Source: Chthoniobacteraceae bacterium (GTDB lineage: Bacteria > Verrucomicrobiota > Verrucomicrobiia > Chthoniobacterales > Chthoniobacteraceae). From it: a stretch of 46,196 nucleotides of DNA. The stretch is from contig JANNWY010000096.1 of the NCBI GenBank assembly GCA_031409335.1, forward strand, positions 1-46,196. The letters run 5' to 3'. Positions 1 through 46,196 of this stretch are shown here, one piece after another. The notes below the pieces were generated by a model. That model had not been told where the DNA came from and made no database searches. It was given only the letters and a program-made list of their open reading frames with translations. The first letter of the stretch is position 1. Each line of letters begins with the position of its first letter. The position numbers were made by a program, and so were the translations under genes.

Positions 1-3000
1 GCCATGCCGTGGGAGCAGATGGCTTACGTGCAGATTGATTGGGTGGGCTCGTTCACAGCATCGGCTGGCACCGTCATCTACGACGGCGGCTCGTGGCCTG
101 CGCAGTACAACGGCGACTACTTCACCACGGAGCCAACGATCAATATCATCCACCACGCAAAGCTCACGCCTCAGGGCAGCAGCTACACTTTCGCAAAAGA
201 GAAGGGCCGCGAGGAGACGGAGTTCATCCGCAGCAAAGACATGTGGTGGCGGCCAATCGAAGTCCGCGTCGGCCCCGATGGCGCGGTGTATGTCGGCGAT
301 TTCTACAACCAAGCCGTCATCCACAACGACACGCGCGGCCCCGATCACAACCGCGTGAACGCGGCGGTGCGCCCGGATCGCGATCATTACTTCGGGCGTA
401 TCTGGAGGCTGGATCACAAGGACGCGAAGAAGATCGCGGTGCCGGATTTGTCGAAGGCGGATGTGGCGACTTTGGCGAAGGCGCTGGAGAATCCGAACCG
501 TGTGGTGCGGATGACGGCGAGCAGATTGTTGGTGGAAAAAGCCGGGCCGAGCAAAAATGAGGATGCGCGCGCTGAAATATCCTCCGCGTTGAAAAGTCCG
601 ATGGCGAGCACTTCACCGGAAACGCGCATTGCCGCGCTGTGGACGCTGCGTGCAATCGGCGCGTTGGACTTAAAGCAGGTCGCCGCGCTAGGCGTGGAGG
701 ACAAGGATGCCAGCGTCCGACGCAATGCGCTTAATGTGGTTGAAGAAAGCAACCTCCGAAAAGGTGAAGGCTATTCGGGGAAAACGACGGCCTTCCAGCC
801 AACCACCGCATTGTCGGATTCTGACGCGCAGGTTCGCCTCGCCGCGCTGCGCGCGTGCGCAGCGAGCGAGCTCCACGAAGATACTGCGAAAGCGATCATC
901 GCCGCGTGGCCGAAGTTTGACGACGACTTCCAAAAGTCCGCCGCCATCGGAGCCGCCGCGCAGAATCCCGCCGCGAGCATCGCCGCCGCGCTCGACAGCG
1001 CCGATCCCGCGCCACTCGCGCCGCTCGTCTCCACGCTCGCCGCGTCCATCGGCGAGAAGAACAACACGGACGCCGCCGCGAAGCTCGTCGTCTCGCTCGC
1101 CAGCAAACCCGCGAGCGCCGATCCGCTCAAGCGCAGCATCCTCGACACGCTCGGCAAATCGCTCAAAGACGCGCCCGCGATGACGCCCGAAGTTTCCGCC
1201 GCGCTCACAAAACTTCTCGCCAGCGGCGCGGCAGGCAGCGCGCTCCCGCTCGCCGCGAAGTGGGACAAAGCAGGCACGCTCAAGGGCGAAATCGCCAGGC
1301 TCACTGGCGGACTTCTTTCGACTCTCGCCGATGGAAACGCCGCGGATGACGCGCGCCTTTCCGCCGCACAAAGCCTCATCGGCCTCCGCGGCAGCGATGC
1401 GAAAATCCTCCCCGCCGTCGTCGCGCAACTCGGCAGCGGCAAACCCGGCGTGCAGCGCGGCCTCATCGCCGCGCTCGGCGAGACCGACGACGCCAGCGTG
1501 GGCGCCGCACTTTCCACCGCCTACGGCAAACTCCCCGCCGACGTGCAGCCCGCCGCCTTCGACGCGCTGCTGAAGCGCACCGACTGGGCCGGCGCATTTC
1601 TCGACGCCGTGAAATCCGGCGCGATCGACGGCAAACTGCTCGGGCCCGCCGCCGCCTCGCGCCTGCGCACCCACCCGAACGCGGAGGTCGCGAAGCGCGC
1701 CGTCGCGATGCTCGACGAGCTGAATCCGATGGCGAAAATGCGCAAGGAAATGATCGCGAAACTCGCGCCGATCGTGGACCAGAAAGGCGATCCCGCCGCA
1801 GGGAAGACGCTCTTCATGACGACGTGCGCCATCTGCCACAAATTCGGCGACACCGGCGCGGACATCGGGCCGGGCCTCACCGGCATGGGCGCGCACGGCG
1901 CGGGCGAATTGCTCACCGCGATCGGCGATCCGAACGCCGAGGTGGACCCGTCGTTCGTGCAGTGGAACATCGAGACGAAGGACGGCCAGACCTATGCGGG
2001 AATCATCGCTGCGGAAAACCCGACGAGCATTACCATGAAGAGCCTCGCCGGCGTGCAGGAGGTGAAAGTCGCGAATATCAAATCGCGCGTGAACACCGGC
2101 CTGTCGCTGATGCCCGATGCGTTCTTCGGCCTGCCCGGCGAGCAGATTCGCGACATCATCGCCTTCATGCAGAGCGTGGATGGCGGGAAATTCCGCACCG
2201 TGGATTTGCGCGACGCCTTCACCGCGAACACCGGACGCGGCCTCTACGTCAGCCAGGAGTCGAAGGGCGACACGCTGAACTTTGCCAAGACCGGCAACGT
2301 CACGGTCAGCGGCATCCCCTTCAACATCGTGAGCCCCGAAAAAGCCGCGACCGGCAACAACGTCGTCGTGCTCAAAGGCGGCCCGGCGCGCAGTTACTCG
2401 AAGACGCTGCCGCAGCGCGTCGAGGTGAAAGTGGGCGGCTTCAAGGCGAACCGCATCCATTTCCTCGGCGGCGTGACGGGCTGGGGCTTTCAGAACAACG
2501 ACGACTTCAGCGAAGTGATGAAAGTGACGATCCACACCACGGCGGGCCAGCGCGAGGGACTCGTGTTCAAAAACGGCGTGGAGTTTGCCGACTACATCGG
2601 CCCGATCGCCGTGCCCGGCTCGAAGCTCACCGAGGGCCTCGTGCGCGATCATCAGCTCCGCTGGTTTAGCAAACCGCTCGCGCTCGGCGCGGTGGAGATC
2701 GACCGCATCACGCTCGAATCGCTGGATACCGGAGCCGCGCCGACGACCGTCGCGATCACGCTGGAAATGGCGGAAAGTAGCGCAGGCGCCCCGCCTGTCG
2801 ATCGTCCCGCGGGCGCCTCGCCCGCAGCGGCTGGTTCAGCGGGCGGGGCGCCCGCCGGACTTTTGGCAGGCGGGGCGCCTGCCCTACTTCCCGACGCGGA
2901 CTTCAAACCGCAATTCAGCGACCCCGTGCCGCAGCCGCCCGCCTCCCGCCCGGCAAATGGCCCGCGCGTGCTAATCGTCGGCGGCGGCAGCTCACACGAT

Positions 3001-3591
3001 TTCGTGAAGTTTTTCGGCGGCACCGACAAAGCCACGCTCGCCCCGATCGCCGGCTGGGTGGATTTCACTCAAAACCTGAACGGCATCGCGCCCATCCTCG
3101 ACCGCGTGGACGTGCTCGTGCTCAGCGCGAACCAGCCCGTTTCATCCCCGACGAAAAAGGCGCTGATGGACTACGCGAACCGCGGCGGAGCGATCATCGC
3201 GCACCATCCCGGAGTTTGGTACGCGTGGAATAATTTCGCGCAGTGGAACAAGGAAATCGTCGGCGGCGGTTCGCGCGGGCACGACAAGTTTGGCGAGTTT
3301 GAAGTGAGCGTGACGGGCAAACACCCGATCCTCGAAGGCGTCCCCGCGAGTTTCAAAATCACCGACGAACTCTACTACTACCAGCCCGACGCCAGCGGCA
3401 CGCCGATCGAAGTCCTCGCCACCGCCACGAGCACGCAAAAGCCCGGCACGTATCCGCAGGTCTTCGTCGTGAAACATCCCAAAGCCAAAATCGTCGGCCT
3501 CACCCTCGGCCACGACGCCCTCGCGCACGACCTCCCCGCCTACCAAACGCTGCTGAAAAACGCGGTGAAGTGGTGCGCGGAAGCAAGATAG
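1..3591 (+). CDS. PVC-type heme-binding CxxCH protein (beta-propeller dehydrogenase-like region, HEAT repeats, cytochrome c, C-terminal ThuA-like domain); probably 5'-truncated by the window edge
   Basis: 1195-aa ORF, frame open from base 1; RPIEVRVGPDGAVYVGDFY and GRIWR propeller motifs, Ala/Leu HEAT-like repeats, CAICH heme motif followed by IGPGLTG and SLMP, ThuA-like tail (GGGSSHDF, DELY, LGHD). Confidence 0.85.
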   Translation, partial: AMPWEQMAYVQIDWVGSFTASAGTVIYDGGSWPAQYNGDYFTTEPTINIIHHAKLTPQGSSYTFAKEKGREETEFIRSKDMWWRPIEVRVGPDGAVYVGDFYNQAVIHNDTRGPDHNRVNAAVRPDRDHYFGRIWRLDHKDAKKIAVPDLSKADVATLAKALENPNRVVRMTASRLLVEKAGPSKNEDARAEISSALKSPMASTSPETRIAALWTLRAIGALDLKQVAALGVEDKDASVRRNALNVVEESNLRKGEGYSGKTTAFQPTTALSDSDAQVRLAALRACAASELHEDTAKAIIAAWPKFDDDFQKSAAIGAAAQNPAASIAAALDSADPAPLAPLVSTLAASIGEKNNTDAAAKLVVSLASKPASADPLKRSILDTLGKSLKDAPAMTPEVSAALTKLLASGAAGSALPLAAKWDKAGTLKGEIARLTGGLLSTLADGNAADDARLSAAQSLIGLRGSDAKILPAVVAQLGSGKPGVQRGLIAALGETDDASVGAALSTAYGKLPADVQPAAFDALLKRTDWAGAFLDAVKSGAIDGKLLGPAAASRLRTHPNAEVAKRAVAMLDELNPMAKMRKEMIAKLAPIVDQKGDPAAGKTLFMTTCAICHKFGDTGADIGPGLTGMGAHGAGELLTAIGDPNAEVDPSFVQWNIETKDGQTYAGIIAAENPTSITMKSLAGVQEVKVANIKSRVNTGLSLMPDAFFGLPGEQIRDIIAFMQSVDGGKFRTVDLRDAFTANTGRGLYVSQESKGDTLNFAKTGNVTVSGIPFNIVSPEKAATGNNVVVLKGGPARSYSKTLPQRVEVKVGGFKANRIHFLGGVTGWGFQNNDDFSEVMKVTIHTTAGQREGLVFKNGVEFADYIGPIAVPGSKLTEGLVRDHQLRWFSKPLALGAVEIDRITLESLDTGAAPTTVAITLEMAESSAGAPPVDRPAGASPAAAGSAGGAPAGLLAGGAPALLPDADFKPQFSDPVPQPPASRPANGPRVLIVGGGSSHDFVKFFGGTDKATLAPIAGWVDFTQNLNGIAPILDRVDVLVLSANQPVSSPTKKALMDYANRGGAIIAHHPGVWYAWNNFAQWNKEIVGGGSRGHDKFGEFEVSVTGKHPILEGVPASFKITDELYYYQPDASGTPIEVLATATSTQKPGTYPQVFVVKHPKAKIVGLTLGHDALAHDLPAYQTLLKNAVKWCAEAR
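2777..2887. repeat. REP doublet (REPIN-like) lying in frame within the CDS
   Basis: Starts GTAG, ends CTAC; four GC hairpins with 3-nt loops (gcaggcg-ccc-cgcctgt, gcgggcg-cct-cgcccgc, gcgggcg-ggg-cgcccgc, gcaggcg-ggg-cgcctgc) arranged as two inverted halves; 111 bp, equal to 37 codons. Confidence 0.8.
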
Positions 3592-3901
3592 AATCGGCTG
3601 CGGCGATCGCCACGGGCCGAGGCAATTCCAATGGCTGCGTGAGCGACTTGCCGATGCTCACGGGCGCCATTTTTCAACAACTGCTTTCATCCACGCAGGA
3701 GAAAATTATTCGCGGCTCGTCTTGGTGCTGTCCCCCACGACAGCGATCACGCTCTTCACCGGGGCCGTGCGGAAGAGGCTCATCAGCCCTTCGACTGACT
3801 GGAACGCGCGGGGGCTGCCATCCAGGACGAGGCCAATGACGGGCGGAGCGGCTTCGCGCTTCCTCCGATAGTTGGAAGTTGAAAGTTGGACGTTCTCTTC
3901 G

Positions 3902-6790
3902 TCATTTCAGCATCCTCCGCAGATACATCCCCGTGTAACTCCGCCCCACCTTCGCGATGTCCTCGGGCGTCCCCTGCGCGACGATTTCCCCGCCGCCCGC
4001 GCCGCCTTCCGGCCCGAGGTCGAGCACCCAGTCGGCGCTTTTGATGACTTCCAAATTGTGCTCGATGACGATCAGCGTGTTGCCCGCGTCGCGCAGTTTC
4101 ATCAGCACTTCGAGCAGCTTGTGAATGTCGGCGAAATGCAGGCCGGTGGTCGGTTCATCGAGCATGTAAACGGTGCGGCCGGTCGCCTTTTTCGCGAGTT
4201 CCGTCGCGAGCTTCACGCGCTGCGCTTCGCCGCCGCTGAGCGTGGTGCCGGACTGGCCGAGGTGGAGGTAGCCGAGGCCCACGTCTTCGAGCGAAAGCAG
4301 CTTGTCGGAAATCTGCGGCACGTTGCGGAAAAAGCGCGCGGCTTCGTCGATCGTCATATCGAGCACGTCGGCGATGTTTTTACCTTTGTAAGTGATCTCC
4401 AGCGTCTCGCGATTGTAGCGCCGCCCGCGGCAAATCTCGCACTCGACATACACGTCGGCGAGGAAGTGCATCTCGATCGTCTTCACGCCATCGCCCTCGC
4501 AGGATTCGCAGCGCCCGCCTTTCACATTGAAACTGAAACGGCCCACATCGTAGCCGCGGATGCGCGACGCGGGCAGCCCGGCGTAAAGCTCGCGCACCGG
4601 GCCAAACGCGCCGGTGTAGGTCGCGGGATTTGAGCGCGGCGTGCGCCCGATCGGCGTTTGGTCGATGACGATCGCCTTGTCGATTTGATCGAGCCCGTGC
4701 AGCGCGGCGTGGCGTCCGGGGCGGTCTTTCGAGCGGTAAAAATGGCGGAAGAGCGCGCGGCGCAGGATGTCATCGACCAGCGTGGATTTTCCGCTGCCGG
4801 AGACGCCGGTGACGCACGTCATGCAGCCAAGCGGGAACGCTGCGGTGACACCGCGCAGATTGTTTTCGTGCGCGCCGGTGATGGTGAGCCAGCCGGGGGA
4901 TTGCGGATTGCGGATTGCGGATTGCGGATTGGTTTGCGGTTCGACGCGCTTTTTGGGAATCGGAATTTTCGCGCGTCCGGTGAGGTATTGGGCGGTGAGC
5001 GAATCCTCGACTTTCAAAATCTCGGCGAGCGTTCCCTGCGCGACGATGTGGCCGCCGCGCTTTCCCGCGCCAGGGCCGAGGTCGAGGATGTAGTCGGCTT
5101 CGCGGATCGTGTCTTCGTCGTGCTCGACGACGATGACGGAATTTCCCAAATCGCGCAGCCGCCGCAGCGTGCCGATCAGCCGGTCGTTGTCCCGCTGATG
5201 CAGGCCGATGCTCGGTTCGTCGAGCACGTAGAGACACCCCGCGAGCCCTGAGCCGATCTGGGTCGCGAGCCGGATGCGCTGCGCTTCGCCGCCGCTGAGC
5301 GTGCCGCTTTCACGATCGAGCGAAAGGTATCCGAGCCCGACTTCGACGAGAAAACTCAGCCGCGCGGAAATCTCCCGCCGCACTTCCGTGGTGATGAATT
5401 TCTCCTGCTCGGTCAGCACCAGCCCGTGCATGAATTCCAGCGCATCGCCGATCGCGAGCCGCGAGAATTGGTGGATGTTCAAATCGCCCTTCGCGCCGCC
5501 GCGCACGCGCACCGCGAGGATTTCCGGCTTCAGCCGCGCGCCCTCGCACTTCGCGCACGTGCGGCGGCTCATGTATTGGCGGATGCGCTGGCGGGTGAGT
5601 TCGCTGTCGGTCGTCGCGTAGAGATGTTCGAGCTGCGCGATCACGCCGTCGAAGGTCTTCGTGACCGGCTTCGCATCGCCAAAATTCATTACGATCTCGC
5701 GCTCGCCGGTTCCATTCATCACCGCATCGCGAAACTTTTGCGGCAGATCTTTCCACGGCGTCTCGACCGAAACTTTGCACGCCTTCGCCAGCGAGGCGAG
5801 CGTGCCCGCATACATTTTCTGGAGCCGCTTCGCCGCCTTCGCCCACGGCGTCACCGCGCCATCGGCGAGCGATTTCTCGGGATCATTCACGATCAAATCG
5901 GGATCGCAAACCTGCTCCGTCCCGAGCCCCGTGCAGGCCGGGCACGCGCCAAAGTGGCTGTTAAAGGAAAAGTGTTTCGGCGTGAGTTGCGGCAGCGTGA
6001 AACCGGTTTCGGGATTGCTGAAATCGGTCGAGAACTTGTGCGCGGTCCACTCCGCATCGGCGGAAAGCTGGCGCAACACTGTCAGCTTGTTGCCTCCCCA
6101 TTTCAGCGCCGTATCCACGGAATCCGCGAGCCGCGTGCGCACGCCGTCGCGATTCACCAGCCGGTCGATCACCGCCTCGATCACGTGCGATTCCCCGCGC
6201 TGCAGTTTCACCGGCTGAGGCCCAGCGAGTTCCACGATTTCACCGTCGATGCGCGCCCGCACGAAACCCTCGCGTTTCAGCTTCTCCAGCACATCGCGAA
6301 ACTCGCCCACCTCGCTGTGGACGATCGGTGCGAGCAGGACGACGCGGCTTTCCAGCGGGAATTCGAGGATGCGATCGACGATGAGTTGCGGGGTGAGTTT
6401 GAAAATCGGCACGCCCGTTTTCGGATCGTGCGGCTGGCCAACCGACGAATAAAGCAGCCGCAAATAGTCGTAGATTTCCGTGGTCGTCGCGATCGTCGAG
6501 CGCGGGTTTCCGCCGCTGCTGCGCTGCTCGATCGCGATCGCCGGCGAGAGCCCTTCGATGAAATCCACGTCCGGCTTTTGCATCTGATCGAGGAACTGCC
6601 GCGCGTAGGCGGAAAGGCTCTCGACGTAGCGCCGCTGGCCTTCCGCGTAGAGCGTGTCAAAGGCGAGCGATGATTTTCCAGAGCCACTCAAGCCGGTAAT
6701 CACAACCAGCTTCTCACGCGGGATTTCCAGCGTCAGGTTCTTCAAATTGTGCTGGCGCGCACCCGTGATCTTGATAGTCTGCGCAGGCAT
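3902..6790 (-). CDS. uvrA: Excinuclease ABC subunit A
   Basis: GARQHNLKN, two Walker A motifs ([18 protein letters not shown]), two LSGGEAQR signatures, CxxC zinc fingers. Confidence 0.98.
4898..4931. repeat. (GGATTGC)n heptamer microsatellite within uvrA, encoding [11 protein letters not shown]
   Basis: Four perfect GGATTGC units plus a partial fifth. Confidence 0.9.
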
Positions 6791-6854
6791 TTCCCAGAAA
6801 TTGATAAACCCGAAACCAAAGCAGAAACGACAGCCAGCCGCGAGAGGAAATTAG

Positions 6855-7124
6855 ATGTCCGACCCCAATCCACAGCTAAATCGTGACGACCTCGAAGAGC
6901 TTCACGAGAAGTTTCGCGAGATCAAACATTCGATCAACAACACCCTCGCCGTCATCATGGCGTTGTCGGAACTCTCGCAGCGGAATCCCGCTCATTTCGA
7001 GAAGCTGGCGAAGGCGGTTCTTCAGCGCGGACCGGAAGTGGTGCAGCAGTTGCAGGATTTCCAAGCGGCCTTGAGCGCGAAATCCAAAGAGGCCGGGGCA
7101 CCTCCGTCAGGTTCGGAAGCATAG
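6855..7124 (+). CDS. Small stand-alone HisKA/DHp-like helical protein
   Basis: 89 aa; FREIKHSINNTLAVIMALSEL resembles a histidine-kinase H-box; preceded by GAGG; divergent from uvrA. Confidence 0.65.
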   Translation: MSDPNPQLNRDDLEELHEKFREIKHSINNTLAVIMALSELSQRNPAHFEKLAKAVLQRGPEVVQQLQDFQAALSAKSKEAGAPPSGSEA

Positions 7125-7166
7125 CCCGCCACGGAGTCTCGTTCGGCGGGAAAGCGGTGCCGGGCG

Positions 7167-7920
7167 CTACTCCTTCGGCGCGATGATGCCGATGATCGGT
7201 CCGAGCGGAAATCGGATGACGTGCTGCTCTGGCTGCGTGGTGTATACGCTGGAGACGGAGCCGTCGAAAAACAGCGCATTCGCGCAGCCGAGGCCGTCGC
7301 GAGAGAGCCGGGCGAATTCGTGGAAGTTCACCGGTTCATTGGAAATCGCGAACACGACGCGTTTCGCTGAAACGACGCCCACGCCGTTGCGCATCAGCCG
7401 CGATTCCGAAGCTGCACGAAAGGCGGGATGCAGCTTGCCGTCGATGACGAGCAGCGGGCCGGATTGCGTCGCGAGCTGCACTTTTTCGATCCCGCCCACG
7501 GCTGCGAGCACGGGAAACTGCGACGACTCGACGACGTGCGCCCCAGTTTCCGTGATCGCGAAAACACCATTCGGTTTCAGGAAAAAATTTCCCTCATCGT
7601 CATCGAGGTTCAGCTTTCCGATCGTCCGCCCGTGATCGACAAACAGCCCGACGGGAGCGAAGCCGGGATGAAACATGCCGGCGTTCATTGCGAAGAGGAG
7701 GCGCTGCTTGCTCTCCGCCAGCCATCGGTCGATGTTCTCGAAGTTGTTGAAGTAAGTGCGTCCGTCTCCGAGCAAAAGGTGGAGTTTCTCCCGAGTGAGA
7801 TCGACCGACGAAACCATATAGCGCTTGCCGTCGAAGGTGTGTTCTTTCGTCTCCACCGCCATCGTGCGGGAGATCAACGCCGAGCCGACGAGGAGTGCGG
7901 TTAGTCGGGGAAATGTCATC
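7167..7920 (-). CDS. Phosphodiester glycosidase family protein (YigE/DUF2233-like), secreted; start approximate
   Basis: FAMNAGMF, GNFFLKPNGVF, ATQSGPLLV, RNGVGV, NALFFDGSVS motifs; signal peptide MTFPRLTALLV. Confidence 0.85.
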
Positions 7921-7979
7921 GTTGTGCTTGGAGCCGGGTTTCGGAGCGATACCATCGGGGCTTCAGCAAATCGAGCCCT

Positions 7980-9635
7980 ATGAATCCGTCCCAACTTTTA
8001 CGCGTCGCGCTCGTCCTGCTCGCCGCCACCACCTTTTGCCGCGCCGAGCTTTCTTTTGAAGACGGCGCGAAGCGGCATCTGAGCGAGATCACGAAAGGGG
8101 AAACATCTGGCGTGGCGGTGCTGGTGGCGCGCGATGGGAAGATTGTTTTCCAAGGTGGGTTTGGTCTTGCGGATATTGCGAAAAAGACGCCGGTAACAGC
8201 GGAGACGAAGTTTCGCATCGGCTCGATTTCGAAGCAGTTCACTGCGGCGGCAATCCTGAAGCTCGCGGAGGAAAAAAAGCTCGCCGTCACCGATCCGCTG
8301 GCAAAGTTCTTCCCCGACTTTCCGCGCGCGAGTGACATCACGCTTAATCACCTGATTACCCACACTTCCGGGATTCACAGCTACACGGACAAGCCGGATT
8401 TTCTCAACCGCGTGACGCAGCCGATCGAGCCCGAAAAACTGATCGCGTCCTTTCAAAACGATCCTGCCGATTTCGCGCCGGGCGCTGGATTTCACTACAA
8501 TAACTCCGCCTATTTCCTGCTCGGCGAAATCGTCCACAAGGCTTCCGGTAAGCCGCTCGCCGACTATTTGCACGACACATTTTTCGTCCCGCTCGGGATG
8601 AAGGACACCGGCGTTTTTGTGAACTCCGCGCCGCCGCCGGGCATGGCGAACGGGTATTCCTTTGCCGATGGAAAGTGTGAGCCCGCGCTCGATTGGGACA
8701 TGTCGTGGGCGGGCGGCGCGGGTGCGCTTTACTCGACAGTCGGCGATCTTTTTCGTTGGAACGAAGGGCTCTTCGGTGGGCGCATTTTGAATGTGGAATC
8801 CTTCAAAACCGCGACGACTCCGGTAACGCTGCCTGCGGGCACCGATGGGATGAAATATGGCGGCGGACTTGTGATGTCCGAGCTGAAGCGGCTGCGCGCG
8901 ATCGGGCATGGCGGCGGGCTGAACGGCTGGTCGAGCGATCTCCTACGCCTGCCGGATCAGAATTGCACCGTCGTGGTCCTCGCCAATGCGCTGCCGCCGC
9001 CGCCGGAACTAACCCCCGCTGCGATTTCACATGCGATCGCGGAGAAACTGCTCGCCGACGAAATCAAGAAACTGCCACCGCTGACCGAGGACAAAACCGT
9101 CGATCCGAAAACCTTCGGAGCATTCGCGGGCCGCTACGACTACAAGAACGCCGTCCTCACCGTGACCGTGGAGGACGGGCATCTTTTCGCCCAACTGACG
9201 GGCCAGCAAAAGTTCGAGATATTCCCGAAAGCGGCGGATGAGTTTTTTTGGAAAGTCACGGACGCGCAGGTGATTTTCATCCGCAACGAAAAGCGCGAAG
9301 TCATCTCGGCGCGACACACGCAAGGTGGCAACACCTTCAACGCGCCGAAGCTCGCGGATGAAACGGTGAAACTGACCGAGGCGCAGCTCGACGCTCCGCT
9401 CGGCGAATATCAATACGGCCCTGGCGCGGTGCTCACCGTCACGCGCGATGGCGAGCGTTTTTTCGCGCAACTGACCGGCCAGCCAAAATTTCCCATCTTC
9501 CCGAAGTCAGCCACCGAGTTCGAGTGGCGCGTGGTCGCGGCGAAGGTGGAGTTTGTGAAAGGCGACGACGGCAAGGTCGCGAAGGCCGTGCATCAGCAGA
9601 ACGGCAACACGATCACCGCGCCGAAAATCAAGTAG
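7980..9635 (+). CDS. Serine hydrolase (beta-lactamase class C/AmpC-like) with two C-terminal DUF3471-like repeats
   Basis: FRIGSISKQF (SxxK), YNN (YxN), HGGG motif; two similar C-terminal domains (LFAQLTGQQKFEIFPK / FFAQLTGQPKFPIFPK); signal peptide. Confidence 0.9.
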   Translation: MNPSQLLRVALVLLAATTFCRAELSFEDGAKRHLSEITKGETSGVAVLVARDGKIVFQGGFGLADIAKKTPVTAETKFRIGSISKQFTAAAILKLAEEKKLAVTDPLAKFFPDFPRASDITLNHLITHTSGIHSYTDKPDFLNRVTQPIEPEKLIASFQNDPADFAPGAGFHYNNSAYFLLGEIVHKASGKPLADYLHDTFFVPLGMKDTGVFVNSAPPPGMANGYSFADGKCEPALDWDMSWAGGAGALYSTVGDLFRWNEGLFGGRILNVESFKTATTPVTLPAGTDGMKYGGGLVMSELKRLRAIGHGGGLNGWSSDLLRLPDQNCTVVVLANALPPPPELTPAAISHAIAEKLLADEIKKLPPLTEDKTVDPKTFGAFAGRYDYKNAVLTVTVEDGHLFAQLTGQQKFEIFPKAADEFFWKVTDAQVIFIRNEKREVISARHTQGGNTFNAPKLADETVKLTEAQLDAPLGEYQYGPGAVLTVTRDGERFFAQLTGQPKFPIFPKSATEFEWRVVAAKVEFVKGDDGKVAKAVHQQNGNTITAPKIK

Positions 9636-9641
9636 CGCGCG

Positions 9642-10031
9642 TCATTTCTCCACCGGCTTCCCCGCGGCGACCCACGCCTTAAAGCCTTCGTTGAGGTGAA
9701 GGATGGAGGTGAATTTTTGTGACGCGAATACTTCCAGCGAGCGACCGCTGCGACCGCCGCCCGCGCAATGCACGAGATACGTTTTGCTCTTGTCGAGTTC
9801 GGCGATCTTCTTCGCAAAATCGCCGGCTTGGAAATCGATGTTTTTCGCGCCGGCGATGTGCCCCGTTTTGAATTCCGCTTCCGTCCGAATATCGAGGACG
9901 ACGATTTCCTTTTTCTCCGCGAGCAACTTGGTCGCCTCGTCCGCACTCACGTTCTTTGCCGGTCCGCACTGCGCGAGCGCGGAGGCAGCGAGGGAGGCGA
10001 TCAGGGTTGCCGTCAGGGTAATCGTTTTCAT
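9642..10031 (-). CDS. Rhodanese-like domain protein, exported
   Basis: LDIRTEAEFKTGHIAGA, active loop HCAGGGRS, signal peptide from MKTITL. Confidence 0.9.
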   Translation of the reverse strand: MKTITLTATLIASLAASALAQCGPAKNVSADEATKLLAEKKEIVVLDIRTEAEFKTGHIAGAKNIDFQAGDFAKKIAELDKSKTYLVHCAGGGRSGRSLEVFASQKFTSILHLNEGFKAWVAAGKPVEK

Positions 10032-10076
10032 GGCCCGATGCGTAGGCGAAACGGGACGCCGCTGCAATCCCGCGCA

Positions 10077-10883
10077 CTACTGGATCAAACGCACCGCCAC
10101 GCCGAACGGGCGCCAGTTCGGCAGTTCATAGTAGTAGCGAATGTCAAAATCGATGCGGTGGGGCTGGGTCAGGAAACTTCCGGTGATCGTGAGCAGACCG
10201 TCAGAGTCGATGCGCGGCGGGATTTTCAGCACGCCTTCCAGATCCTTGATCGCGATCAGATTCGTGCGCTGGCTGATGAATCCATCAAAGGTCCGCGTCA
10301 GCATTCCGAGCGTGAGCTGGCGCTGCCACGAGCGGGCGACGCCGTCGTAAAAATCCTCGAACGACTTCTGCTGAACCGCATCGTGAAACGAAAGCATCGT
10401 CTCTTTCGCCATCGCGAGAGCAGACCGTTCGTCGGGAAGCGGATTCGCGTGAACGCTCGCGAGTTGAGGTCCCTTGCCAATTCGCGTGAAGAAATTTTCC
10501 GAAATCCCGGTTTCGATGTGCATCGGCGATTTCACGGAAAAGACGCGCCATTCGCCGTGATCCCGCGTGAGTGTGACGACGAGGGGCGCCACCAACCCGT
10601 GGCGAGTCCGCACCTCGGCGAGCAGCTTCGCAGTCTTTCCCACGACCGCCGTCTTTTCGATCTTCTGCAACGCGCAACCCGTCAATCCCGTCTCGTGCGC
10701 GATAGCCTTGAAGTCCGCCTCGGTCTGCTGATGCCGGAAGAAGAATGACGTGTCTGCAAAGGCGGCAGCCGGACGACTGTCGGCAAGCTGGGAAAAAAAC
10801 AAATTGGCCGCGGCAGTGGGATCGGATTCGGCTGCGCATCCGACCACGAGGATGCCGAGGAAAAACAACGCCCGCCGGATCAC
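10077..10883 (-). CDS. Hypothetical lipoprotein
   Basis: GTG start overlapping the nadA stop (GTGA); lipobox-like ILVVGC; the longer ORF-track N-terminus is a shadow of nadA. Confidence 0.65.
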   Translation of the reverse strand: MIRRALFFLGILVVGCAAESDPTAAANLFFSQLADSRPAAAFADTSFFFRHQQTEADFKAIAHETGLTGCALQKIEKTAVVGKTAKLLAEVRTRHGLVAPLVVTLTRDHGEWRVFSVKSPMHIETGISENFFTRIGKGPQLASVHANPLPDERSALAMAKETMLSFHDAVQQKSFEDFYDGVARSWQRQLTLGMLTRTFDGFISQRTNLIAIKDLEGVLKIPPRIDSDGLLTITGSFLTQPHRIDFDIRYYYELPNWRPFGVAVRLIQ

Positions 10884-11818
10884 TTGCTGAGTTCCAGCAT
10901 CCGCCGGATCGGCACTTCGGCACGCGCACGGATCGCCTCCGGGATGATGATCTCCGGCGCGAGATCCAGCAGGCAATCGTGCAGCTTTTCGAGCGTGTTC
11001 ATCTTCATGTAGCGGCAATCCGCGCACGCGCAGTGGTCGGTCGGCCCGGGGATGAAAACCTTGTCCGGCATCTCGCGCCGCAGCCGGTGGAGCATCCCGG
11101 ATTCGGTGACGATCACGAACGCCTTCGCCGGCGAATTCTTGCAATAGGAGATCATCTTTTCCGTGGAGCACACCTCATCCGCGAGCATCCGCACGGCCTG
11201 CGTGCATTCCGGGTGCGCGACCACCGGCGCGTCCGGCCACTCCGCGCGCGCGCGCTCGATCGACTGACGCGTGAACTCGACGTGGACGTAACAATTCCCC
11301 TTCCACAACTCCATCGGCCGCCCCGTCTGCTCGATCACCCACGCGCCGAGATTTTGATCCGGCACGAAAAGGATTTCGCGATCCTTCGGCGCAGCCTCGA
11401 CGATCTTCTGCGCGTTGCCGCTCGTGCAGATCACATCGCTGAGCGCCTTCACGCCCGCACTGCAATTGATATAGGCGATCACATAAAAATTCCGTGCCGC
11501 ATGTTCGCGCAAATAAGCGTCCAGCTTCTCCGCCGGACACGAATCGCTGAGCGAGCAGCCCGCATCCATATCGGGAATGACGACGGTCTTCGTCGGGTTC
11601 AAAATCTTCGCCGTCTCGCCCATGAAATGGACGCCGCAAAACGCGATCACATCCGAATCCGTCTTCGCCGCCTGGTAGCTCAACCCCAGCGAATCGCCGA
11701 CGTAATCCGCGAGTTCCTGGATTTCCTTGATCTGATAGTTGTGCGCGAGGACGACGGCATTCCGCTCGCGTTTCAGGGCGAGAATTTCTTCAGCAAGATC
11801 GACTCCGAGCGTGGGCAT
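10880..11818 (-). CDS. nadA: Quinolinate synthase
   Basis: LAHNYQ, GDSLGL, CGVHFMGE, AGCSL, YINCSA, CYVH, AHPEC, CRYMKMNTL. Confidence 0.97.
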   Translation of the reverse strand: MPTLGVDLAEEILALKRERNAVVLAHNYQIKEIQELADYVGDSLGLSYQAAKTDSDVIAFCGVHFMGETAKILNPTKTVVIPDMDAGCSLSDSCPAEKLDAYLREHAARNFYVIAYINCSAGVKALSDVICTSGNAQKIVEAAPKDREILFVPDQNLGAWVIEQTGRPMELWKGNCYVHVEFTRQSIERARAEWPDAPVVAHPECTQAVRMLADEVCSTEKMISYCKNSPAKAFVIVTESGMLHRLRREMPDKVFIPGPTDHCACADCRYMKMNTLEKLHDCLLDLAPEIIIPEAIRARAEVPIRRMLELSK

Positions 11819-11905
11819 GGCGTAAAGCTAACAGCCAGCCCCGCAGGCGCAAGATGGGAGGACCGGATCGCGAATTACGCGGACTTTTCCATCCAATACA
11901 AAGGC

Positions 11906-11943
11906 AAAGAGCCGCGCGTCTTGGCAGACGCACGGCCCTTTTT
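11906..11943. terminator. Probable intrinsic terminator downstream of the FN3 gene, possibly bidirectional
   Basis: Hairpin gagccgcgcgtc-ttggca-gacgcacggccc flanked by an A-run and TTTTT. Confidence 0.6.
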
Positions 11944-11964
11944 ACCGAATCCAACTGGCGGGAC

Positions 11965-12591
11965 TTAAAGCGTGGCGAGCTGTTCCACCGTTTGGCTCCA
12001 CGGGCCTTTGCCCAGCGCATTCACCCCCGCCACCCGGAAGAGGTAGCGTCCGCCCGGGGTGAGACCCGGGACGGTGCCGCTCCTGCGCGTGAAGTCCGCG
12101 CCATTGGACCAGCCGGACTGGCCGGTCAGATCGGCGGTATGTTCGATCGCATAGGTCTTGGCCGAGTAGAGTGGCAGCCAGGTGAGATTCACCGACCCGG
12201 ACTTCACGCCCAGAGTCACCGACTTGATGACCGGCGCATCGAGCGGCGTCGGCTTCGTCCGTGGCGCGCGCACGTCCATGCCAGCAGAGCGAATGATGTC
12301 CTTGTTACCGTTGGCGGTCGTCTGCACATAGCTCGCCAGTTGCGAGAGGATGCCATCGAGCGCCGTGGCCGCGTCATCCTGTTCGGAAGTGGCGGTGGCC
12401 GCCGCGAGCCGCGCCGAACGCGCCGCCTGCACCTTGTCCGATAGCGCGTCCGCCGCCGCGGTGACGACGGCGAGGGCCGGCACCGGCGTGGGAAATGCCG
12501 CATTCCCCGTCATGTCGGTCACGATGCTGAGGGCGAGTTCGACCTTTTCCGAAACAGTCAGGTCTTTGAGATTCAATTTAACGTCTTGCAT
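11965..12591 (-). CDS. Fibronectin type III domain protein with N-terminal helical domain, no signal peptide
   Basis: C-terminal SVNLTW...Y...GLTPGGRYLFRVAGVNALGKGPWS is FN3-like; Ala-rich helical N-terminal half. Confidence 0.85.
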   Translation of the reverse strand: MQDVKLNLKDLTVSEKVELALSIVTDMTGNAAFPTPVPALAVVTAAADALSDKVQAARSARLAAATATSEQDDAATALDGILSQLASYVQTTANGNKDIIRSAGMDVRAPRTKPTPLDAPVIKSVTLGVKSGSVNLTWLPLYSAKTYAIEHTADLTGQSGWSNGADFTRRSGTVPGLTPGGRYLFRVAGVNALGKGPWSQTVEQLATL

Positions 12592-12826
12592 GGGATTTCA
12601 GTTTTCAGATTTCTAAGTTTTCAGGTTTGGTTCGTCGGACGCAGCCGGAATGGCTGAATCGCATTTTCCAATAACGCAGGCTCCGTACCAGCCGCCCGCA
12701 GGGAGCGGGAGCGGGATGAGAGGGTGTGATAAAAAGTGGGGCAAAACGGGGTGCTGGCAGCCTCTCCCTCCAGGACGCCTCCAGGACGACGGATTTCCGG
12801 CACCACTTTTGAATGACACGCGTGGC

Positions 12827-13057
12827 GAAAGCCCAATGCTCCTGGGTGCCAAAGGCGCAATCCAGCCCCGGATTGCCGTGTTCCTACGTCGGATTGCCGG
12901 GTTCCTAGTCCGGGTTGCTGCGTTCCCACGGCGGATTGCCGCGTTCCTACGTCGGATTGCCGCAATCCTTGTTAGGAACGTCCTGTTCCCACGTGGGAAA
13001 GCCGCGCCCCGGCATGGGAGAGACGCATCCCGGCGCAGGAATCCCGCACAAAAGGGG
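12827..13057. repeat. Degenerate tandem array with strict 21-bp period, about 11 units
   Basis: Core units from 12869: cggattgccgtgttcctacgt, cggattgccgggttcctagtc, cgggttgctgcgttcccacgg, cggattgccgcgttcctacgt, cggattgccgcaatccttgtt, aggaacgtcctgttcccacgt; GG at unit positions 2-3 and (T/C)CC at 14-16 persist in most degenerate flanking units. Confidence 0.85.
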
Positions 13058-13106
13058 GAATTCACAGCCTGAAAGCTCGACCCCGATGAAATCGAGCGAC
13101 TTTCAA

Positions 13107-13146
13107 GAAGCGACCCCTTCCCCAAGGAAGCGACCCCTTCCCCAAG
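13107..13146. repeat. Perfect 20-bp tandem duplication adjacent to the IS256 end
   Basis: gaagcgaccccttccccaag twice (13107-13126, 13127-13146). Confidence 0.9.
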
Positions 13147-13152
13147 ATCGCC

Positions 13153-14553
13153 GGGCCTGTCCGAAAGTTTGTGTTTAAGGGCGGGTTGATTTATTGATGG
13201 TTTGGGCTAGGAAGGCTGGGTTGAGGAGGAGGCAGCGTGGCAGAAGCGCGGGCCGAATTGGATGGCGAATTGGTTGGCGGCGGACTTCCAGTTCAGCGGT
13301 GGCGATTTCCACTTTTTGGTGATGTTTAGCAAGGCCAGATACAGCAATTTGGTGGCGGCTTCGTCGCTCGGGAAGTGGCCGCGCGTTTTGATGATTTTGC
13401 GCAGTTGCATGTTCACGCTTTCGATGGCGTTGGTCGTGTAGATGATTTTGCGGACCTCGGGCGGATACGCGAAAAAGGGGATGATTTGCTCCCAGGCTCG
13501 CCGCCACATGGGGGCGATGGTGGGGTATTTCCGCGCCCATTCTCCGGCTTCAAATTCCTCCAAGCGGGCGGCGGCGGCCTCCGCGCTTTCGGCCCGGTAG
13601 ATGAGTTTGAGGGCGGCGGCGACGGCTTTGATTTCCTTGTAATTGCAGTAGGCAAGGCTGTTGCGGATGAGGTGGACGATGCACGTCTGCACGCTGGTTT
13701 GCGGGAAGACGGCGGTGATGGCTTCAGGGAAGCCTTTGAGCCCGTCCACCACGGCGATGAGCACGTCCTCCACGCCCCGGTTGCGAAGTTCGTTCATCAC
13801 TTTGAGCCAGAATTTGGCCCCTTCGTTTTGCTCGATCCAGATGCCGAGGATGGCGCGCGTGCCGTCGGGCTCGATGCCGAGCGCGAGGTAAACCGCTTTG
13901 TTTTTCACCGTCCCTTCGTCCCGGATGCGCACCCGCAGCGCGTCGAAAAATACCAGCGGATACATCTTTTCCAGCGGCCGGTTTTGCCACTCGGTGACTT
14001 CCGCATGCACCGCATCCGTCACGCTGCTGATGAAGGCCGGGCTGACCTCCACCCGGTATTGCTCCTCCAGCAGCGCCGCGATTTCGCGCACGCTCATCCC
14101 TCGCGCATACAGGGCGATGATTTTTTGATCAAACCCAGGCATCCGCTTCTGCCACTTCTCCACCAGCATCGGCTCAAAGCGGCTCTGCCGGTCGCGCGGC
14201 ATCGCCAACTCCATTTCTCCGGAGTCCCCTATCACCGTCTTTTTGCTGAACCCGTTGCGGCAGTTCGCAGGCTCCTCGCTCGCCGCAGCGGACCCCTCGC
14301 CCTCCAGCTCCGTCGCGCTTCGCCCCGTCTTGAGGTGATACGTGAGCTCCGCCCCCAGCGCTCTTTCCACAAGCGTTTTGGTCAGCAGCGCCACAAGCCC
14401 CTTCTCTCCGAAGATCGCCTCCGGCGTGTGCCCATGCACCGCGATCAGTTCATCCATCGCTTTGTTCGTTTTCTCTTCTTCTTTGCTTTTTGGTTTCTTC
14501 ACTCGTTTGTGTCCTCTCTTTTTGCCTCTCCACACAAACTTTCTGATAGGCTC
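13153..14553 (-). mobile_element. IS256-family insertion sequence, complete (1401 bp)
   Basis: Imperfect terminal IRs gggcctgtccgaaagtttgtgt / reverse complement gagcctatcagaaagtttgtgt; 8-bp target duplication AGATCGCC at 13145-13152 and 14554-14561. Confidence 0.95.
13207..14535 (-). CDS. IS256-family (Mutator-type DDE) transposase; start uncertain
   Basis: RNG, PRDRQSRFEP, LYARGMSVREI, YPLVFFDAL, VDGLKGF, QTCIVHLIRNS, IYTTNAIES. Confidence 0.96.
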   Translation of the reverse strand: MWRGKKRGHKRVKKPKSKEEEKTNKAMDELIAVHGHTPEAIFGEKGLVALLTKTLVERALGAELTYHLKTGRSATELEGEGSAAASEEPANCRNGFSKKTVIGDSGEMELAMPRDRQSRFEPMLVEKWQKRMPGFDQKIIALYARGMSVREIAALLEEQYRVEVSPAFISSVTDAVHAEVTEWQNRPLEKMYPLVFFDALRVRIRDEGTVKNKAVYLALGIEPDGTRAILGIWIEQNEGAKFWLKVMNELRNRGVEDVLIAVVDGLKGFPEAITAVFPQTSVQTCIVHLIRNSLAYCNYKEIKAVAAALKLIYRAESAEAAAARLEEFEAGEWARKYPTIAPMWRRAWEQIIPFFAYPPEVRKIIYTTNAIESVNMQLRKIIKTRGHFPSDEAATKLLYLALLNITKKWKSPPLNWKSAANQFAIQFGPRFCHAASSSTQPS

Positions 14554-14774
14554 AGATCGCCTGCATCACCATCGAGCACGATGCCACACTGCTGACCCGA
14601 AACAGCGTGGACTTTGCCAAGGTGCCGGGTTTGCGATTTGAAAATTAGCTGGATTGAGTGACCCGATACGAACCGCTCTGTAAATGCAGAAATTCACGAT
14701 TCACGAACCGACCCCGGATCTCCGACCCGGGATCTCACTAAGATTCAGGCGCGACCCGCATAATTAACGGCAAG

Positions 14775-16277
14775 ATGAAGACGACCTTTGCGGTTTTATT
14801 CCTCAGCCTAGCATGGGTGTTGCGCGGCTTCGCCGAGTCGCATTCCAGAACCGTTGCTGGGGCGGACCTCGCGCTCCCTCCGTCCGCAAAACCGGACATC
14901 ATCGTTTCCTCAACAGCGCCTCTCAAGCCGGGAGGGAATATCGACGTTACGATCAACCTCGCCGAGTTCCTCGGTAGCAAGGAAAACCGCGCCACTGCTC
15001 ACGCTGCCTATGTCAGGCTTGATCGGCTGACAAACATCGAACCTGCTCGGGTCCTAGAACAACTCTTCGAGTCTCAGTCATTCCGGCTCTTCGACCAAAG
15101 CCAGATCCACGGCTTTTGGGATGACTACTCGTGGGACATGTCTGCACGATGGTCAGAGACACCGCTTTCTTTTTTAGCAGCGTCGCCGTCAGCCAAAGAA
15201 TGGCAGTGGTACCATGATGGTTATCTACCGCCGGGCAGAGTTTTCTTGGTTAACGAGAGTGGGGGGCAGTTTGAAGACGACGCGCCAGCGTCTTATGGCT
15301 ACCAAGTCGTCGCTCGGGTCGGAAGGCAGTTTCCAGACGGGACGATCTATTATCCCGCTGCGATTTGCGCCGGCGGCGCAGGGCTGACGGTACGCACTAT
15401 CGACCATGAAGTCCTCAAGCTCTTGAGCGCCAACCTGATCCTTACCTCTCCCGATGATCTCTACCAGCGCACCGTGGAAGCGCATTTTCTCTCTGCCGAC
15501 CCCGTCCGGGGGACCGTCACACTGCGTGGGCGCGTGCCCTTAGATGCCGGAGGACGTCGCTTACGCGCCCGCGCGGAGTTGGTTTTGACCGATCCCTCGG
15601 GACAAAAGTTCACCGTAGCCTCGCGCGACAGTCCGGAGTTCAGCGTGGCGCTCGTGGGCATGGCCATGCTGGGCAGTTTCTGCGGCGGCGTGTGGTTTGC
15701 GAAGGTCCAAACTCGCTGGCGACTCGAGCGCAGCGGCGAAGATCGCGCCGCTTTCCTGACGGCCCCCGAACGACGCCCACCGGGCCTGCGGGCGGGAACT
15801 GTGGAGGCCGATGCGCTTGTGCCGATCGCCAGCGACAATGAAAGCCTCGATCAGATTCTGCGTGGCTGGGTCCGCTCGACGGTGGGAGAGGCGGGGCAGA
15901 TTTTCCGAGAGTTTCTGGACTACGATCATGGCCTCGATGGGGAAATCGAGTTTCGCGACAGTGCTGGGCGGCCCGGCGGAAAACGAATTTATCTCCAACT
16001 CAAATCCGGCGATTCGTATTTGCAGGTGCGCAAGGTCGACGGAGCGGAGATCTTTCGCATCCTGAAGCCCCGGCACGCGGACTACTGGCGACAGCATGCC
16101 TATCCTGTTTATCTCGTCATTCGCACTTCCGATCGCCGCATCCGCTGGATGAACGTCACCGCCTACCTGAACACGCACTTTGACCCCGCGAAACCGACCA
16201 AACAGATCGTCTTCGACGCCGAGACGTTCACGGCGAGAAGCCTGCTCCGCGTGTGCGAGAAACAAGGTGCGGTGTAA
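14775..16277 (+). CDS. Predicted single-pass membrane protein with C-terminal DUF4365 (PD-(D/E)xK nuclease-like) domain
   Basis: Signal peptide MKTTFAVLFLSLAWV; hydrophobic segment FSVALVGMAMLGSFCGGVWFA; C-terminal DHGLDGEIEF...IYLQLKSG...YW...PVYLVI. Confidence 0.7.
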   Translation: MKTTFAVLFLSLAWVLRGFAESHSRTVAGADLALPPSAKPDIIVSSTAPLKPGGNIDVTINLAEFLGSKENRATAHAAYVRLDRLTNIEPARVLEQLFESQSFRLFDQSQIHGFWDDYSWDMSARWSETPLSFLAASPSAKEWQWYHDGYLPPGRVFLVNESGGQFEDDAPASYGYQVVARVGRQFPDGTIYYPAAICAGGAGLTVRTIDHEVLKLLSANLILTSPDDLYQRTVEAHFLSADPVRGTVTLRGRVPLDAGGRRLRARAELVLTDPSGQKFTVASRDSPEFSVALVGMAMLGSFCGGVWFAKVQTRWRLERSGEDRAAFLTAPERRPPGLRAGTVEADALVPIASDNESLDQILRGWVRSTVGEAGQIFREFLDYDHGLDGEIEFRDSAGRPGGKRIYLQLKSGDSYLQVRKVDGAEIFRILKPRHADYWRQHAYPVYLVIRTSDRRIRWMNVTAYLNTHFDPAKPTKQIVFDAETFTARSLLRVCEKQGAV

Positions 16278-16299
16278 GCAGGTCGTCAGTTGAATTTCG

Positions 16300-16590
16300 G
16301 TGCGCCCGTGAAGCGCGCCTCAACACGGGTGAGAGTCCCGCCGGTGCAATTAGACGGTTCAGCACCGAAGACCGTGCCAACTGCGTCGCCGCGAGGCGGG
16401 GTGGGGAGCAGGCATGGAGTCGAACCGGCAGGTCGCAATGAACAGATGAACCACCGAGGCGGCGGCGCACGGGACAAGTGGCGGCAGGGACAAGGGCGAG
16501 CCATAGATGAGCCCCGAAAAAGTCCTCCCGGCAGCCGAGCCCCTCGAATTTGGGCGAAGGCCGCAGAGTCGATCCCCAGAATAACTGGGT
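16300..16590 (+). ncRNA. Group II intron 5' fragment (domain I only; no RT ORF, no domain V/VI seen); end approximate
   Basis: Begins GTGCGCCCGTGAAGCGCGCC; contains cgggtgagagtcccg, gcgtcgccgcgaggcggggtgg, gagccccgaaa and gccgagccctcgaatttgggcgaaggcc blocks recognised as typical of bacterial group II intron domain I. Confidence 0.75.
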
Positions 16591-16603
16591 GGCTGCGAAT
16601 CCG

Positions 16604-17080
16604 TCACTCCGCGAGATACGATGCTGAGTAGGTCTCGAAACGGATGGGCTGGCCGCTGGGCGGACGCTCGTTCAAGTCGTACACGGTGTTGCCGATGATG
16701 CTTTCGGATTTCGTGTCGAAGATCATGACATTCGTCGCGGTCTTCGCGCGCGCGTCGCGCTTCGTCGTCACCGCGATGTAGCGCGACTTCGGTTTCACGC
16801 TGCGCTTCGCCATTTTCTTCACCGCCGCGCGTCCGCGCTCCACGGCGACTTGGCGCTGCACGGGAGTCGCGGCGTATTTGGCCACCCAGTAATAGCGGGC
16901 CGTCACGCTTCCCGCAGCGTCGATGCCCGCAGTGCCGCGCCCGGCGTTGTAATAGTTCGCGAGCGACCCATCGCGGCTGGCTTCGAGCGCGGCGCGTTCG
17001 AGATTGTCGGCGGGCGGTGTCGGCGCGGTGCAACTGGCGAACAGCGCCACCGTGAGCAGGAGTGAACAGGCGCGTTTCAT
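16604..17080 (-). CDS. Hypothetical lipoprotein
   Basis: Lipobox LFASC; 4-bp overlap with the upstream gene. Confidence 0.75.
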   Translation of the reverse strand: MKRACSLLLTVALFASCTAPTPPADNLERAALEASRDGSLANYYNAGRGTAGIDAAGSVTARYYWVAKYAATPVQRQVAVERGRAAVKKMAKRSVKPKSRYIAVTTKRDARAKTATNVMIFDTKSESIIGNTVYDLNERPPSGQPIRFETYSASYLAE

Positions 17081-17553
17081 TTTTTCGGGAGGGATTTGGG
17101 AGTTTTGCCGGACACTTTGCGGAAGGTGTATTTGAAGTCGTCGTCAAACGCCCACTTCGGTTTGTTCTTCGGCTTTCCATGGATGACCGCCGTCCCCGCC
17201 TTCGCATCGAAAACGATATCCCAAGCCATGCCATACTGAAACCCGCCAAAGTCCTCGCGTCCCTTCGATTCCCCGAAAAAAGTCCGCCCGCGAATTTCCC
17301 CGCGCATCACCGCCACCACCACGCCCGTCGGATGCTGCGCGCTCAGCAGCGCCTCGTTGCCAGCCGGCATCAGCACTAGCTGCGCGGGTGCCTTGAACTC
17401 CTTCCCCTTCTGCACATCAAGCTGCATCCCCATCGTGCCCTTGTAAATGCCATCGATCCCGAGCGCATCCGCGCGCGGGCGCCCGGGCTCGGCAGCGCTG
17501 ACTGAAAAACCGGCGAGGATTCCGAGCGAAAGAACGGAGAGGAACGGTTTCAC
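17077..17553 (-). CDS. Hypothetical exported protein
   Basis: Signal peptide MKPFLSVLSLGILAGFSVSA; beta-rich composition. Confidence 0.7.
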   Translation of the reverse strand: MKPFLSVLSLGILAGFSVSAAEPGRPRADALGIDGIYKGTMGMQLDVQKGKEFKAPAQLVLMPAGNEALLSAQHPTGVVVAVMRGEIRGRTFFGESKGREDFGGFQYGMAWDIVFDAKAGTAVIHGKPKNKPKWAFDDDFKYTFRKVSGKTPKSLPKK

Positions 17554-17644
17554 GCACCTGCCTTACGGTGCGTCCGCGCTGCGGGCAAATCGAATCCGAT
17601 GGTTTGCCGACGCGATCTATGCAGTCTGCGAATCAGGGTGCCGT

Positions 17645-18466
17645 TCACTCCGCGACCTTCCGCGCTTGCGGGCTCGGCGCGCTGTAGGTCTGGTCGAGCG
17701 CGGTGATGGAGGCGCTGGCTTCGCCAAAGGCTCCGTCGTCGAGGAATTGGCTGACGAAATGGATGTCGGCGGAAACCGCGCCGTCTTTTCCGCGCAGGCC
17801 GGCGCTGTCCACGGCGAGGTCGAGTTGGGCTTCGATGCGGGTGAGGTCGCTGTCGATTTCGGCGAGGGATTCTTCGCGGCGATCGACGTGGGCGAGGCGT
17901 TGCTGGAGGATTTTCAGCGTGGCTTCCTTCGATTCGCGCAGGGCAAAGGAGACGCGGCCTTCGAGTTCGCGCTGGAGCGTTTCCACCTGCTGCCGCAATT
18001 CGCGCCGCATCGAGGCGTCGCCGAGGGCTTGCAGATTTTCGCGGGCGACGAGGAGCTTGAGAAAAAACCAGCCGAGCTTGTTGAGCGAGTCGCCGTTCAT
18101 CTCGCACATGACTTGGCTCACTCCGGCCTCGCGTTGCAGTGCGAGCGCGCGCTTGGATTTTTGTTCGAGCGCGGTGAGGCGCTGGCGATGTTCCGCGGTG
18201 AGGCGGGCGATCAAGGTCTGGCGCTGATCTTCGGTCGTGCCGTCGTCGAGTTGGCCCGTGCTGGCGTCGATGAGCGTGCGGAAGCGATCATTGCCGGTCG
18301 CGCTCATCAGCCATGCGGCTTCGAGGCCTAGGCCGATGAGCCAGAAGCCGGGATGACCGACGCCGAGAATCCCGAAGCCAGCCATCGTGAGCGCGTTCAC
18401 CGGCAGGCGTCCGAGGCCCGGCACTGGCGCGCTAATCCAGAATGCGGCTTTGAGGTAACGCCACAC
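17645..18466 (-). CDS. Hypothetical membrane protein with coiled-coil C-terminus
   Basis: Two N-terminal hydrophobic segments followed by long E/L/R/Q heptad helices; 6 bp from the upstream gene. Confidence 0.8.
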   Translation of the reverse strand: MWRYLKAAFWISAPVPGLGRLPVNALTMAGFGILGVGHPGFWLIGLGLEAAWLMSATGNDRFRTLIDASTGQLDDGTTEDQRQTLIARLTAEHRQRLTALEQKSKRALALQREAGVSQVMCEMNGDSLNKLGWFFLKLLVARENLQALGDASMRRELRQQVETLQRELEGRVSFALRESKEATLKILQQRLAHVDRREESLAEIDSDLTRIEAQLDLAVDSAGLRGKDGAVSADIHFVSQFLDDGAFGEASASITALDQTYSAPSPQARKVAE

Positions 18467-18472
18467 GCTGCG

Positions 18473-19678
18473 TCAGCGATTTCCCTGCGTCCGCTGCCAC
18501 GCGGCGAGCAGGTTGTTGATGACATCCGCCTTCGGCGCCTGCCCGACATTCGCGATGTCGATTTGCAAACCGAAGCGCGCGTATTGCACGAACGGACTTT
18601 CCGCGAACTTGATCGGCACCGTCGGATTGCCGGGGCGAAAGCCGTGTTTGAGCGATTCCTTCTGCACCGCCTCGCTGAGCAGGAAATCGAGGAATGTGCC
18701 CGCAGCCTTGCGCTGATCGGCGGTGCTCCACGGCGCGTCGAGGATGTAATACGGATTGTCGTTCCACATATTCTGCCGCGGATACGCGACGCGCAGTTCG
18801 CCCCAGCGGCCCTCGGCGCTCTTCAAATAATCGATGACCACGCTCTCATACACGCACAGCGCATCGAAGCTCGACGGCCCGCGCAGCACCATGTCCTTCA
18901 TCATGTTGCCGGTGGAATTCGACATCCCCGTCGTCGCGGACTCGATCCCATTCATCCACGCCTGGAATTCGGGATTGAGGATGTCCTTCATTTCGAGACC
19001 GCGATTTTTTTTGTGAAAATCAGCCGCCATCAGCACGAGCGTCATCAGTCCGCTGTTCGATTGATTCGGATGGGCATGGCCAAATTTGAAAAGGCCCCAT
19101 TCGGATTTCTGCGCAATGCCTTCCCAGCCGCCCGGCTCCTTCAGCGCCTGACCGATCGTGGTAAAACTCAGCTCCTTGTATTTCGCCACGAACGCGTCGT
19201 ATCGCTCCGCCCACATCACAAAAATCATCGGACTCAACGCGAGTGTTTCCTTCCGAACGAAGGGCGGCTTGTTCTGTTTGATCTGCCATTCCTGCACGAA
19301 GACATCCTCGTAAAGCGTGCTCGCGGGACTCCACACGTTGATCTTCGCATCGCCCGCGAGGACGGCCTGCGCACCTTCCAGCGAGCCCTTCGGAATGAGG
19401 TTCACCTTGATGCGCTTGCCATCCTGCGTTGCCGCGAATCGCTCGGCAGCCGCTTCCAGCCAGCGCTGCTTTTCCGTGCCGTAAGCGATGCCGATCTCGA
19501 CCGTCGGCGCATCGCTCCCGCCGAAGAATGACTTCGATGGCTGCACGGGCGCGGATGGGTCGGCGTTGATCGGCTTTTTCAAAAACAACGCCCACGCGCC
19601 AAAGCCGCACGCGCCGATGAAGAGCAGGACAAAAAGCTGGCCGAGCCAGGTGAGACGGGGACCTTGGGGATCAGACAT
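18473..19678 (-). CDS. Membrane-anchored extracellular solute-binding protein (SBP_bac_11-like)
   Basis: N-terminal TM, YGTEKQRW, WSPAS, HAHPNQSNSG, YES motifs; paralogous to the N-terminal part of the upstream vWA gene. Confidence 0.85.
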   Translation of the reverse strand: MSDPQGPRLTWLGQLFVLLFIGACGFGAWALFLKKPINADPSAPVQPSKSFFGGSDAPTVEIGIAYGTEKQRWLEAAAERFAATQDGKRIKVNLIPKGSLEGAQAVLAGDAKINVWSPASTLYEDVFVQEWQIKQNKPPFVRKETLALSPMIFVMWAERYDAFVAKYKELSFTTIGQALKEPGGWEGIAQKSEWGLFKFGHAHPNQSNSGLMTLVLMAADFHKKNRGLEMKDILNPEFQAWMNGIESATTGMSNSTGNMMKDMVLRGPSSFDALCVYESVVIDYLKSAEGRWGELRVAYPRQNMWNDNPYYILDAPWSTADQRKAAGTFLDFLLSEAVQKESLKHGFRPGNPTVPIKFAESPFVQYARFGLQIDIANVGQAPKADVINNLLAAWQRTQGNR

Positions 19679-19690
19679 GGTGAGCGAGGA

Positions 19691-19836
19691 AAATCCGAAA
19701 TTCGAATATCGAAATCAGAAACAAATCCGAAACTTTTGCATTGGGGAAAACGGGACGCTGGCGCGCGCTCCGTCCGTTTTCTGTTTTTCGCTTCATTAGA
19801 ATTTGTTTCGGATTTCGTGCTTCGGATTTCGGATTT
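19691..19836. repeat. 146-bp palindromic intergenic element (MITE-like)
   Basis: 41-bp imperfect inverted arms (19691-19731, 19796-19836) built from AAATCCG-like heptamers, with an inner hairpin gaaaacggga...tccgttttc. Confidence 0.85.
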
Positions 19837-21526
19837 AGAAAAAAGTGGAGATGTCCTTGAACACTTCACGGATGTTCTCGGGCTTGCCTTCGTAATACTT
19901 CGCCTGCGTCGCGTCGGCGATTTTCTTCAGCACATCGGCTTGGCCGCCGGAATCGTAGCCGATGGTGAAAACGCGGATCGTCTGCTTTTCGTTGTCGAAT
20001 CGGATGCGGTTGAGCAGGTCGCCGAGCTTGGTGCGGCTGTCGGTGTCGGCACCGTCGGTGAGCACGACGATCGCGGAAATTTTGTCGCGGACTTGGTCGC
20101 GCTTGGCGATCTGCTCGGAAAACGCGGCATCGATCGCGTCGTAGAGCGCAGTGCCGCCATTCGCGATCAGCGAGCCCGCGGCGGCCATCGCCTGCGTGCG
20201 GGTTTTTGCGAGCGGCGCGGCGGGCGCGGACGGGAAGACGGTGCTGCTGAATGGGAGCAGCCGGTAGGTGTCTTCGTCGCCGAGCATCTTCACGAGTTCC
20301 TGCGCGCCGAGTCGCGCATTCGCGATGCGACCGCGTTCGTTCATCGAGCCGGATACATCCATGACGAGCGTGATGTTCGAGCGCTTTTTATTTTTCTGCC
20401 AGAGCCGCATGACGGCATCCATCGTCTCGACCGAAGGCACTTCGAGCGTCGTCTGCGGCTCCTTCGCATTGACGCCGTGCGCGGCATCGAGCGGCGCGGT
20501 GAGCGGGATGTCGGCGAGCGCCGGACGGAAGCCGAGCGCGCGCGCCTTCTCCTGCTGCGCGCGCGCGAGCAGGAAATCGAGATACCTGCGCGCCGCGTCG
20601 CGATGCTCGGGCGTCACCCATTCGCGATCGACGATGCCCGCCGGATGATCGCTCCAAAACGTGCCCTCTTTCGGATAAATCGCGACGACGGGAAACGCGG
20701 TCGGCTCCCGCTGCGAGTAGCTCTCGATCACCATGTTCTCATAGAGCACCGCTGCGCTGATGTAGCCCGGCCCATTCGCAAACATCTTCTTTCCAAAAAA
20801 ACCGGTCGAACTCCCATAGTGAACCACCGAGCGCTCAATATCGCCGAGGTAGCGCCCCACTTCCGGCCGTTCCAAATCCGCCGGCACGAGCCCGCCTTTT
20901 TTGCCCGTCGCCGCATACACTTCGGCGAAGAGCGAAATCAGTCCGCTGTTGCTGAATTGCGGATGCGTGTGCCCGAAACGAAACTGCCCCCACTGTGGCA
21001 TCCCGCGCGCCGCCCAGCCCTGCGGCTCGGTCGAAAGCGCGAGGATTTCCGCCCAGCCGACCGGCTTCGTCCCCCAGCCGATCGCCTCCGCCATCGGCTT
21101 CCACATCGCGATCACGACTGGCGAGAGCACAAGATTGTCCGTCGCCGGAATCAAGTCCTTCCCCGTCTTCGCGCGCCACTGCGCGTTGCCGAGTTTGATG
21201 AACGCCGACGACGCCGGGCTGGTGATGTGAGCCTGATTCGCGCCCGCGATCAACTCATCGAGACACTCGCCGGAACCCTTCGGCTGTGCGGTCACGCGGA
21301 TCGCCTTGCCGCTGCCGTCTTTCACCCCGCGCTGATTGAAATCCGCCGTCACCAACTCGACCCACGCCTGCTTTTCCGAGCCATAAGTGAAGAGCAAATC
21401 CAGCACGCCCGCTTTCGGTGGCGGAGCTGTATTTGGCGCAATCGAAGCCGTGTCCGCGCGCTTGCAGGCCGCGAGGAGTGAAATGCATACCAAGATCCAC
21501 AAGGTGCGAATTGCGCGGAAAGCCAT
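19835..21526 (-). CDS. Solute-binding domain plus vWA lipoprotein (Ca-activated chloride channel homolog type)
   Basis: Lipobox LLAAC; HTHPQFSNSG; MIDAS DVSGSM, GGTALYDA, VVLTDG. Confidence 0.9.
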   Translation of the reverse strand: MAFRAIRTLWILVCISLLAACKRADTASIAPNTAPPPKAGVLDLLFTYGSEKQAWVELVTADFNQRGVKDGSGKAIRVTAQPKGSGECLDELIAGANQAHITSPASSAFIKLGNAQWRAKTGKDLIPATDNLVLSPVVIAMWKPMAEAIGWGTKPVGWAEILALSTEPQGWAARGMPQWGQFRFGHTHPQFSNSGLISLFAEVYAATGKKGGLVPADLERPEVGRYLGDIERSVVHYGSSTGFFGKKMFANGPGYISAAVLYENMVIESYSQREPTAFPVVAIYPKEGTFWSDHPAGIVDREWVTPEHRDAARRYLDFLLARAQQEKARALGFRPALADIPLTAPLDAAHGVNAKEPQTTLEVPSVETMDAVMRLWQKNKKRSNITLVMDVSGSMNERGRIANARLGAQELVKMLGDEDTYRLLPFSSTVFPSAPAAPLAKTRTQAMAAAGSLIANGGTALYDAIDAAFSEQIAKRDQVRDKISAIVVLTDGADTDSRTKLGDLLNRIRFDNEKQTIRVFTIGYDSGGQADVLKKIADATQAKYYEGKPENIREVFKDISTFF

Positions 21527-21616
21527 ATGGAAAAAACTGACAGGGAGATCGTCGCGAGTCAGTCACGCATTTGTAACAATCGGGAAACGCGCAGTTCTCC
21601 GACTGTCAACCGGACG

Positions 21617-21647
21617 TGTCCACGATTCGGACACGTCGCCCGGCTCA
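21617..21647 (+). repeat. 31-bp direct repeat, copy 1
   Basis: tgtccacgattcggacacgtcgcccggctca; 29/31 identical to 24717-24747. Confidence 0.85.
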
Positions 21648-21983
21648 CCGAGCGCGCCCTCTTCACACAATTCCAGTGAATGGTCGGCACCCGCTCTACA
21701 TGCCGTCCAAGCACCCATCAACCCCGCAGCCTCCGGTGTCATTTTCCTGTGAGGCAACGCGTCGCACGCCGACTACTTTGCCGCGGCCCTCGCACGCAGC
21801 CATTCCGAAGCGGTCCGATCTCATTGGCGAACTGGTATCACGCCACTGCGCCCGCGGCCATACCGCAGTGGAAAGGCAGCGGGTGCGACGCCTGGGCGCG
21901 GGGTAAGTGTGGCGCTTCGCGTGGCGTCGCGATTCATGCGCAGGACCGCATGAGCCACTGGCCACGACCGCCCGGAATGGCGC

Positions 21984-24578
21984 TCAGTAGCGGAACGTGG
22001 CTTTCACTCTTTTGGAAACGAGCACGTAGGGAATCCAAACGAGCGAGCCCACGACCACGCGCCCGATCTCCCTGGCCGAATCCTTGAGGGAACTCGCGGC
22101 GGCCGGGATCTGCGCGCAGAGGCAGGTGTCCACCACGAGGCCGAGCAGGAAGAAGATGAACATCCATGCAAAGCAGCGCGGCCAGACGGCGCGTTTTTGG
22201 AAAAATAGCACCGCTACGAGGAAGCAGAGTACGATGGCTAGCGCGTTATAGATCAACTCGAAGAGCAGGGTGGGCAGCCAGAATGGATGATACGCGGGCT
22301 GGCCGGAGACGGTCAGCGCGCGCCAGGTCTCCATCTGGAAGACGGACGGGAAGATTTTCATGATTCCGAAAAGCAGGGTGAGCGGACGGACCACGATGCC
22401 GAAGCCCACGAGAATGAGCCATCCTCCGAGGCCTTCCAGCGAAGGGTGGGTCAGCGAGGGTGGCAGCGGCGAGGCGCGCCGGGTGGCGCGATGGTAGAAG
22501 ACGCAGCCAGCGATGGCCGCGAGGACGATGACGGCGAGCATCAGGGCGATGGGCCAGTTGAACTGGCCGTGGCCGGAGTGCGGATCCTTTTGCCGCAGCG
22601 CGGTCAACTGCTCCGGGGTGCTGTAGGTGAAACTGTATCCGAGCGTGGCTTTCAGCTTGCGCTGGGCTGCGTCGTAGTCCGCGAGTTCCGCAACGGGAAT
22701 CCGATCGAGCAGACTTCGATACGAGTAGCTCACCTGAATGTGACGCCCGGAAATTTTGGAATCGTGCTGAAAATGAAAGAAGGCGTTCGTGATCTCCTTT
22801 TGCGAAGGCGTGATCGTCCAGTTCTCGAACATCTCCGCGTGCATCTCCTGGGTGATGTGGACCGGGTGGGCGAGGGCCAGCGGATCGTTGCGCTGCGCGG
22901 CGCCGGGCGTGCCGGACTCGTTATCCACGTCGCTGGGAAAAAGGGTGAGCGTGTGCTGCGCCTTTTCCTCGTCGAGCTGCCAGAGGCCCGGGATGATGTA
23001 GCTTTCGCGGACTTCACAGCCAGTTTCGCCCGGCAGTTCCCGGAAATCGAACCGACCGGCGGAGCGGATGCGCGGGAAACGGCGCGCGTAATACTGCAAA
23101 TACGCCTTTTGGATATCGTCCCGGCTGGTGGACTGAAAATAGGCGCGCGTGAGATCGGCGGCGAGGCCGCGAAACTCGGAAGTCACCTCCAGCCACCCGT
23201 CGCCGCCGGGTGGAGGCACGCTATACTTCTCGACGATTTTCTTTTTCGGCATCGCGTCGGGCGACGGTGCAAAGGCGGTCAACTCGCGCTCGCCCGGACG
23301 CAGCACCAGCGCGTAGCCGAAATTGCCGCTGTAGATTTGGGAAAGCGGACCGCTTTGAAACGAGCGCGTGGCATCCAGCCACCAGATGTCTTTGCCCGCC
23401 TCGACTCGCAGGATGACGTGATTGAAAGCCCACGGCGAAGGCAGGCGCTCGGCCACCTGCTGGCGGTGCAGGCTGCTCACCAGCGCGGGCGTGGCCGTGA
23501 GCTCGCACTCGCGCAGCATCGTCGCGAGCAGGAGCGTCTTGTCTTTGCAATCGCCAAAACGACGGCGCAACACCTCGCCCGGCGGCGTCGGCTGGTGCGA
23601 GCCCACGCCCGATTCGAGGCCGAGGTAGCGGACTTCCTTTTGCACAAAACGCAGCGCCGCGAGGATGCGCGCATCGGCCCCGGGCAGCGCGCGCACCCGC
23701 GCGATCTCCGCCTCGAGTTCGGGCGAAAGTTTCCCGCCCACCGCGTAGAGCGGGATGGCCCAGTCCACCACCTTGCCCCACTCGGCAAACTCGCTGACCT
23801 GCACCTGGCCGTATGGGTTGTAACCTGCGGGCGTGTTCGGATCCATCGGCCGGCCCGCGATGTCCGCCTCGTCCGACAGCCATTCCGTCACGTCATTCCG
23901 GGTCGAAATGGCGGGCCGGATCGCGCGGTTTTTGATCAGAAAATGCAGCGTCCGCCCGGCGGGGCGAACGATCCGCGTGATGGCGCGCCGCACCGGCACG
24001 CTCCACTCGGTCAGGAAGCCGCCGAAGTATCGGTCCTTCAGGATCGGGTTCGCGCCCTCGATGGTGTAGGCATACTCGATGACATCGCCCACGCGCACAT
24101 CCTCGATCCGGCAGTGCGCGGAAAAAGTGCCGTCGTAGAGAAAGGATTCCAAGTCGCGCTCGCGCTGCAAGACCTCGATCTGCGAGCGATCCAGGCGATC
24201 GGCGGCGGTGCCATCGCGAATGAGCCGGATGAAATGGAAGACCAGCTTTTGGTAGGAAGGATCGAAGATCACCGTGAGCGCGGCCCCGTTTTGGACGCCA
24301 GTCTCCGAGGTGATCAGGCGACCTTCGTGATAGAACGACGCCCGCGGAGCGACACTCTGCTGCTGATCGATCAGGAGGTAGGAAATGCCGCCGCTGTCGG
24401 GGTCTTTCGGCAACGGCGCCTCCGCAGCCAAGGCCACCGGCCACACCCAACTGGCGGGAGCCGCGACGGCGAAGGAGGGCGGTGCGGGCTTGGGTTCCGC
24501 GGCCTGTCCCGAAAAAACCAGCCACCCGCACAGGCCGGGAAACAGCCACCGGAATGAAGCGAGAATGCGATCGGTCAT
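21984..24578 (-). CDS. DUF3857 plus transglutaminase-like protein with C-terminal DUF2569-like membrane domain
   Basis: DVRVGDVIEYAY, FVQKEVRY, FGDCKDK (catalytic Cys), FNHVI, WLDAT; C-terminal TMs with GLGGWL and WIPY...SKRVKATF. Confidence 0.9.
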   Translation of the reverse strand: MTDRILASFRWLFPGLCGWLVFSGQAAEPKPAPPSFAVAAPASWVWPVALAAEAPLPKDPDSGGISYLLIDQQQSVAPRASFYHEGRLITSETGVQNGAALTVIFDPSYQKLVFHFIRLIRDGTAADRLDRSQIEVLQRERDLESFLYDGTFSAHCRIEDVRVGDVIEYAYTIEGANPILKDRYFGGFLTEWSVPVRRAITRIVRPAGRTLHFLIKNRAIRPAISTRNDVTEWLSDEADIAGRPMDPNTPAGYNPYGQVQVSEFAEWGKVVDWAIPLYAVGGKLSPELEAEIARVRALPGADARILAALRFVQKEVRYLGLESGVGSHQPTPPGEVLRRRFGDCKDKTLLLATMLRECELTATPALVSSLHRQQVAERLPSPWAFNHVILRVEAGKDIWWLDATRSFQSGPLSQIYSGNFGYALVLRPGERELTAFAPSPDAMPKKKIVEKYSVPPPGGDGWLEVTSEFRGLAADLTRAYFQSTSRDDIQKAYLQYYARRFPRIRSAGRFDFRELPGETGCEVRESYIIPGLWQLDEEKAQHTLTLFPSDVDNESGTPGAAQRNDPLALAHPVHITQEMHAEMFENWTITPSQKEITNAFFHFQHDSKISGRHIQVSYSYRSLLDRIPVAELADYDAAQRKLKATLGYSFTYSTPEQLTALRQKDPHSGHGQFNWPIALMLAVIVLAAIAGCVFYHRATRRASPLPPSLTHPSLEGLGGWLILVGFGIVVRPLTLLFGIMKIFPSVFQMETWRALTVSGQPAYHPFWLPTLLFELIYNALAIVLCFLVAVLFFQKRAVWPRCFAWMFIFFLLGLVVDTCLCAQIPAAASSLKDSAREIGRVVVGSLVWIPYVLVSKRVKATFRY

Positions 24579-24716
24579 AGAGGAAACGCCGGGATTGGGT
24601 CGAATTGGGGAGACAGTTATTTTCACCAGCCAGACAACGCAGGAGGTGCATATCTCGTGCCGTCGCGGGATTGGCAACTTTCGTTTTTTCGCCGAGCTGG
24701 GTGCCGGACGCGCATC

Positions 24717-24747
24717 TGTCCACGATTTGGACACGTCGCGCGGCTCA
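24717..24747 (+). repeat. 31-bp direct repeat, copy 2 (upstream of the Fic gene)
   Basis: tgtccacgatttggacacgtcgcgcggctca. Confidence 0.85.
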
Positions 24748-24789
24748 TGTGCAAAATGGGATGTTTTTTGAACACGTCGTCCGATATAG

Positions 24790-25890
24790 GTGCAGCACGT
24801 GAACACGTTCGACCGCACAAAACCTTACAATGCTCTGCCGCTGCTGCCGCCGAAAGTGGACCTCGAAACGGTGCCTGTCTTGAAGGCGGTGGCGCGGGCG
24901 GCGCGGAGTCTGGCGGAGTTGAAGGGGCGGACGCGGACGGTGCCGAACGCGGCGATTTTGCTGAATACGATCGCGCTGCAGGAGGCGCGGGCGAGTTCGG
25001 AGATCGAGGCGATTTTCACCACGAGCGATGAACTGTATCGCGGGATGAGCGCAGAGTCGGCGGAGGTGAGCCCGCACGCGAAGGAGGTGTTGCATTACAA
25101 CGCGGCGCTGTGGCACGGGGCGGAGCGGCTGCGGGAAAAGCGCGTGCTGACCGCCGATCTGGCGATCGAGATCGTGGGGATGATTAAGCCCGAGGATGCG
25201 GGCATTCGGAATCGGCCCGGCGCGAATCTGAGCAATCGCGCGACCGGCGAAATCGTGTACACGCCGCCCGATGGCGAGCGGCGCCTGCGCGGACTGCTGG
25301 CGAATCTGGAGAAATTTGTGAACGGCACCGAGGACGGGCTCGATCCGCTCGTGAAGCTGGCCGTGCTGCATTATCAATTCGAGGCGATCCACCCTTTTCG
25401 CGATGGGAACGGACGCACCGGGCGCATCCTGCTCATCCTTTTCCTGCTCCAGCAGCGCCTGCTGGAGCAGCCGATCCTTTTCCTAAGCCGCTACATCATC
25501 GAGCACAAGAGCCACTACTACCGCCACCTGCGCGAAGTGACCGAAGACGGCGCGTGGGAGCCGTGGATTCTCTACGTGCTGCGCGCGGTCGAGAGTACGG
25601 CGGAGACGACGGTTTTGAAAATCGAAGCCATCGGCGATCTGCTCGTGCGCATGGTCGAAGAGGGCCGCCTGAAACTGCCGCGCCGCACTTTTTCCAAAGA
25701 GCTGATCGAGCAACTTTTCGTGCGCCCGTATTGCAAAATCCGCCACCTCGAAGAAGCCGGGCTCGGCAACCGCGTCTCCTGCTCGCGCTACCTGCACGAC
25801 CTCGCCGAAGCGGGGCTCGTGGCGAAGGTGAAATCGGGGAAGGAAATCCTGTTTGTGAACGAGCGGCTGGTGAAGCTGCTGGCGAATTGA
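24790..25890 (+). CDS. Fic family protein (adenylyltransferase) with N-terminal inhibitory helix and probable C-terminal wHTH
   Basis: HPFRDGNGRTGR Fic motif; N-terminal SSEIEA; start could be the GTG at 24799. Confidence 0.95.
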   Translation: MQHVNTFDRTKPYNALPLLPPKVDLETVPVLKAVARAARSLAELKGRTRTVPNAAILLNTIALQEARASSEIEAIFTTSDELYRGMSAESAEVSPHAKEVLHYNAALWHGAERLREKRVLTADLAIEIVGMIKPEDAGIRNRPGANLSNRATGEIVYTPPDGERRLRGLLANLEKFVNGTEDGLDPLVKLAVLHYQFEAIHPFRDGNGRTGRILLILFLLQQRLLEQPILFLSRYIIEHKSHYYRHLREVTEDGAWEPWILYVLRAVESTAETTVLKIEAIGDLLVRMVEEGRLKLPRRTFSKELIEQLFVRPYCKIRHLEEAGLGNRVSCSRYLHDLAEAGLVAKVKSGKEILFVNERLVKLLAN

Positions 25891-25944
25891 ACGCGAGTCA
25901 GCTTCCACAAAACGCTTGTGATCGAATGGTGCAATGGCTCCCGG

Positions 25945-27335
<1,391 letters not shown>

Positions 27336-27339
<4 letters not shown>

Positions 27340-28025
27340 GGTTGCTGCGCCGGTTTTCCGATTCCGAACAACCGCCGGAGGACGTTCGGTTTTTTCGGCG
27401 GCGGCACAGGCTCGGCCTCGCGCACTGGCTGGACGGTGGCATCCCGCACGACTTGCGTGGCGGCGGCAGTGCGCAGTTTTTCGCGCGGCTTTTCCGCCAC
27501 TGCGGACGCGGGCTCTACGGAAAATCCCTGGTGCGAAATGACCGCGCCCTTTGTCGCGGCGATCGTGAGCGAGCCGATCTCGCGTCCGCGCGGATCGTAA
27601 CAAGTCAGCCTCCACAGCGGCACGGATTTCGCGCCGTCCTTACGCAGTTGGTAGCCGACGTTCGCGACGCTGACATCGTTCACCTGCGCGTATCGCTGCA
27701 CGATTTTCAGCGCGCTGTCGGAATCGAAACGCACGCCATCGCCGAGGATTTGGTCCGCCACGAGATTTTCGGCAAACTGCGAAACCCCGCGCTCCGCCAC
27801 GATCGCCCCATTCGCGACGACGAATTCTTTCAACCCATTTTCCGCCGCGCGATCGTTCACCAAAATGTGCCACCGCTGCGGTTCCGGCGAACCATCGCGC
27901 GCCTCGATCAGGGCCACATTCGCGCGCTGCTCCCGCGGCAGCAGCTTCACGGCATCGAGCGCGGTGACCCCGGCAGCAAATCCGCTCACGATCAGACATC
28001 CACTGATGATTAGAAAAAGGCGCAT
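27336..28025 (-). CDS. Hypothetical exported protein
   Basis: Signal peptide MRLFLIISGCLIVSGFAAG; translationally coupled to the downstream gene. Confidence 0.7.
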
Positions 28026-28141
28026 ACGAAGTTCCGGCAACGAGCGGTCATCATATCGGTGCGCCACGGTTTTTTCCACCGCAACTCTCGCCACCGGAAA
28101 AACGCTCGACTCACCAGAGCACGCGACCCACGTTTCGCCGC

Positions 28142-29326
28142 ATGATTATTGCCCCAAAAATCCGCGGCTTCATCTGCACCACCGCGCACCCCGAAGGCTG
28201 CGCGGCGCACGTGCAGGAGCAGGTCGAATTCGTCCGCGGTCGCGGTCCGATCGCTGGCCTGCCGAAGCGCGTGCTCGTGATCGGCGCATCGACTGGCTAC
28301 GGCCTCGCGTCCCGCATCGTGCCTGCGTTTGCGGGCGGCGCGGCGACGGTCGGCGTGTTTTTTGAAAAGCCGCCGGAGCCGCAGCGGAGCGCAAGCGCGG
28401 GTTGGTATAACTCCGTCGCTGTTGAAAAAGCCGCGCACGCCGCCGGGCTCTACGCGAAGAGTGTGAACGGCGACGCGTTTTCCGACGCAATCAAGCAGCA
28501 GGTCATCGACATCATCAAAGCCGATCTCGGCACCGTGGACGCCGTGATTTACAGCCTCGCTTCACCTCGCCGCACGCATCCGAAGACTGGGGTGGTCCAC
28601 AAGTCCGTGCTCAAACCCGTCGGCGAGCCGTTCACTGCGAGCACCCTCGATACGGACAAGGGCACGATTTCGGCCATCACGATCGAGCCCGCGAACGAGC
28701 AGGAAATCGCCGACACGCTCGCGGTGATGGGCGGCGAGGATTGGGAAATGTGGATCGACGCGCTCGCCGCCGCCGGGGTGCTCGCTCCCGGCGCGCTCAC
28801 CGTCGCCTACAGCTACATCGGGCCGGATTTGACGTGGGCGGTTTATCGCAATGGCACGATCGGCCACGCGAAGGAACACCTCGAAGCGACGGCAAAACGG
28901 CTCGCGAGCAAGGTCGGGCGCGCCTACGTCTCGATCAACAAGGCGCTCGTCACGCAGGCCAGCTCCGCGATCCCCGTCGTGCCGCTCTACATTTCGCTGC
29001 TCTACAAAGTGATGAAGGCGAAAGGCACGCACGAAGGCTGCATCGAGCAAATCCAGCGCCTCTTCGCCGACCGCCTCGCGCCCGGTAAAGATCCGCAGCT
29101 CGACGGAGTGGGGCGCATTCGCGTCGATGACTGGGAAATGCAGCCCGACGTGCAAGCCGCCGTGGCGGAGCTTTGGCCAAAGGTAAGCACCGAAAATCTC
29201 GCCGAACTTTCCGACATCGCGGGCTACCGCGCCGAGTTTCTAAAGCTCTTCGGCTTCGGTCTGCCCGGCGTCGATTACGCCGCCGAGACCGATCCGAATC
29301 TGCCGCTGCCATCGGCAAGCGCGTAG
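28142..29326 (+). CDS. fabV: Enoyl-ACP / trans-2-enoyl-CoA reductase
   Basis: MIIAPKIRGFICTTAHPEGC, GASTGYGLASRI, YSLASP, VMGGEDW, KALVTQASSAIP, HEGCIEQ. Confidence 0.97.
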   Translation: MIIAPKIRGFICTTAHPEGCAAHVQEQVEFVRGRGPIAGLPKRVLVIGASTGYGLASRIVPAFAGGAATVGVFFEKPPEPQRSASAGWYNSVAVEKAAHAAGLYAKSVNGDAFSDAIKQQVIDIIKADLGTVDAVIYSLASPRRTHPKTGVVHKSVLKPVGEPFTASTLDTDKGTISAITIEPANEQEIADTLAVMGGEDWEMWIDALAAAGVLAPGALTVAYSYIGPDLTWAVYRNGTIGHAKEHLEATAKRLASKVGRAYVSINKALVTQASSAIPVVPLYISLLYKVMKAKGTHEGCIEQIQRLFADRLAPGKDPQLDGVGRIRVDDWEMQPDVQAAVAELWPKVSTENLAELSDIAGYRAEFLKLFGFGLPGVDYAAETDPNLPLPSASA

Positions 29327-29376
29327 CGCGGAAGGTCGCGCAACCTTTCCCGACCGGCAGGGTTCGAGAAAGCGAA

Positions 29377-32016
29377 ATGAAAACGCTCTGCATCGCTGTC
29401 ATGCTCGCCAGCACCGCCTCAGTCTCCGCGATCGACGAGGCCACGAAACCTGTTCCTGACAGCATCTCGGCGGAGCAGCGCGATTTTTTTGAAAAGAAAA
29501 TCCGGCCTGTGCTGGCGGACAACTGTTACAAGTGCCACGCGGCGGATTCGGAAAAGATCAAGGGCGGGCTGACGCTGGATACGCGCGAGGGCATCCGGCG
29601 CGGCGGGGACAATGGGCCTGCGGTGGAGCCGGGGAATTTGAAGGAGAGTCTGCTGATCGAGGCGCTGCGGTACGAGAACAAGGATTTCGCGATGCCGCCG
29701 AAAAAAGAGGGCGGCAAACTGCCGGATGCGGTGATCGCGGATTTTGAAAAGTGGGTGCAAATGGGCGCGCCCGATCCGCGCGATGGCGTGGCGAAAGTGG
29801 TGAAGAAATACGATGGCGAGGAAGCGCGGAAGTGGTGGTCGTTTCAGCCAGTGAAGAAACCGACCGCCCCGGCGATCAAGGATGAGGGCTGGGCGCGCGG
29901 TGATCTGGACAAGTTTGTGCGCGCGGGGCTGGAAGCGAAAGCGCTGACGCCCGTCGCGGATGCGGACAAGCTGACGCTGCTGCGGCGTGTGCATTTCGAC
30001 CTCGTCGGGCTGCCGCCGACGCCGGAGGAGATCAACGCTTTTGTGAAGGATACGTTGCCGGATGCGTTCGCGAAAGTGGTCGATCGGCTGCTGGCTTCGC
30101 CGCAATTTGGCGAACGCTGGGGCCGGCACTGGCTGGACGTGGCGCGGTTTGCGGAATCGAGCGGGAAGGATGTGAACATCGCGTTTCCGCACGCGTGGCG
30201 GTATCGCGATTACGTGATCTCGGCGTTCAATTCCGACAAGCCGTACGACGAGTTTTTGCGCGAACAAATCGCGGGCGATTTGCTGCCTTCCAAGGATCAG
30301 ATGGAGCAGGCGGAGCATCTGGTGGCGACGGGTTTTCTCGCGATCGGGACGAAGGGGCTTAACGAGCGGAATCCGCGGCAGTTTGCGATGGATGTGGCGG
30401 ATGAGCAGATCGACACGGTGTCGCAAGCGGTGATGGGGCTCACGGTGTCGTGCGCGCGGTGTCACGATCACAAATTCGACCCGATTCCGCAGCGCGATTA
30501 TTATGCGCTGGCGGGGATTTTCCTCAGCACCGAGACGCGATACGGGACCGCGCAGGGAATCCAAAACCGGCACGGCGCGGAATTGATCGAACTGCCGACA
30601 AGCGCAGGCGTGCAGACTTTGAGCAAGAAGCTGTCGGGCGACGAACGCGCACGGAAGGAAAAGCAGCTCGCGGATTTGAAAAAGGAGCAGGAGGAATTTC
30701 GCGCCGGGCGCGTGGCGGAGCGTTTCGGTGCGCGGGATGGAAAACCGGCCGCACCCGCGCCGCCGCAGCAGCGGATGCTGGTGGTGCTGACGCAAATCGG
30801 CGCGCTGGAGGCAGAGCTGAATTCCTTTGATTCGCGCGGTGAATCGAAGGCGCTCGCGATGGGCGTGCAGGATCGGGCGAGTGAGGCGCGGGGATTTGGC
30901 GGGAGGTCTCGCGACCGGATGCGCCAGGGGCCGTTTGCGATGCGGACGGGGTTTTCTTCGATCACGGACAGCCCGCTGCTGGCGCGCGGCGACGTGGACA
31001 AGCCGGGCGAAAAAGTTCCGCGCGGCGTTCCGGCGTTGTTGAATTTTGGCGAAGCGCCGGCGATCCCGTCAAAGAGCAGCGGGCGCAAGGAACTCGCGGA
31101 ATGGCTCACGTCGCCGGAAAATCCAATGACCGCGCGGGTGATGGCGAATCGTGTCTGGCACTGGCTTTTCGGGCAGGGGATCGTCGAGAGCGTGGATAAT
31201 TTTGGGACGACCGGCGCGAAACCGACGAACCCGGAACTGCTCGATTTTCTCGCGACGCGGCTCGTGGAAAACGGGTGGTCTTTGAAAAAAACGATCCGCG
31301 AAATCGTGCTCAGCCGCACGTATCAGCTCGCGTCCACTTTCGATGAAAAGAATTTCGCCGCCGATCCCGAGAACGCGCTGAACTGGCGGATGAGCAAACG
31401 CCGGCTCGACGCGGAGTGCATCCGCGACGCGATGTTGTCCGCCGCGGGCACGCTCGATCTTTACGCGCCCGTGGCCTCGCTCATCGCGCGCTCCGGCGAT
31501 GGGCCGATCGGCGGAGCGCGCCTGCGCGGGATGAGCGAGGAGTCGATCGTGAATGCGGGCGGAAACTTCCGCAGCGTCTACCTGCCGGTGCCGCGCAATG
31601 TGCTGCCCGATGCGCTGGATGCGTTCGATTTCGCCGAGAACTCGCTCGTCGCGGGCAAGCGCGAGACGACGAATGTGCCGTCGCAGGCGCTCTATCTTCT
31701 CAACAGCCCGACCGTGACCGCGCAGGCGCAAAAGCTCGCGGAGCGCGTGCTCGCGGCGTATCCGGCCGGACCGAATGGCGGCGTCGCCGCGAACCTCGAT
31801 CAGCGCGTCGCGCAAGCGTACTGGCTGACGCTTTCTCGCGCGCCGGATGCGGCGGAGCGGCAGGCGGCAGCAGTGTTTTTCAGCAAATTCCCGTCGAACT
31901 GGAGCAAGGGCGACACGAGCGCGCCGGGGCTCCGCGACGCGGACGATGTGAAGGCCGCGTGGACCAGCTTTTGCCGCGCGCTTTTTGCCAGCGCGGAGTT
32001 TCGTTACCTGAACTGA
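29377..32016 (+). CDS. Planctomycete cytochrome c / DUF1549 / DUF1553 (PSD1) protein
   Basis: FFEKKIRPVL..CYKCH, WWSFQP, LLRRVHFDLVGLPPT, GERWGRHWLDVAR, CARCHDHKFDP, ARVMANRVW, RRLDAE. Confidence 0.95.
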   Translation: MKTLCIAVMLASTASVSAIDEATKPVPDSISAEQRDFFEKKIRPVLADNCYKCHAADSEKIKGGLTLDTREGIRRGGDNGPAVEPGNLKESLLIEALRYENKDFAMPPKKEGGKLPDAVIADFEKWVQMGAPDPRDGVAKVVKKYDGEEARKWWSFQPVKKPTAPAIKDEGWARGDLDKFVRAGLEAKALTPVADADKLTLLRRVHFDLVGLPPTPEEINAFVKDTLPDAFAKVVDRLLASPQFGERWGRHWLDVARFAESSGKDVNIAFPHAWRYRDYVISAFNSDKPYDEFLREQIAGDLLPSKDQMEQAEHLVATGFLAIGTKGLNERNPRQFAMDVADEQIDTVSQAVMGLTVSCARCHDHKFDPIPQRDYYALAGIFLSTETRYGTAQGIQNRHGAELIELPTSAGVQTLSKKLSGDERARKEKQLADLKKEQEEFRAGRVAERFGARDGKPAAPAPPQQRMLVVLTQIGALEAELNSFDSRGESKALAMGVQDRASEARGFGGRSRDRMRQGPFAMRTGFSSITDSPLLARGDVDKPGEKVPRGVPALLNFGEAPAIPSKSSGRKELAEWLTSPENPMTARVMANRVWHWLFGQGIVESVDNFGTTGAKPTNPELLDFLATRLVENGWSLKKTIREIVLSRTYQLASTFDEKNFAADPENALNWRMSKRRLDAECIRDAMLSAAGTLDLYAPVASLIARSGDGPIGGARLRGMSEESIVNAGGNFRSVYLPVPRNVLPDALDAFDFAENSLVAGKRETTNVPSQALYLLNSPTVTAQAQKLAERVLAAYPAGPNGGVAANLDQRVAQAYWLTLSRAPDAAERQAAAVFFSKFPSNWSKGDTSAPGLRDADDVKAAWTSFCRALFASAEFRYLN

Positions 32017-32025
32017 TCTGACTTT

Positions 32026-33417
32026 ATGAACACTGACAATTCCTGCGGTGACATCACGCCGCTGTTCACGCGGCGCGATATTCTGAAAACGTTTTCGTGC
32101 GGCTTCGGCTGGCTCGCGTTCGCGGGGCTGGCGCAGCGGCCCGCATTCGGCGCGCTGGAGCATCCGCTCGCGCCGAAGATCACCCATTTCGCGCCACGGG
32201 CGAAGCGTGTGATTTTCCTGACGATGCGTGGCGCGCCGTCGCATGTGGACACGTTCGACTACAAGCCGCAGCTCAACGCGGACGATGGAAAACCGGGTAA
32301 GCGGCCCGGCACGAAGCTGCTCGGATCGAAGTGGAAATTCACGCAGAGCGGGAAAAGCGGCCTCTATATTTCGGAGCTGTTTCCGAATGTCGCGAAACAC
32401 GCGGACGAGATGTGTCTGGTGCGCTCGATGCAGACGGATTTGCCGAGCCATCCGCAGGCATTTTTGAAACTGCACACGGGCAACTCCCAATTCGTCCGCC
32501 CCTCGCTCGGCGCGTGGGCGCTTTACGGGCTCGGCACTTCAAACGAAAACCTGCCGGGCTTCATCACGCTCACGCCGCCGGGCGGATTTGGCGGGGCGCA
32601 AAACTATGGGAGCGCGTTTTTGCCGGCGATCTATCAGGCGACGAAAATCGGCTCCGACAATCGCCCGATCGCGAATGCGGAGGTGCGCAATCTCGAATCG
32701 AAACTCGCGCCGAACGCGCAGCGGAACGAACTCGAACTCATCCAGGCGCTGAACCGCCAAAAGCTCGCGCGGGATCGCGTGAATCCGGAGGTCGAAGGCG
32801 TGATCGAGAGCTACGAGCTGGCTTTCAAAATGCAGAGCCAGGTGCCGAACGTGATGGATTTTTCCAAGGAATCGGCCGCCACGAAAAAGCTCTACGGCAT
32901 CGGCGATACGGCGACGGATGACTTCGGGCGGAAGTGTTTGCTCGCGCGGCGCTTCGTGGAATCCGGCGTGCGTTTCGTGGAGATTTCGCATGGCAACTGG
33001 GATCAGCATTTCAACCTCGCGACCGCGCTCGGAAACAACGCGCGCTCGGTCGATCTCCCGATCGCGGGCCTGCTCACCGATCTGCGTTCGCGCGGAATGC
33101 TGAAAGACACGCTCGTCGTGTGGGCGGGCGAATTTGGCCGGACGCCGCACGCGCAGGGCGGCGACGGGCGCGATCACAATAACAAAGCATTCACGATCTG
33201 GATGGCGGGCGGCGGCGCAAAAGGCGGACTGTCTTACGGCCAGACGGACGAATACGGCTACGAGGCGGTGGAGAACAAAGTGCAGATTCACGATCTGCAC
33301 GCGACGATCCTCGCCATGCTCGGCCTCGATCACGAGAAGCTGACGTTCCGCTACGCAGGCCGCGATTTCCGGCTCACGGATGTGGCGGGAAATGTGGTGA
33401 AAGAAATCCTGGCGTGA
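32026..33417 (+). CDS. DUF1501 family protein (Tat-exported, sulfatase-like)
   Basis: TRRDIL Tat motif, AKRVIFL, PSHVDTFDYKP, CLLARR, WDQH, GEFGRTP, GRDH, HDLHAT. Confidence 0.95.
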   Translation: MNTDNSCGDITPLFTRRDILKTFSCGFGWLAFAGLAQRPAFGALEHPLAPKITHFAPRAKRVIFLTMRGAPSHVDTFDYKPQLNADDGKPGKRPGTKLLGSKWKFTQSGKSGLYISELFPNVAKHADEMCLVRSMQTDLPSHPQAFLKLHTGNSQFVRPSLGAWALYGLGTSNENLPGFITLTPPGGFGGAQNYGSAFLPAIYQATKIGSDNRPIANAEVRNLESKLAPNAQRNELELIQALNRQKLARDRVNPEVEGVIESYELAFKMQSQVPNVMDFSKESAATKKLYGIGDTATDDFGRKCLLARRFVESGVRFVEISHGNWDQHFNLATALGNNARSVDLPIAGLLTDLRSRGMLKDTLVVWAGEFGRTPHAQGGDGRDHNNKAFTIWMAGGGAKGGLSYGQTDEYGYEAVENKVQIHDLHATILAMLGLDHEKLTFRYAGRDFRLTDVAGNVVKEILA

Positions 33418-33445
33418 GGCTGGCCGCGGAGGCGCGGCGCGGCGC

Positions 33446-33964
33446 TCACACCCGCGGCTTTACGTAAACTCCGATCAACGGCCGTTTCGAGGGACGCGGC
33501 GTCGCAAAATCGCTGACGAAACCGGTGGCCGTGCGGATTTCGACATGACCCGCGCCGCGTCCGCCGTAAACGAGGACGGAGCCGAGCGGCGCTTTGAAGG
33601 GGTCGGACACGGCGAGTTTCTTAAAACCGTAGCTATTGGTGAGTTCTGCGGCGGCTTGCTTTGCGTAGGCGGTTTTCGGGTAGGAATCGATCGTCTTGGC
33701 GGCCAGCAGCGCTTTCTTCACGTATCGCCAGCAGGAGCTTTGGGAATGCGCGTGGGCGCGATCCGCGGCGATGCGCGCGGCGTTGAGCATCGTCTTGTCG
33801 TAGCGAAATTTTCCCGCTTTTGGACCGAATGCGCGCACTTCTGTCGAGTCGAGTTCGCGGGCGTCTTCGCTATTGAAAAGCGAATCGCGGGCGGGCGAGA
33901 CGGACGGCAGGAACAGGCACAGGAGGCTGAAAATGAACAGGATGCGAAAGGATTTCGAAGGCAT
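33446..33964 (-). CDS. Exported protein, possible CHAP/NlpC-P60-like cysteine amidase
   Basis: Signal peptide; CWRYVKKAL and GSVLVY...GHVEI Cys/His pair. Confidence 0.65.
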   Translation of the reverse strand: MPSKSFRILFIFSLLCLFLPSVSPARDSLFNSEDARELDSTEVRAFGPKAGKFRYDKTMLNAARIAADRAHAHSQSSCWRYVKKALLAAKTIDSYPKTAYAKQAAAELTNSYGFKKLAVSDPFKAPLGSVLVYGGRGAGHVEIRTATGFVSDFATPRPSKRPLIGVYVKPRV

Positions 33965-34101
33965 GATTGAGACGTAAGGGCGCGGACGGTAGCGGACGCA
34001 CCGGGATGGTCAAACGGAAATCTTTCGTGGGCATCGCTCGTAGGTGCAGAAACCACGCCACTGTCGGACGGAAACCCATTCCCGTGCTTGATTCCCCGGC
34101 T

Positions 34102-36828
34102 ATGATGCCGCGCGTGACGCTCGAAACCGCCCTTTCCGAAATCGACTGGCTGCCGCCCCAGCGCGTGCGCCAGCTCGACCGATTTGGGCTGCGGACCGTC
34201 GGCGATTTGCTCACGCATTTTCCGAAAAGGCACGAGGATCGCACGCGGTTCGATCGCTTCCCGGACGGTGAAACGCCTGATCCGGTTTGCATTTGCGGGC
34301 TGGTGAAGAAGACGACGGTGAAGCGAATCCGCGGCTCCCAAAAGATGTTCGATGTGCTGCTGGAGGATGAAAATGCGCACGCGCTCAGCGCGCCGCTGGT
34401 GTGCCGGTGGTTCAACGCGCACTGGGTCGAGAAGGCGATCGTGAACGGCCAGCGCGTGGTCGTTTATGGCAAGCCAAAGCGCACCGGGTCGAACGTGGTG
34501 ATCGCGCATCCGGAGTTCGAGGTGGTCGAGGAAGGCGCGGAGGAAAGCGTGCATCTGAACCGACTCGCGCCGATCCACCGCGCGACCGAGGGGCTCTCGA
34601 CGCGCGTGTTGCGGCAGATCGTCTGGGATGTGCTGGAGCGGGTGCTCGACGATGACGTTGCCGATCTTCTGCCCGTGTCGCTCGACCCGAAGCCGCGCGT
34701 CTGGGCGCTGCGGCAGATTCATTTTCCCGCGAATGCCGAATCGCTGGCGAAAGCGCGACGGCATCTGGTGCTCACGGAGTTTTTCACGATGCAGATGTGC
34801 ATCTCGGCGAAGCGCGCCGAGCAGGCGGCGCAGCCCGGCGAAGTGCATTCCGGCAGCGGCGAGCTGATGCGACGCTTGCACGAAGCGCTGCCCTTCCCGC
34901 TCACCGGTGCGCAACAGCGCGTGATCGGTGAGATCGCTGCCGACCTCGCATCCCCGCGCGCGATGAACCGCCTGCTGCACGGCGACGTCGGCTCCGGCAA
35001 AACGCTGGTTGCGCTGAGTGCGATGCTGCTTTGCATCGAGTCCGGCCACCCCGCCGCGCTGATGGCCCCGACGCAGATTCTCGCCGAGCAGCACTATCTG
35101 AATTTCCGGCGGCTGCTGGAGCCGCTCGGCGTGCGCGTTGCCCTACGCACTGCGGCGCGGCGGGAGGAAAGCGGGACGCTGCCGCTATTTGCCGGCGCGA
35201 CCGGCGATCCGGGTAGCACGCTCGTCCCGAGCGTTGGCGAAGGCGTCCCGCCTTCGCGAACTTTGGAAACCACAGAATCTCAGGACGTTTCCCGTTACTC
35301 GAAACGCCTCCTCCCCATTTTCGAGAAACCTTGGGCGATCTACGCCGTCACCCTTTCCACCAAAAATCGCCGCACCCTCGCCGCCAAATCGCGCACCGCG
35401 ATCCTCGATGCACTCCGTCATTTCCACCGCGAACGATACGAACTTTTCGTCGCGTGCGTGATGCCGGATCACGTCCATTTCCTTTTCCAGCCGTGGGTCA
35501 AAGAAGCTGGCGAAAATGGCGAATCGGTCTTCTGGCCGCTCGTGGAAATTTTCCATTCGCTGAAGTCGTTCACCGCGCACGAAATCAACCGTCTCGAAAA
35601 AACGTCGGGGTCGGTTTGGGAGAATGAATCGTTTAACCGTTATGTGCGTTCGGACACGGATCTCGCGGAGAAATTTCACTACATCTGCCGCAACCCTTGG
35701 GACGCGGGGATCGTTTCCGCGACGGAGGACTATCCGTGGGTTTGGACGCCGGGTGACGAGGCGATCGGTGCGGGAAGTTCGTCTCCGCGGGACGCGAAGA
35801 CCAACGCGCGGGACGCGCGCGCTCCCCGGAGTTCCCCGTCCACATTTTCACCGGATTCGCCGCAAATCTTCATCGGCACCCACGCCCTCCTCTACGACGG
35901 CGCGGGCGTCGAAAATCTCGGCCTCGCCATCATCGATGAGCAGCACAAATTCGGCGTCATGCAGCGTGCGCGGCTGCGCGAAAAAGGGGCTGCGCCCGAT
36001 GTCCTCGTGATGACCGCCACGCCGATCCCGCGCACTTTGACGATGACGCTCTACGGCGATCTCGATGTCTCCACGCTGGATGAAATGCCGCGCAATCGTG
36101 GCAAAATCATCACCGCCGCGCGGGACCCGGCGAAGCTGCCAGACGCGGTGAAATTTCTCCGCGAGCAGCTCGACGCCGGGCGGCAGGGATATATCGTTTA
36201 TCCGCTCATCGACGAGTCGTTGAAACTGGAGGCAAAGGCGGCGGCGACCGAGTTTGCGAAATGGACGGAGCTGCTCGCGCCGCTGAAATGCGAGCTGCTG
36301 CACGGGCGCATTGCAGCGGATGAAAAGGAGGCGATCATGGAGCGCTTCCGGCGCGGCGAAACGAAGGCGCTCATCGCCACGACAGTGATCGAAGTCGGCA
36401 TCGACGTGCCGAACGCGAACATCATGCTCATCGAAAATGCCGAGCGATTCGGGCTCGCGCAGTTGCATCAATTGCGCGGGCGCATCGGGCGCGGCGAGCA
36501 CAAGAGTTACTGCGTGCTGCTCAGTTCCGCGGACGATCCCGATGCTTTGGAAAAGCTGCGCATTTTAGAGAAAACGTCGGACGGCTTCGAGATCGCCGAA
36601 GCCGATCTGCGCTTGCGCGGCCCCGGCGACATGCTCGGCACGGCGCAGAGCGGATTGGCGCCGCTCAAAATCGGCAATCTCCTCACCGACCAGGAACTGA
36701 TGACGCTCGCCCGCAACGCTGCCTTCCTCATCTTCGACCGCGACCCGAAGCTCGAAATGCCGGACCACTCCCGCTACCGCCCACTCATCGCCGAAACGAC
36801 CCACGCCGCCCACCTTTCGCAGTCGTGA
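34102..36828 (+). CDS. recG: ATP-dependent DNA helicase RecG carrying an in-frame insertion of about 200 aa with a Y1 transposase domain
   Basis: LPFPLTGAQ, MNRLLHGDVGSGKT, MAPTQILAEQH, IGTHAL, DEQH, MTATPIPRTL, FGLAQLHQLRGRIGRG, DGFEIAEADL..RGPG; start could be the GTG at 34114. Confidence 0.96.
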   Translation: MMPRVTLETALSEIDWLPPQRVRQLDRFGLRTVGDLLTHFPKRHEDRTRFDRFPDGETPDPVCICGLVKKTTVKRIRGSQKMFDVLLEDENAHALSAPLVCRWFNAHWVEKAIVNGQRVVVYGKPKRTGSNVVIAHPEFEVVEEGAEESVHLNRLAPIHRATEGLSTRVLRQIVWDVLERVLDDDVADLLPVSLDPKPRVWALRQIHFPANAESLAKARRHLVLTEFFTMQMCISAKRAEQAAQPGEVHSGSGELMRRLHEALPFPLTGAQQRVIGEIAADLASPRAMNRLLHGDVGSGKTLVALSAMLLCIESGHPAALMAPTQILAEQHYLNFRRLLEPLGVRVALRTAARREESGTLPLFAGATGDPGSTLVPSVGEGVPPSRTLETTESQDVSRYSKRLLPIFEKPWAIYAVTLSTKNRRTLAAKSRTAILDALRHFHRERYELFVACVMPDHVHFLFQPWVKEAGENGESVFWPLVEIFHSLKSFTAHEINRLEKTSGSVWENESFNRYVRSDTDLAEKFHYICRNPWDAGIVSATEDYPWVWTPGDEAIGAGSSSPRDAKTNARDARAPRSSPSTFSPDSPQIFIGTHALLYDGAGVENLGLAIIDEQHKFGVMQRARLREKGAAPDVLVMTATPIPRTLTMTLYGDLDVSTLDEMPRNRGKIITAARDPAKLPDAVKFLREQLDAGRQGYIVYPLIDESLKLEAKAAATEFAKWTELLAPLKCELLHGRIAADEKEAIMERFRRGETKALIATTVIEVGIDVPNANIMLIENAERFGLAQLHQLRGRIGRGEHKSYCVLLSSADDPDALEKLRILEKTSDGFEIAEADLRLRGPGDMLGTAQSGLAPLKIGNLLTDQELMTLARNAAFLIFDRDPKLEMPDHSRYRPLIAETTHAAHLSQS
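35208..35263 (+). repeat. REP (GTAG plus two hairpins), left end
   Basis: gtag-c-acgctcg-tcc-cgagcgt-tg-gcgaaggcg-tcc-cgccttcgc-gaactt. Confidence 0.88.
35775..35830 (-). repeat. REP (GGAG plus two hairpins), right end, inverted
   Basis: Reverse complement: ggag-c-gcgcgcg-tcc-cgcgcgt-tg-gtcttcgcg-tcc-cgcggagac-gaactt. Confidence 0.88.
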
Positions 36829-36847
36829 ACACGATTTTTTCGCGCTC

Positions 36848-38542
36848 CTAATCCGCGTCCGACATCGTCACCGAAATCACTTCCTCGGGACTGGTGAGGC
36901 CGGCCAGCACTTTGCGGATGCCATCTTCGCGCAGGGTGCGCATGCCCATTTCGCGGGCGCGTTTGCGGAGTTCCACGGTGGAGGCCTTGTTGTTGACCAT
37001 GTGCCGCACTTCATCGTCGATGATGAAGATTTCGAAAATTCCCATCCGGCCTTTGTAGCCGCGATGTTTGCAGTTGTCGCAGCCGGCACCTTTCATGATG
37101 TGCGCTTCCTCGAGCTGCGAGGCGTCGATGCCGAGCGCGCTCATTTCGCCTTCGGTCATTTCGACGGGCTGCTTGCAGTTCGGGCAAATTTTTCGCACCA
37201 GCCGCTGGGCAATGATCGCGCGGACGGCGGAGGAAACGAGGAACGGCTGCACGCCGATATCGACGAGACGGGCGACGGCACCGGGGGCGTCGTTCGTGTG
37301 GAGCGTGGAGAAAACGAGATGGCCGGTGAGCGAGGCGTTGATCGCGATGTTCGCGGTGTCGGCGTCGCGAATCTCACCGATCATGATGATGTTCGGCGCC
37401 TGCCGCAAAATCGAACGGAGCGCGGCGGGAAACGTCATGCCGATTTCCGTATTCACCTGCACCTGATTGATGCCGCCCATCTGATATTCCACCGGATCTT
37501 CCACGGTGATCAGTTTTTTGTCCGGCTTGTTGATGTAATGCAGGCAGCCGTAAAGCGTCGTCGTTTTTCCCGAGCCAGTCGGGCCCGTCACGAGCAGGAT
37601 GCCGTCGGGCAGCGTAATGAGTTTTTCGATGACTTCCTGGTCGTCCGAGAGGAAGCCGAGCTGCGGCAGACCGAGCTGGAGCGCGGTCTTGTCGAGAATA
37701 CGCATGACGATGGATTCGCCGTGGCTCGTCGGCACGGTCGAGACGCGCAGGTCGATCGACTTTTTGCCCATCTTCACCTGGATGCGCCCGTCCTGCGGCA
37801 GGCGCTTTTCGGCGATCGACATGGAGCCCGTCATGATCTTGAGCCGCGAGATGATCGCGGACTGCAATTTCTTCGGCGGGTTCTGCATTTCGACGAGCAC
37901 GCCGTCGATGCGGAAGCGGACGCGGAAACGCTTTTCCAAGGGCTCCAGATGAATATCGCTCGCCCGCAGATTGTAGGCTTCGAGCAGCATCATCGTCACC
38001 ATCTTGATGATTGGCGCATCAATGGTGTCGCCCTCCGCGGTGCCCGATCCTTCACCGCCAAACGAGATGTCGCCGCCGAGCCGGCCCGCGAGTTCATCCG
38101 CCGCCTCGTCCGCGGTGCCGTAGTATTTGCGCAGCGCCGTGGTGATGGATTCGGGCGTGGCACAGACGAATTCGAGCTGGTGCGGCAGCACGTGCTGGAG
38201 GCTGTCGAAGACATCGAAATTCAGCGGATCGCTGACGGCGATCATCAGCCCCGCCTCGGACATCGCGACCGGCACGACCTTAAAGCGCTTTGCGACTTCC
38301 ATCGGCACCAGCGCGACGACTTCGTCCGAGAGGGCCATCTGGGAGATATCGACGAAGTCCATCGCCGAATGCGCCGCAAGCGCGCGCGTCACGTCTTCCT
38401 GGGTGAGGATGCCATGGCTGATCAGCGTATCGACCACGGTGTCCGAGCCGCTTCTTTCGGCCTTTGCGCGTTCGAGTTGGGATTCGGTGATCAGGCTCGA
38501 TTCGAGCAGGATTTCGTAAATGTAGTCTTCGTTCTGTGCCAC
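36848..38542 (-). CDS. Type II secretion / type IV pilus assembly ATPase (PilB/GspE family)
   Basis: ASDIHLEP, EKRLPQDGRI, GPTGSGKTTTLY, TVEDPVE, GEIRD, TGHLVFSTLHTN, CxxC...CxxC. Confidence 0.95.
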   Translation of the reverse strand: MAQNEDYIYEILLESSLITESQLERAKAERSGSDTVVDTLISHGILTQEDVTRALAAHSAMDFVDISQMALSDEVVALVPMEVAKRFKVVPVAMSEAGLMIAVSDPLNFDVFDSLQHVLPHQLEFVCATPESITTALRKYYGTADEAADELAGRLGGDISFGGEGSGTAEGDTIDAPIIKMVTMMLLEAYNLRASDIHLEPLEKRFRVRFRIDGVLVEMQNPPKKLQSAIISRLKIMTGSMSIAEKRLPQDGRIQVKMGKKSIDLRVSTVPTSHGESIVMRILDKTALQLGLPQLGFLSDDQEVIEKLITLPDGILLVTGPTGSGKTTTLYGCLHYINKPDKKLITVEDPVEYQMGGINQVQVNTEIGMTFPAALRSILRQAPNIIMIGEIRDADTANIAINASLTGHLVFSTLHTNDAPGAVARLVDIGVQPFLVSSAVRAIIAQRLVRKICPNCKQPVEMTEGEMSALGIDASQLEEAHIMKGAGCDNCKHRGYKGRMGIFEIFIIDDEVRHMVNNKASTVELRKRAREMGMRTLREDGIRKVLAGLTSPEEVISVTMSDAD

Positions 38543-38686
38543 GAGGGAGGAGATGAAATTCGGTGATTCAACGGCCCCAAACCCGCATTCGCGCGAGCCC
38601 GGCTGAGCCTTCGGGGAGTAAGTAACGGACGCCGCTCCGCGATGTCAAAGCACATCGCGCAATTTCATCCCGACGCTTTGCGCAGC

Positions 38687-39580
38687 TCATTTGCCCGGCC
38701 AGCGCGCAAGGCTTTCCTCGTGAAAATGGCGGCGTTTTTTCAGGGCGCGGGTGATGACGCCGTAGCGCGGGCTGAAGAGGTACGCGATGAAGAAGATGAC
38801 GCCGAGCACGAGCACGATGGCCGCGCCGCTCGGCAGATTTTTCAGCCAGTAGGAAAGCAGCAGGCCCGCGACCGAGCCGAACATGCCGATGAATCCGCCG
38901 CCCCAGAGCATCGCGGGAAAACTGTCGCACAGGACATACACGGTCGCCGCGGGGGCGAGGAGCAGGCCGAGTAGCAGGATGACGCCGACGGCTTGCAGCG
39001 AGGAGATCATCGTGAGCACGAGCAGGATGATGAGCAGGAGATTCAGCGCGCCGACGCCGACGCCCTGGCTGCGCGCGACGTTTGGCTCGAAAAGCGTGAG
39101 GAGAAACGGGCGCTGCAACGCGGCGAGCAGCGGCACGGTGATGAGCGCGATGGCGTAGCAAATCCACAGGTCGCTGTCCGCGAGGCCGAGGATGTTTCCG
39201 AAGAGATAGTGCATCAGCGAGACGCGCACTTTTACGAAGCTGAGCAGCACGAGGCCGATGGAAAAGGTGACGGTGTAAAGGATGCCGAGCGCGGTGTCTT
39301 CCTTCAGCCGCGAACTGCGCGCGATGAGCTGCGCGCCCAGTGCCACAAAGAGCGCGGCGACGAGTGCGCCGAGGAAAAGGCCCTGAGGCGCGAGGCCGAA
39401 AACCATGACGCCGACGACCAGCCCCGGCAGCAGTGAATGCGACAGCGAATCCGCCATGAGCGCGAGTCGCCGCAGCACGACGAACGCGCCGATGAAGCCA
39501 TTCGTGAAACCGATGAGGGCGCCGCCGACGAGCGCGCGTTGCATGAATTCCTGGTGAAACGGTTCGAGCAGCCAGTTCAT
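38687..39580 (-). CDS. Zn/Mn ABC transporter permease (ZnuB/MntB family)
   Basis: ADSLSHSLLPG, HYLFGNIL, multiple TM segments. Confidence 0.93.
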   Translation of the reverse strand: MNWLLEPFHQEFMQRALVGGALIGFTNGFIGAFVVLRRLALMADSLSHSLLPGLVVGVMVFGLAPQGLFLGALVAALFVALGAQLIARSSRLKEDTALGILYTVTFSIGLVLLSFVKVRVSLMHYLFGNILGLADSDLWICYAIALITVPLLAALQRPFLLTLFEPNVARSQGVGVGALNLLLIILLVLTMISSLQAVGVILLLGLLLAPAATVYVLCDSFPAMLWGGGFIGMFGSVAGLLLSYWLKNLPSGAAIVLVLGVIFFIAYLFSPRYGVITRALKKRRHFHEESLARWPGK

Positions 39581-40359
39581 GCGTGGTCGTGATCGTGGTG
39601 CGCGTGATCGTGCGTCGGGCCGGTGAAAATCGGCGTGTTGTAGGTGCGCGCGATGTGCTCTTCCGTGAAGACATCGGCGACCGGGCCGGCGGCGAGCAGT
39701 TCGCCATTGAGAAAGAGCACCTGGTCGAAAAGCTCGCGCACATTCGAGAGATCGTGGTGCGACGCGATGACGAGTTTCCCCGCGTCGCGCAGCTCGCGGA
39801 GCAGCGTTTTCAGATCGTCCTGCGTCGGTTTGTCGAGGCCGGTGAAAGGTTCATCGAGCAGAAAGACGTGCGCCTCCTGAGCGAGCGCCCGCGCGAGAAA
39901 ACTGCGCTGCTGCTGCCCGCCCGAAAGCGCGCTCACCTGCCGGTGCTCCAGCTCGCCGAGACGCATCGCTTTCACCGCCGCATCCACTGCCTTTTCATCC
40001 TCGCGCGAATACCCGCGCCACCAGCCCGTGCGCGCATAGCGCCCCATTTCCACCAGCCCGCGCACATCGGTCGGGAAGTCCCAGTCGATCGCCTCGCGCT
40101 GCGGCAGATATGCGAATTCACGCGTCGCGCCGCGCACCGGGTTTCCGTGAAACGCGATCATCCCGGTCTCGATCGGCAGCCAACCCGCGCGCGCTGTCAG
40201 CAGCGTGGATTTCCCGGCGCCATTCGGCCCGAGCAGCGCGACGCGCTGGCCGCACGGCACATCGAAAGCGATGTGATGCAGGGCCGGGATGCGGTTGTAG
40301 CTCACGGTGAGATCACGCACGCGGAGTTCGTGCGAGGAGGTGCGCGCGCCGAGGTTCAT
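39577..40359 (-). CDS. Zn/Mn ABC transporter ATP-binding protein
   Basis: GPNGAGKST, AYLPQRE..DWDFP, LSGGQQQR, LLDEPF; His-rich tail. Confidence 0.93.
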   Translation of the reverse strand: MNLGARTSSHELRVRDLTVSYNRIPALHHIAFDVPCGQRVALLGPNGAGKSTLLTARAGWLPIETGMIAFHGNPVRGATREFAYLPQREAIDWDFPTDVRGLVEMGRYARTGWWRGYSREDEKAVDAAVKAMRLGELEHRQVSALSGGQQQRSFLARALAQEAHVFLLDEPFTGLDKPTQDDLKTLLRELRDAGKLVIASHHDLSNVRELFDQVLFLNGELLAAGPVADVFTEEHIARTYNTPIFTGPTHDHAHHDHDHA

Positions 40360-40775
40360 GGAAAGGCGATGACCTCCTCCATCTCGCCGCGGCCCCATAC
40401 GGTTTTGTCGTGTTCGTTTCCGTTCGGGTCCGTCAGGCGGAGGCGCAGCGCGCCCTCGGCATCTCGCGGCCACGCGACTTTCACCACGAGATCCACGCCC
40501 TCTTCCGGAAATGGGAGCGCCAGGTCATGGGACTCATCGGTCTTATGGGACTCATGCGACTGGTCTGCCCACACCACTTTCCCGAGATGCGAGATCGCGA
40601 AACTTTCCGGCGCAACCGAAAACGTGAGCCGCAATCCGATCGGCACTGCGCCCGCCTCCGCCTGCGCGGGAGCCGCGACCGCGCCATCCACCGTCGTCAA
40701 TTTCCACAGCGGCACTCCCGCCAGCGCGATGAATGCAAACGCGATCAACGCGCGCAGCAGCGGCGAGCCTCTCAT
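40356..40775 (-). CDS. Hypothetical membrane-anchored protein within the metal ABC operon
   Basis: N-terminal TM; abuts or overlaps both neighbours; contains SHESHKTDESHD. Confidence 0.75.
   Translation of the reverse strand: MRGSPLLRALIAFAFIALAGVPLWKLTTVDGAVAAPAQAEAGAVPIGLRLTFSVAPESFAISHLGKVVWADQSHESHKTDESHDLALPFPEEGVDLVVKVAWPRDAEGALRLRLTDPNGNEHDKTVWGRGEMEEVIAFP
40523..40561. repeat. Degenerate 9-mer repeat in frame in the CDS
   Basis: atgggactc atcggtctt atgggactc atgcgact. Confidence 0.6.
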
Positions 40776-41669
40776 CTATTTCAGCGCATCCACGATTGTG
40801 GAAACATTGTGCTTGTACATCCCCTCGAAAGTCGCGGCCTTGCCCTCGCCGAGCCCGTCCGCATACAGCTCGCCGCCGATCACCGCGCCCGTCTCGCGGG
40901 TGATTTCCTTCAGCACTTTCGGATTCTCGATGCTCTCGGAGAACACCGCCTTCACCCCCTGCTCCCGCACTTCCCGGATCAAATCCGCGACCCGTTTCGA
41001 CGACGGTTGATCGGACGACGAGACCCCTTCGATGGCATAAACGGTGAACCCGTTTTCCTTCGCAAAATACTGAAACGCATCGTGCGAAGTCACCAGCTTG
41101 CGCTTGTTACGCGGCAGCTCGGCCAGCTTCGCTTTCGTCCACTTTTGCAGGGCATCGAGTTGCGCGAGATACTGGTCGGCATTCGCCGAAAATGTGACCG
41201 TGTCCGCCGGCGAAATCTTCTTCAGCGCATCCCGCACGATCTTCGTCGCCTTCTGCACATTCCCCACGCTGTGCCACCAGTGCGGGTCTTCCTCCGAGTG
41301 GGTGTGGCCAGGGTGCGCATGACCGTGATCGTCCGCGATTTTCAGCGACGCAAAGCCCGCGCCGACTTCGAGAAAGTTGCCCGTCCCGCCCGTCGCTTCG
41401 CGCAGTTTGCCGACGTATCCCTCCATGTGTTTGGCAGAAAGCAGGACGAGTTGCGAATCGCCCACGATCTTCAAATCCGCCGGCTTCGGCTCGAATTCAT
41501 GCGGGTCCAGACCGGGTTTTACGTGCCCCGTTACGTCCACGCGATCACCGCCGACTTGCTGTGCGACTTCGGTGAGGATGGTGGAAAAACTCGAGACGCG
41601 AATGCGGTCCGCGGCGTTGAGTGCCGGGATGAAGAGCAGAGCGGCGAGGTGAACGAAAACGGTTTTCAT
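40776..41669 (-). CDS. Zn/Mn ABC transporter substrate-binding protein (ZnuA/TroA family)
   Basis: DPHEFEP, His-rich loop, DPHWW, TSHDAFQY, ELYADGL. Confidence 0.94.
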   Translation of the reverse strand: MKTVFVHLAALLFIPALNAADRIRVSSFSTILTEVAQQVGGDRVDVTGHVKPGLDPHEFEPKPADLKIVGDSQLVLLSAKHMEGYVGKLREATGGTGNFLEVGAGFASLKIADDHGHAHPGHTHSEEDPHWWHSVGNVQKATKIVRDALKKISPADTVTFSANADQYLAQLDALQKWTKAKLAELPRNKRKLVTSHDAFQYFAKENGFTVYAIEGVSSSDQPSSKRVADLIREVREQGVKAVFSESIENPKVLKEITRETGAVIGGELYADGLGEGKAATFEGMYKHNVSTIVDALK

Positions 41670-41703
41670 GCGCGCCAGCGACGATAGCGGCGCACCTTCT
41701 ACT

Positions 41704-41719
41704 CGCAAGCTATTTGCAT
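41704..41719. promoter_or_regulatory. Possible metal-regulator (Fur/Zur-type) operator
   Basis: GCAA-N5-TTGC palindrome about 35-50 bp upstream of the metal ABC operon; short, so weak support. Confidence 0.3.
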
Positions 41720-41726
41720 GTGCTGC

Positions 41727-42377
41727 CTATGGCGCGAGGCGCTCGATTTTCCAAATCCCGTCGGGCTGTTTCGAATAGCGGAGTCGATCGTGCAGCCGAC
41801 TCCGCCGTCCCTGCCAGAACTCGATCGTGTGCGGCGACAGCGTGTAGCCGCCCCAATTCGGAGGAAGCGGGATTTCAGCCTCGCAGAATTTTGTGCGCGC
41901 CTCGTCAAACTGCCGCTCCAATTGCGCGCGGTCGGCGAGGACGCTGCTCTGCGACGAGGCCCACGCACCGAGCTGGCTGGTGGCGGGGCGCGTGTGAAAG
42001 TACCGCTCACTTTCCTCGCGCGAAATTTTTCCGACCGTCCCGGCAATGTTCACCTGCCGCTCAAGCGCGACCCACAAAAACGTGAGCGCCGCGCGCGGAT
42101 TGGTCGCGAGCTGGCCGCCTTTGATGCTCTCGTAGTTTGTAAAAAACGAGAGACCACGCGCATCGCAAACCTTCAGCAAAACCGTGCGCGACCACGGCTG
42201 GCCAGTGGGATCGACGGTGGAGAGCACCATCGCATTTGGCTCGGGAATCTGCTGGTCGAGCGCTTCCGCGAGCCAGCGATTGAATTGCACGATCGGATCG
42301 GCATCGAGCTCGCCGCGGCGGAGCCCGCGCAGACTGTAATCCTGGCGCAGCGCCGCGAGTTGTGAAGGAGTAAGCAT
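41727..42377 (-). CDS. pdxH: Pyridoxine/pyridoxamine 5'-phosphate oxidase
   Basis: LRQDY, EPNAMVLST, RTVLLK, FFTNYES, SQLGAWASSQS, PPNWGG, EFWQGRRSRLHDR, RLAP. Confidence 0.97.
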   Translation of the reverse strand: MLTPSQLAALRQDYSLRGLRRGELDADPIVQFNRWLAEALDQQIPEPNAMVLSTVDPTGQPWSRTVLLKVCDARGLSFFTNYESIKGGQLATNPRAALTFLWVALERQVNIAGTVGKISREESERYFHTRPATSQLGAWASSQSSVLADRAQLERQFDEARTKFCEAEIPLPPNWGGYTLSPHTIEFWQGRRSRLHDRLRYSKQPDGIWKIERLAP

Positions 42378-42420
42378 TCCAGGATTTCTGACTTCCTAAC
42401 TCCTATTTCCTAAATTCCCA

Positions 42421-42876
42421 TCACCCTTGATTCGGCGGCAGCTCGACGATCTCGAACCAGTACTTTTCGAGCGTCTGCAAGATGTCCACCAGCGCTTCAA
42501 ACGTGACCGGCTTCACGATGTAGCTGTTCACCCCGAGATCGTAGCTTTTGTAAATATCCTCGTCGGCTTTTGAAGTCGTGAGCACCACGACGGGAATGGT
42601 GCGCAGCGCGGGATCGGTTTTGATTTCCTGAAGCACCGTGCGGCCGTCTTTTCGCGGCATGTTCAAATCGAGCAGGATGAGGCCCGGTCGCGGTGCCTCG
42701 GCAGGCGGCGAATATTTTCCCTCCTTACGGAGATATTCGAGCAGTTCCTCGCCGTTCTCGACAAAGCGGATTTCGTTGATCAAGCGGCCTTCTTCGAGCG
42801 CTTCCTTTGTCAGGATGCGATCGTCCGAATCGTCGTCGGCCATCAGGATGGTGATCGGCATGGCGTCTTTTCTCAT
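42421..42876 (-). CDS. Single-domain response regulator (Rcp-type receiver)
   Basis: ADDD, LLDLNMPRKDG, VLTTS, SYIVKP. Confidence 0.95.
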   Translation of the reverse strand: MRKDAMPITILMADDDSDDRILTKEALEEGRLINEIRFVENGEELLEYLRKEGKYSPPAEAPRPGLILLDLNMPRKDGRTVLQEIKTDPALRTIPVVVLTTSKADEDIYKSYDLGVNSYIVKPVTFEALVDILQTLEKYWFEIVELPPNQG

Positions 42877-44690
42877 GGGGCGGTTGTGGCGGTTTGTTTC
42901 GTCGGAAGCGTCACGATAAAAGTCGCACCTTCTCCTACCGCGCTTTTTGCCACAATCGCGCCGCCGTGCCTATCGGTAATTTTCCGGCAAACCGCGAGGC
43001 CGATCCCGGTTCCCTCGTATTCCTGCCGGGTGTGGAGGCGTTGAAACACGACGAAAATCTGGTCCGCGAATTTTTGCTCGAAGCCGATGCCATTGTCGGA
43101 AACCGCGATGCGGCACAGCTCGCTGCCGCGCGGCGCGCCGGAGATTTCACTGCCAGTGGCTTTCTCGATCTCGCACGAAATCGTGACGACTGGCGAGACG
43201 CCGGGCTTTTGGAATTTGAGGGCGTTGACGAGCAGATTTTGGAAAAGCTGCCGCATCTGCAGTGGATCGGCGTCGATCAACGGCAACTCGCCGACTTCCA
43301 CGCGGGCTCCCTTTTCCTCGACCGAAACCTCGAGATCGTTGAGCACATCCGCGACGATTTTTCCGAGTTTGCAGGGCGCGAAAGGTTGGGCGCGGCTGGC
43401 AATCCGCGAGAGCTTCAGCAAGTCCTGGATCAGCACCTGCATTCGTTCCGAGGCGTTCTGCATTCGCGCGAGATAGTCGCGCCCCTGCTCGCCGAGCCCT
43501 TCGGAACACTTCGCCCGCAGCCGGTCGCCGAATGCCTGGATTTTTCGCAGCGGCTCCTGCAAGTCGTGCGACGCGACCGAAGCGAAGCTGTCCAGCTCGG
43601 CGTTGCTGCGTTTGAGCTTTTCGGCAAAGCGCTGCAACTTTTCATCGGCCGCTTTCCGCGCCGTGATATCGCTGCTCACGCACACCACGCCGATGACGCG
43701 CCCCGCGGGATCGCGCAGCGGCATTTTCGTCGTGGAAAGCCACACGACATTTGGCGATGTGGGCCGCGCGGGCTCCTCGCGATTGCGAATCGGCGCGCCA
43801 GTTTCGACGACGTAGCGGTCGTCCGCGTGGTAGAGTTCGGCGAGCGATTTCGGGAAAAAATCGAACACCGTCCGGCCCTCGACCGATTCCGTCGCGCGCA
43901 ATCCCAGATACAGCCGATGCGCGCGGTTTTGCATGATGTAGTGACCCTCGATGTCCTTCACGAAAACGTGGTCCGCCATCGCGTCCATGATGTTTGCGAG
44001 CAGATTCGCCTGCTGCGCGAGGGAGTCTTCGGCGCGCTGCCGCCGCGAGACATCGCGCAGGAGCTGCAGCGCGGCGCCACCGAGCGCGAGGAAAGTGACG
44101 ACCGGCCCGGCGACCATCACCGCGCTCGCGAACGATCCGTACCGATCCGAGGATTCGATCCGCTCGGCGAGCAGCAGCCGTTCAGTGAGCTGCAGATCGA
44201 AGTGGACCTGGCGCAGTTCCGTCATCGCAGCGTCGGTTTTCGGAGACGACGCCGGTGGCGGGCCGACGCTTTTCCGCCGCGCCTCCATCGCTTGTTTGTC
44301 GGCGTCCGTGATCCGGCGCAGCAGCGATCCCATTCGCTCGATCTTTACGATCTGATCGGGCTGGCTGGAAAGGCGGGTGCGCAGCGAGCGGAACGCGTCG
44401 TTCATGTCGGTGCGCGCCCGCTCATATTCGAGCATCCAGTTTTCACTGCCGCTCATCAGGAACGCCCGCCGCACGCTCTCCATCTCCGTGATGTGGCGCA
44501 TCGCCTTTTCCGTCAATTCGAGCGTTTCCCGGCTCTCCGCCACGAGATTCGCAGCCGCCATGAATTCCTTCGTGCTCTTCCACGAGGCAAACAAGATCAC
44601 GGCCAGCATCACCAACCCGAAGACGAATGCCGCAAAGAATCGCCGCCGGATGGACGGTCGATTCGGCATGAGAGGATTGGGGAGTGACAT
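42873..44690 (-). CDS. Sensor histidine kinase (TM, CHASE3-like, TM, PAS, HisKA, HATPase)
   Basis: Two TMs; PAS (VFVKD..G, TTKMPLRD); ASHDLQEPLRKI, NALKF, DNGIG, GTGIGLAVC; start 44690 or 44669. Confidence 0.93.
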   Translation of the reverse strand: MSLPNPLMPNRPSIRRRFFAAFVFGLVMLAVILFASWKSTKEFMAAANLVAESRETLELTEKAMRHITEMESVRRAFLMSGSENWMLEYERARTDMNDAFRSLRTRLSSQPDQIVKIERMGSLLRRITDADKQAMEARRKSVGPPPASSPKTDAAMTELRQVHFDLQLTERLLLAERIESSDRYGSFASAVMVAGPVVTFLALGGAALQLLRDVSRRQRAEDSLAQQANLLANIMDAMADHVFVKDIEGHYIMQNRAHRLYLGLRATESVEGRTVFDFFPKSLAELYHADDRYVVETGAPIRNREEPARPTSPNVVWLSTTKMPLRDPAGRVIGVVCVSSDITARKAADEKLQRFAEKLKRSNAELDSFASVASHDLQEPLRKIQAFGDRLRAKCSEGLGEQGRDYLARMQNASERMQVLIQDLLKLSRIASRAQPFAPCKLGKIVADVLNDLEVSVEEKGARVEVGELPLIDADPLQMRQLFQNLLVNALKFQKPGVSPVVTISCEIEKATGSEISGAPRGSELCRIAVSDNGIGFEQKFADQIFVVFQRLHTRQEYEGTGIGLAVCRKITDRHGGAIVAKSAVGEGATFIVTLPTKQTATTAP

Positions 44691-44704
44691 CCGGGAAACG
44701 GTGC

Positions 44705-44792
44705 TGGCGGAGGGGGTGGGATTCGAACCCACGGAACCTTGCGGCTCTCCGGTTTTCAAGACCGGCGCGATCGACCACTCTGCCACCCCTCC
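44705..44792 (-). tRNA. tRNA-Ser(TGA)
   Basis: GGAGGGG acceptor, GCAGAGTGG D-loop, CTTGAAA anticodon loop, long variable arm, GGTTCGAATCC, encoded CCA; 88 nt. Confidence 0.97.
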
Positions 44793-44953
44793 TCTTTTTT
44801 TGGAAGCCGCGACATTAGGCGAAGCACGCCGTTGCCGCAAGCTCCGCGCCCGGATTTCGCGGATGCCGGCGCGTTTCCGCATCGCAGATTCGTTTCCCGG
44901 CGGGAAAAAAAATTTACGGGTGAACCAGCGCGTTGTGTCGCTAGCTTGGCCCC

Positions 44954-45367
44954 ATGAACAAGCACATCGTTCTCTACGACGACGAATGCCCGCTGTGTCA
45001 GTTTCAGATGAAAGTGCTGAGCTGGCTCGACTGGCGCGATGCGCTCGCGATCGTGCCGCTTTCCGATCCGCGGGCCAAGGCGGCGGCACCTTCGCTGACG
45101 CGCGAGGATTTGCTCGAGGCGATTCATTGCATCACCCCGGAAGGCCGCGCCTACCGGGGCGCGCGGGCGATTCGTTTCATGGGAATGCGGCTGCCGCTGC
45201 TCGTGCCAGTGGCGCTTTTTCTGTGGATTCCCGGCATCATCTTCTTCGCCGAAATCATCTACGCCTGGGTGAGTCGGAATCGCCTGCTGCTGAGCCGGGT
45301 CTTCGGCTGCAAGGGCGCGTGCGCGGTGATGCCGGCGCGGAAGCGCGAGCAGGACAAGCTGGCGTGA
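44954..45367 (+). CDS. DCC1-like thiol-disulfide oxidoreductase (DUF393)
   Basis: VLYDDECPLC (DxxCxxC), YAWVSRNR. Confidence 0.9.
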   Translation: MNKHIVLYDDECPLCQFQMKVLSWLDWRDALAIVPLSDPRAKAAAPSLTREDLLEAIHCITPEGRAYRGARAIRFMGMRLPLLVPVALFLWIPGIIFFAEIIYAWVSRNRLLLSRVFGCKGACAVMPARKREQDKLA

Positions 45368-45369
45368 GG

Positions 45370-46053
45370 ATGGCGGAGAACATCGAACCTCGAACCTCGA
45401 ACCTCGAACATCGAACGGAGTCGTTGCGCGCGGCTTTGGCGAAAGCGACGACGACTCTGCTGGCGGAAATGGGCGCGCATGGGCATTGGGAAGGTGAACT
45501 TTCCAGCAGTGCGCTTTCGACGGCGACGGCGGTGGTGGCGCTGGCGACGATGGATCGCGATCGGCATGGGGACTTGATTCGCGGCGGGTTGCGCTGGCTC
45601 GCGGAGCATCAGAACGCGGACGGCGGTTGGGGCGACACGGTGAAGAGCAAAAGCAACATCAGCACGACCGCGCTGTGCTGGGCCGCATTCGGCGCGGCTC
45701 GCGCGGATGCGGAATACGCGGACGTGGTGAAACGCGCGTCCGGCATTCTGGGGAACACGCTCGTCCCGAGCGTTGGTCGCGGCGTCCCGCCTCGACGGAC
45801 TTCCCTGCGGCATCGCCTCGTCGTCCAACGTCCAAACCCAAGGATAATCCTCGGCCGAATTCACGATCCCGGCATCCCACGGATTCCGACAGATGTAATG
45901 AAACTTCTCCGCAAGATCACGATCCGAGCGCACGTAACGATCAAACGATTCCTCCTCCCAGAACGGCACCGTCGTCTTTTAAATGCGGTTGATTTCGTGA
46001 GCGGTGAACGATTTCAACGAATGGAACAACTCGGACAGCGGCCAGAAGATTGA
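45370..46053 (+). pseudogene. Squalene-hopene cyclase / prenyltransferase-like gene, 5' part, interrupted from about 45747 by an antisense RAYT element
   Basis: GHWEGELSSSALSTATA, WLAEHQNADGGWGDT (QW repeat), SNISTT; the frame then enters the REP and stops at TGA 46051-46053. Confidence 0.75.
45378..45416. repeat. (GAACMTC)n heptamer microsatellite at the 5' end of the cyclase gene
   Basis: gaacatc gaacctc gaacctc gaacctc gaacatc gaac. Confidence 0.88.
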
Positions 46054-46196
46054 CTCGCCGTTGTCGCCGGACTCCTTCACCCACGGCTGGAACATAAAAT
46101 GGACGTGATCGGGCATGACACACGCGGCAAAAAGTTCGTATCGCTCGCGATGAAAATGGCGCAAGGCGTCCTTGATCGCGGTCCGTGACTTTGCCG
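45747..46196 (-). mobile_element. Second REP-flanked RAYT element (partial, runs off the window); transposase has an in-frame TAA
   Basis: 56-bp REP at 45747-45802; minus strand encodes VMPDHVH...KSFTAHEINRI*KTTVPFWEEESFDRYVR...YICRNP; TAA at 45979-45981 where the recG copy has GAA. Confidence 0.9.

Follow-up and report, generated by a model that had tools for sequence, protein, structure and literature searches.

A REP-bounded RAYT transposase cassette in frame within recG of a Chthoniobacteraceae bacterium, with relatives in other housekeeping genes

The recG gene of a Chthoniobacteraceae bacterium carries within its helicase core a RAYT transposase domain bounded by two inverted REP arms, and both arms are translated together with the domain as part of the RecG reading frame. 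The gene is located in the window, the whole 46,196-nucleotide stretch of DNA that was analysed. Comparison with related genomes indicates that such cassettes were gained, lost, and replaced at the same loop of RecG, and that they are found also in a few other housekeeping genes. Because of this turnover in relatives, the insert is likely a mobile, unspliced passenger domain inside its host proteins. We consider it probable that recG harbours an open-ended REP-RAYT-REP cassette encoding a nuclease domain that likely stays unspliced, likely copies REP doublets, and likely moves or swaps among loops that tolerate it. RAYTs embedded in housekeeping genes are real, recurrent, and apparently undescribed in print.

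The fused recG gene and its transposase domain

The recG gene (positions 34102–36828, plus strand) is read without a stop codon across 908 residues, insert included. Its product passes the RecG model NF008168 (769 bits, cut-off 718) and contains the RecG wedge domain and intact SF2 motifs. The matches to NCBIfam RecG models are split in two and flank a match to REP_Tyr_transpos at residues 409–546. The approximately 210 extra residues comprise two inverted, translated REP arms with a RAYT/Y1 HUH domain between them. They are inserted at the position of residues 455–472 of Thermotoga RecG, after the strand that follows motif Ia and ahead of the IGTHAL strand. The loop ahead of IGTHAL is 242 residues long, compared to 20–35 residues in 63 short alleles of relatives. 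A preliminary description of the DNA had proposed about 200 extra residues between motif Ia and IGTHAL in an unbroken frame, and the open frame, the split RecG match, and the alignment with relatives bear this out. All 23 full-length fused RecG proteins have intact helicase motifs I, Ia, II, III, and VI; the TRG motif, whose pattern missed many alleles, both fused and unfused, was left out of this count. No recG other than the fused gene was found in the genome, whose assembly has 326 contigs and is 98% complete. A tblastn search for a second copy, which the preliminary description had named among the possible refutations, gave an Mfd-like frame of 1150 residues as the next match. The closest homologues carry the database labels Verrucomicrobiota and Chthoniobacterales.

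The fusion is confirmed as real, since the same in-frame arrangement recurs in many independent genomes, and the probability that it is an assembly artefact produced by joining at REP repeats is practically negligible. Contigs from public sequencing runs break inside the REP arms, none of them spans the whole recG locus, and the right-flank piece of run X1 shows gaps relative to the window, as an artefact might. However, the left flank and insert pieces from runs X1 and X2, which may be the source sample, are free of differences and similar in depth (11.3/13 and 6.4/9.5), and a diverged piece from run X4 of another study bridges the left junction. Recurrence weighs more heavily: the in-frame fusion is present in 28 other alleles and in 106 of the best 120 long database matches.

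The RAYT/Y1 HUH transposase domain is encoded by positions 35326–35739 (plus strand, residues 409–546). The HUH motif H457-V-H459 within MPDHVH (histidine codons in 35470–35478, plus strand) is invariant in 28 fused RecG proteins. The predicted catalytic Tyr527 within YICRNP (35680–35682, plus strand) aligns with YIYINP of E. coli TnpA-REP (PDB 4ER8). The REP_Tyr_transpos model (NF047646) scores 71–75 bits on the domain (E 8.5e-20) against a curated cut-off of 80 bits, which some other clade members exceed with 80.2–88.5 bits. Pfam Y1_Tnp (PF01797) matches the insert alone with 23.4 bits, narrowly over its cut-off of 23, and a PDB sequence search with the insert returned 4ER8 as a weak match (E 0.56). 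All 75 clade members retain the HUH motif, and 74 retain the tyrosine (72 by pattern, two by eye). The HUH Y1 domain named in the preliminary description matches both models, NF047646 below its cut-off, and has both motifs; the predicted Y1 fold rests on these models and motifs. An IS200/IS605 identity was rejected, since the domain has 71 bits with the REP transposase model versus 19–23 bits with PF01797; IS200-like genes elsewhere in the genome reach 71–93 bits on PF01797. The genome contains only one further copy of the domain, which is 77% identical.

The dN/dS ratio of the domain is 0.07–0.15 in 11 of 12 RecG-hosted pairs, the remaining pair being saturated, and 0–0.24 over 11 pairs from other hosts. 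The ratio of the RecG portion is 0.09–0.19 in all 12 pairs. Values of about 0.1 indicate that the Y1 domain is under purifying selection, and by this measure both fusion partners, RecG and the Y1 domain, look functional. The higher dS of the insert than of RecG was rejected as a proof of turnover, because it is confounded by lower GC3 (0.69 versus 0.81–0.82). Structure prediction of the fusion with AlphaFold (28 sequences) gave a model that is poor overall (pTM 0.33), in which the Y1 domain is the best-predicted part (block pLDDT mostly 75–93). The domain is flanked by low-confidence, unstructured linkers of residues 351–407 and 553–582, which include the REP peptides.

The domain is likely produced in tethered, unspliced form, and it presumably takes its expression from the host gene. 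No methionine is present between the left REP foot and the start of the domain in any of the 65 cassettes (of 75) in which both arms were located, in agreement with the earlier claim that the insert has no obvious ATG of its own. The frame of the recG cassette runs on after the Y1 domain without a stop codon. Pfam gave no match to a Hint or intein domain in the insert, and the peptides at the cassette junctions, which are encoded by the REPs, differ between alleles; an intein identity was therefore rejected, and the impression that there is no intein signature held. The identity of a group I or II intron or IStron was also rejected, since Rfam covariance models gave no match to an intron ribozyme apart from one chance match (E 0.46). 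The idea that all cassettes have one and the same in-frame length was discarded, as foot-to-foot lengths occur in all three frames. It is highly improbable that the transposase is made apart from RecG by an internal start, proteolysis, or RNA processing, with the fusion a coincidence of reading frames. Separate production would be compatible with the free-standing relatives described below, with the predicted disordered linkers, which could be cut, and with an in-frame TTG at 35263. However, this TTG is not conserved (TTA in G003 and a Phe codon in G002, the nearest relatives), and both junctions are in frame in dozens of alleles; the lack of methionines, of a following stop, and of Hint or intron matches also argues against it.

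The REP arms and their dispersed family

The left REP arm (35208–35263, plus strand) consists of TCCGG, a GTAG foot, and two hairpins with TCC loops, and is translated (PGSTLVPSVGEGVPPSRT). The inverted right arm (35775–35830, minus strand) has a GGAG foot and is also translated (SSSPRDAKTNARDARAPR). Both arms lie inside the open frame, as had been noticed from the sequence, and form the longest inverted repeat in positions 33000–38000, which is 56 nt long and 75% complementary. The exact ends of the whole cassette are presumably at 35209 and 35829 (plus strand), so that it extends from CCGG to CCGG over 621 nt, or 207 codons, without a stop. The predicted DNA fold of the left arm has an energy of −19.2 kcal/mol (z −3.6), and that of the right arm −16.9 kcal/mol, but with a z of only −0.9.

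A two-arm profile identified 142 arms of this REP family at 80 loci in the genome, including 62 inverted doublets of about 166 bp. The general plan of the arms is TCCGG, then a G[T/G]AG foot, and then two hairpins. Stem pairing is kept in 102–113 of the 113 anchored arms, with compensatory changes on both sides, and four of the 113 are identical to the left arm over 55 nt, the left arm itself counted. Only one of the 61 doublets scored by a hexamer test is in frame in a gene, with eight contig-edge loci left unscored. Therefore, the repeats constitute an ordinary extragenic REPIN family, and the idea that its REPINs are frequent in-frame inserts in this genome was rejected. The genome has 17 Y1 genes, and just two of them, the recG cassette and a contig-end copy that is broken, have this REP family directly at their flanks. 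A free-standing RAYT on contig C214 is located about 150 nt from one REPIN of the family, yet the repeats that bracket it are of a type of its own. The idea of guide-like pairing of the outer with the inner flank of each arm was rejected, as own pairs gave −8.6 kcal/mol versus −8.8 kcal/mol for shuffled ones. Its domain, arms, and repeat family make the cassette a REPtron.

Host genes and turnover of the cassettes

When 151 family genomes were searched for the clade, 56 of them yielded a total of 76 matches. The hosts are RecG (30), AlaRS (28), ThrRS (15), PriA (1), and an MmeI-like methyltransferase (1), and the one match without an assigned host is another copy in the window. Several of the matches are cut by contig ends, so that the host is seen from one side only, and one of the RecG matches contains frameshifts also in RecG itself. 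RecG, AlaRS, and ThrRS are each filled at one loop, and the proposed tolerated in-frame domain of conserved genes is therefore recurrent at fixed sites. Outside the family, the clade is rare and was detected in 5 of 400 sampled genomes of the phylum (three in AlaRS, one in RecG, and one without a resolved host). In the protein database, 1098 longer proteins match the insert. RecG fusions account for the 106 of the best 120 mentioned above, the query having been taken from RecG, and many matches carry the automatic JGI label ‘RecG-like helicase/REP element-mobilizing transposase RayT’; the fusion can therefore be seen in database records. Proteins of the MetH and AlaRS types with two such Y1 domains also exist there.

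Free-standing relatives of the clade are approximately 200–290 residues long and are represented by 219 near-length matches. Among the 120 of these that were listed, 107 start with methionine and contain no host motif by pattern, and their free-standing status is assigned from these two features of the protein sequences. Their starts precede the left arm, and their stops follow the right one, by a few codons, so that both REPs are translated. Therefore, the unit is an open frame with its start and stop beyond its ends, and this open-ended frame pre-adapts it to in-frame insertion. The free-standing members rule out obligate embedding of the clade and make embedding one of two lifestyles. Of the intein-like life without splicing suggested in the preliminary description, the embedding and the lack of a splicing signature stand, whereas obligate residence in host genes does not.

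The Y1 tree contains 75 rows, comprising 74 of the 76 matches and G028; the recG copy of G017 and the contig-end copy were left out. It requires seven host changes among RecG, AlaRS, and ThrRS, where the minimum is two, and its lineages are interleaved across hosts. AU tests rejected a single ThrRS clade (p 3e-8) and a single RecG clade (p 0.003). Some cassette clades remain with one host gene.

The RecG loop was surveyed in 126 alleles from 125 genomes, namely 118 of the 143 recG-matching family genomes, G089, and six genomes of other families. The domain is present in 29 alleles, 63 have a short loop, 30 have a middle-sized loop, and four were not classed; a complete loop without the domain is thus found in 93 of the 126. 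In a RecG tree of 117 alleles, calculated with FastTree with the insert left out, the presence of the domain needs 20 changes versus 23 for shuffled labels, and at least 14 changes are forced by well-supported branches. In-frame REP scars are present in the unfilled loops of G001, G080, G122, G128, and G129. The cassette insertions revealed neither a fixed target sequence nor a target duplication.

It had been suggested that RecG delivers the domain to single-stranded DNA or replication forks, and the corresponding explanation, that the domain is a domesticated accessory nuclease of RecG, is hardly credible. Purifying selection on the domain, the fork helicases RecG and PriA among the hosts, and the prevalence of RecG in the long matches, retrieved with a RecG-derived query, are in its favour. 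However, AlaRS, ThrRS, and MetH host the same clade, hosts switch, the RecG-hosted domains do not form one clade, most RecG alleles have a complete loop without the domain, and its distribution is hardly less scattered than that of shuffled labels. RecG-specific delivery to forks is unsupported, since the clade is found in tRNA synthetases as often as in RecG.

The replacement of one cassette by another was observed in the sister species G102 and G103, whose recG cassettes differ in REP type and have Y1 domains identical at 80 of 151 positions (53%). The recG flanks of the two genomes are 93–100% identical over 25 windows of 60 nt (about 99%). The point at which the sequences part is exactly the left REP end, they become alike again approximately 25 nt beyond the right arm, and the left junctions have the microhomology TCCGG in common. 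The gyrB region (94.4% identical) and rpoB (92.7%) are both less alike than the recG flanks; therefore, recG was recently exchanged between the two genomes or co-binned.

Dispersed repeats of types B and A number 73 and 19 in G102, 54 and 18 in G084, 12 and 41 in G103, and 5 and 22 in G100. In all four of these tested genomes, the commoner type is that of the genome's own recG cassette. Exact type-A repeats are absent from 117 of the 151 family genomes. Among the 19 genomes with at least ten of them, 11 have a type-A recG cassette and eight do not, for example G099 (48 repeats) and G162 (20), and four carriers of a type-A cassette have fewer than ten. Because the genomes are related, the link between repeats and cassette is given as a pattern, with no statistical test.

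Possible mechanism and relation to known systems

The following mechanism would account for these observations. The cassette would borrow start and stop codons from its surroundings, either a short free gene or a host gene. The REP-encoded peptides would be flexible linkers, so that RecG could still fold. The domain would be a monomer like E. coli TnpA-REP, bind G[T/G]AG hairpins as single-stranded DNA, cut adjacent to them, and join strands. TnpA-REP of E. coli is monomeric, whereas IS200 enzymes are dimeric (PMC3479197), and a monomeric state would suit a domain inserted into another protein. Its substrates for cleavage and recombination are single strands with a GTAG foot (PMC8266576), and by analogy the cassette enzyme may cleave and recombine REP single strands and move its own cassette. 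Dispersed REPINs would be made often and cassettes exchanged rarely, with an old REP arm in the loop serving as a landing pad. In these genes, only insertions and deletions that keep the frame would survive.

Self-mobility of the cassette is suggested by the trees and the junctions, but recombination by the host is another way in which it could be moved. The fuller reading, in which a self-mobile, unspliced element uses its translated hairpin ends for strand exchange, evicts earlier tenants of RecG, AlaRS, and ThrRS, and drives REPIN turnover, is put forward tentatively, as possible rather than probable. It is rather unlikely that the RAYT is a non-jumping REPIN master whose cassettes move passively, by homologous recombination through REP arms or recG flanks after gene transfer. 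Passive movement agrees with the description of RAYTs as single-copy and non-jumping (Bertels and Rainey, bioRxiv 10.1101/2021.07.10.451892), with the recent homogenisation of recG between G102 and G103, with the common TCCGG at their left junctions, and with the cassette clades that keep to one host gene. Nevertheless, recombination in recG flanks cannot carry a lineage between recG, alaS, thrS, and the MmeI-like gene, and the breakpoints in G102 and G103 hug the REP ends, leave no donor flank, and separate different REP types.

RAYTs have been described as domesticated and non-jumping, whereas the lineage studied here switches between host genes and takes the place of other cassettes. The copying of REPINs is an open matter in the field, and here the repeat families follow the cassette tenant. 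The pair G102 and G103, together with the filled, scarred, and empty recG alleles, provides natural before-and-after pairs with defined ends for tests of strand transfer by RAYTs. Bacteria tolerate a 200-residue nuclease domain, likely unspliced, inside core enzymes, which marks permissive loops in RecG, AlaRS, ThrRS, and MetH. The recG locus adds the replacement of cassettes at one site, repeats that go with the tenant, and free-standing forms, which account for the pre-adaptation. If the self-mobile reading is true, selfish DNA would have, in addition to introns and inteins, a third way of living in conserved genes, and this would be the first RAYT lineage for which jumping is demonstrated.

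Inteins with homing endonucleases and IStrons are likewise mobile, encode a nuclease, recur at fixed sites in conserved genes, and rely on expression by the host. In contrast to them, the cassette has no Hint domain or intron, occupies variable loops instead of catalytic motifs, would remain part of the mature protein, and is commonly lost by in-frame deletion.

The cassette resembles the REPtron of E. coli TnpA-REP in the HUH motif with one tyrosine, the inverted flanking hairpins with a G[T/G]AG foot, the dispersed, mostly extragenic inverted doublets, and the purifying selection. It differs in that the recG cassette has no start or stop inside the unit, both arms are translated, its arms are double hairpins of 56 nt, and it lies inside a housekeeping gene. 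Bertels and Rainey describe RAYTs as extragenic and non-jumping, and report no evidence of self-transposition in the account they give (bioRxiv 10.1101/2021.07.10.451892). Unlike those RAYTs, the cassettes replace each other, and their tree departs from the host gene, as judged from gene identity and the RecG tree.

In-frame repeats in genes are reviewed in PMC3184786, and Rickettsia palindromic elements are cited there and in PMC3733652. In-frame palindromes are described in loops of repair genes and tRNA synthetases and are most abundant in the verrucomicrobe Opitutus terrae; the transposase is not among the in-frame REPs of Opitutus genes in that account (Di Nocera 2013, PMC3733652). The cassette is similar to these intragenic REPs and Rickettsia elements in its location, but they are described as non-coding repeats of 20–80 residues, whereas here the transposase gene itself is inserted. 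No description of a RAYT embedded in a host gene was found in the literature searched; supplementary files were outside its scope, and Additional files 3–4 of Di Nocera and Additional file 1 of Quentin could list such genes. The family-wide survey of Quentin 2018 discarded unexpectedly long fused proteins (PMC6006769). In TnpA-REP subclass 2.4 (RAYT group 4), as described there, REPs are translated in frame within the transposase gene. In that subclass REPs insert into the transposase, whereas here a REP-bounded transposase inserts into host genes. As a separate observation, other RAYTs of the genome, on contigs C23 and C71, look like members of subclass 2.4.

The recG loop in related genomes

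The loop of recG that precedes the IGTHAL strand and accommodates the cassette in some alleles is also variable where the cassette is missing. Because the loops of genera g15, g9, g21, and g8 carry an extension of 15–20 residues (DxxxW... type) without a recognisable REP, the comparison of alleles shows a site that is permissive independently of the cassette. The relative genome G002 contains a second, empty recG (L104, on contig C222), which groups with genus g44 and not with g1 in the RecG tree. This allele probably represents contamination of the bin or transfer.

In-frame RAYT domains in other genes

The source genome contains further reading frames with an in-frame RAYT domain. The frame at positions 8516–12547 (+) of contig C92 encodes, judging from its motifs, a putative CarB-like large subunit of carbamoyl-phosphate synthase, and its RAYT domain has a repeat type different from that of the recG cassette. 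On C107 (15502–19812, +), a 1436-residue frame resembles a fusion of sugar kinase and nucleotidyltransferase, and the RAYT domain within it is flanked by its own multi-copy repeats. On C190 (3996–5417, −), a third repeat type links the RAYT domain to a downstream segment of the same frame, which is putatively metallo-β-lactamase-fold-like, judging from a motif. The database proteins P0002, P0003, and P0008, which are MetH and AlaRS proteins, each contain two separate RAYT cassettes with differing repeat types.

Two RAYT genes, at C23:11677–12969 and C71:2289–3227, contain their own REPs in frame between the HUH and Tyr motifs. They resemble subclass 2.4, as characterised in Quentin 2018 (PMC6006769), in having their own REPs inserted in frame.

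A second cassette copy at the contig end

A second copy of the cassette, 77% identical to the recG insert, is located at positions 45730–46194 (−) of the window, with a REP arm at 45747–45802 (+). The copy contains an internal TAA and is truncated by the contig end. It may reflect either an unsuccessful insertion or an assembly misjoin. It adjoins, in the opposite orientation, the first approximately 130 codons of a gene starting near 45367 (+), putatively prenyltransferase/squalene cyclase-like, judging from its motifs.

The start of this gene contains a short tandem heptamer-like repeat (45376–45418). The repeat has up to 68 matches across the genome and is a further dispersed repeat family.
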